Shown: positions 1 through 64,000 of the stretch, piece by piece
Position numbering within the stretch: position 1 is the stretch's first letter
How the letters are laid out: each line of letters begins with the position of its first letter
Assembly: GCA_963849405.1 (NCBI GenBank)
Contig: CAWKHG010000001.1
Coordinates: forward strand, 215,513 to 279,512
Source: an uncultured Chloroflexia bacterium
GTDB taxonomy: Bacteria > Chloroflexota > Limnocylindria > Limnocylindrales > CSP1-4
Reading direction: 5' to 3'
DNA: 64,000 bases
Program-made: the position numbers and the translations under genes
Notes under the pieces: generated by a model
Database searches by the model: none
Told to the model about the DNA's origin: nothing
The model's input: only the letters and a program-made list of their open reading frames with translations

Positions 1-710
1 GGGCCGCGGCGGCCGAGGTCAGGTCGCCCAGCCGCTCGGTCGGGGGGACGAGCTCCGGCAGCAGGCCGGGATCGACCGGGATGGCCCGCCACTTCCAGTC
101 GCGACCTGGCGGCCCAGCGGAGGGCCTTGTAGTCGAACGGCATGTAGCCGACCTGGGCCGCGGTCGCGTCCACGAAGCGCCCGGTGAGGCGGTGGCTGAG
201 GAAGCCAGACAGGTAGAGGAAGTGGGCCGTCCGCCGCCAGATGTCGGGCTCGTTTGCGCGGATCCAGTTCGCCTCCGCGTCGGCCTGGAAGGCGGCGACC
301 GTGTCGCGGACGCCGAGGGCCCGGAACGCGAGGCCGGTGATCCCGCCGATGGCGGGCATGGCGCTCGCCCGGCGCTGGTCGAGCCAGACCATGGCCGGCC
401 GGAGCACGCGATCGGCCTCGTCGAGGCAGACGATCGTGCCCCGCTGGGTCGTCAGCGCGATGGCCGCGACCGAATCGGGGGAAGCGCCGGGCATCGCCCA
501 GAGCGTCCGGCAGGCGTCGCCGAGCGAGCGCCAGTAGAGCTCGGGATCCTGCTCGGCCCAGCCGGGCTGCGGCGAGACGTACGGCTCGATCGGGACCTTG
601 GCCCGCGCGAGGAGCTCGCCGCGGGGGTCGAAGAGCAGGGCACGCACGCTCTGGGTGCCGACGTCGAGGGCCAGCAGCCGGTCGGCGGCAGCGGCGCGTG
701 GGCCGGTCAT
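1..710 (-). CDS. FGGY-family carbohydrate kinase, N-terminal ~236 codons; 3' end lies beyond the window edge
   Basis: Reverse translation from ATG at 710 gives MTGPRAAAADRLLALDVGTQSVRALLFDPRGELLARAKVPIEPYVSPQPGWAEQDPELYW...VWLDQRR, the classic FGGY N-terminal motif. It is absent from the ORF track because it has no stop inside the window. Its ATG overlaps the stop of the upstream oxidase gene (ATGA). Confidence 0.85.
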   Translation of the reverse strand, partial: MTGPRAAAADRLLALDVGTQSVRALLFDPRGELLARAKVPIEPYVSPQPGWAEQDPELYWRSLGDACRTLWAMPGASPDSVAAIALTTQRGTIVCLDEADRVLRPAMVWLDQRRASAMPAIGGITGLAFRALGVRDTVAAFQADAEANWIRANEPDIWRRTAHFLYLSGFLSHRLTGRFVDATAAQVGYMPFDYKALRWAARSRLEVAGHPGRSRPAAGARPPDRAAGRPDLGRRG

Positions 711-2435
711 CGGGCGGTCCTCCTCGTGCTCGGGGCGGGTGCTCGGCGGGGCGCTCGGGTCGTTGCCGCGACCAGAGCGGCCGGCGCGCCCGCTTCGGCG
801 GTGTCCGCCCCGGCGTCGGCGAGCAGCGCGCCCGGGTTCAGGATCCCCTTCGGGTCGAAGGTCGCGGGCCAGACCTTCCAGGGCGGCCATGCCGGGTGCC
901 CCCTTCTCGGCGGCCAGGTACGGGGCGTGGTCGCGCCCCACGCCGTGCTGGTGGCTGATCGTGCCGCCGCCGGCCACGATCGCCTCGGATGCCGTCGCCT
1001 TGAGGCGCGCCCAGCGCTCCAGCGTCCGGTCGGGGTCCTCGGACAGGCGGAAGACGTACGTCGTGTACAGGCTCGAGCCCGACGGGTAGACGTGCGACAG
1101 GTGGGTGAACGCGTGCACCCGCTCGCCCTCGGCCGACAGGCCCTGGCGCAGGCCGGGCGCGACGGTCGCCAGGAGTCCCGGCACGGCCGGCCAGGGCGCC
1201 GCCGTCTCGAGCGTGTCGACCGCGTAGCCCGCGTCCCACAGGGCGTTGCGGAGGTACGCGCGACCGGAAGCGCTGGGCGACCCAGGCATGGCCGAACGAC
1301 CGCGGCAGGCCGATGCCGTGATGCCGCGCCGACGATCGTCGCGATCTCCCTTCGTGCCGCGCCCACGAGGCGGCGGCGGCCCGTCACGGCGAGGATGAGC
1401 AGGCAGCGCTCGGGGCCTGCGCCGCGCCAGCGCAGGTAGCGGGTGATCAGCGCGATCGTGCGCGGCCGACCCGCCATCGCCAGGGTCGTCCGCGTCTCGG
1501 GCGCCGTCTGGAGCCGGATCATCGAGAGCGGCAGCCGGGCCTGGGCCAGCTCCCGGCTCGCGGCGAGGCCGCGCTCCAGGTCCGGCATCGCGTAGGCGAC
1601 CCAGTCCTCCCGTTCGGGGAGTGGCGCGATCCGGACCGTCGCCCGGGTGACGAACCCGAAGCCGGCCCTCCGAGCCCAGCACGACCTGGCGAAGGTCGGG
1701 GCCGGCCGCCGAGGCGGGGAAGGGCGGCAGGTCGAGCGGGCCCACGGGCGTCTCGAGGTGGCCGCCGGCGAACAGGTCCTCGATGCGCCCGTAGCCGCGC
1801 GACTGCTGCCCGGACGAGCGCGCCGCGATCCAGCCGCCGAGCGTCGAGTACTCGAACGACTGCGGGAAGTGGCCGAGCGTCGATCCGTGCTTGCCGAGCT
1901 CGGCCTCGAGAACGGGGCCGGCGATGCCCGCCCCGAAGGTCGCCAGCCCAGCCGCCGGGTCCACGTCGAAGACGGACGCGAGGCGGTCCAGGGCGACCGT
2001 GACGGTCGGTCCGGAACCGGGTGGCCGCGTGACGTGGCCGGCCACGGTCGTGCCGCCGCCGTACGGCACCAGGGACGTGCCCGTCTCGGCCGCCCAGCGC
2101 AGGAGCTCGCGGATGTCCTCGTCGGTCGAAGGATGGGCGACGCCATCGGGCAGCCAGCCGACGCGGCCGGAGCGGAGCGCGACCCAGTCGGGGAGCGACT
2201 GGCCACGGGCGTGGCGCAGGCGCTCCTCCGGGTCGGTCCGGACGAGGCGATGCGTCGGCGTCCGCGCCTCAGGAACCCCCGCGAGGGCGGTCTCGAGGGA
2301 AGCGTCCCGGACCCGCACGCCAGGCCCGATCTCACGTTCCAGGAACGCGTCCGTTCCGGCCGGCAGGGCGACCTGGATGGCGTCGTCTCCCCAGCCGTTC
2401 CAGCGCCGCACGACCACCTCCGCCGCGACGGGCAA
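707..2435 (-). pseudogene. FAD-linked oxidase (alkyl-DHAP-synthase / GlcD-like); reading frame broken about 4 times (true pseudogene or assembly indels)
   Basis: Conserved segments sit in different reverse frames. From TTG 2435: RRWNGWGDDAIQVALP...LGHFPQSFEYSTLGGWIAARSSGQQS...GSEG. Then GFGFVTRATVRIAPLPEREDW...ILAVTG. Then HHGIGLPRSFGHAWVAQRFRS. Then YLRNALWDAGYAVDTLETA...GTISHQHGVGRDH. Finally FDPKGILNPGALL. Frame switches lie near 1665, 1327, 1257 and 865. Confidence 0.75.
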
Positions 2436-2484
2436 GGACGCTGCCCGGCGCCTCCGATGGTAGTCCGCGACGGGCCGCCGGTGG

Positions 2485-2515
2485 TTGACACCGCGAGGTT
2501 GATTGCATATAACCT
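2485..2515 (+). promoter_or_regulatory. candidate promoter/operator of the GntR-family gene
   Basis: TTGACA (2485-2490), a 17-nt spacer and TATAAC (2508-2513) in a locally AT-rich patch. An AGGTT-N10-AACCT inverted repeat (2496-2515) overlaps the -10. Confidence 0.45.
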
Positions 2516-2589
2516 TATCAGCAAGATGGTCCCGGCCCCGAGGGGTCGGCACGGCGCCCACGGCACCCCCGGTACCGCGAGGACCCCGC

Positions 2590-3438
2590 TTGGCACCTTT
2601 CGCGCTCGAGCCAGGACCGATCCCGCTCCATCACCAGGTCTACGTCGACCTGCTCGCCCGGATCCAGAGCGGGGACTGGGCGGTCGGGCACCGCCTGCCG
2701 CCCGAGCGCGAGCTCGCCGAACGGTACGGCTGCAGCCTCATCACGGTCCGCCGAGCCCTGGCCGACCTCGCCCGCGAGGAGCACCTGGAGCGGACGAGGG
2801 GACGGGGCACGTTCGTGACGACGCCCCGGATCGTGCGCGACCTCACCTCCACGTTCAGCTTCGCCGAGGAGATGGAGCTCCACGGGCTGACGCCGCGCAC
2901 GGAGCTGCTGACCGCCCGCCGCGAGCCGGCGAGCGAGGCTGTCGCCGACACGCTCGGCCTCGCGCCCGGTGCCCCGGTCGTCTTCCTCGAGCGCCGGCGC
3001 AGTGCCGCCGAGGTGCCCCTTCTGCTCGAGCAGGTCCGACTGTCCGCGGACCGGTTCCCGGAGCTCCTGGACGCGGACCTGGAGCACGGCTCGCTGTACG
3101 ACTTCCTCGCCCGGCGCTACGACTGCCACGTCGAGCGGCTGCACGAGACGCTCGAGCCGATCCTCCTGCCCAGCCGCGAAGCGCGCCTGCTCGGCCAGGA
3201 ACGCGGCCTGCCGGCCCTCCTCCTCGAGGGCACGGCCTTCGACCAGGACGGGCTGCCGGTCGAGGTGAGCCGGACGTACGTGCCCGGCAAGCGCTCGAAG
3301 TTCCACATCGAATCACGGGGTCGCTCGGCACGCGGGCTCCGAGCCATGCGCGCGCCGGCGGCCGAACCGCTGGAGATCGAACCGCTCGTGGGGGTCGCCG
3401 CGGCGAGCCTCGGACGAGTGGGCGGGCGGCGCCGATAA
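2590..3438 (+). CDS. GntR-family (HutC subfamily, UTRA effector domain) transcriptional regulator
   Basis: ORF 2503..3438 contains IPLHHQVYVDLLARIQSGDWAVGHRLPPERELAERYGCSLITVRRALADLAREEHLERTRGRGTFV (winged HTH) followed by a UTRA-like C-terminal half. TTG at 2590 with GAGGA upstream is my preferred start; the start is uncertain. Confidence 0.85.
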   Translation: MAPFALEPGPIPLHHQVYVDLLARIQSGDWAVGHRLPPERELAERYGCSLITVRRALADLAREEHLERTRGRGTFVTTPRIVRDLTSTFSFAEEMELHGLTPRTELLTARREPASEAVADTLGLAPGAPVVFLERRRSAAEVPLLLEQVRLSADRFPELLDADLEHGSLYDFLARRYDCHVERLHETLEPILLPSREARLLGQERGLPALLLEGTAFDQDGLPVEVSRTYVPGKRSKFHIESRGRSARGLRAMRAPAAEPLEIEPLVGVAAASLGRVGGRRR

Positions 3439-3522
3439 GGCGCTGTCGCGGAGAGAGGAGGCAACCCGACGTCCCAGCACCCGGATCCCGTCAACCCCCG
3501 GTCACCCAACGCGAGGAGTCCG

Positions 3523-5019
3523 ATGCGCACGAGATATCTGCGTCCAGCCGTCCTGTTCGCGATCGTCGCGATCATCTTCTCGGCCTGCGGCGGCACCGCC
3601 ACGCCGGTCCCGAGCGCAGCGTCACCGTCGACGGCCGTCGCGACGGCAGCGCCGTCGACCGCCGCGCCTGCGTTCAGCCCCACGCCGGAGCCCACGGGGC
3701 CTCCGGTCACGATCAGCTGGTTCTGCTGCCTGGGCGGCGGGGACGAGCCCAGCACGCTCAAGGTCTTCGACACGCTGGTCAAGGAGTTCAACGCGTCGCA
3801 GAAGCACATCATCCTGAAGTTCGACCACGTCGCCTATGAAGGCGCGCGCGACGCGTTCGCGACGCGGTTGGGATCGAACAACCCGCCCGACCTCGTCGGA
3901 CCGCTGGGCGTCGGCGGGGCCAACGCCTTCGCCGGGCAGTGGCTCGAGCTGTCCCAGTACATCAAGAACAACAACATCGACCTGACCGGCTTCGACGAGG
4001 GCGTCGTCAACCTCAACAAGTCGACGACGGGCGAACAGTTCGGCCTTCCGTTCGCGATCTACCCGTCCGAGCTGTACATCCAGCCCGACATGTTCGAGGA
4101 GGTCGGCCTCAACCCGCCGCCCGCCACCTACGGCACGCAGTACCAGATGCCGGACGGCTCGATGGTCGACTGGGATTACAACACCGTGCGCACGGTCGCC
4201 ATGAAGCTCACGCTGGACAAGAACAGCAAGAGCGCCGACGACCCAGCCTTCGACGCCAAGCACATCGTCCAGTACGGCTTCGAGCCCCAGCGCGACGACC
4301 TGCGGACCATGGACGCCGCGTTCTTCGGCAAGGGCAAGTTCTTGTCCGACGACGGCAAGACCGTCCAGATCCCCGACGCCTGGGCCGCCGCCTGGAAGTG
4401 GACCTACGACGGGATGTGGAAGGACCACTTCATCATGACCGGCCCGGTATTCCAGGGGCAGGCCTTCAACGGCGGTGGCTTCGCGTTCAATTCGGGCAAG
4501 GTCGCCATGCACGAGAACTACCTGTGGGGCGTCTGCTGCGTGACCGAGGCCGGCGGGAACTGGGACCTGGCCGCGCTGCCGTCCTACAACGGCACCGTGA
4601 CCGCCCCGATCAACGCCGACACGTTCCGGATCACCAAGAAGTCGAAGCATCCCGACGAGGCGTTCACCGCCCTGAGCTACCTCCTCCTCGGAGCAGGCAA
4701 GACCCGGCTGCTCAACTCGATCTCGGCCTTCCCGGCACTCAAGGCGGATCAGGCGACGTTCTTCAGCCAGCTCGAGCAGCAGAAGGACGACAAGGGCAAG
4801 CTGATCTATCCGGCCAACGTCAACTGGCAGGTCGTGACGGACGCGATCCCGTTCGCCGATATCGATCCGAACTCCGAGAACGTCATGCCCAACTACAACA
4901 AGTCACTCGACACCCTGGCCAAGTACCTGACCAGGTGGACCTCGACCGCCGGACTCGACATGGACGCCGAATTCGGCAAACTCAAGACCGAGCTCCAGTC
5001 CGTCTGGGACTCCAAGTAG
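3523..5019 (+). CDS. ABC transporter extracellular solute-binding lipoprotein (carbohydrate type)
   Basis: Lipoprotein signal MRTRYLRPAVLFAIVAIIFSACGG, then a Thr/Pro/Ala linker. It is 498 aa, has family-1 SBP composition, and is followed by two permease genes. Confidence 0.85.
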   Translation: MRTRYLRPAVLFAIVAIIFSACGGTATPVPSAASPSTAVATAAPSTAAPAFSPTPEPTGPPVTISWFCCLGGGDEPSTLKVFDTLVKEFNASQKHIILKFDHVAYEGARDAFATRLGSNNPPDLVGPLGVGGANAFAGQWLELSQYIKNNNIDLTGFDEGVVNLNKSTTGEQFGLPFAIYPSELYIQPDMFEEVGLNPPPATYGTQYQMPDGSMVDWDYNTVRTVAMKLTLDKNSKSADDPAFDAKHIVQYGFEPQRDDLRTMDAAFFGKGKFLSDDGKTVQIPDAWAAAWKWTYDGMWKDHFIMTGPVFQGQAFNGGGFAFNSGKVAMHENYLWGVCCVTEAGGNWDLAALPSYNGTVTAPINADTFRITKKSKHPDEAFTALSYLLLGAGKTRLLNSISAFPALKADQATFFSQLEQQKDDKGKLIYPANVNWQVVTDAIPFADIDPNSENVMPNYNKSLDTLAKYLTRWTSTAGLDMDAEFGKLKTELQSVWDSK

Positions 5020-5085
5020 TCAACGCGCCTGACCGTCCCCGCCCGACGGGCGGGGACGGACCTCCCGAAGAGGAGTGATGGAGCC

Positions 5086-6021
5086 ATGACCGCGATCCCG
5101 CTGCGCCGCCGACGCGGGCTGTCGCCCCTCGCCCGGCGCGAGGCACGCTGGGCACTGATCTTCCTGTCCCCCTGGATCATCGGCTTCTTCGTGTTCCTGC
5201 TGCTGCCGATGATCGCCACGCTCCTGTTCACCTTCAGCAACATCAACCTGAACCAGGCCGAGCCGCTCCGGTTCGTCGGCCTCGACAACTACGCGAAGGT
5301 GCTCCGCGACCAGCAGACCTGGGAGTCGCTGGGGGTCACGCTCAAGTTCGCGGCCATCGCGCTGCCGGTCTCGGTGATCCTGCCCTTCCTCGTCGCGCTG
5401 CTCCTCGCCAGCCCGCACCTCAGGGCTTCGGGACTCTTCCGGGTCCTGTTCTTCATGCCCTACGTCGTGCCGTTCGTGGCCGGCGTGCTGATCTGGCAGT
5501 CCATGCTCAACCCGGACAGCGGCTGGATCGCCCTGGTCCTCAAGGGCATCGGCATCGCCGACCCGCCGGACTGGCTGCAGGACCCCACGTTCGTCTACCC
5601 GGGCCTGGTGATCCTGGGCCTGTGGGGGATCGGTGGCGGGGTCATCGTCTATCTGGCCGGCCTCAAGGGCATCCCGACCGAGCTGTTCGACGCCGCCCGG
5701 ATCGACGGCGCCGGCTGGTGGGCCAGCCTGCGCCACGTGACGCTGCCGATGATCTCGCCGGTGATCTTCTACACGCTCATCCTGGCCATCGTCGAGCTGC
5801 TCCAGTACTTCCTCGTCCCGCTCGTGCTCAACCAGGGGACCGGGGAGCCGGGCGGCACGACGCTGTTCCTGAACCTGTACCTGTACAAGAACTTCTTCGC
5901 CTACCAGGACATGTCGTACGGGGCGACCCTGGCCTGGCTCCTGTTCGGGGTGACCCTGCTCATCACGATCGTCCTCTTCAAGACCTCGCGGCGCTGGGTC
6001 TACTACGCGGGCGAGCGGTGA
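5086..6021 (+). CDS. ABC sugar transporter permease (MalF/UgpA-like)
   Basis: Six-TM protein with a conserved EAA-type loop: LFDAARIDGAGWWASLRHVTLPMISPVIFY. Confidence 0.9.
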   Translation: MTAIPLRRRRGLSPLARREARWALIFLSPWIIGFFVFLLLPMIATLLFTFSNINLNQAEPLRFVGLDNYAKVLRDQQTWESLGVTLKFAAIALPVSVILPFLVALLLASPHLRASGLFRVLFFMPYVVPFVAGVLIWQSMLNPDSGWIALVLKGIGIADPPDWLQDPTFVYPGLVILGLWGIGGGVIVYLAGLKGIPTELFDAARIDGAGWWASLRHVTLPMISPVIFYTLILAIVELLQYFLVPLVLNQGTGEPGGTTLFLNLYLYKNFFAYQDMSYGATLAWLLFGVTLLITIVLFKTSRRWVYYAGER

Positions 6022-6028
6022 GCGGGCG

Positions 6029-7147
6029 ATGAGCACACCCGACGCCCTCGCGGCCGGGGCGACCTCGGCTCCACGACCCGGGGTCCTGGTTCGTCTCCGA
6101 CGGCGGCTGCGGCCTCGCGCGGCCAAGTCGGCCGGCCGCTCGTTCATCGTCACGTTCGTGGCCGTCGTGCTGGTGGCGGCCTTCCTTTCGCCGCTCATCC
6201 GCTCGGTGAGCCTGTCGATCAAGAACCCGACGCAGATCGCCGCCGTCGAGTCGCCGATCTGGCCGGCCAGTCCCGGGCTCTTCACGTACAAGGATCGCGA
6301 CTACCCGCTGTACCAGGTGCCGATCGACGGCACGATCAAGAACCTGGCCCTGGTCCGGAAGGGCCTCCAGTCGAGCCAGTTCGCCGACCCGGCCGCCGGG
6401 CCGACAGGACCGCTCATCACCTGGCAGGGCGCCTGGCGGACGCTCCAGCCGGCCTACGTCCTGGATCCCCACTTCGAGAACTTCACGAACGTGTGGGACC
6501 AGATCCACTACCCGCGCCTGCTGTTCAACACGATCGTGATCGCCCTGCTCGGGATGATCGGCACGGTCGTGTCGTGCACGCTCGTCGCGTACGGCTTCGC
6601 CCGTTTCCGGTTCCCCGGCCGGAACACGCTCTTCCTGCTCGTCATCGCGACGATCTTCCTGCCCGGCGCGGTCACGATCATCCCCACGTACACGCTCTTC
6701 TCGGAGATCGGCTGGACCGGCACCTGGCTCCCGCTCATCGTCCCGGCGTTCTTCGCCAACGCCTATGACGTGTTCCTGCTGCGCCAGTACCTGCTCACGA
6801 TCCCGCGCGAGATGGACGAGGCGGCGGCGATCGACGGGGCCGGCCCCTTCAAGACCCTGACCGCGGTGATCATCCCGCAGGCCTGGCCGGTGATCACGGC
6901 CGTGGCGATCTTCCACCTCGTCTACTCGTGGAATGACTTCTTCGGGCCGCTCATCTACCTGTCCGGGCACGAGGACCTCCAGACCGTGGCCGTCGGCCTG
7001 GCCAACTTCAGCGGCGCGCGCATCGCCCAGGACCCGGGCCTCATCATGGCGGGCACGCTCATGACGCTCATCGTTCCGGTCATCCTGTTCATCGTGTTCC
7101 AGCGCGTCTTCGTCCGCGGCATCGTCATCACGGGGGTGGAGAAGTAG
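6029..7147 (+). CDS. ABC sugar transporter permease (MalG/UgpE-like) with a long first periplasmic loop
   Basis: Contains EAAAIDGAGPFKTLTAVIIPQAWPVITAVAIFHLVYSWNDFFGPLIYL. Starts 8 nt after the preceding permease. Confidence 0.9.
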   Translation: MSTPDALAAGATSAPRPGVLVRLRRRLRPRAAKSAGRSFIVTFVAVVLVAAFLSPLIRSVSLSIKNPTQIAAVESPIWPASPGLFTYKDRDYPLYQVPIDGTIKNLALVRKGLQSSQFADPAAGPTGPLITWQGAWRTLQPAYVLDPHFENFTNVWDQIHYPRLLFNTIVIALLGMIGTVVSCTLVAYGFARFRFPGRNTLFLLVIATIFLPGAVTIIPTYTLFSEIGWTGTWLPLIVPAFFANAYDVFLLRQYLLTIPREMDEAAAIDGAGPFKTLTAVIIPQAWPVITAVAIFHLVYSWNDFFGPLIYLSGHEDLQTVAVGLANFSGARIAQDPGLIMAGTLMTLIVPVILFIVFQRVFVRGIVITGVEK

Positions 7148-7185
7148 CCAGCCCAGGCGGGGGTGCGTCCGCGCGACCCACGCGG

Positions 7186-8224
7186 ATGGCCGCAGAGATC
7201 GCCGAGAGCCCGGACGTGGTCGCCCGCGTCCTCTCCGAGGGTGCGCCGGCCATCGCCGCCGCGGCCGCCGCGGTCCGGGCCGCCCGGCCGCGCTGGGCGA
7301 GCGTCGTCGCCCGGGGCACCTCGGACCACGCCGGGATCTACGGCCGGTTCCTCATCGAGACCCAGCTCGGGATCCCGGTCGGGCTCGCGTCGCCGTCGGT
7401 CACGACGATCTACGAGGCCCGGATCCGCTGGCGCGGCGGCCTGCTCCTGGCCATCTCGCAGTCCGGCCAGAGCCCGGACATCGTCGGGGTCACGACGGCC
7501 GCGCGGGCCGACGGTGCGCTGACGATCGCGGTCACCAACGAGCCCGAGTCGCCGTTCGCAGCCGCGGCCGACCACGTCATCCCCTGTCTGGCCGGCGAGG
7601 AGCGAGCGGTGGCCGCCACGAAGACCTACTCCGCCGAGCTGGCCGGCCTGGCCGGGCTCGTCGGCGCGCTCGCCCCGCGATCGCCGCTGGAGCGGGCGCT
7701 GGCCCGGCTCCCCGATGAGCTGCGGCGGGTCCTGGCGACCTCCGCGGCCTGGGTCACGGGCGACGGGGACGAGCTCGTCGGCCAGGTCGCCGCATCGGGG
7801 CGGGCGCTCGTCGCGTCACGCGGGTTCGACCTCGCGACCGCACTCGAGATCGCCCTCAAGCTCAAGGAGACGAGCCGCATCTTCGCCGAGGGCTACTCCA
7901 CCGCGGACCTCGAGCACGGCCCGGTCGCCCTCGCGGGGCCAAGCATCCCGACGCTGATCCTGCGTCCGGACGGCCGGATGGGCGCGGCCATCGATCCGGC
8001 GATCCGGCGGGTGGAGGCATCGCGCTCACGGCCGTGGCTGATCGGCGGCCGGGAGCTGACGACGGCCGGCCGCACGCTGGGCCTCGCGTTCGACCTGCCC
8101 GAGGCGCTCAGCCCGCTGGCGTTCATCCTGCCCGGCCAGCTGCTCGCCGAGGCAGTCGCCCGGAGTGCGGGCTTCGATCCCCGATTCGCCCGCCGGCCTC
8201 ACGAAGGTGACCCGGACGAACTGA
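7186..8224 (+). CDS. SIS-domain sugar-phosphate isomerase/aminotransferase-like protein (GlmS C-terminal-like, no glutaminase domain); 3' frameshift
   Basis: Contains ARGTSDHAGIYGRFLIETQLGIPV...LLLAISQSGQSPDIV...AVTNEPESPFAAAADHVIP...ERAVAATKTYSAEL. As read, the ORF runs to 8292. Dropping one C of the CCCC run at 8179-8182 gives the canonical end GFDPDSPAGLTKVTRTN-stop at 8224. Confidence 0.8.
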
Positions 8225-8272
8225 TCTCCGTCCGCGGCGCCGCGGCGGCCACGCCGCCCCCAGGATCGCCGC

Positions 8273-9928
8273 TCAGCCCACCGAGACGCTGATCGTGTGA
8301 TGGCCGCGTGCGCCATCGGGCGCCGGTGGCGTGACGTCGGCGGTCTGCACGGCGCCGGTCCCGTCGGTCGCCCGGACCTCGATCGTGTGCCGGCCGGGCG
8401 TGGCCGTCCAGGGGACCCGCCACTGGACCCAGACCGCCTTCGAGATCTCGCCGGACAGCATGCACGTGAGCCAGGGGCCCTGGTCGATCGACACCTCGAC
8501 CTTCGAGATCCCCCGGTCGGGCGCCCACGCGACGCCGGCGATGGTCACCGGCCCGGCCTTGACGGACTGGCCGTTCCGCGGCACGTCGATGCGCGACTGG
8601 GTCAGGATCGGCCCGAGCTTCGACCAGCCGAGCGGGATCCAGTAGCCGTCGAATGCCTCGAGGGTCGTCATCTGGATCTCGGACAGCCATTTCGTGGCGC
8701 TGACGTAGCCGTACAGGCCGGGGACCATGAGGCGGGCCGGGTAGCCGTGGATGACCGGCAGGGGCTCGTCGTTCATCGCCAGGGCGATCATCGGGTCGCG
8801 GACCGGGTCCATCGCGTGCGCGGTCGGGAAGCCGGCCGTGAAACCGTCCACCGAGCGCCCGACGAGCTGCGTCGCACCGGCCTGGACGCCGGCAGCGGCG
8901 AGGACGTCGCGCAGGTGGACGCCGGTCCACTTGGCGTTGCCGACGAGATCCCCGCCGACCTCGTTCGAGACGCACTGGATCGTGACGTACTGCTCGAAGA
9001 GGGGCATCGTCGTGAGGTCGGAGTAGGTCATCGTCAGCGGGTGGTCGACCATGCCGCTGACCTTCATGGACCAGCCGGCGGCATCGACGTGGGGCGGCAG
9101 GAGCGCCGTGTCGATCCGGTAGAAGGCGCTGTTCGGGACGACGATGGGCGTGATCCCGGGAACGGCCAGCGACTGGGCCGGCGTCAGCGGGGCGACGGTG
9201 ACGGCCGGACGGGGGAGGGCGACGGCCGGCGGGAGGGTCAGCGCGCGACGGTCCAGCAGGAGACGGCCGACACCGCCGGCGAGGATCGCCCCGCCGGCCA
9301 GGACCCCGCTGCGGACGAGGAAGCCGCGCCGATCCCAGTCCGGCATGGCCGCCGCCGCCCGGGCGCGCGTGGGGGTCGCGGGTGCAGCCGTGCCCGTGCC
9401 CAATCTCTCGAGGAGGAGGCGCAGCGCCCAGAGCCCGGCCGCCACGGCCACGATGGTCGTGATCACGGACAGGATGGGTGCGATGAGCGGCTCGCGCAGC
9501 GCGGCCACGAGGGCCACCAGGCCGAACGCGCCGAACGCCCACGTGGCCCGGCCGATGTCGCGGCTCGCGGCGATCCCGACCGCCGCGGCGATGGCCAGGG
9601 CGACCAGCACGATGACGATGTTCAGGGCCAGCTTGTCGTTCGTGCCGAAGAGGCTGACGACGACGTCCTTGGCGCCCGGCGGCTGGAGGTCGATGATCAG
9701 GGCGCCGATCGCGAGGATGAGCGACGGGGCCCCCGAGACGACGCCGGCGATGAGCTCCGCGACCGCCATCGACACGCCGGCGGCGACCGCTCCCGCGAGG
9801 GCCGGGGCCCCGAACCGGCGCCATCGGCCGCCCACCGGCGCCACCGGCGGCGCGGCGGGGGTCTCAGGCGTCTTCTGTCGCACCGCCTTCTCGAGGGCGG
9901 GCACTCGCGGTTGGGTTTTGTCGGTCAC
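8273..9928 (-). CDS. membrane-anchored molybdopterin-dependent oxidoreductase (sulfite-oxidase / YedY fold family)
   Basis: N-terminal multi-TM region, a Tat-like RRGFLVRSG, then FYRIDTAL...HPLTMTYSDL...VTIQCVSNEVGGDLVGNAKWTGVHLRDVL...PLPVIHGYPARLMVPGLYGYVSATKWLSEIQ and an Ig-like C-terminal domain. Confidence 0.85.
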   Translation of the reverse strand: MTDKTQPRVPALEKAVRQKTPETPAAPPVAPVGGRWRRFGAPALAGAVAAGVSMAVAELIAGVVSGAPSLILAIGALIIDLQPPGAKDVVVSLFGTNDKLALNIVIVLVALAIAAAVGIAASRDIGRATWAFGAFGLVALVAALREPLIAPILSVITTIVAVAAGLWALRLLLERLGTGTAAPATPTRARAAAAMPDWDRRGFLVRSGVLAGGAILAGGVGRLLLDRRALTLPPAVALPRPAVTVAPLTPAQSLAVPGITPIVVPNSAFYRIDTALLPPHVDAAGWSMKVSGMVDHPLTMTYSDLTTMPLFEQYVTIQCVSNEVGGDLVGNAKWTGVHLRDVLAAAGVQAGATQLVGRSVDGFTAGFPTAHAMDPVRDPMIALAMNDEPLPVIHGYPARLMVPGLYGYVSATKWLSEIQMTTLEAFDGYWIPLGWSKLGPILTQSRIDVPRNGQSVKAGPVTIAGVAWAPDRGISKVEVSIDQGPWLTCMLSGEISKAVWVQWRVPWTATPGRHTIEVRATDGTGAVQTADVTPPAPDGARGHHTISVSVG

Positions 9929-10113
9929 GTCGTCCTACAGGCTATCCGTGATTGATTCGCCTGTCGTGCGTCGCCGGATGAGGGGCGAGCCGGCCGGCCC
10001 GGCCGTGCGTGTTGACGCGCCGCCACGGGTCGCGGACGGCGAGCGTGGCGGAAGGTATGCTCTGCGCCGCCCGGGCCCCGCGAGGCCGCCAGGGCCCACG
10101 GAGTCCGAACCCC

Positions 10114-10888
10114 ATGACCGACACATCGACGATCGCCCGCGCGCCGTCCCTCAAGGTCCTCGTCGTCGACGACGAGCCCGCGATGGTCGGCGTCATCGGC
10201 GCGATCCTCGGCGGGGCGGGGCACCGGATCGTGGCCGCCTATGCCGGGGCCGAGGCGCTGCGCCGGTTCCGCGAGGAGGATCCCGACGTCGTCCTGCTCG
10301 ACCTGGCCATGCCGGACCTCGACGGGGCGCTCGTGTGCCGCGAGATCCGGGCGACGAGCGACACCCCGATCATCATCGTCTCGGGCGAGACCGACGTCGG
10401 CGTGACGGTCGAGCTGCTCGAGGCCGGCGCCGACGACTTCCTGCGCAAGCCGTTCCGCGGCGACGAGCTGCTCGCCCGGGTCCACGCGGTCGTCCGCCGC
10501 GGCCGCCGGGCTCCGTCGCACCGCGGCTGGGCCGTCGATCGCACCCGCCTGGAGATCCTGTGGCAGGGCGATCCGCTCGACCTCACCCTGACCGAGTTCC
10601 GGCTCGCGGCGCGCCTGGTCGAGCGGATCGGGGAGGTCGTCGAAGGCCGCGAGCTGCTCGCCGTGGCCTGGCCCGGGCGTGACCGATCCGGATCCCCTCT
10701 GGCTCAAGCCCCACATGGCCAGGCTCCGGGCGAAGCTCGCCGCGGCGGGCGCGCCCTCGCCGGTCGCCGTGCGCGGGGTCGGCTATCGGCTGCCGGCCCA
10801 GGACGCGCCGGGCGCCGATGATCGGGGCGACGCGGGCGCCGAGGATGCTGGCGACGCAGACGCCGGGGCCGAAGCCGCCGCGACCTGA
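10114..10888 (+). CDS. OmpR-family response regulator (RR1), one frameshift near 10677
   Basis: Receiver LKVLVVDDEPAMVG...VVLLDLAMPDLDG...PIIIVSGE...GADDFLRKPF. The winged-helix end continues in the frame of ORF 10679..10888 (VTDPDPLWLKPHMARLRAKL...VAVRGVGYRL), matching the paralog at 13216..13929. Confidence 0.85.
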
Positions 10889-10913
10889 CGACGGCGAGGC
10901 GAGCCCCGGAGGG

Positions 10914-12164
10914 TCAGCCGGGGCTCCGCTTGCGCGGCGCCGGTCCGTGGGCCGCCACGAGCTCCAGGACGAACTTGCTGCCCGCCGGCGGGCGGTCCTC
11001 GAGGCGCAGCTCGCCACCCATCGCCCGGGCGAGGTGACGGGCCGCGAACAGGCCCACGCCCGCGCCCGGTGAGGTCTCGTCGCGCCGGACGAACGGCTCG
11101 AACACCCGCTCGCGCCACGGCTCCGGGATGCCCGGTCCGTCGTCCGAGATCGTGATGTAGACCCGCCGGCCATCGCGCCAGCCGCGGATCTCGATCGCGC
11201 CACCCGCCGGGGCGTACTTGGCGCCGTTCTCGAGCAGGTATTCGAACAGCCGCCCCAGCAGGTCCGCCGAGGCGATCGCCTGGAGCGGCCGCTCGGCGAA
11301 CGAGACGTCGGCCCGATGGCGGCGCAGGATCGCCGCCAGCGACGCGACCGTCGCCTCGGTCACGGCGGCCACGTCGGTCGGCCCGACCACGGGCGGGTCC
11401 TCGGCCAGGACGCGCAGCCCGGCCAGGATCGAATTGACCATCCCGTCGAGCCGGTCCACCTGGCGCAGCGCCTCGAGCTCCCACCCCTGGGCCTCGTCGT
11501 CGAGCGGGCTGCGCCCGATGAGCTCGAGGCAACCGCGCACGACGGCCAGGGGTGTGCGCAGCTCGTGGGTCACGATCGTGGCGAGCCTGGCGCGCGCCTC
11601 GTCGATCGCCCGGAGGCTCATCACCTGCGCCTCGGCCTCGCGCTGGAGGCGGCCCTTCTCCACGATCCCGGCCAGCAGGGCGGCGAGCGTCTCGAGGAAG
11701 CGCACGTCGGCGGCGAGGAACTTCCGGGCGCTGACCGTCTGCACGTTGAGCACGCCCACGACCGCGTCGTTCCAGATGAGCGGGACCGAGCACATCGAGG
11801 TCAGGCGGGGCTCGTCGAGGCCCTGGAGCCAGGCGAACCGCTCGTCGGTCTTGACGTCCGCGCTCACGATCGGCCGGCGCGTCCCGGCGACCCGTCCGGT
11901 GATGCCGACGCCGAGCGGCAGGCGGGCCACCCCGACCTGCTCACGGTCGAGGCCGTTGGTGGCCGCCAGGGTCACCCCCGTGCCATCGCGGTCCAGGAGG
12001 TAGAGGGAGCAGACCTCGGCCGAGAGGGCGGCGGTCGTCCGGTCGATGACCGTGCGCATGAGCTCGTCCCAGGTCCGGGCGGAGGTCGCCAGGCGGGCGA
12101 CCTCGCCGAGGAAGGCGAGCTCGCGCAGGTTGCGTTCGGAGGGCTCGCTCGTGGGTCGGGGCAT
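10914..12164 (-). CDS. cytoplasmic GAF-domain sensor histidine kinase (HK1)
   Basis: GAF (SLYLLDRDGTGVTLAATNGL...GVGITGRVAGTRRPIVSADV...SVPLIWNDAVVGVLNVQT), HisKA (IVTHELRTPLAVV) and HATPase (LLENGAKYAPAGG...DDGPGIP...GAGVGLFAARHLA). No TM segments. Start taken at MPRPTSEP. Confidence 0.9.
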   Translation of the reverse strand: MPRPTSEPSERNLRELAFLGEVARLATSARTWDELMRTVIDRTTAALSAEVCSLYLLDRDGTGVTLAATNGLDREQVGVARLPLGVGITGRVAGTRRPIVSADVKTDERFAWLQGLDEPRLTSMCSVPLIWNDAVVGVLNVQTVSARKFLAADVRFLETLAALLAGIVEKGRLQREAEAQVMSLRAIDEARARLATIVTHELRTPLAVVRGCLELIGRSPLDDEAQGWELEALRQVDRLDGMVNSILAGLRVLAEDPPVVGPTDVAAVTEATVASLAAILRRHRADVSFAERPLQAIASADLLGRLFEYLLENGAKYAPAGGAIEIRGWRDGRRVYITISDDGPGIPEPWRERVFEPFVRRDETSPGAGVGLFAARHLARAMGGELRLEDRPPAGSKFVLELVAAHGPAPRKRSPG

Positions 12165-12334
12165 GGCTCGATCGTGCTGTGCGCGCTCGTCCGGGTCAAG
12201 CGGCCGCGTTCGCCCGATCCGCAACCGATACCGGACCGCAACCATCTCGGTCCCCCTGTGGCGCCGACGAGGGGCCCGAGCTCGCGATACGGTCACGCGA
12301 GCGTCGGTCACCCCGTCGCCCGGAGGAGATTGCC

Positions 12335-12571
12335 ATGATCCACCCGTCCGACTCGCTCATGCAGTTCGCCTCCGTCCGCGATGGTCGCCTGGCCCCGGTC
12401 ACCTGCGCCTCGTGCGGCTGCCGGCTGACCCGCCTCTCGGACGAGGAAGCGGGCGCCTGGGTCCACTTCTCGCCGATCGCCGGCCGCGATGCGCGCGGTT
12501 GCCTCGTGGAGTGCGCCGACCTGCCCCACGACGCGCTCGGGACGCCGTTCCCCCTCGCCGCGATCGCCTGA
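12335..12571 (+). CDS. small Cys-containing hypothetical protein (78 aa)
   Basis: GGAGGAG RBS 6 nt before the ATG. Sequence: MIHPSDSLMQFASVRDGRLAPVTCASCGCRLTRLSDEEAGAWVHFSPIAGRDARGCLVECADL..., with CxxCGC and CxxxC motifs. High GC3. Confidence 0.6.
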   Translation: MIHPSDSLMQFASVRDGRLAPVTCASCGCRLTRLSDEEAGAWVHFSPIAGRDARGCLVECADLPHDALGTPFPLAAIA

Positions 12572-12584
12572 CCGCCCGGGCGGA

Positions 12585-13139
12585 TCAGGCCGGGGCGCCG
12601 CCCGTGACCTTGCGGACCGTGTCGCCGACGCGGACCGTGCCCGGCTCCACGATCGTGGCGTTGAGGCCGCGCATCCGATGGAACCGGCCCGTGGGTGAGT
12701 TCACCCAACGCTGGGCGTCGCTGCCGAACCGGGCGCTGAACTTCGCGCAGCCGGTATGGGGCGTCTCGCTGATCTCGATGACGGCCGTCCCGATCGCCAG
12801 GCGACTGCCCGGCGGGAGGTTCTCCTCGCTCAGGTCGAGGTCGACGAAGAGCTGATCGCCGGCCTGCGGCCAGCGCTCGCGGTCGGGCTCGATGGCCGCC
12901 AGGACCCGCGTGCTGATGACCGTGAGCTGCGACAGCATGTAGACCGGCGTCCGGTCGTCGCGCCTCGCCCAGCGGTCCCCCACGAGCCCGACCTCCAGGT
13001 CCAGATGACCCTCGTCGAGGAGCTCGCGCTCGTTCTCGGCGGGCCGGCGGACGATGATCTCGAGGCGGCCGAGGTCGTGCGGCGCCTCGAGGATGCCGGC
13101 GAGTCGTGCGTCGTAGGTCTGTTCGGCCAGGTCCTGCAT
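12585..13139 (-). CDS. MOSC-domain protein
   Basis: Contains MQDLAEQTYDARLAGILEAPHDLGRLEIIVRRP...GDQLFVDLDLSEENLPPGSRLAIGTAVIEISETPHTGCAKFSARFG...RGLNATIVEPGTVRVGDTV, the typical MOSC C-terminal Cys motif. Confidence 0.85.
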   Translation of the reverse strand: MQDLAEQTYDARLAGILEAPHDLGRLEIIVRRPAENERELLDEGHLDLEVGLVGDRWARRDDRTPVYMLSQLTVISTRVLAAIEPDRERWPQAGDQLFVDLDLSEENLPPGSRLAIGTAVIEISETPHTGCAKFSARFGSDAQRWVNSPTGRFHRMRGLNATIVEPGTVRVGDTVRKVTGGAPA

Positions 13140-13215
13140 GGCCCCAGTTTCGCAGATGGCGCGCCGCCGTGAAGGTCCGGCGTTGTCCGCAGGCCCCACC
13201 GACACCCACGCGGGA

Positions 13216-13929
13216 TCAGCGCCCGGCGCGGTCCTGCTCGAGGCGATAGCCGACGCCGCGCACCGCCACGATCGACGGGCCGCCCAGCGCATCGAGCTTG
13301 GAGCGCAACCTGGCCAGGTGCGGCTTGAGCCAGAGGAGGTCCGGGTCGGCGTCGGCCGGCCAGCCGGCCCGGGCCAGCCGCAGATGGGGGACGACCGCGC
13401 CGTCGGCGCGCAGGAGCGTCTCGAGGAGCCGGAACTCGGTCGGGGTCAGGTCCAGGACCGCGCCGCCGACCCGCGCCTCGTGGCGGCTGGGGTCGACCGA
13501 CAGCTCGCCGATCGTCAGGCGGCCGCCGTCCGGCTCGAGGCCCCGCCCGGTCCCTTCCGCGCGCCGCATCACGGCCGCGATCCGGGCCAGCAGCTCGGCC
13601 TTGCCGAACGGCTTCGTCAGGTAGTCGTCGGCGCCGATGCCGAGCGCCCGCACCTTCGCCGGCTCGCCGCTCTCGCCGCTGACCACGATGATCGGCGACG
13701 TGCCCGCGGCCCGGATCTGGCCGGCGACCGTGAAGCCGTCCGGGCCGGGCATGGCCAGGTCCAGGAGGACGAGGTCGGGCCCTTCCTCGCGGAAGCGCCG
13801 CACGGCCGTGAGGCCGTCGTAGGCGGTGATGACCTGGTGACCCTCGGTGCTGACGAGCGCGGTGATGGCGCCGACCATCGCCGGGTCGTCGTCGACGACG
13901 AGGATGCGCAGGGCGCGGGTGGGGTTCAC
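13216..13929 (-). CDS. OmpR-family response regulator (RR2), paralog of RR1
   Basis: GTG start 7 nt after the HK2 stop. Contains LRILVVDDDPAMVGAITALV...LVLLDLAMPGPDG...PIIVVSGE...GADDYLTKPF...LTPTEFRLLETLL...LWLKPHLARLRSKL...VAVRGVGYRL. Confidence 0.9.
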   Translation of the reverse strand: MNPTRALRILVVDDDPAMVGAITALVSTEGHQVITAYDGLTAVRRFREEGPDLVLLDLAMPGPDGFTVAGQIRAAGTSPIIVVSGESGEPAKVRALGIGADDYLTKPFGKAELLARIAAVMRRAEGTGRGLEPDGGRLTIGELSVDPSRHEARVGGAVLDLTPTEFRLLETLLRADGAVVPHLRLARAGWPADADPDLLWLKPHLARLRSKLDALGGPSIVAVRGVGYRLEQDRAGR

Positions 13930-13936
13930 GATCGCC

Positions 13937-15214
13937 TCAGACCGCCGCCGCGGCCGGCAGGGCGACCACGAAGCGGGCTCCGGCGGGCTCGGCCGGCTCG
14001 CACCACAGGCGGCCGCCCATCGATTCGACGATCCGCCGGGCCGCGTACAGCCCGATGCCCGAGCCACGGGCCGTGTGCGTGTCGCGCCGGGCGTACGGCT
14101 CGAAGATCCGGTCGCGCCACTCGAGCGGGATGCCCGGCCCCTCGTCGGAGACGCGCAGCTGGGCCACCCCCTCGGAGAGCGTGCAGTCGATCGTGATCGT
14201 GCTGTCCGGCGGCGCGTACTTCACCGCGTTCTCGACCAGGTGCTCGATGATCTGGCGCAGGCGGGGCGGATCGGCCAGGACGTAGCGCCGGACGTCGGAC
14301 TGGAGGTCGACGTGGTGACGGCGGAGCAGGGGCCGGACCGAGTCGAGGGTCTCCCGGACGACGTCGAACACGTCGACCGGCACCACCTCGAGCTGGGCCG
14401 GGTCGGTCGGCCGGACCGAGGCGAGGATCGAGTCGACGAGCCGGTCGAGCCGCTCCACCTGGTCGAGCGCGCCGCGATGCCAGTCCTCGCGCACGGTCCG
14501 CCGGGTCGGGTCGCGCGACTCGCGGTCGATGAGCGGCGGGTCCTCGGCGAGGAGGTCGGCGTACGCCCGGACGACCGCTAACGGCGTCCGCAGCTCGTGG
14601 GTCACCAGCGCGATGAGCTCCACCCGGGCCTGGTCGAGCGCCTTGAGCTCGTCGACCTGGCGGGCCGACTCCTGCTGGAGCCGGACCTTCTCGACGATCC
14701 CTGCGAGCAGCTCCGCGATGTCGGAGAGGTAGCGGACGTCGTCCTCGACGAAATCGTGCGGCTGCTCCGTCTGCACGTTGAGGACGCCGATGACCTGCTC
14801 GCCCAGGGTGAGCGGCACGGACAGCATGGACGCGATGAATCGGCGCTGGTCGATCCCGCGGACCCACAGGAAGCGCGGGTCGGCCGGCACGTCCGGGATG
14901 ACCATCGGCGTCCGGGATGCCGCGACCCGGCCGGTCACGCCCTCGCCCATCGGGATGTGCGCGCGGCCGATCTGGTAGCGGTCGAGCCCGTTCGTGGCCG
15001 CCAGGGTCAGGCCCTGCTCGTCACGGTCCAGCAGGTAGAGCGACGAGACGCTCGCCCGCAGCGCGTCACGGGTGCCGTCCACCACCGCGTCGAGGAGCTC
15101 GTCCCACGTCCGGGCGGTCGTCGCCAGGCGCGCGACATGGTGGAGGAAGCGGAGCCGTTCGAGCTGCTCCGCTGCCGCCGCCGGATCGAGGTCGCGGGCC
15201 GTCACCGTGGTCAC
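13937..15214 (-). CDS. cytoplasmic GAF-domain sensor histidine kinase (HK2), paralog of HK1
   Basis: Same architecture as HK1 and colinear with it: ARLATTARTWDELLDAVVDGT...SLYLLDRDEQGLTLAATNGL...VTGRVAASRTPMVIPDV...VIGVLNVQT...LVTHELRTPLAVV...ENAVKYAPP...DEGPGIP...GSGIGLYAARRIV. Confidence 0.9.
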   Translation of the reverse strand: MTTVTARDLDPAAAAEQLERLRFLHHVARLATTARTWDELLDAVVDGTRDALRASVSSLYLLDRDEQGLTLAATNGLDRYQIGRAHIPMGEGVTGRVAASRTPMVIPDVPADPRFLWVRGIDQRRFIASMLSVPLTLGEQVIGVLNVQTEQPHDFVEDDVRYLSDIAELLAGIVEKVRLQQESARQVDELKALDQARVELIALVTHELRTPLAVVRAYADLLAEDPPLIDRESRDPTRRTVREDWHRGALDQVERLDRLVDSILASVRPTDPAQLEVVPVDVFDVVRETLDSVRPLLRRHHVDLQSDVRRYVLADPPRLRQIIEHLVENAVKYAPPDSTITIDCTLSEGVAQLRVSDEGPGIPLEWRDRIFEPYARRDTHTARGSGIGLYAARRIVESMGGRLWCEPAEPAGARFVVALPAAAAV

Positions 15215-15326
15215 GATACAAGGGTACGGAGGCGAAACCCCGACCGAGGTTGCGGGTCGGTCGCGGCCCGGGCCCGAAACGGTGACGGACGAAGCGCTCC
15301 CGACGCGGCTCGAACGTCGCGGCGGC

Positions 15327-17360
15327 TCAGGCGTCGCGCCGGTAGGGCACCTCCGCCACGAGCAGGTTCCGCCTGCCCAGCAGGTCCGCCCGGATCCGCC
15401 GGGTGTTCTGGTTGTACAGGATGCGCTCCCACCAGTGGCGGGGGACGTATTCGGGTAGCAGGACGACGACGACCTCGTCGGGCGCCTGGTCCGCCGTGAA
15501 CTCGAGGAACCGGACCAGCGGGCGCGTGAGTGCTCGATAGGGCGACTCGACGATCGTCAACGGGATGCCCGGCAGCTGGCGGGCGAACCGCGCGCGCAGC
15601 TCCTCCGCCTCGTCGACATCGTCCGTGACGTGCACGGCGAGCACCTGGTCGGACATCGTGAGCCCGAACTTGATCGCCTGGATGACATCGCGGGTGATCT
15701 CGGATACCGGGACGACCACCCTCGTCTGGCGGTGTGGTGCCCCGAAGGTCAGCTCGGGGCGCACCTGCGTCGCCACCCGGCGGCGCTCGTACTGCCGATG
15801 GACGAATGCCATCGCGCCGACGAGGATCGGCACGATGAGGATGATCAGCCAGGCGCCGAGGGCGAACTTGGCGATCGCGAAGACGAGGGTCACGAGCGCG
15901 GTCGCGACGGCGCCGAACCCGTTGATGACGGCACTCCGCCGCCAGCCGGCACTCCGCTCCCGAAGCCAATGGCGGACCATCCCCGCCTGGGACAGGGTGA
16001 TCGACGTGAACACGCCGATCGCGTAGAGCGGGATGAGCGCCTCCACCCGCCCGCCGAAGGCGACGAGGATGACGATCGCGAGGCCGGCGAGCACGACGAT
16101 GCCGGTGCTGAAGGCGAGGCGCTCGCCACGGAACGCGAACCGGCTCGGCATGAACCCGTCCCGGGCCAGGATGGACGAGAGGCGCGGGAAGTCCGCGAAG
16201 CTCGTGTTCGCGGCGAGGATGAGGATGCCCGTCGTCGAGAACTGGAGGATGTAGTAGAGCGGCCCGGGGCCGAAGGTCGCCCGCCCGATCTGCGAGATCA
16301 CCGACTCCCCGGTGGCGGCCGGCGCGGCTCCCGTCACTCCGGCCAGCCAGGAGATGCCCAGGAACATCGTCGCGACGAGCGCGCCCATGATCGTCATCGT
16401 GGTCCGGGCATTGACGGATTCGGGGGCCTTGAACGCGGGGACGCCGTTCGAGACGGCCTCGACCCCGGTGATCGCGCTGCAGCCGTCGGCGAACGCGCGC
16501 ATCAGCAGGAGCACGCTCAGGGACTCCAGGGGGACCTGGGCGAGCGGCACATCGGTCACCTGCGGGGCCGCACCGAGGATCGTCCGGACCACGCCCACCC
16601 CGATCAGGGTCAGTGTCGCGGCCACGAAGATGTACGTGGGGATCGCGAAGACCGTCCCGCTCTCCCGGACGCCGCGAAGGTTGATCAGGGCCACGAGGAC
16701 GATCGCGATCGCGCCGAGACCCACTCGCAGGTCCACGAGCTCGGGAAACGCCGAGACGAGGGCGACGATGCCGGCCGCGACACTGACCGAGACCGTGAGG
16801 ACGTAGTCCGTGAGCAGCGCGGCGGCCGAGACGAGTCCCGCGGCCGTGCCCAGGTTGGCCTTGGCGACGATGTAGCTGCCGCCGCCGTTCGGGTAGGCCC
16901 GGATGGTCTGCCGGTACGAGATGACGATGATCCACAGGACGAGGCAGATGAGGGCGGAGATGGGCACGGTCAGGCCGAACGCCGCCGTCCCGGCGCCAAG
17001 GAGGGTGAACATCGCCGCCTCCGTGGCGTAGGCGACCGACGAGAGCATGTCGCTCGAGAAGACGGCCAGGGCCTTGACCCTCGAGAGCCGCTCGCCGTGC
17101 TCCTCGTCGGTCGCCAGGGGACGCCCGAAGAGCCACCGCCGGGCGACCGCGGCGAACCGTTCCGGGGCGCGGGTCGGCACGCTCGCGGCCGCCTTCGCGG
17201 TCAGCACGCCCGGCGCCCCGTAGCGGAAGTACGGCGAGTGCTCGCGCCGGACCCGGACTCGGCGGTCACCCGGCCTGCGTCCGCGGAGTGGCGCCTTGGC
17301 GCCGGTCGGACGTGCGCCTTCCCCACTCGGCGCGCGCCTCTGGGTCTTTGGTTCATCCAC
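15327..17360 (-). CDS. APC-superfamily permease with a cytoplasmic C-terminal extension of about 170 aa
   Basis: 677 aa, GTG start. Contains LSRVKALAVFSSDMLSSVAYATEA...YPNGGGSYIVAKANLG...LLTDYVLTVSVSV and about 12 TMs, followed by a soluble tail (TRVVVPVSEITRDVIQAIKF...VLAVHVTDD...VVVLLPEYVPRHWWERILYNQ). Confidence 0.85.
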   Translation of the reverse strand: MDEPKTQRRAPSGEGARPTGAKAPLRGRRPGDRRVRVRREHSPYFRYGAPGVLTAKAAASVPTRAPERFAAVARRWLFGRPLATDEEHGERLSRVKALAVFSSDMLSSVAYATEAAMFTLLGAGTAAFGLTVPISALICLVLWIIVISYRQTIRAYPNGGGSYIVAKANLGTAAGLVSAAALLTDYVLTVSVSVAAGIVALVSAFPELVDLRVGLGAIAIVLVALINLRGVRESGTVFAIPTYIFVAATLTLIGVGVVRTILGAAPQVTDVPLAQVPLESLSVLLLMRAFADGCSAITGVEAVSNGVPAFKAPESVNARTTMTIMGALVATMFLGISWLAGVTGAAPAATGESVISQIGRATFGPGPLYYILQFSTTGILILAANTSFADFPRLSSILARDGFMPSRFAFRGERLAFSTGIVVLAGLAIVILVAFGGRVEALIPLYAIGVFTSITLSQAGMVRHWLRERSAGWRRSAVINGFGAVATALVTLVFAIAKFALGAWLIILIVPILVGAMAFVHRQYERRRVATQVRPELTFGAPHRQTRVVVPVSEITRDVIQAIKFGLTMSDQVLAVHVTDDVDEAEELRARFARQLPGIPLTIVESPYRALTRPLVRFLEFTADQAPDEVVVVLLPEYVPRHWWERILYNQNTRRIRADLLGRRNLLVAEVPYRRDA

Positions 17361-17514
17361 GATCCAAGTATCCGGTCGAGAATGGCCGTTCCGGCCGCCG
17401 GGCAGCCGCGAACGCTCAAGGCGGCCTCAACGATTCCGCGCGAGGACCCGTTTCGCGGTCCGCGGACGGTTCCCGACGCGGTCCGGCGCCCGGGGCACGA
17501 CTACCATCGGTGCC

Positions 17515-19122
17515 ATGGAGGGCATCTGGGGACGGCGGGGCTGGTCCGCCGCGCGGCTCGTCGGCCTGTCGATCCTCGCGCTCGCCGGATCGAGCCTGGT
17601 CGTACTCCTGCTGGAGCGCGTCGTCGAGGTGCCCAGCGCGGCGAGCGTCTACCTCCTCGCCGTGATCATCGCGGGCGCCTTCGGAGGAACGCTGGCGGCC
17701 GTGGGGACCGCCGTCGCGTCCGCCTTCCTGTACGACTTCTTCTTCGTCGAGCCGATCTACACGCTTCGTATCGCGGATGCCAGCGAGCTGCTCAACCTCC
17801 TGCTGTTCCTGGCGGTCGGCATCGCCGTCGGCCGGCTCTCGGGACTCCAGGCCGAACGCGCGACCGAGGCGGCGGAGCGGGCACGGGACGCCCAGGCCCT
17901 GTTCGCGGTGAGCCGCTCGATCGCCACGAGCGACGACCTGTCGACCGCGGCCGGGACGGTCCTGCGCCAGCTCGCCGCGACTGGCGGGATGGACCGGTTG
18001 TGGCTGGGTCTCGGTCCCTCCGTGGCCACCGAACAGACCGTGGCCGACACCGCGCCCGGGACGCCACTCCCGGCTCCGACCTGGCACGTCGTCCTCCAGC
18101 GATCGCTGGGCGAGGAACCGGCGCGCTGGACGCGGACGCACGTCGGCCGGCCGGTCGGTCGCGGGACGGTCGCCGGAGCGACCGCGCATCGGATCCGGGT
18201 GGAGGTGCCGGGCGAAGTCCTGGGTTCGCTCTGGGCGCTCCGGCCAGCTGGCTCAGCCGATCCCGACGCGGCACAGACCAGGATCCTGTCGGCCGCGGCG
18301 GATCAGCTCGGCCAGGCCGTCCGGCGCGAGCGGCTCGTCGCGGATGGCGTGCAGGCGGAGGTCGCCCTCCGGAGCGAGGGCCTCATGAGCGCGCTGCTGG
18401 ACTCCGTGTCGCACGACCTGCGAACACCCCTGGCCACGATCCGGGCTGCCGCCGGCAGTCTGCTCGACGAGAGCGTGACCTGGACCGGCGACGAGCGCAC
18501 GGCGGCGCTCCGCTCGATCGACCTCGAAGCCGAGAGGATGAACCGGCTCGTGCGCAACCTGCTGGACCTCAGCCGGATCGAGGGGGGTGCCCTGCACCCG
18601 GAGCTCGAGCCGCACGACCTGGACGATCTCCTCAACGGCGTCGCGCACCGCGTCCGGACCGACAAGACCCTGGACCTCGAGATCCCGACCGACCTCCCGC
18701 CGCTCGTGGTCGACGCGCTCTTCCTCGACGAGATCCTGACCAACCTCATCGAGAACGCGATGGCGTATGCCCGCTCGGCGATCCGCGTCAGAGCGCGGCA
18801 GCTTCCAGATGAGCCGGGGCCGGCGGTGGAGGTCACGGTCGAGGACGACGGCCCGGGTGTGCCCGAGATGGACATGGACCGCCTCTTCGACAAGTTCTAC
18901 CGCGTCCATCGGCCACTGGAGGGATCGCGGCCTGGGATGGGCATCGGGCTCACCGTTGCGCGGGGGCTCAGTCGGGCGATGCGGGGCGACATCGTGGCGG
19001 AGCGGAGCGACCTTGGCGGACTGGCCCTCCGGGTCCGCCTGCCGGCCGTCCTGCTGCCAGGCGATCCGGACGACGACTCAGTGCCCGCGAACCCGACCGG
19101 GCCGGCGGAGATCGGCCGATGA
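17515..19122 (+). CDS. KdpD-like sensor histidine kinase lacking the N-terminal KdpD/Usp domains (DUF4118-type TM block, GAF-like, HisKA, HATPase)
   Basis: Start taken at MEGIWGRR. Contains VYLLAVIIAGAFGGTLAAVGTAVASAFLYDFFFVEPIYTLRIADASELLNLLLFLAVGIAVGRL, then SVSHDLRTPLATIRAAAGSL, then NLIENAMAYA...DDGPGVP...GMGIGLTVARGL. Confidence 0.85.
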   Translation: MEGIWGRRGWSAARLVGLSILALAGSSLVVLLLERVVEVPSAASVYLLAVIIAGAFGGTLAAVGTAVASAFLYDFFFVEPIYTLRIADASELLNLLLFLAVGIAVGRLSGLQAERATEAAERARDAQALFAVSRSIATSDDLSTAAGTVLRQLAATGGMDRLWLGLGPSVATEQTVADTAPGTPLPAPTWHVVLQRSLGEEPARWTRTHVGRPVGRGTVAGATAHRIRVEVPGEVLGSLWALRPAGSADPDAAQTRILSAAADQLGQAVRRERLVADGVQAEVALRSEGLMSALLDSVSHDLRTPLATIRAAAGSLLDESVTWTGDERTAALRSIDLEAERMNRLVRNLLDLSRIEGGALHPELEPHDLDDLLNGVAHRVRTDKTLDLEIPTDLPPLVVDALFLDEILTNLIENAMAYARSAIRVRARQLPDEPGPAVEVTVEDDGPGVPEMDMDRLFDKFYRVHRPLEGSRPGMGIGLTVARGLSRAMRGDIVAERSDLGGLALRVRLPAVLLPGDPDDDSVPANPTGPAEIGR

Positions 19123-19982
19123 CCGCGAGCGGGCCACGGCTGCTGCTCGTCGAGGACGACGAACCGGCCCGGCGACTGCTGCACACCTACCTCGTGCGGC
19201 GGGGCTACCGGGTCGACGAGGCGGGCACCGCGGCCGAGGCCCTCCGATCATGGGACGCCCACCGGGCGGACCTCATCCTCCTCGACCTCGGCCTGCCCGA
19301 CGCCGACGGCGTCGAGGTCGTGCGGAAGGTGCGCCGCGAAGCCACGACGCCGATCGTGATCCTCTCGGCACGTGGCGCCGAGCGCGACAAGATCGCAGCC
19401 CTCGAGGCCGGCGCCGACGACTACCTGACCAAGCCCTTCTCGACCGACGAGCTCAACGCCCGTATCCGGGCGGTGCTCCGACGGGCGGCCGGGCCGGACG
19501 CCGACGGCGGGCGGCTCGCCCTCGGGCCGATCGAGCTCGACGTCCTGCACCATTCGGTCACGGTGAGCGGCGTGGCCGTGCGGCTGACGCCACGGGAGTT
19601 CGAGCTCCTCAAGGTCCTGCTGGCGTACCCGGGACGGGTCGTGACGAAGGGCCGGCTGCTGCGCGCCGTCTGGGGCCTGGCCTACGCCGAGGAGAGCCAC
19701 TACGTCCACGTATACGTGAACCGCCTGCGCCGCAAGCTGGCGGCGGCCGACCCGGACGGGTCGATCGATGCCCTGATCGCGACCGAACCCGGCGTCGGCT
19801 ACCGCATGGCCGAGGATCCCGGCGGTCCGCCCGACGCGATCCGCCGACGCGCTAGCGCTCAGGCGCTGAGGAGGCGCACCTCGAGCTCGGTGGTGGCCTT
19901 GCCGGGCAGGGTGCGCGGCTCGAGCTCGACCGAATCGTCCTCCGCACGCGCCCGGAGGCGCTCGAGGACCAGGTCTCCGTGA
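19119..19982 (+). CDS. KdpE-like OmpR-family response regulator; C-terminal end uncertain
   Basis: The ATG overlaps the kinase stop (ATGA). Contains RLLLVEDDEPARRLL...LILLDLGLPDADG...PIVILSARG...GADDYLTKPFS...LTPREFELLKVLL...VHVYVNRLRRKL...EPGVGYRM. After GVGYRM the ORF runs about 50 more codons and overlaps the convergent ORF 19859..20155. Confidence 0.8.
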   Translation: MTASGPRLLLVEDDEPARRLLHTYLVRRGYRVDEAGTAAEALRSWDAHRADLILLDLGLPDADGVEVVRKVRREATTPIVILSARGAERDKIAALEAGADDYLTKPFSTDELNARIRAVLRRAAGPDADGGRLALGPIELDVLHHSVTVSGVAVRLTPREFELLKVLLAYPGRVVTKGRLLRAVWGLAYAEESHYVHVYVNRLRRKLAAADPDGSIDALIATEPGVGYRMAEDPGGPPDAIRRRASAQALRRRTSSSVVALPGRVRGSSSTESSSARARRRSRTRSP

Positions 19983-20155
19983 CGCAGATTGGCGATCGTG
20001 ACCACGCGGGCCATCCCCGTGCGCACGAGGGCGACGGCCGCGTCGACTTCCATCAGCTCGCGATCGAGCTCGCGCGCGAACGCGGGATCGTCCCACTCCG
20101 CGGCATGAGCCATCTCTTCCATGACCCGAGCATCCGCCACGCTCCCAAGAGGCAC
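19859..20155 (-). CDS. hypothetical protein (87-98 aa)
   Basis: Coding-like sequence MEEMAHAAEWDDPAFARELDRELMEVDAAVALVRTGMARVVTIANLRHGDLVLERLRARAEDDSVELEPRTLPGKATTELEVRLLSA. I recognise no motif. Confidence 0.5.
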   Translation of the reverse strand: MPLGSVADARVMEEMAHAAEWDDPAFARELDRELMEVDAAVALVRTGMARVVTIANLRHGDLVLERLRARAEDDSVELEPRTLPGKATTELEVRLLSA

Positions 20156-20215
20156 GGCTGGACTGGGCGCGATGCCGGCTCAACCGGCGCTCAACGAATC
20201 GGCCAATCGGCCGTT

Positions 20216-21199
20216 CTAGCCGGCCGAGCCGGCGGCGGTGACGACCGCGCGCGTGAGCCGGTCGGTCAGGAGGGCATCGGCGTAGCTCGACAGGACGCGG
20301 CCGGGGTCGTCGTCGCGGACCGCGTCCAGGAAGGCCTCGGCCTGGACCTCGTACGGGTCCCGGACGGACTCGCGGACCGTCGTGCCGGACTCGTCCTCGA
20401 CCGTCAGCGTCCAGCGGGGCCGATCGGGCAGGTCGTCCGGCTGGATCGTGGAGCGCCGGCCCTCGGCCACGAGGTCGAACTCGACGACGCCGGACGGCAG
20501 GAGGCCGGAGTTCGAGAACGATCCGATCGACCCGGATTCGAAACGGACGATCGCCGTGGCCACGTCGTCGACATCGGCGTCGGGGAAGGCGGGTCGCTCG
20601 TGGCGTGCCGACGCCGCGCCGACCACGTCCCCCTCGCCGAGCAGCAGGCGCGCCAGGTCGTAGAGGTGGGTCGCCTGCTCCACGACCTGGCCGCCGCTCT
20701 CGGCGACGTGGCGCCACCAGGTGGGTCCCGGCGTGGGGCCCGTCCAGCGCGCGATGAGCAGGTGGGCCGGCCGTTCGGCGAGCGAGGCCCGGAGCTCGGG
20801 CAGGAAGTCGAGGCCGCGCCACTGGTAGCCGACCGCGGTGACCAGACGCGAGCCGGCCAGCGCGGCCGCGACGCGCTCCGGATCGGCGGCCACGGCCCCC
20901 AGCGGTTTCTCGGTGAGGAAGGGGATGTGCCGGCGGATCAGCTCCTCGCAGGCCGCCGCGGACCGATCGGGCGGCAGGCATACGAACGCGACCTCGGGCG
21001 CCTGCTCGTCCAGCATCCGCTCGAGGTCCGTGTAGCCGGCGCCGCCCCACTCGGCGGTGATCGCCGCGGCGCGCTCGGCGCTTCGCGAGACGACACCGAC
21101 GAGGTACGTCCGGCCGAGGCGGGCCAGGACCCGCAGGTGGCGCGGGACGATCCAGCCGGTGCCGATGAGTCCCAGGCGCAGGCGCGGCGCGTCGACCAT
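20216..21199 (-). CDS. Gfo/Idh/MocA-family NAD(P)-dependent oxidoreductase
   Basis: LRLGLIGTGWIVPRHLRVL Rossmann N-terminus, FLTEKPLG motif, and a C-terminal alpha/beta domain. Confidence 0.85.
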   Translation of the reverse strand: MVDAPRLRLGLIGTGWIVPRHLRVLARLGRTYLVGVVSRSAERAAAITAEWGGAGYTDLERMLDEQAPEVAFVCLPPDRSAAACEELIRRHIPFLTEKPLGAVAADPERVAAALAGSRLVTAVGYQWRGLDFLPELRASLAERPAHLLIARWTGPTPGPTWWRHVAESGGQVVEQATHLYDLARLLLGEGDVVGAASARHERPAFPDADVDDVATAIVRFESGSIGSFSNSGLLPSGVVEFDLVAEGRRSTIQPDDLPDRPRWTLTVEDESGTTVRESVRDPYEVQAEAFLDAVRDDDPGRVLSSYADALLTDRLTRAVVTAAGSAG

Positions 21200-21324
21200 C
21201 GACCGATGATGCCATGCGGGCCGGGTCCCGAACGGAGCGCCACGACGGCTCGGGTCGCGCCCGGGTCGCGTCCTCCATCTGCATGAGACCGCAATGCAAC
21301 GGTTGGACTATCGCCGATGGCCCG

Positions 21325-21604
21325 ATGGTGTCCCTCGTCGAGCGGCCGGGAGCGGCCCACGATGCGCTCATGCTCACGCGTCGCACGAACGTGTTCTTCG
21401 CGCTCCTCGGTCCCGGAGCGGACCGCGATCGGGCTCGTCCGCATCCGCCAGGCCAGCGGCCTCGTGGAGCAGTACGACGAGGTCAGCCAGACGTGGCACG
21501 TGGTCCCCGACGCGCGCTTCGCCGAGGCCCTCGCCCAGCGCCGCCTCGATCCGACGCGCGGCGTGGCGCTGGCCCGCGCTCGCGGCGTTCTCCAGGGCTC
21601 GTAG
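21325..21604 (+). CDS. hypothetical protein (~93 aa), apparent frameshift near 21415
   Basis: High-GC3 coding begins in the 21214 frame (MVSLVERPGAAHDALMLTRRTNVFFALLGP). It continues in the 21317 frame (ERTAIGLVRIRQASGLVEQYDEVSQTWHVVPDARFAEALAQRRLDPTRGVALARARGVLQGS). Confidence 0.45.
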
Positions 21605-21657
21605 CCCGGTCCGGGCCCTCCCGGCACCGCGATACCCCCGCGGCACACAAACGAAGA

Positions 21658-21679
21658 CCCCGCCTCAGACGAGGCGGGG
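21658..21679. terminator. bidirectional rho-independent terminator between convergent genes
   Basis: Perfect 9-bp stem CCCCGCCTC / GAGGCGGGG with loop AGAC. T-rich tracts follow on both strands (tcgttcagttcttt on plus; tcttcgtttgtgtg on minus). Confidence 0.7.
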
Positions 21680-21711
21680 TCGTTCAGTTCTTTAGCGGCT
21701 CGAGCCGTCGA

Positions 21712-21897
21712 TCAGATCGACTTCCCGAGGCTGCTGAGGATCTTCGAGGTCTGGCCGCCGAGGAAGAGAAGCGCGACGATGGCGATGATTGCGATAAGCG
21801 CAAGGATGAGTGCGTACTCGGCGAGTCCCTGACCGCGCTGGGACATCGGTTGCGTCAGGCCCACCAGGGCCCGCTGGATCCGGTCGGTCACGACCAC
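21712..21897 (-). CDS. flp: Flp/Fap-family type IVb pilin precursor
   Basis: 61 aa. Leader, then the prepilin motif QRGQG-LAEYALILALIAIIAIVALLFLGG (G/xxxxEY followed by a hydrophobic helix). GGAGGTGG sits immediately upstream. The real start could be a later GTG or the internal ATG. Confidence 0.8.
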   Translation of the reverse strand: MVVTDRIQRALVGLTQPMSQRGQGLAEYALILALIAIIAIVALLFLGGQTSKILSSLGKSI

Positions 21898-22089
21898 CTC
21901 CTGTGCGAGAGGCCTAAGCGTCGGGCCTTGTCAGGCGAACGCCCCACACAAGCTTCTACGCGCTCAGAAGGTACTCCTTCGAAGGGCCCGCGTTATCCGG
22001 CGCGCAGTACGGAGCGCCCGGTCTGAAAGTACTCTCGCGGTGCAGCGCCGGTGCCGCCCGACACCGGACCTCGGTCGACCGCCGCGGCG

Positions 22090-22971
22090 TCAGGCCCGGA
22101 ACCGGCTGACGCCCTCCAGCACGATGTCCAGCGTCTCGCGCGTGTGGAGCGCCATCCCGAGCTGCACGTGATCCACGCCCTCGGCGGCCCAGGTCGCGAG
22201 CCCATCCGCCAGCTCGGCCGCATCCAGGGCCAGGTTGCGGGCGCCCTCGTCGGCCGGGGCGCCGGGCTTGCGCACGTCGATGCCCACGGTCAGCTCGAGC
22301 GTGGCCGGATCGCGCTTCTCGGCTCGGCAGGCCTCCAGCAGGCCGTCGTGGCGCTGCGTCCAGCGCTCATCGGGCAGGCCGAACCAGGCCGTCTGCCACT
22401 GGTCGGCGTGACGGGCCGTGAGCCCGAGCATCCGCTCGCCCTTCGCGGCGACGAGGATGGGCAGGTTCGTGCGCCGGGGCGGCGGGAGGAGGACCGCGTC
22501 GTCGACGTCCGCCCAGTCGCCGTGCAGGGTCACCCGTTCGCCGTGGATGAGCGGGGCGATGATCCGGATGGCCTCCTCGAACCGGCCGACGCGGTGGTCG
22601 AACGGATAGCCGAACGCGTCGTATTCGGTCTCGTACCAGCCGCAACCCAGGCCGAGGATCAGCCGGCCGCCGGCCACCTCGTCGGCGGTCGCGGCCATCT
22701 TGGCCAGGAGGCCGGGGTTCCGGAAGGACGTCGCGAGGACGAGCGTCCCGAGCTCGACCCGCTCGGTGATCGCCGCGAGCGCGGTCAGGAGCGTCCACGC
22801 CTCGTGGATCCCGACCTCGTGGCCGTCGTCCTCGCGGAAGAAGAAGTGGTCGCACACCCACAGGCTGTCGATCCCGCCGGCCTCGGCATGACGGGCGAGC
22901 GCGGCGATCTCGGCCCAGCTGCCGCCCTCGCCGTCGTCGGCGGACTGCGGCAACACCACTCCGACCTTCAT
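22090..22971 (-). CDS. LLM-class (luciferase-like) flavin/F420-dependent oxidoreductase
   Basis: MKVGVVLPQ...GIDSLWVCDHFFF...WTLLTALAAITERVELGTLVLATSFRNPGLLAKMAATADEVAGGRLILGLGCGW. Confidence 0.85.
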   Translation of the reverse strand: MKVGVVLPQSADDGEGGSWAEIAALARHAEAGGIDSLWVCDHFFFREDDGHEVGIHEAWTLLTALAAITERVELGTLVLATSFRNPGLLAKMAATADEVAGGRLILGLGCGWYETEYDAFGYPFDHRVGRFEEAIRIIAPLIHGERVTLHGDWADVDDAVLLPPPRRTNLPILVAAKGERMLGLTARHADQWQTAWFGLPDERWTQRHDGLLEACRAEKRDPATLELTVGIDVRKPGAPADEGARNLALDAAELADGLATWAAEGVDHVQLGMALHTRETLDIVLEGVSRFRA

Positions 22972-23109
22972 CGCCTGCGAGTCTAGCGGGTCGCCCGGCC
23001 CGCCCGGCACATCGGGCCGACGGCGACGCCCCCGGCCGGGGAGGTCGGCCGAGGGCGTTCGCTTGGTCTGCGGTCGTGGGGCGGGGCGAACCCGACCCGG
23101 GTCAGCCGG

Positions 23110-24431
23110 TCACACCTGGTAGGCCGCCTCGCCGTGGACCGCCAGGTCCAGGCCGCGCTCCTCCTGGGCCGACGGCACTCGGATCCCGAGGATCACGTCG
23201 ACGAGCTTGACGATGATGAACGTGGCCACGATGGCGTAGCCGATCGTCGCGCCGACCGCGATCAGCTGGGTGCCGATCTGGCCGGCGTTGCCGTCGATCA
23301 GGCCCTTGTAGGCTTCCTGGACGGCGGACGTCGCGAACACGCCGGTCGCGACGGCCCCGAACATCCCGCCGACCCCGTGGACCGCGAACACGTCCAGGGC
23401 ATCGTCCACCGTGGACCGCGCCCGCAGCAGCGTCGCGCTGTAGCACAGTCCGCCGGCCACGAGGCCGATGATCAGGGCGCCCCCGGTGCTGACGAAGCCC
23501 GACGCGGGGGTGATCGCGACGAGGCCGGCCACCGATCCGCAGGCCGCGCCGACGACGCTGACTTTGCCCGTGCGCAGGTAGCTCGCGCCGACCCAGGTGA
23601 TCGTCGCAGCCGCGGCCGCGGTGTTGGTCACGATGAAGGCACTGGCAGCCAGGCCGCCCGCGCTGAGGGCGGACCCGGCGTTGAAGCCGAACCAGCCGAA
23701 CCAGAGCAGGCCCGCGCCGAGGACGGTCATCGGGACGTCGTGGGGCTCCTTGCTGTCGCCGTTCATGACGCGCTTGCCGATGAGGATGGCCACGATGAGG
23801 GCCGAGACGCCCGAGCTGATGTGGACCACGGTGCCGCCGGCGAAGTCGAGCGCGCCGAGCTTGAACAGCCAGCCATCGGCCGACCACACCCAGTGGGCGA
23901 TGGGGGAGTAGACGAAGATCGACCACAGGACGGTGAAGACGACGAACGCGCCGAAGCGCTTGCGCTCGGCGAACGCGCCCGTGATGAGCGCCGGGGTGAT
24001 CGCCGCGAACATCAGCTGGAACGCCGCGAACAGGACGAATGGGATCGTCAGGCCGTAGGTCGGGCTCGGGGTGAGGCCGACGTTGTTGAACCCGACGTAG
24101 TCCAGGCCGCCGATCAGGCCCCAGCCGTTGACGTCCGGCCCGAAGGCCAGGCTGAAGCCGACGAGGACCCACGACGACGCTGACGAGGGCCAGGCCGAAG
24201 AAGCTCTGCATGATCGTCGAGAGGACGTTCTTGCGCCGGACCAGGCCGCCGTAGAACAGGGCAAGGCCGGGCAGCATGATCATCACGAGGGCGGTGGACG
24301 CGAGCATCCAGGCCGTGTCACCGGAATCGATCTTCCCCGGCTCGGCGGCCGCCACGCTCGAGGGCAGGGCCACCAGGCAGGGCTCCCGTGATCCCAAGGC
24401 CCATGCCCAGCCGACGCATCCTTCGCAACAT
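23110..24431 (-). CDS. amtB: ammonium transporter Amt/AmtB with cleavable signal peptide; two apparent frameshifts (near 24377 and 24172)
   Basis: Three reverse frames join. [18 protein letters not shown], then [68 protein letters not shown], then [14 protein letters not shown]...[19 protein letters not shown]...[13 protein letters not shown]...[13 protein letters not shown]...[10 protein letters not shown]. Confidence 0.9.
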
Positions 24432-24786
24432 CGATCCTGCCTCCGTCCTGCCATGCCCGTTGGTCCGTGCCGCGACACAGCCGGTCGGGCCGGCAGCGGC
24501 GCCTGGCCAGATGCTGCGCTCCGAGGAGGCTCGAATCGAGAGCCGGGCGGTGACGGCTCGGTGGCGTGGGGGTTACGCGTGGACCATGGGTGGTTGCGCG
24601 CGGGTAGCGGGCTCCGCGACGTGGACCGCCCCGGACCACACGCGAACCCACACGTCGCTGCTCATCCAAGCGCATGAGGCAGGCCCCGGACGCCCTGCGC
24701 CTCCGCCGCGACCATCGGGTGAGGGCGGCCGGCGCCCGAACGGCCCATCGTCATCCCATCGACCCCTCCATCCCGAAGGACCACGA

Positions 24787-25036
24787 ATGACTGCGGCAAC
24801 CACGACGATCGGCGCGACCAGCCTCGTCAATGACGTGCATATGGATGCCGCCCGGGACTTCATCGCCGCGATCCTGGCGATCGACCCGCTCTGCCGCCTG
24901 CTCGGCGAGCCGCATCTGACGCGCCGAGGCCGAACGCCTGTGGAACCGGTTCATCGACGGCTACACGGCCGCCGTCTCGGGTCCGTACGCCAAGCACGGC
25001 GCCGACGCCCTTCGGATCGCGCTCTCCGGCCTGTAG
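24787..25036 (+). CDS. hypothetical small protein (~83 aa), apparent frameshift near 24919
   Basis: MTAATTTIGATSLVNDVHMDAARDFIAAILAIDPLCRLLGEPHL, then in the +1 frame RAEAERLWNRFIDGYTAAVSGPYAKHGADALRIALSGL-stop at 25036. Confidence 0.45.
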
Positions 25037-25062
25037 CCGGGCGCCTATCCCGGCTGCCGGCG

Positions 25063-29690
<4,628 letters not shown>

Positions 29691-29883
29691 GCTCGGGTCA
29701 GATCCGTTCGCACACCGTACGGCGCGCTACGGTTGCGGTCCGTCTCGAACGGTGGCCGCTTGGGTTGCCGTTCGGTGCTGGTCGCCGTTCCGGAGGCGGG
29801 TGCGCCGCCCGCTCCGGACCCGGGCGAGCCGGCGGCGCCGCGTAAGATGGACGCTCTACTCAGGGACGAAAGGACGGACGGTG

Positions 29884-30405
29884 ATGGGCGGCCTCCTCAA
29901 GGGACTCCTGCGTCTGGCGGTGCTCGGCTGGATCGCCACACTGGTCGGCGGGGCGATCGGCGCGAACGCGGTCAAACGCCGAACGGTGGTCCAGGACGAC
30001 CCCGACGCCGACGACGTCGTCCTCGTCGGGATCTTCGGTCCGCTCGACTTTGCCAGCACCGCCCGCAACTTCCGCGGCGGGCTCGTCGAGACGTGGTTCG
30101 GCGGTGGGCTCGTGGATCTGCGCGAGGCGGTCCTCGACCCCGCCGGGGCGGATCTCCGGCTCCGGGCGGTCTTCGGCGGCGGCCAGATCGTCGTGCCGGA
30201 TTCGTGGCGGGTGACCATCTCGATGCGCGGTCTGGGTGGCGTGGGTGACACGCGCTCGAATGACGACCTGCCGGTGGACGCGCCGGAGCTCCGGATCGAT
30301 GCGACCGTGCTCTTCGGCGGCTTCGGGATCTCGAGCGACGCGCCCGAGCGGGACGATGTCCCGGAGGCGCCGCGCTGGGCCGAGGTGTACGCCCGGCCGT
30401 CCTGA
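29884..30405 (+). CDS. LiaF-like (cell-wall-active antibiotic response, C-terminal domain) membrane protein
   Basis: MGGLLKGLLRLAVLGWIATLVGGAIG TM segment, then GGLVDLREAVLDPAGADLRLRAVFGGGQIVVPDSWRV...LRIDATVLFGGFGISS repeats typical of the LiaF C-terminal beta-structure. Confidence 0.6.
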   Translation: MGGLLKGLLRLAVLGWIATLVGGAIGANAVKRRTVVQDDPDADDVVLVGIFGPLDFASTARNFRGGLVETWFGGGLVDLREAVLDPAGADLRLRAVFGGGQIVVPDSWRVTISMRGLGGVGDTRSNDDLPVDAPELRIDATVLFGGFGISSDAPERDDVPEAPRWAEVYARPS

Positions 30406-30482
30406 GGGCTCGAGAACCGCCCGGGATCAGAAACGCCGGGCGCCACCGATGGGCGGCACCCGGCGCGGAGTCGGTCGCGGCG

Positions 30483-31574
30483 TCAGCCGGCGGCCGTGAT
30501 GGATCCGAAGGAGCCGTTCTCCTCGTCGTTCGGACCGGCGGTGAAGTAGAGGCTGTTCAACGGGCCGGCAGCGCTGCCGTTCCCGAAGCCGAGCGCCCAC
30601 AGCCCGTCGACGACGATCGCGTGATGGTGCTCATCGCGCAGGGTGCCGTCGAACCGCCAGCCGTGACTGGTCCAGCGATAGGCGTTGATCTTGCCGTCAC
30701 CGAAGTTGCCGACCAGCAGGTCGCCACTGAAGCGACCGAAGTCGGACGGCGCCCAGGCGAGGCCCCACGGCGCGTCGAGCGCGCCACGTGACGCGACGCG
30801 ACCCAGGAACGTGCCGTTCGCGAAGAAGACGCTGACGAAGCCGCGATGCCGGCCGGCGATCTCGTCTTCCTTGTCCGCGTCCTGCTTGGCGTAGGTCACG
30901 AAGATCAGGCCGTTGAGGTTCTGGATGCCGAACGGCGCGTAGCCCCGGGGCAGCCAGCGGTCCTTGAACGCGTGCTTCCACGTCTGGAGCTGGAACGTGC
31001 CGTCGAAGACGTCGATCCGGTTGTTGTGGAAGTCGGCCGCGTACAGGTAGTTCTTGCCGTTGACCGTGCCGGTCGCCAGGCCCTTGTAGATGGCGTCGAC
31101 GTTCGATCGATCGGCGCCGACCTCCGTCACGGTGCTTCCGGCGGCCGGGACCGTCGGGCTCCAGCCGAGGATCTGGCCGCCCTCGGTGGCGAAGATGAAC
31201 CGGGCCACGCCCGAGACGCCACCGCCCGTGACCGAGAAGTCGGTGGTCGTGTTGGCGATGAGGCCGGTCGGGCCGCCGTCCACGGTCACGACGAGCGGCC
31301 GCGGAGCGCCGTCGCCACCGTACAGGGTGGACGTGTCGGTGCCGTTGTTGGCGACCCACCAGGGGCTCGTGGGCAGGGCCGCCAGGCCCCATCCGTTCTT
31401 GAGGTTGGCGTCCGTGCGGGCAGCCGGGACGCCGCCATCGGACACGAGATAGCTGACGGTGTACTGGTTGGCGCCGCGGCTGTGACCGCGGCCGTTGTCG
31501 TGGGCCGCCACGGGCGCTGCCATCAGGGCGAGCAGGCCGAGCGCGGCGACGATGGGTATGGCGCGTTTCGCCAT
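30483..31574 (-). CDS. secreted beta-propeller protein of the TIGR03118 family
   Basis: Signal peptide MAKRAIPIVAALGLLALMAAPVAA. Then NGWGLA..SPWWVANNGTDTSTLY...FIFATEGGQILGW...YLYAADFHNNRIDVFDGTF...GYAPFGIQNLNGLIFVTYAKQD...APWGLAWAPSDFG.FSGDLLVGNFGDGKINAY. Confidence 0.8.
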   Translation of the reverse strand: MAKRAIPIVAALGLLALMAAPVAAHDNGRGHSRGANQYTVSYLVSDGGVPAARTDANLKNGWGLAALPTSPWWVANNGTDTSTLYGGDGAPRPLVVTVDGGPTGLIANTTTDFSVTGGGVSGVARFIFATEGGQILGWSPTVPAAGSTVTEVGADRSNVDAIYKGLATGTVNGKNYLYAADFHNNRIDVFDGTFQLQTWKHAFKDRWLPRGYAPFGIQNLNGLIFVTYAKQDADKEDEIAGRHRGFVSVFFANGTFLGRVASRGALDAPWGLAWAPSDFGRFSGDLLVGNFGDGKINAYRWTSHGWRFDGTLRDEHHHAIVVDGLWALGFGNGSAAGPLNSLYFTAGPNDEENGSFGSITAAG

Positions 31575-31746
31575 GGCGAGACCTCCTGTGTCGTGCGGCC
31601 GGCGGGTCGCTGGGGCGGCTCGCGAAGGCCACAGGGATCACCGCGGACTACGTCCCGGCCGGGCGTGCGGTTTCGACGAGCGCCTTGCGCTCACGAGGAG
31701 CTGGGCGTGACAAACGCATGTCAACCCGGGCCGTCGCTGCCCGTGG

Positions 31747-32112
31747 TCAGGTCGCGGCGACGGGCTCGGTGTCCACGAGGCGTAGGAGGTCGATCCTGTC
31801 GGCGAGGTCGCGGTTGAAGATGCTCCGCGCGACGTCGAGCAGCTGGAACAGGTCGGCGTCGCGCACCGAATAGATGACCGTGGTGCCGCGCCGCTCGGTC
31901 GCCACGATGTTCCGGCCGCGGAGGATCGCGAGCTGCTGCGAGATGGACGACGCGGGTGCGCCGATCGCCTCCTGGAGCTGCCCGACGCTGAGGGGACCCT
32001 GGCGCAGCAGCTCGAGGATGCGGATCCGCATCGGGTGGGCGAGAGCCTTGAAGAACTCCGCCTTGAACTGGCGGATGCCCTCGGGATCGTCCGGACGCTG
32101 GTTGCGGGTCAT
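31747..32112 (-). CDS. ArsR/SmtB-family transcriptional regulator
   Basis: FKALAHPMRIRILELLRQGPLSVGQLQEAIGAPASSISQQLAILRGRNIVATERRGTTVIYSV. Confidence 0.9.
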   Translation of the reverse strand: MTRNQRPDDPEGIRQFKAEFFKALAHPMRIRILELLRQGPLSVGQLQEAIGAPASSISQQLAILRGRNIVATERRGTTVIYSVRDADLFQLLDVARSIFNRDLADRIDLLRLVDTEPVAAT

Positions 32113-32147
32113 CGAGGAAGCCTACCGGTCGGGCGCATACGACGCAA

Positions 32148-32166
32148 TCTTCGAATGTCACGAAGA
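32148..32166. promoter_or_regulatory. inverted repeat, candidate ArsR operator in a divergent promoter region
   Basis: TCTTCG-aatgtca-CGAAGA lies between the ArsR start (32112, minus) and the ORF start at 32193 (plus), in an AT-richer patch. Confidence 0.4.
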
Positions 32167-32192
32167 ATGGAGATTTCGGCTACCATGGAAGC

Positions 32193-32637
32193 ATGAGAGA
32201 CCGGTACGAGAACGTTGGCGTCGTCGACGAGGCGCCACCCGTGGAGCCCTGGGCATTCCCGATCAACCAGACCGCCCGCGCCCACGACGTCGAGATCAAC
32301 CTGCTGTCGTTCACGCTGGTGGGGGAGTTCTCGCCGGCTCACCGGCCTCGTGCGCCTGAGCGCACCGACCGACGTTCGCCTCGCCTCCGTGCCGGCGCTT
32401 TCGATCAGCGGCCCCGACGGACCGCCCCTCGTGCCGGTCTCCGCGCACGTCCTGCCCCAGGGCGCGCTCGCCTGGGTGTCCTGGGTGTTCCGCAGCCCCG
32501 AGGTCGGGACCACGACCTACGAGGCGCGGATCGAACGGGTCGACCTGGCCTACCAGATCGGCAAGCGGCCGACCGCCGCGTTCACCGGTCCCTGGGTGTT
32601 CCGCTTCGAGCTGCTGCCGGTCCTCGTCCCGGCCTGA
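32193..32637 (+). CDS. hypothetical protein (~148 aa), apparent frameshift near 32335
   Basis: MRDRYENVGVVDEAPPVEPWAFPINQTARAHDVEINLLSFTLVGEFS, then in the other frame LTGLVRLSAPTDVRLASVPALSISGPDGPPLVPVSAHVLPQGALAWVSWVFRSPEVGTTTYEARIERVDLAYQIGKRPTAAFTGPWVFRFELLP. Composition is beta-rich. Confidence 0.5.
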
Positions 32638-33101
32638 CCGCCGCGCGCGACGTGCCGCGATCGCTTTCCGTGCCGCCGCCTCCTAGCGGTCCCCCGCGCT
32701 CGGTGCATGGTCGCCCTGAGCACAACGGCGGTCGATAGGGGATCGGCGCGGCGTCGGATCGAGGCTCGGGACCGTCCGCGAGCACGGCCGCATGCTCGAA
32801 CGGTCCACGGAAGGAAGCGAACGAACCCCTCCGACGTGTCCTTACGCCCGCGCTGTGCTCATGGTGTCCATGCAGCCGACATCGAGCCGCACAAGGGGCT
32901 TGACCCGACCGATGACGGCCAGGCCGTCATATCTGCGGCTGGAGCGGCGTTAGGGCCGCTCGCGAGCCGGCACCGGGGCGATCCGAACGTGGCCGATCGA
33001 CGCCTCGGGCCAGATAGCCGTCCTTGAGGGTGCCCTACCCGCCGAGATGACGAGGTGGCCGTCACGGCGGGCGCCAAGGCCCGGAACGTTCCGCCGACCT
33101 C

Positions 33102-33152
33102 TTGACAGGATGTAGCATTACTACTACATTCCGATGTAGACATGACATCGGA
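33102..33152 (+). promoter_or_regulatory. promoter with nested operator-like inverted repeats upstream of the membrane-protein/XRE operon
   Basis: TTGACA (33102-33107), 17 nt, TACATT (33125-33130). ATGTAG-N8-CTACAT spans 33110-33129. A perfect TCCGATGT-N7-ACATCGGA spans 33130-33152 and abuts the GGAAGGAG RBS. This is the most AT-rich stretch in the neighbourhood. Confidence 0.6.
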
Positions 33153-33167
33153 AGGAGCGTTCTCGTG

Positions 33168-33662
33168 ATGGTTTCACCGGTCCTCACCCTGTTCCGCCAG
33201 ATCCCGACGAGCCGCCGACGGACGCGACGCCTCGCCGTGATCGCGGCGTTCACGGGGCTCCCCCTGCAGTTCCTCGGCTACCAGGCGCTGGTCGTACCCG
33301 GACGGCTGTCACTCTCGATCTGGGGCCCGATCACCGTCGTCCTCTTCGCGGCGACCCTGATCGGAGCCATCGCGACGTATGCCTTCGGTCAGGGCCGGAT
33401 GGGCGACCGGTCGAGGCTGGACGAGCGGCAGCGCGCGATGAACGATCGAGCCCTCGTCATCAGCTACGGGGTCGTGACGACCGTCGTGACGCTGGTCCTC
33501 GGCGCCGTGTACCTCGTGGCGTCCTTCGTCGGGCCGATCACCTTCCAGATGGATGCCACGGCCCTGTCGATCGCGGTCGCCGCCGGCCTGTACCTGCCGC
33601 TGCTGCCATTCGCCGCGCTCGCCTGGATCGAACCGGACGCCCCGGCCGACGACGCGGCCTGA
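33168..33662 (+). CDS. four-TM membrane protein (DUF2178-like partner of a YozG-type regulator)
   Basis: MVSPVLTLFRQIPTSRRRTRRLAVIAAFTGLPLQFLGYQALVV...; about 4 hydrophobic helices. The stop is 1 nt before the XRE gene start. Confidence 0.65.
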   Translation: MVSPVLTLFRQIPTSRRRTRRLAVIAAFTGLPLQFLGYQALVVPGRLSLSIWGPITVVLFAATLIGAIATYAFGQGRMGDRSRLDERQRAMNDRALVISYGVVTTVVTLVLGAVYLVASFVGPITFQMDATALSIAVAAGLYLPLLPFAALAWIEPDAPADDAA

Positions 33663-33663
33663 C

Positions 33664-33927
33664 ATGGCGACGTCGGCGCGAGCCTCCGACCGCGAGCTCG
33701 TCCACAACCGCCTGCCGCTGCTGCGGGCGGACCGGGGGATCTCCCGATCCGACCTCGCAGAAGCCCTCGGGATCCACTACCAGACGATGGGCTACCTCGA
33801 ACGCGGCGAATACGCGCCGAGCCTCCACCTGGCGTTGCGGATCGCGCGCTATTTCGACCTGCCGATCGAGGCCATCTTCTCGCTCGAGCCGTTCGCCCCG
33901 CTCGGCGCCGACGCCCTCAGAGCCTGA
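33664..33927 (+). CDS. XRE-family HTH transcriptional regulator (YozG-like, short)
   Basis: NRLPLLRADRGISRSDLAEALGIHYQTMGYLERGEYAPSLHLALRIARYFDLPIEAIFS. Confidence 0.85.
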   Translation: MATSARASDRELVHNRLPLLRADRGISRSDLAEALGIHYQTMGYLERGEYAPSLHLALRIARYFDLPIEAIFSLEPFAPLGADALRA

Positions 33928-34009
33928 ACGGGCCTTCTGCGCCGCGGCCGTGGCTGTGCCCGTGCGCCGGGTCCACCCCGGCGCCTTCGCTCGCGAGCCC
34001 TTGCCCGGC

Positions 34010-34330
34010 TCAGCTGGCCCGCTTGCGACCGCGCTTGCTGATCGGCGAGCGGCTGAACAGCAACGTGTTCGGGTGATCGCGGTGGACGCCGACAGAGACC
34101 TTGGCGTTCATCCGTTTGATCACGCGATTGGCGGCCGCGCGCGCGGTGGCCAGCTTCGCCGAACCGAGGTCCCACGGCCATACCGAGCTTTCGGGACCGG
34201 CGCTCACTTCGTTCACCAGCTTTTCGATCTCAGCGTCGCGCGGATTCACCTTGCGCGTCGTGGTCCGCGCCCTCCGCAGCTCTTCGATGCTGAATGGCTT
34301 GCCCACTTTGATGACGTTGTACTTGGTCAA
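34010..34330 (-). CDS. hypothetical basic protein (106 aa)
   Basis: TTG start with GGGAGG 9 nt upstream. Sequence: MTKYNVIKVGKPFSIEELRRARTTTRKVNPRDAEIEKLVNEVSAGPESSVWPWDLGSAKLATARAAANRVIKRMNAKVSVGVHRDHPNTLLFSRSPISKRGRKRAS. Local GC is lower than the surroundings. Confidence 0.55.
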   Translation of the reverse strand: MTKYNVIKVGKPFSIEELRRARTTTRKVNPRDAEIEKLVNEVSAGPESSVWPWDLGSAKLATARAAANRVIKRMNAKVSVGVHRDHPNTLLFSRSPISKRGRKRAS

Positions 34331-34561
34331 CGAACGAGGCCTCCCACGGCAACGACTGGTGCCCCCCGACGCGACGGTAATGAAACGCCTGAGTGCATGT
34401 CAAGGCGGACATCCGTTCCGTCTGGTTTCGTATCACGCTCGTTCAATCCCGAGCGCGCGAAAAGGACAGGATTTTTGAACGAAACGCGGCGCTTCGGAGC
34501 ACGCGATCGCGCGCTTGCGAGCCGCCGAGGCCCGCGGCGGTGATCCTGGGGCTGAGCGAAG

Positions 34562-35799
34562 CTAGTCGCCCGGGTCGGCCATCAGGGGCAGGGCGAACCC
34601 GACCTCGGCCCCGCCGCCCTCGCGCGGGCAGGCCCACATCCGGCCGCCCTGCGCTTCGGCGATCCGCTTGCACACGGCCAGGCCGATGCCCATGCCGCTG
34701 GCATGCCGCTTCGCGGCCGCGGACCGATAGAACGGGGCAAAGATCGTGGCGGGGTCGTCCGAGCCCAGGCCGATGCCCCGATCGAGGACCGACACCCGGG
34801 CCTCGCCGGCGTCCGCGCTGAGCACGACCTCGATGGGCTGCGTGCGGGGGCTGTACTTGTCGGCGTTGCTCAGGAGGTTGCCGACGAGCAGGTCGAGGTA
34901 GGTTCGGTCCGCCTCGACCACCACGTGGCTGCCGGGCTCGCGCACGAACGTCACGTCGCGCTCGTGGCGCTTCTGGAACGCATCGCAGGCCCGCCGGATC
35001 GCATGGTCCAGGAGCTGCGGCTCCATTCGGGGAGCGTCCCGGCCTCCGCGCGGGTCAGCAGCAGCAGGTTCTCGATGACCCCGAGGAGACGGTCCGAATC
35101 CTCGGCGATGTCCGAGAGCATCCCGCGCAGCTCGTCGCCGAGCTGGAGCCCGGCGACACGCTCGAGCAGGAGCTGGGCGTTGCCGAAGATCGTCGTGACC
35201 GGGGTCCGGAGCTCGTGCGAGACGAGCCCGAGGAACTCGTCCTTGACCCTGTTCGAGCGCTGGAGCGCCTCGGCGCTGTTGCGCAGCGCCTCCTCGGCCT
35301 TCACCCGGTCGGTGATGTCCACGAGGATGTTGACGGCCCCGATGAGCTGGCCATCCGCGTCGCGAAGCGGGCTCGGGTAGGCCTGGAAATGCACGCGCGT
35401 GCCGTCGGGCCGTTCGGCCTGGGCCGTCCCGCCGCGGACCGGGCGGTTCTCGTGCAGCGTCCTGGCCATGGGGCATTCGTCGTGGCGCATCGGGCGGCCG
35501 TCCGGCCAGAAGAGGCGCAGCGAGCCACACCACTCCTCGCCGAGCTCCGGGCGGCGGCCCCACAGGTCCGCCGCGGCGTCGTTGAAGAACGTGATCCGGC
35601 CGGCCGCGTCGGTCGTGTACAGGGCCACCCCGACGGCCTGGAGGAAATCCTGGGCGTCGGCCAGCGGGAAGGACCGCGGATGGGCGGATCCGGCGTCCGC
35701 GTCGGAGACGAGCAGCCGCAGCAGGGACGCCTCACCGTCGTCCGGGGCGGACGGCGCGGCCGGCTGCGGGACCTGGGTCTGGTCGACGTCGAGTGCCAT
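34562..35799 (-). CDS. PAS-domain sensor histidine kinase (cytoplasmic), one frameshift near 35027
   Basis: PAS (ALYTTDAAGRITFFNDAAADLWGRRPELGEEWCGSLRLFWPDGRPM...GAVNILVDITDRVKAEEAL) and HisKA (FLGLVSHELRTPVTTIFG) lie in ORF 34951..35799. HATPase (NLLSNADKYSP...LDRGIGL...GMGIGLAVCKRIAE) lies in ORF 34562..35563. Confidence 0.85.
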
Positions 35800-35989
35800 G
35801 AACGTTGCGCTCCAGATTCGGTGGGCCGCCGGGAGTATGACGAGTGGCGCCGCAAACGGCTATACCCGGAGGGCCTGTGTGATGAGATTGCAAGGTCGCA
35901 TGCAATGGGAGCCGTGGCGCCACGCGGGCCTCGTATCGGACTCTGGTACCCTCGGCCGGCGGGCAACCCGGATATCTGGAGCGGCACGG

Positions 35990-36505
35990 ATGGTTCGACG
36001 AGACGCCCGGATCCTCGTGGGCGCCGATTCCACGATCATCGAGGCGACCGATGCCGCCCTCGAGATCCTGGGCATGAGCCTCGACGAGCTGCGCGCACTG
36101 CCGCCCGGCGGCCTGTCACTCGAGGAGGACAAGGCCGGTCGCGAGGGCTTCGAGGACGCCTGGCAGGAAGCCGGACGGGGGGCCATCGTCGGTGCCGGCA
36201 CGGTCCGTCTGCTGGACGGCCGGCTGATCCGCGTCCGCTACCTGATCGATCCGCGCCCGGATGGGACGTTCGAGGTGATCATCGAGCGCAGCCAGGAGGC
36301 GATCGGCGAGCCGCCGCGGGCCTACACGGTCGGTTCGGTGCTGTCCGCCTGGCGCACGGCGGAGCGCGGCCTGGCCGAGCTCGAGCCGGACAGCCCCGAA
36401 TGGGCGACCGCCCAGGCCGAGATCGAACACTTCCGGACGGAATACCAGCGGCTCGCCCGAACCGAGCGAGCCCGTCGCGAACTGCCGAGGTACGACGTCG
36501 GTTAG
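35990..36505 (+). CDS. stand-alone PAS-like domain protein
   Basis: MVRRDARILVGADSTIIEATDAALEILGMSLDELRALPPGGLSLEEDKAGREGFEDAWQEAGRGAIVGAGTVRLLDGRLIRVRYLIDPRPDGTFEVII..., with GGAG upstream. Divergent from the PAS kinase. Confidence 0.6.
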   Translation: MVRRDARILVGADSTIIEATDAALEILGMSLDELRALPPGGLSLEEDKAGREGFEDAWQEAGRGAIVGAGTVRLLDGRLIRVRYLIDPRPDGTFEVIIERSQEAIGEPPRAYTVGSVLSAWRTAERGLAELEPDSPEWATAQAEIEHFRTEYQRLARTERARRELPRYDVG

Positions 36506-36930
36506 AAGGTCTGGCCCTTGCCTCGAGTGCCTGGCTCGCTGGCAAGGACGGTGAGGCCGGCCAGCAGGGCCGGGGTGAACGCGGCGACCGTCACGAGGCG
36601 CGGCGCGCCGGCAAGGAAGAGCCCGAGGCCCATCCCGAGCGACAGCGATGCCAGGACGCGCAGCGTCGGCTGGGACATCTCGCGGAACGAATCCCTGGTC
36701 GCCGTGGCGCCGGTCCGAGCCGCGTCGAGCGCGTCGGGAAGACGTTCGGCCACTCCGTCGACGCCGCCGCGGATCATCGAGACGACCTCCGGAACGGCCT
36801 CTGCAGCCGTGGCCGCGCCCGCCCGGACCTGATCGGCCGCGCCGCCTGCGGCATCCCGGGCCGCGGCGATCGCCCCGCCGGCGCCGTTCCGCGCCGACTT
36901 CGTCGGTTCCTTGGTCTCACTGGTGGTCAT
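36502..36930 (-). CDS. hypothetical Ala-rich protein with C-terminal membrane anchor
   Basis: MTTSETKEPTKSARNG...helical Ala-rich region...TLRVLASLSLGMGLGLFLAGAPRLVTVAAFTPALLAGLTVLA. Its stop overlaps the convergent PAS gene stop by 4 nt. Confidence 0.5.
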   Translation of the reverse strand: MTTSETKEPTKSARNGAGGAIAAARDAAGGAADQVRAGAATAAEAVPEVVSMIRGGVDGVAERLPDALDAARTGATATRDSFREMSQPTLRVLASLSLGMGLGLFLAGAPRLVTVAAFTPALLAGLTVLASEPGTRGKGQTF

Positions 36931-37001
36931 GGTGTTTCTCCTGGGCTCCGAAATTCGGCGCGACCCCCGGCCGGCTGACCGGGGGTCGCGGGAGGTGGCA
37001 G

Positions 37002-37235
37002 TTAGCGCCGAACGGGCTCGGTGTTCTTGTCCCAGGCCTCGTGGCCCTCACGGTGGAGGTCGTCGCCGGCCTCGCCGAGCTCTCGGCGGAAGTCGTCGCC
37101 GGCGTTGCCGAGGTCCTTGCGGATCTCGTCACCGGCGTTGCCGATGTCGTCGCCGATGTCGTGGCCGTCGAGCTCACGCGCGGCCTTCTTGGTGTCGGTC
37201 TCGAGCTCTCGCCCGGCCTTCTTGATGTCGTCCAT
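37002..37235 (-). CDS. small acidic repeat protein (77 aa), general-stress-protein-like
   Basis: GGAGG RBS. MDDIKKAGRELETDTKKAARELDGHDIGDDIGNAGDEIRKDLGNAGDDFRRELGEAGDDLHREGHEAWDKNTEPVRR, with three tandem G-x-AGD-[DE]-x-[RH]-[RK]-[DE]-[LG] units. Confidence 0.6.
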   Translation of the reverse strand: MDDIKKAGRELETDTKKAARELDGHDIGDDIGNAGDEIRKDLGNAGDDFRRELGEAGDDLHREGHEAWDKNTEPVRR

Positions 37236-37453
37236 CAGGACCTCCGATCGATCTGTGACGGACGGTTTCGCCCGCAGTCCAACGATGGGGGGTCGGGTGT
37301 TTCGGACGTCCACGCTGGCGACGGCGTGGGTCTCGCAGTGGTATCGCAGCACAGGGAGTCAGCGATGGAACTGCGCGGCGTCGGTCGCCGCGCTGTGCGC
37401 CGCGTCACCGCGGCGCCTTCGCTCGGGAGCCTTGCCCACGCGGTCCGGCAGCC

Positions 37454-38021
37454 TCAGCGAGGCACGCTCTCGTAGTGCGTGGCGTCGACCTCGACCAGCC
37501 GTTCGGCGTGGCGGGTGGCCGAGGGCGCCCGCGTCCCGGCCCCGGTCGACGCCTCGATCGCCGACCACTCGGACCACACCGAAAGCGTCAGGAACCCGAT
37601 CCGGGGCCAGGGGCGCCAGGTAGAGCGCCAGGGGGCCCTGCTGCGAGGCGGCGTCGCGCAGCGTCCCGGCCCGGGCGTCCTCGACGTAGGCGTCCAGTTC
37701 GCCGGGCCGGACCCGGCCGCGGACGACGCGGATCACCCGTTCGGGATCCGCGCGGTCCGTCCGCACCGCGACCGCGAGGCGGTGGACGAGGATCGACCGA
37801 TCGGTCGTGTCCGATAGGTGCTCGGGGTGGAACCGCGACTGCTCGACGTCCGGGCCCATCACCTCGAGCATGGCCTCCTGGGACTCCCAGATCGAGGCGA
37901 CGAGCCTCTCGCCGATGGCATCGGGGCCGTGGCGCCCCACGTGGACGGCGACGACCCCGGGCTGGCGGACCAGGTCGGGGATCATCTCCTCGCGCAGCAC
38001 GGCATCGAACTCGACCCGCAA
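37454..38021 (-). CDS. tandem ABM (antibiotic-biosynthesis-monooxygenase-like, ferredoxin-fold) domain protein; frameshift near 37595, start uncertain
   Basis: Two repeats, IRIFRCRPLRVEFDAVLREEMIPDL...VASIWESQEAMLEVMG and VIRVVRGRVRPGELDAYVEDARAGTL...FLTLSVWSEWSAIEASTG. The second continues in another frame to the stop at 37454. The frame is open upstream to 38106 without an ATG or GTG. Confidence 0.6.
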
Positions 38022-38322
38022 CGGGCGACAGCGGAAGATGCGGATGGTCAGTTCGTCGGCGGTCAGTGTCGTGCCCTCGATGGCGGGCGTCGGTCCGGGT
38101 CTGGGCTAGGTCCGGCGAGCGAAGCGAAGGGAACGGCGTGCAGAGCGTACTACGCGCGCGGTCGTCAAAGGGCGGCCGGGCGCCCATGGGACGCCCAGCC
38201 GCCTGATCCCCAGGGGGCCGGTGAGGGAACCGGCAGGGGGAAGGTCGGCATGATCTGGTCGTGGCGGCCGTCGGTGCCTGCCCTCGACATCGGCAGGTGA
38301 CCGATCGACCTCCGTTCGTGGG

Positions 38323-38760
38323 TCAGCGGGTGTCCCTCCCAGCCACCGGCGCCGGCGCTGGCGAAGCCTCCTCGACGACCCTCTGGAGCTCGCGCTCGTG
38401 CTCCTCGACCTCGGCCTCCGTGGCCCGCTCGGCCACGATGAACTCGTTCCGCGCCTCCGCGTTGGCCCGGATGATCTCGTCGAGCTTGAGGTGGATCGCG
38501 CGGGCGTCACGGCCCTGGCTGTTCTGGATCACGAACACCATCCAGAACGTGATGACCGTGGTCGACGTGTTGATCACGAGCTGCCAGCTGTCCGAGAACC
38601 CGAATACCGGGCCGCTGAGCGCCCATACGATCACGACGACCACGGACAGGACGACCGCCTGGATGGACCCCAGCGCGCGCGTCGCGGCGTCGGCCATCGC
38701 GTTGAAGCGGTCGCGCAAGGTGCCGCCGCCCTCCCGGCGGATGTCCCGCTGGGTCGTCAC
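38323..38760 (-). CDS. low-affinity iron permease family protein (Fet4-like small membrane protein)
   Basis: FNAMADAATRALGSIQAVVLSVVVVIVWALSGPVFGFSDSWQLVINTSTTVITFWMVFVIQNSQGRDARAIHLKLDEIIRA. Confidence 0.8.
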   Translation of the reverse strand: MTTQRDIRREGGGTLRDRFNAMADAATRALGSIQAVVLSVVVVIVWALSGPVFGFSDSWQLVINTSTTVITFWMVFVIQNSQGRDARAIHLKLDEIIRANAEARNEFIVAERATEAEVEEHERELQRVVEEASPAPAPVAGRDTR

Positions 38761-38950
38761 GGCCGTACCGTTCGGGGCACGCGGGTGGTGAGATCGGGGC
38801 GCATCGCTCCTCCATGGGGACCTGGGACCCCATCGTCGGGCCGGGCGCGTGTCAGACCGGTAAGGGCGGGCACCGGACGAGGTGCCAAGCTCGTTGCAGT
38901 GCGCCGCGGCAGGACGAACCGGCCCCCCCGGCGGGCGGAGCCGAAGAGCG

Positions 38951-39721
38951 TCAGTCGGACGCGGCGACGAGCTCGGCTGCGTCCGCGTCGGCGCTGTCCC
39001 GCGCCGCTCGGGCCGCGGTCCGGCCGGCCTCGACGTCCACGTCGAGCAGGTAGCCGATGCCCTGGAACGTCTTGATCCGGCCGGGCTCCCCGGGCTCGGC
39101 GCCGAGCTTGCGCCGGACGCGACTTACCCAGACCCGCAGGTACTGCAGGTCATCCCGGTACTCCGGCCCCCAGACCTTCGTGAGGAGCTCGGTGTGCAGG
39201 ACGACCTTGCCGGCGTTCGCGGCGAGATGCTGGAGCAGGAGCCATTCGGTGCGCGAGAACTGGACCAGCTGGCCGCCGCGACTGACCATCCGCCGCTCGA
39301 GGTCGATCTCGATGTCGTCGAACGACACGATGCCCTGGCCGGGCGTCGCCCCGGACGACCGCCGGATGACCGAGCGCACCCGTGCGGCGAGCTCATCCGG
39401 ATGGAAGGGCTTCGCGACGTAGTCGTCCGCGCCCAGGTCGAGGCCCTTGGCCTTGTCGGCCGTCGAACCCTTGGCCGTCAGGAGGATCACCGCCACCGGC
39501 CGCCGCTCGCGCAGCTGCTGCATCACCTCGATGCCGTCGATGTCGGGCATCACGATGTCCAGGAGCACCACGTCGGGGCGGAACTCCTCCGCCTTCCGCA
39601 ACGCCTCTTCGCCGCTCTCGGCGGTGACGACGCGGAATCCCTCTTCCTGCAGCGCGATCGAGACGAGCTTCGTGATCCGCGGTTCGTCGTCGGCGACGAG
39701 GACGAGGGGCTTGGTGCTCAT
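38951..39721 (-). CDS. OmpR-family response regulator (RR3)
   Basis: LVLVADDEPRITKLV...VVLLDIVMPDIDG...VILLTAKG...GADDYVAKPF...FSRTEWLLLQHL...LQYLRVWVSRVRRKL...FQGIGYLL. Confidence 0.9.
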   Translation of the reverse strand: MSTKPLVLVADDEPRITKLVSIALQEEGFRVVTAESGEEALRKAEEFRPDVVLLDIVMPDIDGIEVMQQLRERRPVAVILLTAKGSTADKAKGLDLGADDYVAKPFHPDELAARVRSVIRRSSGATPGQGIVSFDDIEIDLERRMVSRGGQLVQFSRTEWLLLQHLAANAGKVVLHTELLTKVWGPEYRDDLQYLRVWVSRVRRKLGAEPGEPGRIKTFQGIGYLLDVDVEAGRTAARAARDSADADAAELVAASD

Positions 39722-39866
39722 GTCGCTCTCCTGACCCGGCCCGTTACCGGTGACCTTGCGCGGTGGCTATCGTGCGGCGTACGCAACCGGCCGTCCAGCG
39801 GCAACGGTGCGGTCCAGCGTGCGGGGCCGGAGGTCGCAGCAGCATGGCGAGGTGCATCGCGGCACC

Positions 39867-39883
39867 TTGCAGACGTCTTGCAA
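39867..39883. promoter_or_regulatory. TTGC-N9-GCAA site (Fur/Nur-box-like) in the kinase / response-regulator spacer
   Basis: TTGCAGACGTCTTGCAA lies 47 nt after the HK3 stop and 146 nt before the RR3 start. Confidence 0.35.
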
Positions 39884-39929
39884 TGGCCGGAAGCCGCGTA
39901 ACGCGGCGCGCCCTTGCTCGTTGCGACGG

Positions 39930-41637
39930 TCAGAGATCGTCCTCGACCAGGACGGGCAGGGAAAACCCGAATTCGGCGCCGCCGGTCGGACGCGGGCTGG
40001 CCCAGATCCGGCCGCCCATCGACTCCACGAGGGCGCGACACGCGAACAGGCCGATCCCGGCGCCCGCGGACTGGGCGGCGGTGGTGGGGGAGCGGTAGAA
40101 CAGCTCGAAGAGACGATCCACCTCATCGCTCGCGATGCCCGGACCCTCGTCGAGGATCCGCAGGTCGACGAAGCCGTCCACCTGCTCGGCCTGGACCGTC
40201 ACGGTCGCGCCACCGGGGCTGTACTTCGCCCCGTTGCCGACGAGGTTGCGGATGACCTGCTCGACGTATGTGGGATCCGCCGAGACCGTAGGCAGGTTCG
40301 GGCTGATGCGGAGCTCGAACCTGGTGTCCGGCCAGCGAGCGCCCTCCGACTCGACGATGCCCGGGATGAGGTGCTGGACCAGCACCGGGTCGGCCCCGGC
40401 GCTGAGCGTGCCCCGCTCCGTCCGGGCGAGCACGAGCAGGTCTTCAACGAGGCGATGCAGGCGTTCGGCCTCCGCGCTGATGTCCTCGGAGACCTCGCGC
40501 CGGGTGTCCTCCGAGAGCCCCGGCCGGCTCAGGACCCGCGTCCCGCCGTAGATCGTCGTGATCGGCGTCCGGAGCTCGTGGGAGAGGATCGCCAAGGAAC
40601 GCATCGCGCACCTGCTGCGAGACCCGGGCCGCGGTGACGTCGCGCAGGACGAGGATCGTCGCGGCGCGCTCGCTCGCGGGGGCGGCCGCCTCCCGGGAGA
40701 CCTGGGCCGGGTCCGCCCCTCCCGCTCCGAAGGGGACTGGGTACATCATCAGCTCGAGCCAGCCACCGGTCGCCAGGAGCTGGACCTCGATCGGCCCCTG
40801 CCGGTCGGGACGGTCGAGCGGCGGAGCGTCCTCCGGCGCGACGAAGAGGCGCCGGATGTCGTCGTAGGAATCGAGCCTGGTCGCCGCGAGTGCGGTCCGG
40901 GCCGCCTGGTTGGCCAGGCGGACGCGACCCTGTCGGTCGCACACGATCACCGGCTCGCCCATCGCATCGATGACGGTAGCCAGCTCCGCGGCCGCGGCGC
41001 GCTCGGCGCGGACGGCCTCGCGCAGGATGTCGTTCAGGCGCCGGGTGTCCTCCCAGAGGCGGGTGCGCTCGAGCGCCTGCGCGCACGCGTGCGCGGTCGT
41101 GCGCAGGAACGTGCGGTCCGTCGTGTCGAAGCGGCGCGAGCCCTCGAAGCGGACCGCGAGCGCGCCGATCGAGCGACCCTCGAGGACGAGCGGTGCGCAG
41201 GCCAGCGCGCCGCCCGCCACGATCCCCGGCGCGGCGATCGCGAGCGGGAAGCGCCGGCGCACGGCCGCCTCGGATTCCACGAGCACGGGGCGGCCGGTGC
41301 GGGCCGCTTCCGTGATCGGGATCCCGGCATCGAGCGGCCAGGAGCCAAGGGCCGCGCGCGCCCGTTCCGAGTACCCGCGGGAGCCCAGGGTCACGAGCCG
41401 GTCGCCCTCGATCAGTCCGACGATGGCCGACCGGCCACCGAGCCAGCCGACGAGCTCTGCGGTGACGATGTCGGTCACCTCGATCGTGGTGACGGCTCCG
41501 GAGAGGGCGTCGGCGACCCGCAACAGACGCCGCAGGGTCTCCTCGGCGCGACCTCGCTCGAACCCCTCGCCGGGCGCCGCCCGGTCCGGCGGTTCGATCA
41601 ATGCAGCGCTCGACGGGCGCTCATTGGTGGACTGCAT
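39930..41637 (-). CDS. GAF-PAS sensor histidine kinase (HK3, cytoplasmic), one frameshift near 40591
   Basis: GAF (IVGLIEGDRLVTLGSRGY...IPITEAARTGRPVLVES...APLVLEGRSIGALAVRF), PAS-like (VIDAMGEPVIVCDRQGRVRLANQAA) and HisKA/HATPase (ILSHELRTPITTIYG...NLVGNGAKYSPGG...DEGPGI...GAGIGLFACRAL). The last block lies in ORF 39930..40604. Confidence 0.85.
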
Positions 41638-41868
41638 GGCGTCATGGTGCCAGAGCCGCCGCTGCATCGACGCGGTCGCCAATACCGCATGGCTCTCGCG
41701 AGCGTGTCGGAAAGCGGCGCGCGGCATCCGCAGGCGTGCGCCCGGTTCCCGTCGGGTCTGCAGCGCCGCTGCAATGGCGCGGGCAGGTCTGACGGTCGAT
41801 AAGCAACATCGGCGGCTGCACTGTGGCCTCGGCGCCATTCGGCGTCGGGATGGAACGGAGGCTTAAAG

Positions 41869-42162
41869 ATGACTGACCGCCAGACGGTCGTACGCGAGAC
41901 CGTCGTGAACGACGACGTCGCGCACGATGAGGTGATCGACAAGGAATACCTGCCGGGCGATCCGGACGACGGCGATGAGCAGGTCGGCGGCGCCCTGGTG
42001 GGCGGAGCCGGCGGGGCGGTCATCGGTGCGGTCGTCGGCGGCCCGGTCGGAGCGGTCGTCGGTGGCGCGATCGGTGCCGCAGGCGGCGCGACCGCGGGCC
42101 TCATCGACGAGGAGACCGATGACGACACGGTCGTCGTCGAGCACGAAGAGCGGAGCCTCTAG
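41869..42162 (+). CDS. small glycine-zipper protein (97 aa)
   Basis: GGAGG RBS. Acidic N- and C-termini flank GGALVGGAGGAVIGAVVGGPVGAVVGGAIGAAGGATAG. Confidence 0.65.
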   Translation: MTDRQTVVRETVVNDDVAHDEVIDKEYLPGDPDDGDEQVGGALVGGAGGAVIGAVVGGPVGAVVGGAIGAAGGATAGLIDEETDDDTVVVEHEERSL

Positions 42163-42219
42163 CCCGCGACCCAGTCCCCGAGTCCCCAGACCCGGAATCA
42201 CTCGACAAGGAGAAACCAC

Positions 42220-42480
42220 ATGGGCGTCCTCGCATGGATCGTTCTCGGCGCGATCGCCGGATTCATCGCCAACATGATCTACGGTGGCAATGAGGGCGTG
42301 ATCGGCACGATCCTCCTCGGCATCGTCGGCGCGGTCGTCGGCGGCTTCCTCGCCGGCACCGTCCTCAAGGTGGCCGACGTGACGGGCATCAACATCGAGA
42401 GCATCGTCGTCTCGGTCGTCGGGGCGATCATCGTCCTCGCCGTCGCACGGATGCTGTCGGGGCGACGCGCAACCGTCTGA
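42220..42480 (+). CDS. GlsB/YeaQ/YmgE-family stress-response membrane protein (transglycosylase-associated family)
   Basis: MGVLAWIVLGAIAGFIANMI...GVIGTILLGIVGAVVGGFLAG...VVGAIIVLAV. AGGAGA RBS. Confidence 0.85.
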   Translation: MGVLAWIVLGAIAGFIANMIYGGNEGVIGTILLGIVGAVVGGFLAGTVLKVADVTGINIESIVVSVVGAIIVLAVARMLSGRRATV

Positions 42481-42516
42481 CCCAACCGGCGTTCGCGCCG
42501 GAACCCACACGAACAC

Positions 42517-42541
42517 GACGCCCGCAGATCCTGCGGGCGTC
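42517..42541. terminator. bidirectional terminator hairpin between GlsB-like gene and topoisomerase IB
   Basis: GACGCCCGCAG-atc-CTGCGGGCGTC (11-bp stem) followed by gttctgtgt. A second small hairpin, CCGGCG-ttcg-CGCCGG, lies at 42486-42501. Confidence 0.7.
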
Positions 42542-42576
42542 GTTCTGTGTCCGGGCCCCCCGACGACGAGGCCGGG

Positions 42577-43713
42577 TCAGCCTCGCGAGGCCGCCCGCCC
42601 AGGCCCTGCCTTCGTGGCGCGATGTCTGGGTCCGGCCTTCGCCCGCGGCTTGGCCTTCACGTGTGGGCTGGCCTTCGCTCGCGGCGCGGCCTTCGCGCGT
42701 GGGTGCTCGATCTCGTCGAGGAGGCGCACGAGCGCCAGCTCCTCCCGGCGCGTGACCGGCTTGTCCGCCACGGTCTCCGGATCGCCGGCCCCGCGCGTGA
42801 TGGATCCCTCGAGGTGGGCGCGGACGACGGCCGGGGCGATGTAGCTCTGCCGGCTCACCGCGGGCGTGTTGCCGAGGGCCTCGGCGACCCGGCCGATCGA
42901 TCGCTTCAGGGCCGCCTGGACCTCGGTCCGGCTGGTCCCCCGGCGAGGCACGGAGCGTCCGGAACGCGAGCAGCGTGCCCGCCCAGGTCCGGAAGTCCTT
43001 GGCGGTGGCCTCGATGCCGGCGGCCTCGCGGATGTAGTCGTTGACGTCGGCGGACTCGATGGAGCGTGGCTCGCCGTCCTCATCGAGGTACCGGAACAGC
43101 TCCTGGCCGGGCAGGTCCTGGCAGCGCGAGACGACCCGGGCCAGGCGGCGGTCCTGGACGCCGACGGTGTGCGTCCTGCCGCCTTTGCCGCGGAAGCTGA
43201 AGCGCAGACCGGTCGAGCTCACGGATACGTGACGCCTGCGCAGGGTCGTGAGCCCGAACGAGCGGTTCGTCCGGGCGTACTCCTCGTTGCCGATCCGCAG
43301 GTAGGTGACCTCCAGGAGCCGGACGACCGTCGCCAGGACCCGCTCCCGCGAGAGGTCCGGCCGCCGGAGATCGCGGTCGACCCGGCGCCGGATCGCGGGC
43401 AGGGCCCGGCCGAAGGCCGCCAGCCGGGCGAATTTCTCGTCGTCGCGCCGGGCCCGCCATGTCTCGTGGTAGCGGGGCTGCTTCCGCCCCCGGGCGTCCC
43501 GGCCGACCGCCTGGAGGTGGCCTCGGGGGTCGCGGCAGATCCAGACGTCGGTCCAGGCCGGCGGGATGGCCAGTGCCCGGATGCGGTCGAGGACGGCAGG
43601 ATCGCGGACGGGCCGGCCGGTCGGGCCCACGTACCGGAAGCCGCGTCCGGAACGCACCCGGCTGATCCCGGGATCGGCGTCCGACGAGAAGACGAGCCCG
43701 CCCCCCGCGGCAT
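42577..43713 (-). CDS. DNA topoisomerase IB (poxvirus-like bacterial TopIB); two apparent frameshifts (43701-43706 and near 42955)
   Basis: GLVFSSDADPGISRVRSGRGFRYVGPTGRPV...IPPAWTDVWIC...HLQAVGRDARGRKQPRYH...YLRIGNEEYARTNRSFGLTTLRRRHV...FSFRGKGG...AKDFRTWAGTLLA, then SRQSYIAPAVV (catalytic Tyr region) in the 42577..43083 frame. The ATG at 43713 joins the LVFSSD frame only if the C6 run at 43701-43706 is C7. Confidence 0.85.
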
Positions 43714-43714
43714 G

Positions 43715-43966
43715 TCACCCGTTCACGGACGCGAGCGCGCTCCCGTCACGGAACACGTACCAGGTGGTGGAGACCTCGCCGGACAGGATCCGCCGGCGGA
43801 CGACGACGCGCGGGAACCTCGGCCGGAGGGCGCGTGCGAGCTCGTCCGGCGATCGCGGTCGCTGGGTGGCCATGACCGCCCGGACCAGGCGTCCGAACGC
43901 CCCGTCCGCGGACGGGAAGCTCAGGACGTACGGTGGACGACCGATGAAGGCGGCCGCGAATTCCAC
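43715..43966 (-). CDS. hypothetical protein (83 aa), translationally coupled to TopIB
   Basis: GTG start 6 nt after the preceding stop. Its own stop (43715-43717) is 1 nt from the TopIB ATG. Sequence: MEFAAAFIGRPPYVLSFPSADGAFGRLVRAVMATQRPRSPDELARALRPRFPRVVVRRRILSGEVSTTWYVFRDGSALASVNG. Confidence 0.6.
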   Translation of the reverse strand: MEFAAAFIGRPPYVLSFPSADGAFGRLVRAVMATQRPRSPDELARALRPRFPRVVVRRRILSGEVSTTWYVFRDGSALASVNG

Positions 43967-43972
43967 GACCGC

Positions 43973-44170
43973 TCAGGCCCCCTCGGTCTTCCAGGCCCGC
44001 GCGTACTCGTCCACGTGCTCGGCCCGGTCGAGGCTCGCGGTCTCGTTCATGATCCGCAGGGTCTCGTCGACGGTGCGGCCGTTCTCGGCCGCGACGTCAC
44101 GGACGTTCTCGTACGTGATGTTGTCGCCCATGACCTTGTGGGCGTCCATGCAGCCGCACGTCAGGCACAT
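43973..44170 (-). CDS. small protein with N-terminal MCLTCGC motif (65 aa)
   Basis: GGGAGA RBS 5 nt upstream. Sequence: MCLTCGCMDAHKVMGDNITYENVRDVAAENGRTVDETLRIMNETASLDRAEHVDEYARAWKTEGA. Confidence 0.65.
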   Translation of the reverse strand: MCLTCGCMDAHKVMGDNITYENVRDVAAENGRTVDETLRIMNETASLDRAEHVDEYARAWKTEGA

Positions 44171-44313
44171 GTCGGTCTCCCGTCTCGGGGCGTCCGGCCG
44201 GCGACTCGTCGGTGCGGAGGCCGCATGTCAATGCTCGCGCTCGAGACGTTGCAAAGGCGCCCCCAGAACCACCCGGCGCCTGCCGGACGGGCACCGGACG
44301 AGCGGGAGCGTGA

Positions 44314-44496
44314 TCAGGCCCGCTTCCGAGTCGTCTTGCGGGCCGCCTTGGTCTCGCCGGCCTCGGCGCGCTGCTTGTTGACGGTCCGCGCGGCGATCTC
44401 CTCCGCGCGATCCTCGGACCGCCCGGAGTCGAGCTCGCTGTCCTTGATGTGCTCGTACTGTCGCTCGCGCTTGGGCGACCAGGCTCCCTGCGGCAT
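44314..44496 (-). CDS. small basic/acidic hypothetical protein (60 aa)
   Basis: GGAGGTGA RBS. Sequence: MPQGAWSPKRERQYEHIKDSELDSGRSEDRAEEIAARTVNKQRAEAGETKAARKTTRKRA. Confidence 0.6.
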   Translation of the reverse strand: MPQGAWSPKRERQYEHIKDSELDSGRSEDRAEEIAARTVNKQRAEAGETKAARKTTRKRA

Positions 44497-44576
44497 CTCC
44501 GTCACCTCCTGGACGAGAAGAGGCCCGCCGTAAAGGGCGGGCCTCAAGGGATGCGGTTGGACGTGTTCGTTGGCGG

Positions 44577-45026
44577 CTACGCGTCGACGGTCGCCCGGCG
44601 GTCGCCGAGGCGCAGGACCGCGACGATCAGGGCCTCGATGAGGGTCCAGCCGACGAGCGCCACGAGGGCGGCCACGTCGAGCATCGAGCCCGAGCGCGAG
44701 GAGACCTGGTCGAGGCGGAACATGCCGCGGAACGGCTCCACGAACGGGTCCGTGATGGTCAGGATGCCGCTCACGATCGCGTTGTCGTTATTGGCGATCA
44801 GGAGCAGCAACAGGATGCGCAGGAGCAGCAGCGTCTGCAGGATCCCGAAGATGAGCGTCACGATGCCAACCACGTTCGGCCCCTGGCTCGTGCGGGCGCT
44901 CGTCCGGGTGACGGTCGTCCGCGCGACCGGCGGCGGCGCGACGGGCGCCGGCGGCGGGACCACCGGTGCCTGGGTAAGGGGACGATCGACGGTCTCGTGG
45001 ACCGTTTCTCTCTCGTAATCAGTCAT
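44577..45026 (-). CDS. YggT-family membrane protein with Pro-rich N-terminal extension
   Basis: MTDYERETVHETVDRP...PPPAPVAPPP...VVGIVTLIFGILQTLLLLRILLLLLIANNDNAIVSGILTITDPFVEPFRGMFR...MLDVAALVALVGWTLIEALIVAVL. Confidence 0.8.
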   Translation of the reverse strand: MTDYERETVHETVDRPLTQAPVVPPPAPVAPPPVARTTVTRTSARTSQGPNVVGIVTLIFGILQTLLLLRILLLLLIANNDNAIVSGILTITDPFVEPFRGMFRLDQVSSRSGSMLDVAALVALVGWTLIEALIVAVLRLGDRRATVDA

Positions 45027-45321
45027 GAGTGCTGGACCTCCAGGACGGGCCTCGCCATTGGCTGGCGACGCACCGTCACAGTCGGGGCCGAGGCCATGCA
45101 TCCGCTCCCGTGCCAGCGCGCCGCGCGTTACAGCGTCGTTGCGTGGGTTCCGGGCTCGAACGTGGATCGGCGGGCGTCGACATGGCGCTGCAATGACCCA
45201 GGGCTCGGGCGACGCTTGTCCGTTTGCGCGGCGGGCGTACCGTTCCCGCGACGATGTCACCGGCCTCCGGCCGCGACACAGACGTCCCCGTCGAGGCCGG
45301 GCCGGGTCCCGAGGAGGAGCG

Positions 45322-46449
45322 ATGGACGCGGAGATCGGGTCGTGGGCTCGCCGGGGCGCCGGATTCGGACTCGGGGTCCTCATCGTCACGGCGGTGGTGG
45401 TCGGGCTGTTCGTGACCGCCAAGCTCGTCGCGCTCGTCCTGATCTCGATCCTCCTCGCGTCGGCGCTCGCGCCGCTCGTGGACCGGCTCCGGAGCAAAGG
45501 GCCATTCGGTCGGGCCACGTCGGCCGGCCTGCTCTTCCTCGCCGCGGGCGCGATCGTGGTGGCCCTGGGCGTCCTCCTGGTCACGACCGCGTTGTCCCAG
45601 ATCGACGAGATCGGTGAGCGCGTCCCCACGATGATCAAGTCGGCCCGCGCCACGGCCGACGACCTCCAGCCCGCGCCGGTCGCGGCCGCGGTCGGGGCGC
45701 TTCTCGACGCGCTCGACCGGACGGTCCGCCGGTCGCCCGCGCCCACGGCGGACCAGGTGATCGTGGCCGGCTTCACGATCGTCGAGGCGTTCGGCGCCCT
45801 CGTGACGGTCGTCACGCTCGTCTATTTCTGGCTGCTGGAGCGCGCCCGGATCCAGCGGTTCGTGCTGGCGTTCGTGGCGCTCCCGCGCCGGGGCGGCGTC
45901 CGAGAGGCCTGGAACGACGTCGAGGATGGCCTCGGCCGGTGGGTCCGCGGCCAGCTCATCATCATGGCCCTGATGGGCGTCGCGACGGGGATCGCCTACA
46001 CGATCCTGGGCGTCCCCGGAGCGCTCGTCCTGGGCCTCACGGCCGGGCTCTTCGAGATCATCCCGATCGTCGGACCCCTGCTCGGCGCCATCCCCGCCCT
46101 CATCGTGGCGGCGACGGTGCGACCCGAGCTCATCCTGTCGGTCGCCATCGTCTACGCGGTCGTGCAGATCGCCGAGGCGAACATCGTGGTGCCCATCGTC
46201 ATGCGCAACACGGTCGGACTGTCCCCGTACATCGTGCTCGTGAGCATCCTGCTCGGCGCCGGGCTCGGCGGCATCATGGGCGCCTTCCTCGCGATCCCGG
46301 TCGCCGCGTCGGCCGAGATCATCCTGGAGCGCCTCCAGGCGCGCACCGTCCCAGTCGGCCTCGAGCCATCGCCGGGCGCCGACCTGGAGGACGTCGACGA
46401 TCCGGACGGCAAGCCGGCCACGAAACCGGCCCACGCGGGCGGCACCTAG
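45322..46449 (+). CDS. AI-2E family transporter (PerM/UPF0118)
   Basis: Eight-TM profile with LGRWVRGQLIIMALMGVATGIAYTILGVPGALVLGLTAGLFEIIPIVGPLLGAIPALIVA...IVMRNTVGLSPYIVLVSILLGAGLGGIMGAFLAIPVAA. Confidence 0.85.
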   Translation: MDAEIGSWARRGAGFGLGVLIVTAVVVGLFVTAKLVALVLISILLASALAPLVDRLRSKGPFGRATSAGLLFLAAGAIVVALGVLLVTTALSQIDEIGERVPTMIKSARATADDLQPAPVAAAVGALLDALDRTVRRSPAPTADQVIVAGFTIVEAFGALVTVVTLVYFWLLERARIQRFVLAFVALPRRGGVREAWNDVEDGLGRWVRGQLIIMALMGVATGIAYTILGVPGALVLGLTAGLFEIIPIVGPLLGAIPALIVAATVRPELILSVAIVYAVVQIAEANIVVPIVMRNTVGLSPYIVLVSILLGAGLGGIMGAFLAIPVAASAEIILERLQARTVPVGLEPSPGADLEDVDDPDGKPATKPAHAGGT

Positions 46450-46527
46450 CGTGCCGGCCGACCCGGCTGCCCGGATGACCGGGAGCACACCGCGCACGAG
46501 CGACGCTGCCATCGTGGGCGCCTGACC

Positions 46528-47733
46528 ATGGCGATCTTCGCCGGGATCTTCGGGGTCCTCGGCCGGTTCACCGGCAAGCTGCTGACGACGGCGCTCGGCT
46601 GGGCGAGCAGCCTGCTCTTCGGACGCGTGCCCAGGTCGCGCCAGATCATGGTCGTCGCGATCATGGCCGGGTCGGCGGTCTGGCTGGTCCTCGTGATCGG
46701 GATCGTGCTGCCGGCGGTCGGCAGCTTCCTCCTGGCCGCGGCCCCCATCCCCGGCTGGCTCGACGAAGGCTGGGTGCGGCTGGCGATGCTGATCGGCGCG
46801 CTGGTCCTGCCCGCGGGCATCGGCCTGCTCGGCTATCTCGTCCCCGAGAAGGCCAGCCGCCCGACTGGGGCCGAGGCCGTGAAGCAGGTGCTGCGCGGCT
46901 ACCCGCTCGCGTTCGTCCTCAGCGTGGTCATGGTCTTCCTGCCGCTGGTCGCCCTCGTCCGGCGGATCCGCAGCCTGGCCAAGGGGTGGTCGGACATCCA
47001 CGTACCCGTCGTGGCCAAGCCGGGCGGCTACGAGCGGACCGTGCACGACATCGAAACGGCCCTGGACGCCGCCGGCCTCGACGTGACGTCACGTCCAGCA
47101 CCTTCCGTCCTCTCGGTCCCGGGCGAGCTCGTGGCGCGCGCGGCGGGCGGCGGCGTACGTTCGCTGCTGCCCGACCAGCTGGTCAACCTCGTCGGTGCGC
47201 GCCTGGAGGTGGGCGTCTACCCCTCCGACATCATCATCTCGGGACCGCCGGCCGAGCGGCTGGCCGCGCGCGCCGCGATCGTCAGCCGGCTGGCCACGAC
47301 CTCCGCCCACCTGACGACGAGCGCCGAGGCGCAGGCCATCGAGGACCGCCTCGAGGCGATCGCCAAGCGGACCCCCGCGACGTCGGACGTCGCCCAGCGG
47401 ACCGCCGAGTTCGCGGAGATCGACCGGGTGCTGGCCACGCTGAACGTGCCGGGCGACGAATGGGACGTCCTCTACCGGGTCCGCCTGCAGGTCGAACGCG
47501 ACCTGTTCGTGCGGGCGGATCCCGAGGCCGCCGCGGCAGCGGGCCACCTGGCCGACCAGGCCGGCGCGGCGATGGGCGTCCAGGCCGGCAGGCGTTCGAC
47601 CGGGCCCTGGGAGACGGTCGCCGGGCTCGGGGCCATCGCGCTCCTCGGACTCGACGTCCTGGCAGTGGTCCTGGAACGGCTGCGCCGCCGGCGCATCCCG
47701 CGCGCCGGACGCAAGGTCTTCCGCCGAGGCTAG
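46528..47733 (+). CDS. hypothetical membrane protein (401 aa: N-terminal 4-5 TM block, soluble middle, C-terminal TM)
   Basis: MAIFAGIFGVLGRFTGKLLTTALGWASSLLFG...; clean high-GC3 frame. I recognise no family signature. Confidence 0.65.
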   Translation: MAIFAGIFGVLGRFTGKLLTTALGWASSLLFGRVPRSRQIMVVAIMAGSAVWLVLVIGIVLPAVGSFLLAAAPIPGWLDEGWVRLAMLIGALVLPAGIGLLGYLVPEKASRPTGAEAVKQVLRGYPLAFVLSVVMVFLPLVALVRRIRSLAKGWSDIHVPVVAKPGGYERTVHDIETALDAAGLDVTSRPAPSVLSVPGELVARAAGGGVRSLLPDQLVNLVGARLEVGVYPSDIIISGPPAERLAARAAIVSRLATTSAHLTTSAEAQAIEDRLEAIAKRTPATSDVAQRTAEFAEIDRVLATLNVPGDEWDVLYRVRLQVERDLFVRADPEAAAAAGHLADQAGAAMGVQAGRRSTGPWETVAGLGAIALLGLDVLAVVLERLRRRRIPRAGRKVFRRG

Positions 47734-48401
47734 GCCGCCTCGGGCGCGTCCGCTTCGGTCGCCCGGAGCCAGGCGATCCCGACAGCCAGACTCGCGATCG
47801 CCGGGGCGGCCAGCCAGAGGAGGATCGCCAGCCCCACGAGCAGGAGCGCGTCCAGGGATCCGCCGAGAGCGGCTCCATCGCCGGCGAGGACGTCGCGCAG
47901 CGAGGTGACCTGCGCTCGCAGGGCCGTGGCGTCGGCCGAGACCGTTTCGAAGTCGGCCGTGTTGAGGTCGAGCGAGCCGGCCAGCGTGGTCATGCTCGCG
48001 GAGAGGGCGTTGGCTCGGCCCGCGACCCGGTCGAAGTCGTCGGCCAGGGCACCGAACGGATGGGAACCCAGGATCGAGAGGTCCGTGCTCGTGTCGCGCA
48101 GCGAGGCCATCGTCCCGGCCAGGTCGTCGGACAACGTCGCGGCGCTGCGAGCGGATGCCGCCGCGGACCGGAGGCTGCCGCCCGCCCGCCCGGCGCCGAC
48201 GTCGATGTCGCCGATGGCGGTCGCCGTGAGGTCCAGCGCGCGCACGATCTCCGCCCGCTGCCGGTCGATGGACGAGAGCAGGGGCATGGCCCGCAACAGC
48301 AGGACGGCGCACGCGGCGGCCAGCAGGATGCCGACCAGGCCGTAGGCCACGAGGCCCCACGCGAGCTGGCGTCGCCGCCGAAGCCGTCGGGCGGTCGTCA
48401 A
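47730..48401 (-). CDS. bitopic membrane protein with helical repeat ectodomain, coupled to the ABC-2 permease
   Basis: The TTG start overlaps the permease stop (TTGA). N-terminal TM (LAWGLVAYGLVGILLAAACAVLLL) and C-terminal TM (LLLVGLAILLWLAAPAIASLAVGIAWL) flank Ala/Ser/Leu-rich helical repeats resembling YhgE/Pip-type linker regions. Confidence 0.6.
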   Translation of the reverse strand: MTTARRLRRRRQLAWGLVAYGLVGILLAAACAVLLLRAMPLLSSIDRQRAEIVRALDLTATAIGDIDVGAGRAGGSLRSAAASARSAATLSDDLAGTMASLRDTSTDLSILGSHPFGALADDFDRVAGRANALSASMTTLAGSLDLNTADFETVSADATALRAQVTSLRDVLAGDGAALGGSLDALLLVGLAILLWLAAPAIASLAVGIAWLRATEADAPEAA

Positions 48402-49585
48402 GCGCGCGCCGACATGCCCCGCCGGAGCACGAGCCAGGTGATCCCGACGGTGACCAGGGAGATCGCGGCCAGGACGCCCAGCCGCCACGTGTCCGGCGTG
48501 GAGCCCCGCAGGAGCAGGTCCTGGAGCAGGGCGATGCCCTGGGTGACCGGCAGCAGGTTGCCGACGACCTGCATGGCCGGCGTGAACTGGGACAGATCGA
48601 GCAGGAAGCCGCTGAAGAACACCGAGCCGAGCAGCACGAGCAGCGCGAGCTGGACCGCCTGGCGTTCCGAATCCGACACGACGGAGATGAACAGGCCGAC
48701 GCCGAGCGAGGCGGCGAGCAGGAGGCCGATGGCCGCGACGACGAGCAGCGGGTCGCCCAGGAAGGGGACGCCGAGGCCTGCGGCGAGGAGCTGCAGGACG
48801 GCCGCCGCCACGAGAGCGCCCAGGATCCCGAACGCCAGGACCTTCCCGACGACGATCTCGCTGGCGCTGACCGGGGAGATCCGGAGCACGTCGAAGACGC
48901 CCGTGTGGCGCTCCCGGACGAGGGACAGGGCGGTCAGCGTGACGGCCATGTGCTGCAGTATGAGCGCGAGGACGGCCGGGCCGAAGAACGACGTGAGGGT
49001 CGGGGCGACCGGGGCGATGTTCGCCGACTCCGTCCGGATCGGGGCCGCGACCACCTCCGCGGGGATGGTCGGCTTCTGGCCGAGCTTGCCCGCCTCGGCC
49101 GCGGCCTGCGCGGCGACCTGCTGGATGATCGTCTGGTTTACGGCATATCCGAGCTGGCGGGCCAGGACGTCGGCGTAGGCGGCCTTGGCCGGGCTGATCA
49201 GGTCGTACTCGACCTGGATCGTGGTCTGCTTGCCGGCCTCGAAGTTCGCCACGACGTTCGGCGGCACCAGGATCACGACGTCGACCCGGCCGTCCTTGAG
49301 CGCGGCCCGGGCGGTGGCGGCATCGGTGACGACGTCGACGAGGTCGGCGCCGGGGACGTAGAAGGTCCCGTAGTCGGTCATGTTCTTCGAGAGGCCGGAG
49401 GCCGGATCGACCACGAGCATCGCGTGGACGTTGTTGAGCGTGTTGTTATAACCAAGGCCGAACAGGGCCATGATCAGGAACGGGCCGAGGATCAGGCTGA
49501 ACAGCGCTCCCGGGCGGCGAACGACCTCGACGAGCTCCTTGCCGACGAAGGCGAGCAGGCGGGTCAGGACCTGGGCGACGATCAT
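48398..49585 (-). CDS. ABC-2 type exporter permease with large first extracytoplasmic loop
   Basis: MIVAQVLTRLLAFVGKELVEVVRRPGALFSLILGPFLIMALFG...RERHTGVFDVLRISPVSASEIVVGKVLAF... The ATG overlaps the ATPase stop (ATGA). Confidence 0.85.
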   Translation of the reverse strand: MIVAQVLTRLLAFVGKELVEVVRRPGALFSLILGPFLIMALFGLGYNNTLNNVHAMLVVDPASGLSKNMTDYGTFYVPGADLVDVVTDAATARAALKDGRVDVVILVPPNVVANFEAGKQTTIQVEYDLISPAKAAYADVLARQLGYAVNQTIIQQVAAQAAAEAGKLGQKPTIPAEVVAAPIRTESANIAPVAPTLTSFFGPAVLALILQHMAVTLTALSLVRERHTGVFDVLRISPVSASEIVVGKVLAFGILGALVAAAVLQLLAAGLGVPFLGDPLLVVAAIGLLLAASLGVGLFISVVSDSERQAVQLALLVLLGSVFFSGFLLDLSQFTPAMQVVGNLLPVTQGIALLQDLLLRGSTPDTWRLGVLAAISLVTVGITWLVLRRGMSARA

Positions 49586-50616
49586 GCGGCCGCCGTGCCC
49601 GAGGGGCCATCCGTTTCCTGGGTGCCGTTCAGGTTGCCGCGCTCGGCCTCGAGCTGCTTGCGATGGCGGTCGACGAGGGTGGCGAACACTTCGTCGAACG
49701 ACGGCCGGTACTCCCGGCTCGAGGTGACGGAACCCCCGGCGTCCTCGATCGCTCCGACGATGGCCGGCGCCGCCGTCCCCGCGTCGTCCACCGTGACGAG
49801 GAACCGGTGCGTCGAGCGCTGGTCGACCGCGCGGACCATCGGCAGGTCGACCAGGTGCGCGGAGTCGGTCACGCCGGCCGTCTCGATGTCGAGGACGTCG
49901 CCGCCGGTCGCGAGCCGTCGGAGGGCGTCCGGCTGGGCGAGGGCAGCCAGGCGACCCTCGGAGATGAGGGCGACCGCATCGCACTCCTCGGCCTCGCCGA
50001 TGTACTGGGTCGTCACGACGATCGTCCGACCGCGCTCCCGGAGGCGGTGGAGCTCGGCCCAGACGGTGCGGCGGAGCAGGGGATCGAGCCCCGCCGTGGG
50101 TTCATCGAGGAACAGGACCGCCGGGTCGTGGACCAGCGCGCAGGCGAGCTCGAGGCGGCGCTGCATCCCGCCCGACAGGTCGGCGGCGCGGCGCTTCCGG
50201 GCGTCCCACAGGTCGAGCAGCTCGAGCATGGCCCGCACCCGGCGCCGGCGCCGGAACACGAGCATCCCGAAGAGGCTCGCGACGAAGTCCAGGTTCTCGC
50301 CGGCCGTCAGATCGGGGTACAGGCTGAACAGCTGGGGCATGTAGCCGATCCGGGCACGGGTCCGGCGGCTGAACCGCTGGGGGTCCTCGCCGAGGACCCG
50401 GACGGACCCGGCGGTGGGCCGCAGCCCTCCGGTCAGGATCTTCACGGCGGTGGTCTTGCCGGCCCCGCTCGGACCGATCACGCCCAGGATGTTGCCCGGC
50501 GGAACGGTCAGGCTGACGCCGTCGAGCGCGACGATGTCGCCGTAGCGACGCACGAGGGCGTCCGTGACGATGGCCGGCGGTGGGTCGGTCGGGGGAGCTG
50601 CAAGCGGGTTCGACAT
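49582..50616 (-). CDS. ABC transporter ATP-binding protein (DrrA-like, with C-terminal accessory domain)
   Basis: Walker A GPSGAGKTT, signature LSGGMQRRLELA, Walker B VLFLDEPTAGLD. Confidence 0.9.
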   Translation of the reverse strand: MSNPLAAPPTDPPPAIVTDALVRRYGDIVALDGVSLTVPPGNILGVIGPSGAGKTTAVKILTGGLRPTAGSVRVLGEDPQRFSRRTRARIGYMPQLFSLYPDLTAGENLDFVASLFGMLVFRRRRRVRAMLELLDLWDARKRRAADLSGGMQRRLELACALVHDPAVLFLDEPTAGLDPLLRRTVWAELHRLRERGRTIVVTTQYIGEAEECDAVALISEGRLAALAQPDALRRLATGGDVLDIETAGVTDSAHLVDLPMVRAVDQRSTHRFLVTVDDAGTAAPAIVGAIEDAGGSVTSSREYRPSFDEVFATLVDRHRKQLEAERGNLNGTQETDGPSGTAAA

Positions 50617-50655
50617 CGGTGTTCAGTTGCCGCCCACGCTCGCAGGAGAAATGAA

Positions 50656-50692
50656 GGCACCTGTCGCAGCGATCGCGGCCGCGACAGGTGCC
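50656..50692 (-). terminator. strong stem-loop 40 nt upstream of the ABC ATPase start (terminator of the upstream gene or leader attenuator)
   Basis: Perfect 12-bp stem GGCACCTGTCGC / GCGACAGGTGCC with a 13-nt loop. On the minus strand it is followed by ttcatttctcc. Confidence 0.5.
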
Positions 50693-50860
50693 GGGAAGGT
50701 CCGCTGGATCGGGTCCACAACGACTGGGAACCCTGATAGCCCATCGGCCGGTTCGAACGGTAGGGGCGCGGGGTCGATGGAACCATTCACGCGGGAACGC
50801 CCGACCTTGCAGGGGCGTTGCAGGCTCGCGCCCGACTCCCGCGGACGGGACACCGGACGG

Positions 50861-51331
50861 TCAGGCGTCCGTGCCGTTGCCATCGGCGCTTCGCTCGGCC
50901 GACGGACCCGGCATCGCGCCGAGCTGGGTCATCATGCCCATGAAGTCGCCCTGGTGCCAGTGCTCGGCGACCTTGCCGTCCGCGATCCGGAAGATGTGGA
51001 TCTCCTCGATCGTGTACGGCTTGCCGCTCGGCGGCAGGCCCATGAACGGGCCGGTCTGGACCGCGTGCGAGGTCAGCCGCACCGCCACCTTGTCGCCTTC
51101 GGCGATGACGTCCTCGATCGTCATCCGCGCGTCCGAGAGGCCGGCCGACGTCCGCTTGATCGCGTCCGTCATGGCCCGCTTGCCGGCGCCGGTCTTGCCC
51201 CAGTTGTGGGGCACGAAGTCGTCGGCGAGGAGCTCGTCGACAGCCTCGGGGCTGCCCTTGAGGAAGATCTCGTCGATGAAGCGGCGGACGAGCGCCTTGT
51301 TGTCATCGGTGGTGGTCATCGTGGTCGGCAT
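50861..51331 (-). CDS. SnoaL-like / ester-cyclase family protein
   Basis: NKALVRRFIDEIFLKGSPEAVDELLADDFVPHN...MTIEDVIAEGDKVAVRLTSHAVQTGPFMGLPPSGKPYTIEEIHIFRIADGKVAEHW. Confidence 0.8.
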   Translation of the reverse strand: MPTTMTTTDDNKALVRRFIDEIFLKGSPEAVDELLADDFVPHNWGKTGAGKRAMTDAIKRTSAGLSDARMTIEDVIAEGDKVAVRLTSHAVQTGPFMGLPPSGKPYTIEEIHIFRIADGKVAEHWHQGDFMGMMTQLGAMPGPSAERSADGNGTDA

Positions 51332-51413
51332 CGTTGCACCTCTGCCTGGAAACGGATAGGCCGACCCGCGCTGGGTCGGCCTCCGATCGTGGACCTCGGT
51401 CGAGGTCCGCTTG

Positions 51414-51656
51414 TCAGGACGCGGCCGGGGCGGCCTGGGATGGCGCCGCTGTCGGGTTGTCCTTGGGCTGCTCCGTCGAGGTCCCGCCGCCACCGGCCGG
51501 CGCGCCACTGCGGGTCCCCGGCTGGTTGAACAGGATGATCGCGAAGCCGACGATGACGATCGCGATGATCACGATGGCGATCATCGTGGCCGAGTTGTTG
51601 CTCCGGCTCGACCGATCGACGATCACCTCGCGGTCGCGGGTGTACTGGCCGCTCAT
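51414..51656 (-). CDS. small single-TM membrane protein (80 aa)
   Basis: GAGGTGA RBS. Sequence: MSGQYTRDREVIVDRSSRSNNSATMIAIVIIAIVIVGFAIILFNQPG... with a Gly/Pro/Ala tail. Confidence 0.6.
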   Translation of the reverse strand: MSGQYTRDREVIVDRSSRSNNSATMIAIVIIAIVIVGFAIILFNQPGTRSGAPAGGGGTSTEQPKDNPTAAPSQAAPAAS

Positions 51657-51885
51657 TGGTTCACCTCTGTGCAAGGCGGTCGACCCGACCTCTGTCGGTC
51701 GGGCCTTCCGACGGCTCGTCGGATCGACCGCGATCCGGTCCTTGGTGGGCCCGAGGACCCGGATAGGCACAGGCTGACCGACGCGGCGTTGCGCCAGTAC
51801 CCGCGCGGACCGGAAGCGGCTTGCGGAGACCTTTCGGTCGCCGCCGCCTGGCCGGGTTGGCTCGCAGCAGCGGCGCGACTGAGAT

Positions 51886-52179
51886 ATGGCTGACGCGCGC
51901 CCGGCCCGGTCGCAGACGCCCCTGTCGATGGCCGGGCGCCACGATCGGCCGGCCACCGATCCCGTGCGGGATCGCGATCCGAAAGGGGACTCCGTGAGCG
52001 ATCCACGCGACACGACCACCGACCCACGCGACGCAAGTGACGTCGTCGACGACGACCAGTCCGAGGACATCCGTCCGATCGACGGGCCGGCGACCGGCCG
52101 GTCAGCGCCGGTTCACGATCGCCAGGACGCCGACCACGTCGGGGTCGACTGGGAGCGGACCAGCCGCGACGAGGGCTGA
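51886..52179 (+). CDS. possible acidic, disordered hypothetical protein (97 aa)
   Basis: High GC3 in this frame (…DPRDTTTDPRDASDVVDDDQSEDIRPIDG…). No motif and no clear RBS. Confidence 0.3.
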   Translation: MADARPARSQTPLSMAGRHDRPATDPVRDRDPKGDSVSDPRDTTTDPRDASDVVDDDQSEDIRPIDGPATGRSAPVHDRQDADHVGVDWERTSRDEG

Positions 52180-52210
52180 GTTCTAGGCGCAGATGCGAGG
52201 CGCCAGGCGG

Positions 52211-52287
52211 CTTGCTGTGGTAAGACAAGGACTCTTGCGACAACAATGCAAGGGTGCTTGACGAACGAGCGTGATCACCGGTAGCCT
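52211..52287 (+). promoter_or_regulatory. efeU promoter region with two tandem CTTG-N11-CAAG inverted repeats
   Basis: CTTGctgtggtaagaCAAG (52211-52229) and CTTGCgacaacaatGCAAG (52234-52252, i.e. TTGC-N9-GCAA) sit just upstream of TTGACG (52258-52263) and TAGCCT (52282-52287). Confidence 0.5.
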
Positions 52288-52316
52288 CTTCGCGATCCCC
52301 GGACCGGATAGGAGAG

Positions 52317-53192
52317 GTGACCTTGCTCGCGACGTTCGTCATCGGCCTGCGCGAAGGCCTGGAGGCGGCCCTCATCGTCGGCATCGTGGCCGCGTTCCTG
52401 CGCCAGCGCGGGCGGAGCGACGCGCTGCGCCTTGTCTGGCTCGGGGTCGGGGTCGCCGTCGCGATCTGCCTGGCCATCGGGATCGCGCTGCAGGTCTGGT
52501 CGGGGAGCCTGCCGCAGGCCCAGCAGGAAGCCCTCGAGACTGTCGTCGGCGCCGTGGCCGTGGGCATCGTCACGTACATGATCGTCTGGATGCGCCGGCA
52601 CGCCCGGGGCCTCAAGCGGGACCTCGAGGACGCGGCCTCCGTCGCCCTGGCCCAGGGCACGACGTGGGCCCTCATCGCGATGGCCTTCTTCGCCGTCATG
52701 CGCGAGGGCCTCGAGACCTCGGTCTTCCTGCTCGCGGCCTTCAACGCGAGCGGTTCGGCGCTCGCCGCCGGAGCCGGGGCGACGCTGGGCGTCGTCGTGG
52801 CGTCCGCGATCGGCTACGGCATCTACCGCGGTGGCGTGAGGCTCGACCTCGCCCGCTTCTTCCGGCTCACGGGGATCGTCCTCGTGTTCGTCGCGGCTGG
52901 GCTCGTGGCCACGGCGCTGCACACCGCCCACGAGGCCGGCTGGATCGACGTCGGGCAGGCCCAGCTCCTCGACCTCAGTGCCATCGCGGCGCCCGGCTCC
53001 GTCCAGGCCGCCCTGCTCACGGGCGCGCTCGGCATCCAGCTCCGCCCGACGGTCATCGAGACCCTCGGCTACCTGCTGTACCTCATCCCGATGGCCCTCT
53101 ACGTGGCCTGGCCCCAGCCCCGCCGCCCCCGGCCCGTCGTCGCGGCCCCGGCAGCCACGAGCGCTCTCACCGAAGCACGGGACCACGCCTGA
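52317..53192 (+). CDS. efeU: ferrous iron permease EfeU (FTR1 family)
   Basis: Two REGLE motifs (FVIGLREGLEAALIVG; FAVMREGLETSVFLL) and 7 TMs. Confidence 0.9.
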   Translation: MTLLATFVIGLREGLEAALIVGIVAAFLRQRGRSDALRLVWLGVGVAVAICLAIGIALQVWSGSLPQAQQEALETVVGAVAVGIVTYMIVWMRRHARGLKRDLEDAASVALAQGTTWALIAMAFFAVMREGLETSVFLLAAFNASGSALAAGAGATLGVVVASAIGYGIYRGGVRLDLARFFRLTGIVLVFVAAGLVATALHTAHEAGWIDVGQAQLLDLSAIAAPGSVQAALLTGALGIQLRPTVIETLGYLLYLIPMALYVAWPQPRRPRPVVAAPAATSALTEARDHA

Positions 53193-54454
53193 TGGCCGAT
53201 CGCAGGATCGCGGCCACGTCCCGTGCGCCGGGCATGGCCGCCGGCGAAGGCGCAAGACTCCCGAGCGAAGGCGCCGCGGTGACGCGGCGCAGGACCCGGC
53301 GCACCGGAGCGGCAAGACTCGCCGGCGCCATCGGCCTCGTTGCCATGCTCGCAGCCTGCGGCAGCCCGGCGGTGTCGGCCCCGTCGTCGCCCCCAGGCTC
53401 GCCGGCGACCGGCGCAGGCGTCACGGTCGTGACCATCACCCTGACCAACGCGGGCTGCACGCCGGACCGGACATCCATCGCGGCGGGCGGCGTGACCTTC
53501 AAGGCCGTCAACGACGGCGGCGACCGCGTGTCCGAGGTCGAGATCGTCAAGGACGGCAAGATCCTGGGGGAGAAGGAGAACCTCGCGCCCGGCCTGTCGG
53601 GATCGTTCGCGCTCGAGCTCGCCGCCGGCGACTATCTCGTCGCCTGCCCGGGTGCCACGGTCCCCGAGACCGCGCTCCACGTCACGGCGGGCGCGGCCGC
53701 CGGCTCGGCCAGCCCGATCGACGCGAAGCTTGCCGCGGCCACCACCGCATACGCCGCGTACGTCGTCGACCAGGTCGGCCAGCTCGTCACGACGACCAAG
53801 GCGTTCACAGACGCCGTCATCGCCGGCGACATCCCTACGGCGAAAGCGCTCTACGGCCCGGCCCGCGTGTTCTACGAGCGCATCGAGCCGGTCGCCGAGA
53901 GCTTCGGCGACCTCGACCCCGAGATCGACGAGCGCATCGACGATGCGCCGCTGCCGGCCGACTTCACGGGCTTCCATCGCCTCGAGCAGGCGCTTTGGGA
54001 GAAGGGAGATCTCACCGACATGGCGCCGATCGCCACGAAGCTGCAGGCCGACGTCGTGAAGCTCCAGGGCCTGGTCGCGAACGAGACGTACCAGGCGGCG
54101 GCCCTGGCCAACGGGGCCGCCGAGCTGCTCGACGAGATCGCGGCGTCGAAGGTCACCGGGGAGGAGGAGCGCTACTCGCATCTCGACCTGCTCGACTTCC
54201 AGGCCAACCTCGACGGCGCCCGGACGGCGTTCGAGCTCCTGGAGCCGGCGCTCAAGGACGTGGATGCCGCGCTCGCGTCCTCGATCTCCGCGCGGTTCGC
54301 CGACGTCCAGAGGGCGCTCGACGTGCACCGCGCCGGCGACGGCTTCGTCCTCTTCTCGGAGGTGACCGCCGCCCAGGTCAGGGCCCTCGCCCAGGCGGTC
54401 GACGCCCTGGCCGAGCCGCTCTCGCAGGTCGCGGCGAAGCTCGTCGCCTCGTGA
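53192..54454 (+). CDS. efeO: iron uptake system component EfeO (cupredoxin-like N-domain plus imelysin/M75-like domain), lipoprotein
   Basis: Signal RRRTRRTGAARLAGAIGLVAMLAACGS. Contains GVTFKAVNDGGDRVSEVEIVKDGKILGEKENLAPG...YLVACPG, then YERIEPVAESFGDLDPEIDER...FTGFHRLEQALW. The start may be a later GTG. Confidence 0.85.
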   Translation: MADRRIAATSRAPGMAAGEGARLPSEGAAVTRRRTRRTGAARLAGAIGLVAMLAACGSPAVSAPSSPPGSPATGAGVTVVTITLTNAGCTPDRTSIAAGGVTFKAVNDGGDRVSEVEIVKDGKILGEKENLAPGLSGSFALELAAGDYLVACPGATVPETALHVTAGAAAGSASPIDAKLAAATTAYAAYVVDQVGQLVTTTKAFTDAVIAGDIPTAKALYGPARVFYERIEPVAESFGDLDPEIDERIDDAPLPADFTGFHRLEQALWEKGDLTDMAPIATKLQADVVKLQGLVANETYQAAALANGAAELLDEIAASKVTGEEERYSHLDLLDFQANLDGARTAFELLEPALKDVDAALASSISARFADVQRALDVHRAGDGFVLFSEVTAAQVRALAQAVDALAEPLSQVAAKLVAS

Positions 54455-55766
54455 CGAGGAGCCGCTCCGCGGCCGACACGCTCGAGGGTCCGGAGCCGCC
54501 CGCCCGCCCGTCGATCAGCCGCCGGCGCTTCCTGACGTCGGCGGCCGCGGTCACCGGCGCGGCGGCCCTCGGGGGGTTCGTCGGGTACGAGGCGGCGACA
54601 CGCCCCGGCGGCCTCGGGACGAGCGACGTCGCGGCCACCGGACCGGCGATGTACCCGTTCGACGGCGCCCACCAGGCCGGTATCGTGACGCCCGCCCAGG
54701 ATCGCCTCGCCTTCGCATCGTTCGACCTGACGACCACCAGCCGATGCCGAGCTCGAGCAGCTCCTGCGCACCTGGACCGCGGCCGCGCGGCTGATGACAC
54801 GGGCAGCACCCGTGGGCGACGTCGCGGGCGCCCCGCTCGCCCCGCCGGTCGACACGGGGGAGGCCCTCGGCCTCCATCCGGCTCGTCTCACGATCACGGT
54901 GGGATTCGGGCCGGCTCTCTTCGATGGCCGGTTCGGCCTCGCCGGTCGGCGCCCGGCCGCCCTCGCCGAGATCCCCGCGTTCCCCGGCGATGCGCTGGAG
55001 CCCGGCCGGAGCGGCGGCGACCTCGCGATCCAGGCCTGCGCCGACGACCCACAGGTCGCGTTCCACGCGGTGCGCAACCTCGCCCGGCTGGCCCGTGGCG
55101 TCGCCGTCATCCGATGGTTCCAGCTGGGCTTCGGTCGGACATCCTCCACGAGCTCCGCCCAGACGACTCCGCGCAACCTCATGGGCTTCAAGGACGGCAC
55201 GAACAACCTGCTCGCGGAGGACACCGCGAACGTGGACGCCTTCGTCTGGGCCGGCGCCGACACCGACCAGGCGTGGATGCGCGGCGGCTCCTATCTCGTC
55301 GCCCGGCGGATCCGGATGCGCATCGAGTCGTGGGATCGCACGCCGCTCGACGAGCAGGTGCGGATCATCGGCCGGGACAAGGTGACGGGAGCGCCGTTGG
55401 GCGCCACGGTCGAGCACGATCCCGTGCCCCTGGGCGCCGTCGGGGCGGACGGGGCGCCGCTGATCGACCACGGACGCCCACATCCGGCTGTCGGCTCCCG
55501 CGACCAACGGCGGGGAGCTCATCCTGCGCCGGGGCTATTCCTACACCGACGGCATGGACCAGCGTACGGGCGAGCTCGACGCCGGCCTGTTCTTCATCTG
55601 CTTCCAGCGCGACCCACGCCGCCAGTTCGTGGCCATCCAGGCGCGCCTCGCCGCGAGCGACACGCTCAACGAGTACATCCGCCACACCGGGAGCGCGGTC
55701 TTCGCCTGCCCACCGGGCAGCCGACCCGACGGTTCCTGGGGGGACCTGCTCCTGGCCGAGGGCTGA
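54451..55766 (+). CDS. efeB: Dyp-type peroxidase / deferrochelatase EfeB with Tat signal; two apparent frameshifts (near 54740 and at 55470)
   Basis: The GTG overlaps the efeO stop. Tat motif SISRRRFLTSAAAVTGAAAL. Contains YPFDGAHQAGIVTP...AFASFDLTTT, then (frame 2) DAELEQLLRTWTAAARL...GGDLAIQACADDPQVAFHAVRNL...NLMGFKDGTNN...GSYLVARRIRM, then (frame 3) DAHIRLSAP...ILRRGYSYTDG...DAGLFFICFQRDPRRQFV. Confidence 0.9.
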
Positions 55767-55778
55767 GGCTGACCTCGG

Positions 55779-56843
55779 TCAGTCGGCCCCGGCGGCCTCC
55801 GGGCCAGCGACCGGCAGGTCGTCGTAGCCTCGCCGGCGGTAGATGATCGTCGAGATGCCCCAGCTCAGCACGAAGATCGCGATGATCCCGAAGCCGATGA
55901 TCCCGAAGTCGAGGCCGCCGACGAAGTCCCAGATCCCGCCGGAGAGGCCAAGGCGCTCACCGATGATGCTCAGGACCTCGATGCCGCCGATCAGGAACGC
56001 GATCAGGACCGACACGAGCGTGATGTTCAGGTTGTAGTAGAGCTTCCGGATCGGCTTCACGTACGCCCAGCCGTAGGCGCCGAGCATCATGATCCCGTCC
56101 GTGCTGTCGACGAGCGACATCCCGGCCGCGAACAGGGCGGGCAGGATGAGGATGAAGTAGATCGGCACGTGGTTGGCGCCGGACGTCGCGGCCAGGCCGA
56201 GCAGGGCGACCTCGCTGGCGGTGTCGAAGCCGAGGCCGAACAGGACCCCGAGCGGGTACATGTGCCAGCTCTTGCGGATGAGCCGGAGGGCCGGACGGAG
56301 CATCCGGGCGAGCAGGCCCCGGTTCTGGAGGAAGTCCTCGAGGGTCTGCTCGTCGTAGGCGCCGCCCTGCGACACGCGCCGGAACATCCGGTAGATGTCG
56401 ACGAGCACGGCCAGGTTGATGAACCCGATGAGCAGCAGGAACCCGGCCGAGACGCTGGTGCCGATGAGCCCGCCGATCTCGCGGAGCGCCGGGATGTCGC
56501 TCACCAGGCCGGCGCTCAGGGCGATCACGATCGAGAGGGCGACCACGATCGTCGAGTGGCCGAGCGAGAAGAAGAGCCCGACGGCGACCGGCCGCTGGCC
56601 GTCCTGCATCAGCTTCCGGGTGGTGTTGTCGATCGCCGCGATGTGGTCGGCATCGACGGCATGGCGGAGGCCGAACGTGTATGCCAGCAGGGCCGTGGGG
56701 AGCAGGATCGGGTACTGGATGGACGCCAGGATCGCGAGGAGCCAGGCGCCGATGTTGAATGCGAACAGGAACGCGTAGACCCGCAGGATCCGGCTGCGCA
56801 GGGCGCTCGGAGTGGTCATCAGGCGCATCGCGTTCGAGAACAT
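55779..56843 (-). CDS. NiCoT-family nickel/cobalt transporter (HoxN/HupN/NixA)
   Basis: Signature FGLRHAVDADHIAAIDNTTRKL, plus LFFSLGHSTIV and LGFDTASEVALLG. Confidence 0.9.
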   Translation of the reverse strand: MFSNAMRLMTTPSALRSRILRVYAFLFAFNIGAWLLAILASIQYPILLPTALLAYTFGLRHAVDADHIAAIDNTTRKLMQDGQRPVAVGLFFSLGHSTIVVALSIVIALSAGLVSDIPALREIGGLIGTSVSAGFLLLIGFINLAVLVDIYRMFRRVSQGGAYDEQTLEDFLQNRGLLARMLRPALRLIRKSWHMYPLGVLFGLGFDTASEVALLGLAATSGANHVPIYFILILPALFAAGMSLVDSTDGIMMLGAYGWAYVKPIRKLYYNLNITLVSVLIAFLIGGIEVLSIIGERLGLSGGIWDFVGGLDFGIIGFGIIAIFVLSWGISTIIYRRRGYDDLPVAGPEAAGAD

Positions 56844-56892
56844 CGGGTCTCCCTGGACTGGACCTGGACCACTGGCCTGGAATGATGTGCTT

Positions 56893-56912
56893 TATTGCCA
56901 CTTGTGGCAATA
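56893..56912. promoter_or_regulatory. perfect 20-bp palindrome, candidate Fur-family operator in the NiCoT/fur divergent region
   Basis: TATTGCCAC-TT-GTGGCAATA (core TTGC-N8-GCAA) in an AT-rich patch, followed by TACTAT (56924-56929). Confidence 0.6.
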
Positions 56913-56969
56913 GTGACGTTGCGTACTATGGTTTCGTCCCAGCAGGCCATTTGGATCGCCGACCGACCG

Positions 56970-57431
56970 ATGAAGACCATGACGAAACCGCTCCCGGCCA
57001 GCCCGTGGCACGGCGTCCGCGAGCTCCTGCGAGCTCGCGGCCTGCGCTGGACGCCCCAGCGCCGGTCGCTCATCGACGTGCTGGCGAGGAGCGAGGGCCA
57101 TCTGAGCGGCGCCGAGATCCTCCGCCGGTGCCGCGAAGCCGACCCGCTGACGACGCCCTCGACCGTCTACCGGACGCTCGATGTCCTCGAGCTGCTGGGT
57201 CTCGTCCGGCACGGTCACGGCCAGGACGGCACGGAGGAGTACCACCTGCTCCCGTCGGATGAGCACGGCCATCTCTACTGCTCGTCGTGCGGCCGGGGCT
57301 GGGAGCTCAAGCCCCAGGAGGCGGGCGAACTCGTCGCGGCGCTCGACCGTCAGCGCGGGTTCGAGGTCGACCTGTCCCACGTCACGGTGGTCGGCCGCTG
57401 CGAGGCCTGCCGGACCGCGCCCCCCGACTGA
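56970..57431 (+). CDS. Fur-family metalloregulator (possibly nickel-responsive, Nur-like)
   Basis: LRARGLRWTPQRRSLIDVLARSEGHLSGAEILRRC...STVYRTLDVLELLGLVRHGH...HGHLYCSSCGRGWEL...GRCEACR (DNA-binding winged helix plus CxxC...CxxC). The start could also be 56928. Confidence 0.85.
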   Translation: MKTMTKPLPASPWHGVRELLRARGLRWTPQRRSLIDVLARSEGHLSGAEILRRCREADPLTTPSTVYRTLDVLELLGLVRHGHGQDGTEEYHLLPSDEHGHLYCSSCGRGWELKPQEAGELVAALDRQRGFEVDLSHVTVVGRCEACRTAPPD

Positions 57432-57438
57432 CAAGGGA

Positions 57439-57469
57439 GACGGGACGTCCCCGATGGGGACGTCCCGTC
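57439..57469. terminator. bidirectional terminator (14-bp perfect stem) after the fur-family gene
   Basis: GACGGGACGTCCCC-gat-GGGGACGTCCCGTC starts 8 nt after the stop codon. Confidence 0.75.
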
Positions 57470-57482
57470 GATCATCCGCTGT

Positions 57483-57503
57483 GCCGGGCCCCGAAAGCCC
57501 GGC
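57483..57503. terminator. second hairpin between the convergent genes
   Basis: GCCGGGC-cccgaaa-GCCCGGC. Confidence 0.4.
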
Positions 57504-57574
57504 GGGAGGTCAGCGCCGGCCGAGGCGACGCGAGCCCGTGGCCATGTTCGCGACGTGCACGATGAAGCCGATGG

Positions 57575-57982
57575 TCAGGCCGGCTCGCGGCGGAAGATGG
57601 CCGCGACCCACAGCACGATCACCTCGAGGATCGTCCAGCCGATGAACGCCACCACGGCGGCGACATCGAGGATCGAACCGGCGGAATGGAGGTTGTTCGT
57701 CCGCAGGATCCCCTCGAATGGTGCGACGAACACCTGGCTGATGTTGAGGATCGCGGAGACGAGCCCGTTCGCTTCTCGCGCATCGAGCAGGAGCAGCACG
57801 AAGCGAGCCGCGATGACGATCTGGATGAGCCCGAAGATGAGGACGACGATCCGTCGCGTCATCTCTGAACCGCCAGGACCCGACCTGGTGATGCGGCGAC
57901 TGTCCGTCCGCACCGTTTCCTGGCCCGCAACCCCCGCGGGCTCCTGGGTGACGACCGTCCGGTCGGTCTGATCGATGGACAC
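57575..57982 (-). CDS. YggT-family membrane protein, paralog of 44577..45026
   Basis: GTG start with AGGAGAAG RBS. Contains VSIDQTDRTVVTQEP...RRIVVLIFGLIQIVIAARFVLLLLDAREANGLVSAILNISQVFVAPFEGILR...ILDVAAVVAFIGWTILEVIVLWV. Confidence 0.8.
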   Translation of the reverse strand: MSIDQTDRTVVTQEPAGVAGQETVRTDSRRITRSGPGGSEMTRRIVVLIFGLIQIVIAARFVLLLLDAREANGLVSAILNISQVFVAPFEGILRTNNLHSAGSILDVAAVVAFIGWTILEVIVLWVAAIFRREPA

Positions 57983-58130
57983 TGCTTCTCCTACTGCCTC
58001 AGGCATCCGGGGAAGCGGGGGACCGCATGGCCACCGCCGGGCAACGCTCCGGCCACTGCTGCGGTTGCAGTGAACCACTCGGGGGTGCTAGTGTCAACTG
58101 TAGTGTGGTGTTAGCACAGTAGTGGGAGCG

Positions 58131-58502
58131 ATGATGGCACCATCGTTCGGAGCCACGATCCGGCAGGCGCGCGAGGTGCGCGCGCTGTCGGCGATCGAGG
58201 CGGCGCGGGCGGCCGGGATCTCGGCGGCCTACCTCAGCAAGCTCGAGAACGACGGAGTGAAGAAGCCGTCACCGCACGTCCTGCACCAGCTGAGCGAGGC
58301 ACTCGCCGTGCCCTACGCGGACCTGATGCGCCTCAATGGCTATCGGTTGCCCGGGGCGACGGCGGGGCCGGCCGGCGACTCGGTCGCGGCGGCGCTCTTC
58401 GCCGATCTGACCGACGAAGAGCGCGATGAGCTGCTCGAGTACCTGGCCTGGTACCGCGCCCGCCGGCGATCGGGACGGATCCCGATCGCGCAGCGCGGCT
58501 AG
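58131..58502 (+). CDS. XRE-family HTH transcriptional regulator
   Basis: FGATIRQAREVRALSAIEAARAAGISAAYLSKLENDGVKKPSPHVLHQLSEALAVPYADLMRLNGY. GGGAG RBS (the ORF track starts at GTG 58122). The upstream leader carries GTGCTA-N21-TAGCAC and three TAGTG repeats. Confidence 0.85.
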   Translation: MMAPSFGATIRQAREVRALSAIEAARAAGISAAYLSKLENDGVKKPSPHVLHQLSEALAVPYADLMRLNGYRLPGATAGPAGDSVAAALFADLTDEERDELLEYLAWYRARRRSGRIPIAQRG

Positions 58503-58517
58503 GGCCGTTCGGCTGGG

Positions 58518-59342
58518 CTAGGCGACCGCCCGGCGGCGCCGGTCGGTGTAGACGAGCATCCCGAGCAGGGTTCCCACGAACACGATGGCGATCGGCAGGA
58601 GCGCGCCACCGAGCGTCCCCGTGGCGACCGGCTCATCCGACAGCGTCGGCGGCGGGGTGACCGAGCCGCCACCGGAGGCCGCGGAAACGGTCCGGTTCAC
58701 GATGCTCGCGGAGCAGTTCACGAGCGAACCGCCACCGTTGGCCGAGTTGTTGCACTGGTAGACGGTCACGCCGAAGGCCGAGGATCGCGTGCCGGTCGCG
58801 CTGCAGTTCAGCCCGACGAGCGTCCCGCCGTTGGCCGTGCCGTTGCACTGGGTGATCGTCGCGTTCGTCGTCGTCGCGGGGAAGGGGTGGCAGTGGTTGG
58901 TGATGCCGCCGCCCGAGCCGACGCACTGATTCACGGTCGCCTTGCTGGCGCCCGGGCTCAAGAGGACGAAGTTGTTCGTCACGTGGACGCTGCAGCGGAG
59001 CGTGCCGCCGCCGCCATTGATGGCGTAGTTGCACTGGCGGACCCGCGACACGGGCTGGCTGAGGAACGTGGTCCTGGTCGAACACGCCGCCGTGGGGGCG
59101 CCGGCCGAGCCGTGACATTCGCGGATCGTGACCTTGGCGGACCCGCCATTGGCGGTGATCGTGTTGACGATCGTGACCTGGCAGATCAGGCCGAGCCCGC
59201 CCGTGTTGTCGACGCTGTTGCTGCAGGTCGTGGTCGGCGCGACCGTGGCCGCGGCGACAGGGGAGGCGGTCGAGAAGGCGGTCGCGGCCAGGAGGCCGAA
59301 CGCGAACACACCTGCGAACAGGATGCTGAGGGGACGACGCAT
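58518..59342 (-). CDS. secreted Cys-rich repeat protein with C-terminal membrane anchor
   Basis: Signal peptide MRRPLSILFAGVFAFGLLAATAFSTASPVAA. Six repeats, each with a Cys pair around a Gly-rich loop (e.g. QCNYAINGGGGTLRCSVHVTN, QCNGTANGGTLVGLNCSATG, QCNNSANGGGSLVNCSASIVN). Pro-rich linker, TM helix and RRRR tail. Confidence 0.75.
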   Translation of the reverse strand: MRRPLSILFAGVFAFGLLAATAFSTASPVAAATVAPTTTCSNSVDNTGGLGLICQVTIVNTITANGGSAKVTIRECHGSAGAPTAACSTRTTFLSQPVSRVRQCNYAINGGGGTLRCSVHVTNNFVLLSPGASKATVNQCVGSGGGITNHCHPFPATTTNATITQCNGTANGGTLVGLNCSATGTRSSAFGVTVYQCNNSANGGGSLVNCSASIVNRTVSAASGGGSVTPPPTLSDEPVATGTLGGALLPIAIVFVGTLLGMLVYTDRRRRAVA

Positions 59343-59541
59343 CGAGACACCGTTGGTGAGGGTCGAGCGTCGTGGCCAAGGTGTTCAGCTACAAGGAGCC
59401 CGTCGCCAGACTATGGTCGCCGCTCCGCGCCGCGGCTACGGACCATCCGTACCCTCGGACGTGGTCAGTTTGCAGTAGAGCGGTGCGCTCAGGTGTGGTT
59501 CGGGTGGGGCCTGTCTGCCGCCTGGCCGCCGACGGGACCCA

Positions 59542-60597
59542 CTAGCGCGAGTGGTGCTCGGCCTTGACGGCAAGCATCGCGGCGTCGGCGCGCTCGGTCA
59601 GCTGGTCGGCCGTCTCATCGGGCGCGAGCTCCGCGAGGCCGACGCTGATCCCGACATGGGCCTGCTGCTCGATGGCCGCCCCGATCACCTCGAAGCGACG
59701 GCCGGCCTCCTGGATGTCGGTCCCGATCAGCCCGCACACGAACTCGTCGCCCCCGTAGCGGATGATCGGATCGAAGGAGCGCAGGCGCATCCGGATCGCG
59801 TCGACCACCGTTTCCAGCACGTGGTCGCCGGCGGCATGGCCCTCGCGGTCGTTGACGTCCTTGAGCCCGTCCACGTCGACGAACGCCACGACGAACCGGC
59901 CGTCCGAGCGGCGCGCCCGGTCGATCTCGTGGGACAGGGCGAGCCGGCCCATGTCCCGGCGGTAGGCGCCCGTGAGATCGTCGAGATGGGCCGATCGGAG
60001 CTCGGCCTCGAGCCTGGCTCGTTCGCGGGCGGCATTCGCCCGGTCGATCGCCGCCCGGGCTCGATCGGCCGCCGCTCGTGCCCGGTCGGCCGCCGCCCGC
60101 GCGGCGAGCTCCTCGAGCTGCTGGAGGAGCGACGCGTCGGAGGTGTCCCGGGTCTGGGCCTCCACGGCGGCCCGCGCGTCACGGGTGCGACCGGCATCGT
60201 CCCGGGCCTCGGCGATCCTGTCGCGCTGGCGGGCCGTGGCGTCGCGATCCCGCGCCGTCGCGGCACGGGCCTGGCGGTGCAGCTCGCGCTGGAGGGCCAC
60301 GGTCTCGCGAAGCTCGCGCGAGGCGACATACGCGGACTCGTCGGCCGCGCTCACGCTGGACCGGGCGTCATGCTCGCGGTCGGCGGCGGCCTGGTCGTTC
60401 TCCGAGGCCCGCATGTCGCGCTCGGCGTCGCTCTGGTCGACCGCGGAGGCCGTCTGGTCGGCGTCGGAGGCCGTCTGGTCGGCGTCGGAGGCGGTCTGAT
60501 CGGCGTCGGCCGCCACCTGGTCTGCATCGATCGCCGCGCGAGCGTCGCCGATCGCCTTCCGGACATCGAACCGGGTCGGTCTAGCGCCGTTCTTCAT
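59542..60597 (-). CDS. diguanylate cyclase (GGDEF) with long N-terminal coiled-coil/repeat region
   Basis: C-terminal LTGAYRRDMG...FVVAFVDVDGLKDVNDREGHAAGDHVL...RYGGDEFVCGL. The N-terminal ~200 aa are Asp/Ala/Arg-rich heptad-like repeats. Start taken at MKNGARP. Confidence 0.85.
   Translation of the reverse strand: MKNGARPTRFDVRKAIGDARAAIDADQVAADADQTASDADQTASDADQTASAVDQSDAERDMRASENDQAAADREHDARSSVSAADESAYVASRELRETVALQRELHRQARAATARDRDATARQRDRIAEARDDAGRTRDARAAVEAQTRDTSDASLLQQLEELAARAAADRARAAADRARAAIDRANAARERARLEAELRSAHLDDLTGAYRRDMGRLALSHEIDRARRSDGRFVVAFVDVDGLKDVNDREGHAAGDHVLETVVDAIRMRLRSFDPIIRYGGDEFVCGLIGTDIQEAGRRFEVIGAAIEQQAHVGISVGLAELAPDETADQLTERADAAMLAVKAEHHSR
60445..60507. repeat. 21-bp tandem repeat (3 units, 2 identical) inside the GGDEF gene
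   Basis: GGAGGCCGTCTGGTCGGCGTC x2, then GGAGGCGGTCTGATCGGCGTC. Encodes (DADQTAS)x3 on the minus strand. A degenerate fourth unit follows. Confidence 0.85.
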
Positions 60598-60748
60598 CCA
60601 CCCCTCATGCGAACCATCGCGCGCGTCAGCCGTGCACGAGACACGTGCACCGTTGCAACGGTACGCCCGGGTCGGCGACGGCCGCATCGATGAAAACCCG
60701 GTATCGATAACGAGCCCGTATCGGGAAGGGCCTGAGAGATCCGCCGGG

Positions 60749-63085
60749 TCAGGGGATCGGCACGACCATCACGTACAGGCCGTCCTTGTCCGGGTACGTG
60801 CCCCTGGGACGCTTCCAGGGCAGGAAGTCGATCGACAGGTCGGCGACCTCCTTGAGCGTGTCCGGCTGGTCGGACGGGCCCCAGATCGAGGAGATCCGCG
60901 GCCACCAGACATCCTCGATGTAGATCCCCTCGACCTTGAACTTGTCGCTTACGGCCGGGTCGGCCGTGGACGTGAACCCGGACATGACCCAGGAGTGCGC
61001 GCCGCGCCAGGTCATCATCCCGACAGGGCGGTTGGTGAGGCGCATCTGGACCGCGGCCATCTGGACGGCGGCGCGGATCGTCGGCGAGGTCCGGACCTCG
61101 TAGTTGCCGTAACCGAGCTCGGCCAGGCCCATCGCCCAGCCCTCGGGCTCGACGGCGCCGTCCGGTGCGGGGGCGAGCGATCGGGCGAGGTTGAACACGC
61201 TGCGCTGGGTCTCCTTCGTCCGGTCGTTACCGGCGTCCATGATGTTCATCATGGTCTGCATGGCCGCCGGCACGCACCAGATGTCGGTGAACTCGCCGGC
61301 ATAGTCGCCACTCTCGTAGAGGTCCATCTCGAACGGACCCGGCGTGGGGGTCGGACCGAGGGACGCGGAGGGCGAGGGTCCGCCCGAGCCGCCGGGGCCT
61401 CCGCTCGGGCTCGGCTCGGACGTGGCCACGGCGCTCGGCGGCGGGCCGACCGATGGGGGTGGCGCCGACGGCCTCACCCGGGCAAATGGCGTGATGACCG
61501 GGGCGTACTGGAGGGTCGCCCCCGCGAGCGCGGCGTTCGTGGCATGGATGACGCCGATCGCCAGGCCGACCAGGGCGATGGACAGGACGACCGCGGCGAG
61601 CCGGCGGCCGAACGGTGTCCGGGGCCGCCATGGCGCGCCAGGCCCGGCCATGTCACGCGCCTGGGTCGCCTCCGCCGCCCGGCCGATGCGGGCCATCCGG
61701 GGCACGAGCGCGAAGGCCAGGATCGTCACCTTGAGGGCCATCCCGGCCGCGAAGCCAAGGGGCACGGCGGACAGCCCCGCCGTGGGTGCGAGGGACTCGG
61801 CCGCCAGCACGGTGGCCACGAACCCGGCGACGGATGCGATCGTCGGCAGGATCGTGTTGCGGGTGGCGTACAGCGCCCGGGCCAGGAGATGGGTCAGGCT
61901 CTCGAACGGGATGGCGAGGGCGAAGACACCGAGGATCGTCGCGGTCCGCGCCGTCGCCGGGTCGCTCAGGTCGCCGCCCAGGAAGATCGAGATGACCAGG
62001 CCGCCCGTGAAGAAGAGGACCACGGCTCCGGCGATCGTGAGCGCCGAGATCGTCAGCAAGTTGGTCGTGAACACCCGCCGGAACGTCGCCCGGTCGCCGG
62101 TCGCGAACGCCGACGAGAGGAGCGGGAACGCGGCGATCGCGAAGGACGCGCCGATGAGGCTGACGGGCACGCTCTCGAAGTTCCGGGCGACGCTGACGGA
62201 GCTGATGCTGCCGTCGTCGAACCGCGATGCCAGGGACGTGAAGTACAGGAACGTCAGCGGCTCGATCGGATGGCTGAGCATCTTGGGGGCCATCAGGACG
62301 AGGAAATCGCGCACCCCGCGGACCCGCAGGTGGAGCGTGGGGACCGGCCGGAACGGCGTTCGCCAGATGCCGATGAGCCGGATCGCCAGGTGCAGCAGAG
62401 CGCCCAGGATGGCCCCCACCGCCGCGCCGAAGATGCCGATCCGCTCGCCGAGCAGGAGCGTGCCGGCGACGATCCCGCCGTTGTAGAAGAGCGGCGCGAG
62501 CCCGTAGAACAGGAAGCGCCGTTCCGCCACGAGGATCTCGCCGAGCACGATCGAGGTCGCGAAGATGACCGGCGTGACGCACATGAGCCGGAACAGGTCG
62601 ACGTACAGGTCGCGCTCGGCGGCATCGAAGCCCGGGGCGATCAGGCTCACGGTCTGCGGCGCGAAGACGATGAGCACGAGCGACGTGAGGCCCATCACGC
62701 TCACCGCCAGCGTCAGGATCGAGCGACCGAACGCCCGGGCGGTCTCGGCCGCCTCCGCTCGCAGGCCCGTGAACAGCGGCACGAACGGCGCGACGAGGCC
62801 GCTGGCGACGAGCACGTCGAGGGCGAGCTCGGGCAGGATGAACGCCGCGTTGTAGGCGTCGAGCTCCTGGCCGAAGCCGAACGTCCGGACGAAGATCCGG
62901 TCGCGGACCAGGCCCATCGCGTAGCCCGCGAACGTGAGGATCGACAGGACGACCGCACCGGTCGGCAGGAATCGCACGGCGAACGCGAACACGCGCCGGG
63001 CGAGCGAGCTCGGGGGCGACGCGGGCGGCGGCGGGGCGGCGGGGGCCGGGGCCGTCGGGTTCAAGCTCTCCTCAGCGTGCGCCAC
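60749..63085 (-). CDS. murJ: lipid II flippase MurJ (MviN) fused to an extra TM, a Pro/Ser/Gly linker and a C-terminal papain-fold (C39-like) Cys/His domain
   Basis: MurJ core: AMGLVRDRIFVRTFGFGQELDAYNAAFILPELALDVLVASGLVAPFVPLF... and about 14 TMs. Then LAAVVLSIALVGLAIGVIHA, a PSAPPPSVGPPPS...GPTPTPGP linker, then FTDIWCVPAAMQTMMNIM...TWRGAHSWVMSGFTSTADPAV...IYIEDVWWP. Confidence 0.85.
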   Translation of the reverse strand: MAHAEESLNPTAPAPAAPPPPASPPSSLARRVFAFAVRFLPTGAVVLSILTFAGYAMGLVRDRIFVRTFGFGQELDAYNAAFILPELALDVLVASGLVAPFVPLFTGLRAEAAETARAFGRSILTLAVSVMGLTSLVLIVFAPQTVSLIAPGFDAAERDLYVDLFRLMCVTPVIFATSIVLGEILVAERRFLFYGLAPLFYNGGIVAGTLLLGERIGIFGAAVGAILGALLHLAIRLIGIWRTPFRPVPTLHLRVRGVRDFLVLMAPKMLSHPIEPLTFLYFTSLASRFDDGSISSVSVARNFESVPVSLIGASFAIAAFPLLSSAFATGDRATFRRVFTTNLLTISALTIAGAVVLFFTGGLVISIFLGGDLSDPATARTATILGVFALAIPFESLTHLLARALYATRNTILPTIASVAGFVATVLAAESLAPTAGLSAVPLGFAAGMALKVTILAFALVPRMARIGRAAEATQARDMAGPGAPWRPRTPFGRRLAAVVLSIALVGLAIGVIHATNAALAGATLQYAPVITPFARVRPSAPPPSVGPPPSAVATSEPSPSGGPGGSGGPSPSASLGPTPTPGPFEMDLYESGDYAGEFTDIWCVPAAMQTMMNIMDAGNDRTKETQRSVFNLARSLAPAPDGAVEPEGWAMGLAELGYGNYEVRTSPTIRAAVQMAAVQMRLTNRPVGMMTWRGAHSWVMSGFTSTADPAVSDKFKVEGIYIEDVWWPRISSIWGPSDQPDTLKEVADLSIDFLPWKRPRGTYPDKDGLYVMVVPIP

Positions 63086-63201
63086 CGGATCGTCGCTGTC
63101 ATGGGGCAGGGCGGCGGTCCGGGTCGACCACCAGACGCTCGGGCGGGTCCGCGCGCTGCGCCCGGCCGGCGCCGTTCACCGGTCCTGCGGATGGACGACC
63201 C

Positions 63202-64000
63202 TTACGGGATCACCACCACGTAGCGGTTCCGCCAGCCCTTCGGGATGTACGGGTCGCGGAACGGGGTGAGGTAGCGGGCGAAGCGGGAGACCGTCATCGT
63301 CACGTTCGGGGCGGGATCGTAGCCGTTGATCGCCGGCCGGACGCCGAACAGAGGGCCCTCGACGCTCACGCTCGTGACGACGTACTCGGACGTGACGGCA
63401 GGATCGGCCGTGGCCGTGAAGCCCGAGATCACCCAGACATGGACGCCGTGCATGACGAAGACGCTGGCCGGCCGGCCGGTCAGGCGGATCGCCCTGGCGG
63501 CCGCCCTGACGGCGTTCGTGTAGCCGGCCGCTGCAGCGATCCGGTAGTTCGGATGGACGTACTTCCGGAGCAGCGCCTGCATGCCGGCGGGATCGACTCC
63601 GGCGGCCCGTGGCGTGACGTACTGGTTGTGCGCCCGTCCATAGGCGTTGTACGCGCTCTGGTAGCGGAGCGAGTGGTCCTGCTGGTTGTAGACCATGTTG
63701 CGCATCATCTGGACCGATGCCGCGACGCACAGGCGCATCGTCGCCTGCTTGGAGTACGAGCCCGCCCGGTACACCGAAACGCCGCCCGTCCACTCGCCGA
63801 GGATCGTGACCGTGATCGTCGCCACGTCGGAGCCGGCCTCGTTCTCGACGGTCAGCGTGACCGTGTAGATCCCGGGTCGTCGTAGGTGTGCGTCGGATGC
63901 CGGCGGGTCGAGGTCGTGTCGCCGTCGCCGAAGGTCCATTTCCGGCTGTCGGGCTCGCCGGTCGATTCGTCGGCGAACGCCACTTCCTGGTCCTCGAAGT
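63202..64000 (-). CDS. PKD-domain protein with C-terminal papain-fold Cys/His domain (paralog of the MurJ C-terminus); 5' end beyond the window, frameshift near 63874
   Basis: PKD motif FADESTGEPDSRKWTFGDGDTTSTRRHPTHTYDDPG (one frame), then IYTVTLTVENEAGSDVATITVTI (frame of ORF 63202..63939). Then RLCVAASVQMMRNMV...VMHGVHVWVISGFTATADPAV... Confidence 0.8.
   Translation of the reverse strand, partial: LRGPGSGVRRRIDRRARQPEMDLRRRRHDLDPPASDAHLRRPGIYTVTLTVENEAGSDVATITVTILGEWTGGVSVYRAGSYSKQATMRLCVAASVQMMRNMVYNQQDHSLRYQSAYNAYGRAHNQYVTPRAAGVDPAGMQALLRKYVHPNYRIAAAAGYTNAVRAAARAIRLTGRPASVFVMHGVHVWVISGFTATADPAVTSEYVVTSVSVEGPLFGVRPAINGYDPAPNVTMTVSRFARYLTPFRDPYIPKGWRNRYVVVIP

Follow-up and report, generated by a model that had tools for sequence, protein, structure and literature searches.

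How bacteria match the cleavage and editing of their wall to the supply of precursors is, to our knowledge, an open problem, and the solutions known to us are non-covalent complexes and regulators. Cys/His enzymes of the papain superfamily occur on both sides of the membrane: the C39 domains of ABC exporters sit on the cytoplasmic side, where they cleave the leader peptide of the cargo prior to export, and NlpC/P60 and CHAP enzymes (C40, C51) are extracytoplasmic and cut the stem peptides of peptidoglycan. Limnocylindria constitute a widespread uncultured class of soil and freshwater bacteria, whose envelope is uncharacterised as far as we know.

The lipid II flippase MurJ is defined structurally by a 12-TM core of the MOP superfamily followed by TM13-14, which form a polyprenyl groove; this lipid-tail groove is unique to the MurJ homologs and conserved in MurJ from diderm as well as monoderm bacteria (bioRxiv 10.64898/2026.06.21.733627). 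In MviN from Mycobacterium tuberculosis, a pseudokinase and a carbohydrate-binding domain are added to the flippase (PMC12599244). With respect to the papain fold, the Lysin A proteins of mycobacteriophages bear a C39-like N5 module of the papain family (PMC3314691), and lysins of Gram-positive phages may bear Peptidase_C39_2 as a catalytic domain (PMC8223927). C39 and C39_2 have been grouped together, and NlpC/P60 and CHAP correspond to cluster II of the papain superfamily (PMC10318531).

The present analysis concerns a stretch of DNA of 64,000 nucleotides (the window) from a soil Chloroflexota bacterium of the class Limnocylindria, which encodes a MurJ-family flippase fused to a papain-fold Cys/His domain. 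The fused protein is best explained as a two-part envelope machine. The analysis establishes its architecture, its fold, the conservation of Cys and His, its predicted topology, its recurrence and the purifying selection acting on it; the substrates of the flippase and of the enzyme, and the coupling between the two halves, are what we infer. This conserved and previously undescribed fusion may link the export of wall precursors to the cutting or editing of the wall.

Architecture and recurrence of the fused protein

The open reading frame 60749..63085 on the minus strand encodes 778 aa as originally given. The protein successively comprises a MurJ-family core, an Arg-rich loop, an extra TM helix, a disordered linker and a domain of ~195 aa. 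The features of the locus, with the evidence in brackets, are as follows:

61675..63085, minus strand: MurJ-family (MOP superfamily) core, residues 1-470 (Pfam, TIGR01695, PDB MurJ chains, AF2, Foldseek)
61600..61699, minus strand: Arg-rich cytoplasmic loop, residues 463-495 (AF2 model and composition)
61519..61614, minus strand: TM13, residues ~491-522, hydrophobic core 496-515 (hydropathy, AF2, dN/dS)
61333..61518, minus strand: juxtamembrane motif and Pro/Ser/Gly-rich disordered linker, residues 523-584 (pLDDT, composition)
60749..61332, minus strand: papain-fold Cys/His domain, residues 585-778 and stop codon (AF2, Foldseek, conservation, dN/dS)
63202..63801, minus strand: papain-fold paralog forming the C-terminal domain of the upstream PKD protein (BLASTP, hmmsearch, dN/dS)
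63802..64000, minus strand: PKD domain of the upstream gene, split over two frames (frame translations, PKD matches, alignment)

All motifs quoted in the original prediction are located in the translation, namely LAAVVLSIALVGLAIGVIHA at residue 496, WCVPAAMQTMMN at 603, RGAHSWVMSGFTSTADPAV at 694 and IYIEDVWWP at 721.

The core consists of an N-terminal Pro/Ala-rich tail and 12 TM helices (AF2 helices 42-466). It matches the Pfam MurJ profile PF03023 over residues 66-464 (E 5.8e-56, 190.4 bits for a cut-off of 27.4) and the sequences of the PDB MurJ chains (E 7.5e-24), and MurJ structures come out best in Foldseek (E 8e-16 to 4e-11, TMt up to 0.79), the top MATE or WzxE matches reaching only 3e-10 or weaker. 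The score obtained with TIGR01695, the lipid II flippase equivalog, is 203.1 bits and lies below the cut-off of 235.55, only positions 7-431 of its 506 being matched. Both MurJ profiles end at residue 464-465, leaving their C-terminal 48 and 75 positions unmatched, and the alignment with Escherichia coli MurJ stops within TM12, at residue ~447. A normal core of ~14 TM helices had been expected; the full-length AF2 model displays instead 12 TM helices followed by the single helix 491-522. The TM13-14 pair of MurJ is absent from both the sequence alignment and the AF2 model, which leaves the protein outside the 14-TM structural definition. According to an alignment read by eye, the cavity arginines R24 and R270 of the E. 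coli protein are retained as R61 and R301, and R18 and R52 are replaced by Tyr and Leu. Stand-alone relatives of 433-470 aa also exist. Owing to its score below the equivalog cut-off, the lack of TM13-14 and the replacement of R18 and R52, the core may flip something other than lipid II.

The Arg-rich loop, in which AF2 places a short helix (469-479), is basic in all aligned fused proteins. An extra TM helix after the core had been announced as the fifteenth; a single helix is indeed present (hydropathy peak 2.52; AF2 helix 491-522 at pLDDT about 58-69), but it is TM13, for a total of 13. Since this number is still odd, the C-terminal tail is still predicted outside. The outward orientation originally proposed is supported by the Arg/Lys residues flanking the helix, 8 before and 2 after it, in accordance with the positive-inside rule, and by the paralogs of the domain, which possess either signal anchors or PKD together with an N-terminus resembling a signal peptide. 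TM13 is thus predicted to carry the chain from the inside to the outside, and the papain-fold domain to be extracytoplasmic. The segment 523-584 has the Pro/Ser/Gly-rich composition of the linker anticipated between helix and domain (18 Pro, 10 Ser and 9 Gly among 62 residues), and residues 522-579 are disordered in the AF2 model (pLDDT below 50). The juxtamembrane motif VITPFARVRP, which reads TPWAR in the relatives, is kept among the fused proteins.

The fusion occurs in a single frame in nine other Limnocylindria contigs: seven come from species-representative genomes, one is a metagenome contig of a near relative, and one stands for a protein cluster as its representative. In the seven GTDB species-representative Limnocylindria/Chloroflexota genomes, tblastn yields one-frame alignments over residues ~15-777 at 45-63% identity, and the metagenome contig, whose DNA identity is 87%, harbours an ortholog of 774 aa. 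Full-length fused proteins form three clusters at 50% identity, and about eight fragments span the junction. The dN/dS values amount to 0.16 for the core, 0.10 for TM13 (versus the relative L014), 0.10 for the papain-fold domain and 0.10-0.20 across the junction; judged from these rates, the fusion is under purifying selection. The same frame and the conserved junction, found in nine contigs or clusters of different studies, identify the fusion as real and not as an artefact. All named relatives belong to the Chloroflexota, class Limnocylindria, and the actinobacterial frame in which the protein had been considered has to be abandoned. The genes around the fused gene are of the housekeeping type, e.g., a dnaG-like primase (recognized by eye from the N-termini of the ORFs), and inspection of the neighbourhood places it outside any polysaccharide cluster.

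The papain-fold Cys/His domain and its family

By sequence, the ~195-aa domain has no match in Pfam, NCBIfam or PDB, and both copies occurring in the window retrieve nothing from Pfam even at E = 10. The papain-like fold suggested from the motifs is borne out by the AF2 domain model (pLDDT 96.2, pTM 0.93) and by Foldseek. Cys604 heads helix 22-34 of the domain model and His697 heads β-strand 115-124, as in the clan-CA enzymes. Ranks 1-19 of the Foldseek search against the PDB (probability 0.9 or higher) are all clan-CA enzymes. The matches, which include staphopain, UfSP (UfSP2), the phytochelatin-synthase-like Alr0975 (2bu3, 6tho) and the C39 domain of PCAT1 (7n87), are remote, with TM scores of about 0.5-0.6 and identities of 10-14%. 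In the viral structure library, the top matches are lysins or peptidoglycan-binding proteins, namely a Synechococcus phage peptidoglycan-binding protein (6e-5), Lysin A from a Mycobacterium phage (1e-4) and the endolysin of the Gordonia phage OneUp (3e-4, TM 0.60/0.59). Overall, the domain bears the greatest resemblance to such phage lysins.

As expected for a catalytic pair, the Cys is conserved in 61/61 and the His in 64/64 aligned homologs, and Cys604 and His697 are also invariant in a trimmed set of 20 sequences. This Cys is the sole one in 61 of the 64 domains, and Asp709 and Arg682 are invariant across the family. The Asp of IYIED (Asp725), third in the Cys...His...Asp order originally noted, is not family-wide but clade-specific: this position is occupied by D in 40 and by G in 24 of 64 homologs, and the neighbouring paralog has G. 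In papain, the Gln of the oxyanion hole sits at position -6 from the catalytic Cys. At the corresponding position of the family, 33 sequences carry Q and 28 carry E. All fused copies have E (Glu598), which could mean an altered chemistry in the fused clade. The best reading of the modelled fold and of these residues is that the Cys/His domain is probably catalytically competent.

The C39-like affinity originally guessed receives slight direct support from near-full-profile matches to Peptidase_C39_2 (PF13529) in three of 64 members, which stay below the threshold of 24 bits, e.g., P0129 (19.7 bits, positions 5-134 of 143) and P0161 (19.2 bits, positions 6-143); no family member, window copies included, reaches the Pfam gathering threshold for any peptidase family. 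Clustering at 90% identity divides the family into at least 2,396 clusters; it is large, unannotated and abundant in Limnocylindria, and merits its own family entry. It is set apart by the invariant motifs GxHxW, GF-ATADP and RLT-RP, and neither a family annotation nor a paper describing the architecture was found, in agreement with the novelty initially claimed. Most members are simple signal-anchored or secreted proteins encoded in varied neighbourhoods, and the inspected surroundings of stand-alone paralogs are not cell-wall gene neighbourhoods. In the best explanation, the family is specific to Limnocylindria and distantly related to Peptidase_C39_2 and to the cysteine-peptidase modules that occur in lysins of actinophages and cyanophages.

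The last domain encoded by the upstream ORF 63202..63939 (minus strand) is, as first noticed, a true paralog of the Cys/His domain (BLASTP: 195 aa aligned at 30% identity, E 2e-21), which the family profile recognizes at E 2.7e-81 (hmmsearch). This paralog keeps the Cys, the His and the Asp of TADP, has Gln at -6 and Gly in place of Asp725, and shows a dN/dS of 0.135. It was described as lying behind a PKD domain, which holds for the C-terminal part of the PKD domain, whereas the N-terminal half occurs in another frame. The window copy has lost 1 nt at about 63871 in comparison with a near relative, in which the gene is intact (L014 / P0121; 304 aa), and the PKD gene extends past the end of the window. 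The vicinity of the paralog to the MurJ fusion is found in the window and in one near relative but is absent at seven other fused loci.

Proposed function and competing readings

The fused protein is best explained, tentatively and at slightly less than an even chance, as a tethered cysteine peptidase or amidase of the cell wall whose action is coupled to the export of precursors. The short 12-TM flippase would export a polyprenyl-linked wall precursor, most likely lipid II, and TM13 and the ~60-residue disordered tether would keep the Cys/His enzyme on the external side of the membrane. The enzyme probably cuts a peptide or amide bond in the stem peptide or in a cross-link of peptidoglycan, acting as an endopeptidase, an amidase or a carboxypeptidase. 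Tethering would restrict the cleavage to the sites of precursor emergence, and the opening or trimming of the wall would thereby be coupled to precursor supply. Most likely, such a protein would have originated from a stand-alone 12-TM MurJ joined to a signal-anchored member of the family. The one line of evidence pointing to a peptidoglycan hydrolase is the modelled similarity to the fold of phage lysins, and a protein substrate would fit equally well because the fold matches include protein-directed proteases (staphopain, UfSP).

An extracytoplasmic cysteine protease acting on proteins, e.g., for the maturation or shedding of surface or secreted proteins, is a rather unlikely reading, according to which MurJ would be one anchor among several, with no mechanistic tie to the flipped precursor. 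The best PDB fold matches (UfSP2, staphopain, PCAT1 C39), which act on proteins or peptides, argue for such an activity, as do the simple anchored or secreted forms and the varied neighbourhoods of most members. The viral-library matches, however, are wall lysins, and the fusion partner remains unchanged across orthologs down to 45% identity, under purifying selection; a constant MurJ partner would not be expected for an arbitrary anchor, since a single TM anchor suffices for the paralogs.

It is unlikely that the flippase half is a 12-TM MurJ-like exporter of another lipid-linked polymer, with the Cys/His domain processing this polymer or its peptide part. The TIGR01695 score (203 for a cut-off of 235.55), the missing TM13-14 groove and the stand-alone relatives of 433-470 aa would suit such an exporter, but Pfam and the solved structures rank MurJ before MATE and WzxE, the equivalents of R24 and R270 are kept in the by-eye alignment, and the gene is not located within a polysaccharide cluster.

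A transferase appears quite improbable. From an acyl-enzyme at Cys604, a peptide or protein would be transferred to the stem peptide of lipid II that has just been flipped, in a manner resembling sortase, L,D-transpeptidase or the transpeptidation by phytochelatin synthase. As originally suggested, the precursor would then be edited or decorated where it is exported. The acyl-enzyme structures of Alr0975 among the fold matches, the position of the enzyme beside the emerging precursor and the Glu replacing the oxyanion-hole Gln, a hint at modified chemistry, speak for it. The present evidence, however, does not separate transfer from hydrolysis, the disordered tether would allow the domain to roam far from the flippase exit, and no acceptor- or donor-related genes are conserved near the fused loci.

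It is similarly doubtful that both halves work as one unit on the same molecule, the groove-less MurJ handing the flipped precursor over to its own enzyme, which would trim the stem peptide or add a group before the polymerisation of lipid II or of a related precursor. If true, this would make the protein a flippase-enzyme machine for precursor editing, of which no counterpart has been described, and the many enzyme paralogs would point to an unusual, thiol-enzyme-based wall chemistry in this lineage.

Finally, an assembly or sequencing artefact, e.g., a lost stop codon or a frameshift merging two genes, is extremely improbable and, within the reach of sequence data, already refuted. The neighbouring gene does contain a 1-nt indel, so that the window has at least one, and some related assemblies are noisy (in L001, murJ is spread over three frames), but the continuous frame and the conserved junction recur in nine independent contigs or clusters, with the low junction dN/dS given above.

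Under the preferred reading of a tethered wall enzyme, the conserved covalent fusion provides a "Rosetta stone" link between export and catalysis by a predicted wall-active thiol enzyme. In addition, the fused protein shows that MurJ-family flippases need not possess the TM13-14 groove, the presumed site of the lipid tail; this absence matters for the transport model and for inhibitors directed against the groove.

Comparison with known systems

The NlpC/P60 and CHAP enzymes serve as a functional model for the best explanation of the Limnocylindria domain, which belongs to a different structural cluster; none of their structures occurs among the best 50 PDB fold matches listed. Structurally, the domain shares with Peptidase_C39_2 and the N5 module the papain cluster-I topology, with a Cys at the N-terminus of a helix, a His on a strand and a candidate acidic residue on the next strand. 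In contrast to both, the Limnocylindria family is cellular, membrane-tethered and expanded to many paralogs, and displays its own invariant motifs.

The C39-ABC exporters (PF03412; PCAT1) offer a common design, a papain-fold Cys/His domain covalently joined to a membrane transporter. Unlike theirs, the Limnocylindria domain is predicted to face outward at the end of a long flexible tether, and it is joined to a MOP flippase instead of an ABC protein.

With MurJ/MviN, the fused protein has in common the 12-TM MOP core and, like MviN from M. tuberculosis (Rv3910), it possesses additional C-terminal modules, but it lacks the TM13-14 groove, in place of which a single extra TM helix occurs. The original prediction opposed it to MviN as a fusion to a cytoplasmic pseudokinase; the pseudokinase is correct, but MviN also has the carbohydrate-binding domain, which, as reported by Gee et al. 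in 2012, follows an extra TM helix and is extracytoplasmic. In that case, MurJ would already have a precedent for an outward-facing appendage. The fused protein differs from MviN by the lack of a pseudokinase, by its lineage, Chloroflexota and not Actinobacteria, and by the nature of the outside module, a predicted enzyme instead of a binding domain.

The fused gene and its flippase core

The flippase and the domain appended to it are encoded by a single open reading frame (ORF), preceded by a gene carrying a second copy of this domain:

60749-63085, minus strand: fused ORF of MurJ and the papain-fold domain, 778 aa
63202-63939, minus strand: upstream PKD-domain gene, with the PKD part before a C-terminal papain-fold domain

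A family-profile search of the 64-kb window recovered exactly these two copies of the domain. Between 60400 and 64000, promoter and terminator signals did not rise above the chance level. The 778-aa protein matches the Pfam MurJ family (PF03023) over residues 66-464 (E 5.8e-56, 190 bits) and NCBIfam TIGR01695 (murJ_mviN) over residues 45-465 with 203 bits, below the equivalog cut-off of 235.55, the final 75 profile positions being left without a match. All motifs quoted in the original prediction are present in their expected places, starting at residues 496 (LAAVVLSIALVGLAIGVIHA), 603 (WCVPAAMQTMMN), 694 (RGAHSWVMSGFTSTADPAV) and 721 (IYIEDVWWP), and the announced Pro/Ser/Gly linker is readily recognized at residues 523-584, where 18 Pro, 10 Ser and 9 Gly make up 37 of the 62 residues.

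According to phmmer alignments with solved MurJ chains, the flippase half is collinear with MurJ from residue ~34-46 to ~437-448, the end of which corresponds to about residue 418 of Escherichia coli MurJ, inside TM12. Beyond residue ~448 occur an Arg-rich loop (462-495, 8 Arg/Lys) and then one hydrophobic helix. The full-length AlphaFold2 model of the fused protein (mean pLDDT 84.6) consists of helices across 42-466 organized in two six-helix lobes, a short helix 469-479, a single helix 491-522 (pLDDT about 58-69), a disordered segment from 522 to 579 and the folded C-terminal domain. Since the core alignment ends at about TM12 and a single helix follows at 491-522 in the model, the protein is therefore predicted to possess 12 + 1 = 13 TM helices instead of the ~14-TM core plus one helix initially proposed. 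The fused protein lacks the MurJ TM13-14 pair. According to a 2026 preprint (10.64898/2026.06.21.733627), this pair is unique to MurJ homologs, forms the polyprenyl groove and is conserved in both diderm and monoderm MurJ. On the minus strand, 61519-63085 encodes the 12-TM core with the single added helix, devoid of the TM13-14 polyprenyl groove regarded as a MurJ hallmark.

The extracytoplasmic location assigned to the tail is still predicted with this revised count, as a result of the odd number of TM helices and of the strongly basic loop preceding the last one, which is flanked by 8 Arg/Lys before and 2 after. Unfused close relatives of 433-470 aa terminate directly after TM12, and P0183 (L015 1041-2444; 467 aa; 59% identity) is a complete unfused gene with a convergent neighbour; the 12-TM form thus represents a lineage trait.

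The papain-fold domain and its family

The papain fold attributed to the domain is well borne out by its AlphaFold2 model, built with a 64-sequence alignment (pLDDT 96.2, pTM 0.93), for which the leading Foldseek matches in the PDB are papain-superfamily enzymes only, with TM-scores about 0.5. Searched alone against Pfam, NCBIfam and PDB sequences, the domain gave no match, or noise only, and its profile retrieved nothing beyond noise from the PDB chains, e.g., TFIIB at E 0.8. The likeness to C39-like peptidases is weakly supported at the level of profiles: neither window copy matches Pfam, but three of the 64 family members yield sub-threshold C39_2 matches, including P0129 (19.7 bits) and P0161 (19.2 bits), which cover nearly the whole profile for a cut-off of 24. 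Papain, staphopain, C39, C39_2, C70 and phytochelatin synthase have been gathered in cluster I, NlpC/P60 and CHAP forming a separate cluster II (Ozhelvaci and Steczkiewicz, PMC10318531).

Searches for homologs brought up 705 proteins with the fused copy and 59 with the paralog, and the family profile retrieved at least 2,396 clusters (90% identity). Named homologs are all called "hypothetical", except for one labelled Spy/CpxP chaperone, and apart from two weak PF13529 flags no Pfam domain covers this region among them. The commonest architecture comprises a signal anchor, a low-complexity linker and the domain, in about 280-300 aa; others associate a signal peptide or a PKD domain with it. 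One Chloroflexota MAG contains tandem stand-alone domain genes (L005 5001-5594 and 5847-6476), which, together with the number of clusters, points to a strong paralog expansion of the family.

The upstream copy is, as claimed, a homolog of the MurJ tail, with which it shares 30% identity over 195 residues (E 2e-21). In the upstream ORF, the C-terminal third of the PKD domain precedes the papain-fold domain, the N-terminal half of the PKD (FEDQEVAFADESTGEPDSRKWTFGDGD...THTYDDPG) being located in another frame than the rest (GIYTVTLTVENEAG...). By comparison with L014, a near-relative metagenome contig sharing 87% DNA identity over 3.3 kb, one base is missing from the window at about 63871 (63865-63875; stretch CCCGGG-ATC), and this 1-nt deletion splits the PKD domain of the gene, which extends from 63202 to beyond 64000, over two frames. 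The L014 counterpart (P0121, 304 aa) is intact, with a hydrophobic signal-peptide-like N-terminus, the PKD and the domain. Given a dN/dS of 0.135 downstream of it, the frameshift is either an error of sequencing or a lesion that arose very recently, and a long-dead pseudogene was rejected on the same ground.

Conservation of the Cys/His pair is complete, with Cys604, which opens the first long helix of the model, in 61/61 aligned sequences and His697, which opens the central strand, in 64/64. Other invariant residues are Arg682, Pro687, Gly695, Trp699, Gly703, Phe704, Asp709 and Pro710. The Asp of IYIED, put forward as the third catalytic residue, does occupy the usual place as Asp725, at the end of the strand following the His strand; 40 sequences have Asp at this position and 24 have Gly. 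The oxyanion-hole Gln of papain sits six residues before the Cys; here 33 sequences carry Gln and 28 carry Glu. Glu together with Asp characterizes the clade that unites the fused copies with the stand-alone proteins nearest to them, and Gln with Gly the PKD-type clade, neighbouring paralog included.

Possible function of the fused protein

All functional claims are wholly computational, and the lineage is uncultured. What the analysis establishes is the architecture, the fold, the conservation, the predicted topology, the recurrence of the fusion and the selection acting on it; the substrates of both halves and the coupling of the two are inferred. Among predicted viral structures, wall-lysis proteins are on top of the matches to the domain, e.g., a Synechococcus phage peptidoglycan-binding protein (6e-5), Lysin A of Mycobacterium phage Indlulamithi (1e-4), the endolysin of Gordonia phage OneUp (3e-4, TM 0.60/0.59, rmsd 4.4 Å) and cyanophage "lysozymes". 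The N5 module described in mycobacteriophage Lysin A proteins resembles, by HHpred, both a C39-like peptidase and staphopains (Payne and Hatfull, PMC3314691), and Peptidase_C39_2 belongs to the catalytic domains of lysins in phages of Gram-positive hosts (PMC8223927). We tentatively favour the following reading: a flippase of the MurJ family would export the precursor, and a cysteine peptidase or amidase, tethered to it and facing outward, would act on the peptide moiety of peptidoglycan, its tether localising cleavage or trimming to the export sites.

The PDB matches include UfSP2 (3oqc, E 2e-4), staphopain (1y4h), the Caenorhabditis elegans UfSP (5xda, 5ejj), the phytochelatin-synthase-like Alr0975 (2bu3), CdiA-CT (8ssk) and the C39 domain of PCAT1 (7n87). 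That the domain would be a protein-directed protease, with MurJ merely as its anchor, is a rather unlikely reading; UfSP2, staphopain and the PCAT1 domain speak for it, and the wall-lysis proteins heading the viral matches against it.

For the flippase half, solved MurJ structures are the best matches in sequence (E 7.5e-24) and MurJ structures also in fold (E 8e-16 to 4e-11, TMt up to 0.79), the fold being nearest to outward-facing states, with MATE transporters and WzxE ranking behind. In an alignment read by eye, R24 and R270 of E. coli MurJ are kept as R61 and R301, and R18 and R52 are not conserved. No polysaccharide cluster was seen around the fused gene in other genomes, and at the seven other fused loci no window gene recurs beside it save the domain itself; the neighbours are of a housekeeping-type look (by eye: dnaG-like primase, saccharopine-dehydrogenase-like, glutamate-decarboxylase-like). 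A flippase serving another lipid-linked polymer, a reading which overlaps with the others, is considered unlikely.

The sole Cys of the domain is that of the Cys604 position in 61/64 sequences, which argues for a nucleophile and not a disulfide. We regard as improbable the original idea that it would belong to a thiol transferase editing or decorating the flipped lipid II. The most economical origin of the fused gene would be a fusion by which a 12-TM MurJ acquired a family member along with its signal anchor, the anchor helix then becoming TM13.

Several further genes were recorded. Directly downstream of the fused gene, a GGDEF-domain protein (59542-60687, minus strand; RYGGDEF by eye) has an N-terminal part made of an Asp/Ala/Gln-rich tandem repeat (DADQTAS x3) and a coiled-coil-like Ala/Arg-rich segment. 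The gene at 58518-59342 (minus strand) encodes a 274-aa protein, predicted to be secreted, with a signal peptide, a C-terminal TM anchor and some four repeats that contain Cys and follow the pattern C..N..GG...C.V.V.N. On long contigs, the stand-alone paralogs have gene neighbourhoods unlike one another. In three unrelated loci, a domain gene has a small Glyoxalase_6 (PF18029) gene only a few kb away: directly upstream of a stand-alone paralog (L016 5626-5997), close to another (L002 3141-3494) and at some 3.5 kb from a fused gene disrupted by frameshifts (L001 737-1087), a proximity that may be chance. SH3_3 domains are often cell-wall-binding, and a convergent SH3_3-domain protein follows right after the L002 paralog (6889-7668).

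Distribution of the fusion and known systems

When a single genome of each GTDB species was scanned, 11 loci proved to contain a close relative of the domain, and in seven of them (L003, L004, L006, L010, L011, L012, L013) tblastn with the 778-aa query aligns residues ~15-777 in a single frame at 45-63% identity. Among 1.84 billion cluster representatives, searched exhaustively with HMMER, there are three full-length fused clusters, P0180 (774 aa), P0181 (800 aa) and P0182 (783 aa), and about eight further fragments spanning the junction. The aligned fused proteins share one layout: core, basic loop, one TM helix, TPWAR-type juxtamembrane motif, Pro/Ser/Thr linker and domain. In L014, a 774-aa fusion lies 140 nt downstream of the intact PKD gene, and dN/dS relative to it reaches 0.16 in the core and 0.20 in the linker, with 0.10 both in the loop plus TM13 and in the domain. 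An assembly or sequencing artefact, extremely improbable in view of the one-frame orthologs, the shared junction layout, the L014 fusion and the low dN/dS, was rejected, and the fusion is real. The architecture is, from these comparisons, conserved yet limited to a small clade. Every named relative belongs to Candidatus Limnocylindrales/Limnocylindria or "Chloroflexota/Chloroflexia", within the phylum Chloroflexota, so that the actinobacterial origin once envisaged was abandoned.

The top "stand-alone" matches P0008 and P0009 begin inside TM12 and TM13 and come from frameshifted assemblies; they are therefore C-terminal pieces of fused genes and were rejected as evidence against the fusion. 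On a 779-kb ENA contig (L001 4586-5921), the murJ part is split across three reading frames, from which the gene caller yields fragments and a spurious antisense ORF; through such splits, some "stand-alone" database proteins, like these two, are truncated fused genes. In L011 (5595-5747), the fused ORF extends beyond the usual C-terminus by a Gly-rich, poly-G-like tail, which probably reflects faulty assembly or the loss of the stop codon in this MAG.

Literature searches found no relevant description of a MurJ-peptidase fusion or of the Limnocylindria cell wall; neither the domain family nor any MurJ clade devoid of TM13-14 was found described. The 12-TM fused protein challenges the presumed universality of the MurJ lipid groove, and through the fusion experiments could directly address the coupling of precursor export and wall remodelling, a coupling that the two halves would embody. 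Papain-superfamily wall hydrolases are common, and the fused C39 of ABC exporters is an already-known papain-fold domain on a transporter. MviN of Mycobacterium tuberculosis similarly consists of a MurJ with added modules, a pseudokinase and a carbohydrate-binding domain (PMC12599244). Both MurJ with modules and transporter-fused papain-fold domains are thus known, and the present fusion, a variant of these kinds, adds a new family of the papain superfamily, still unnamed.
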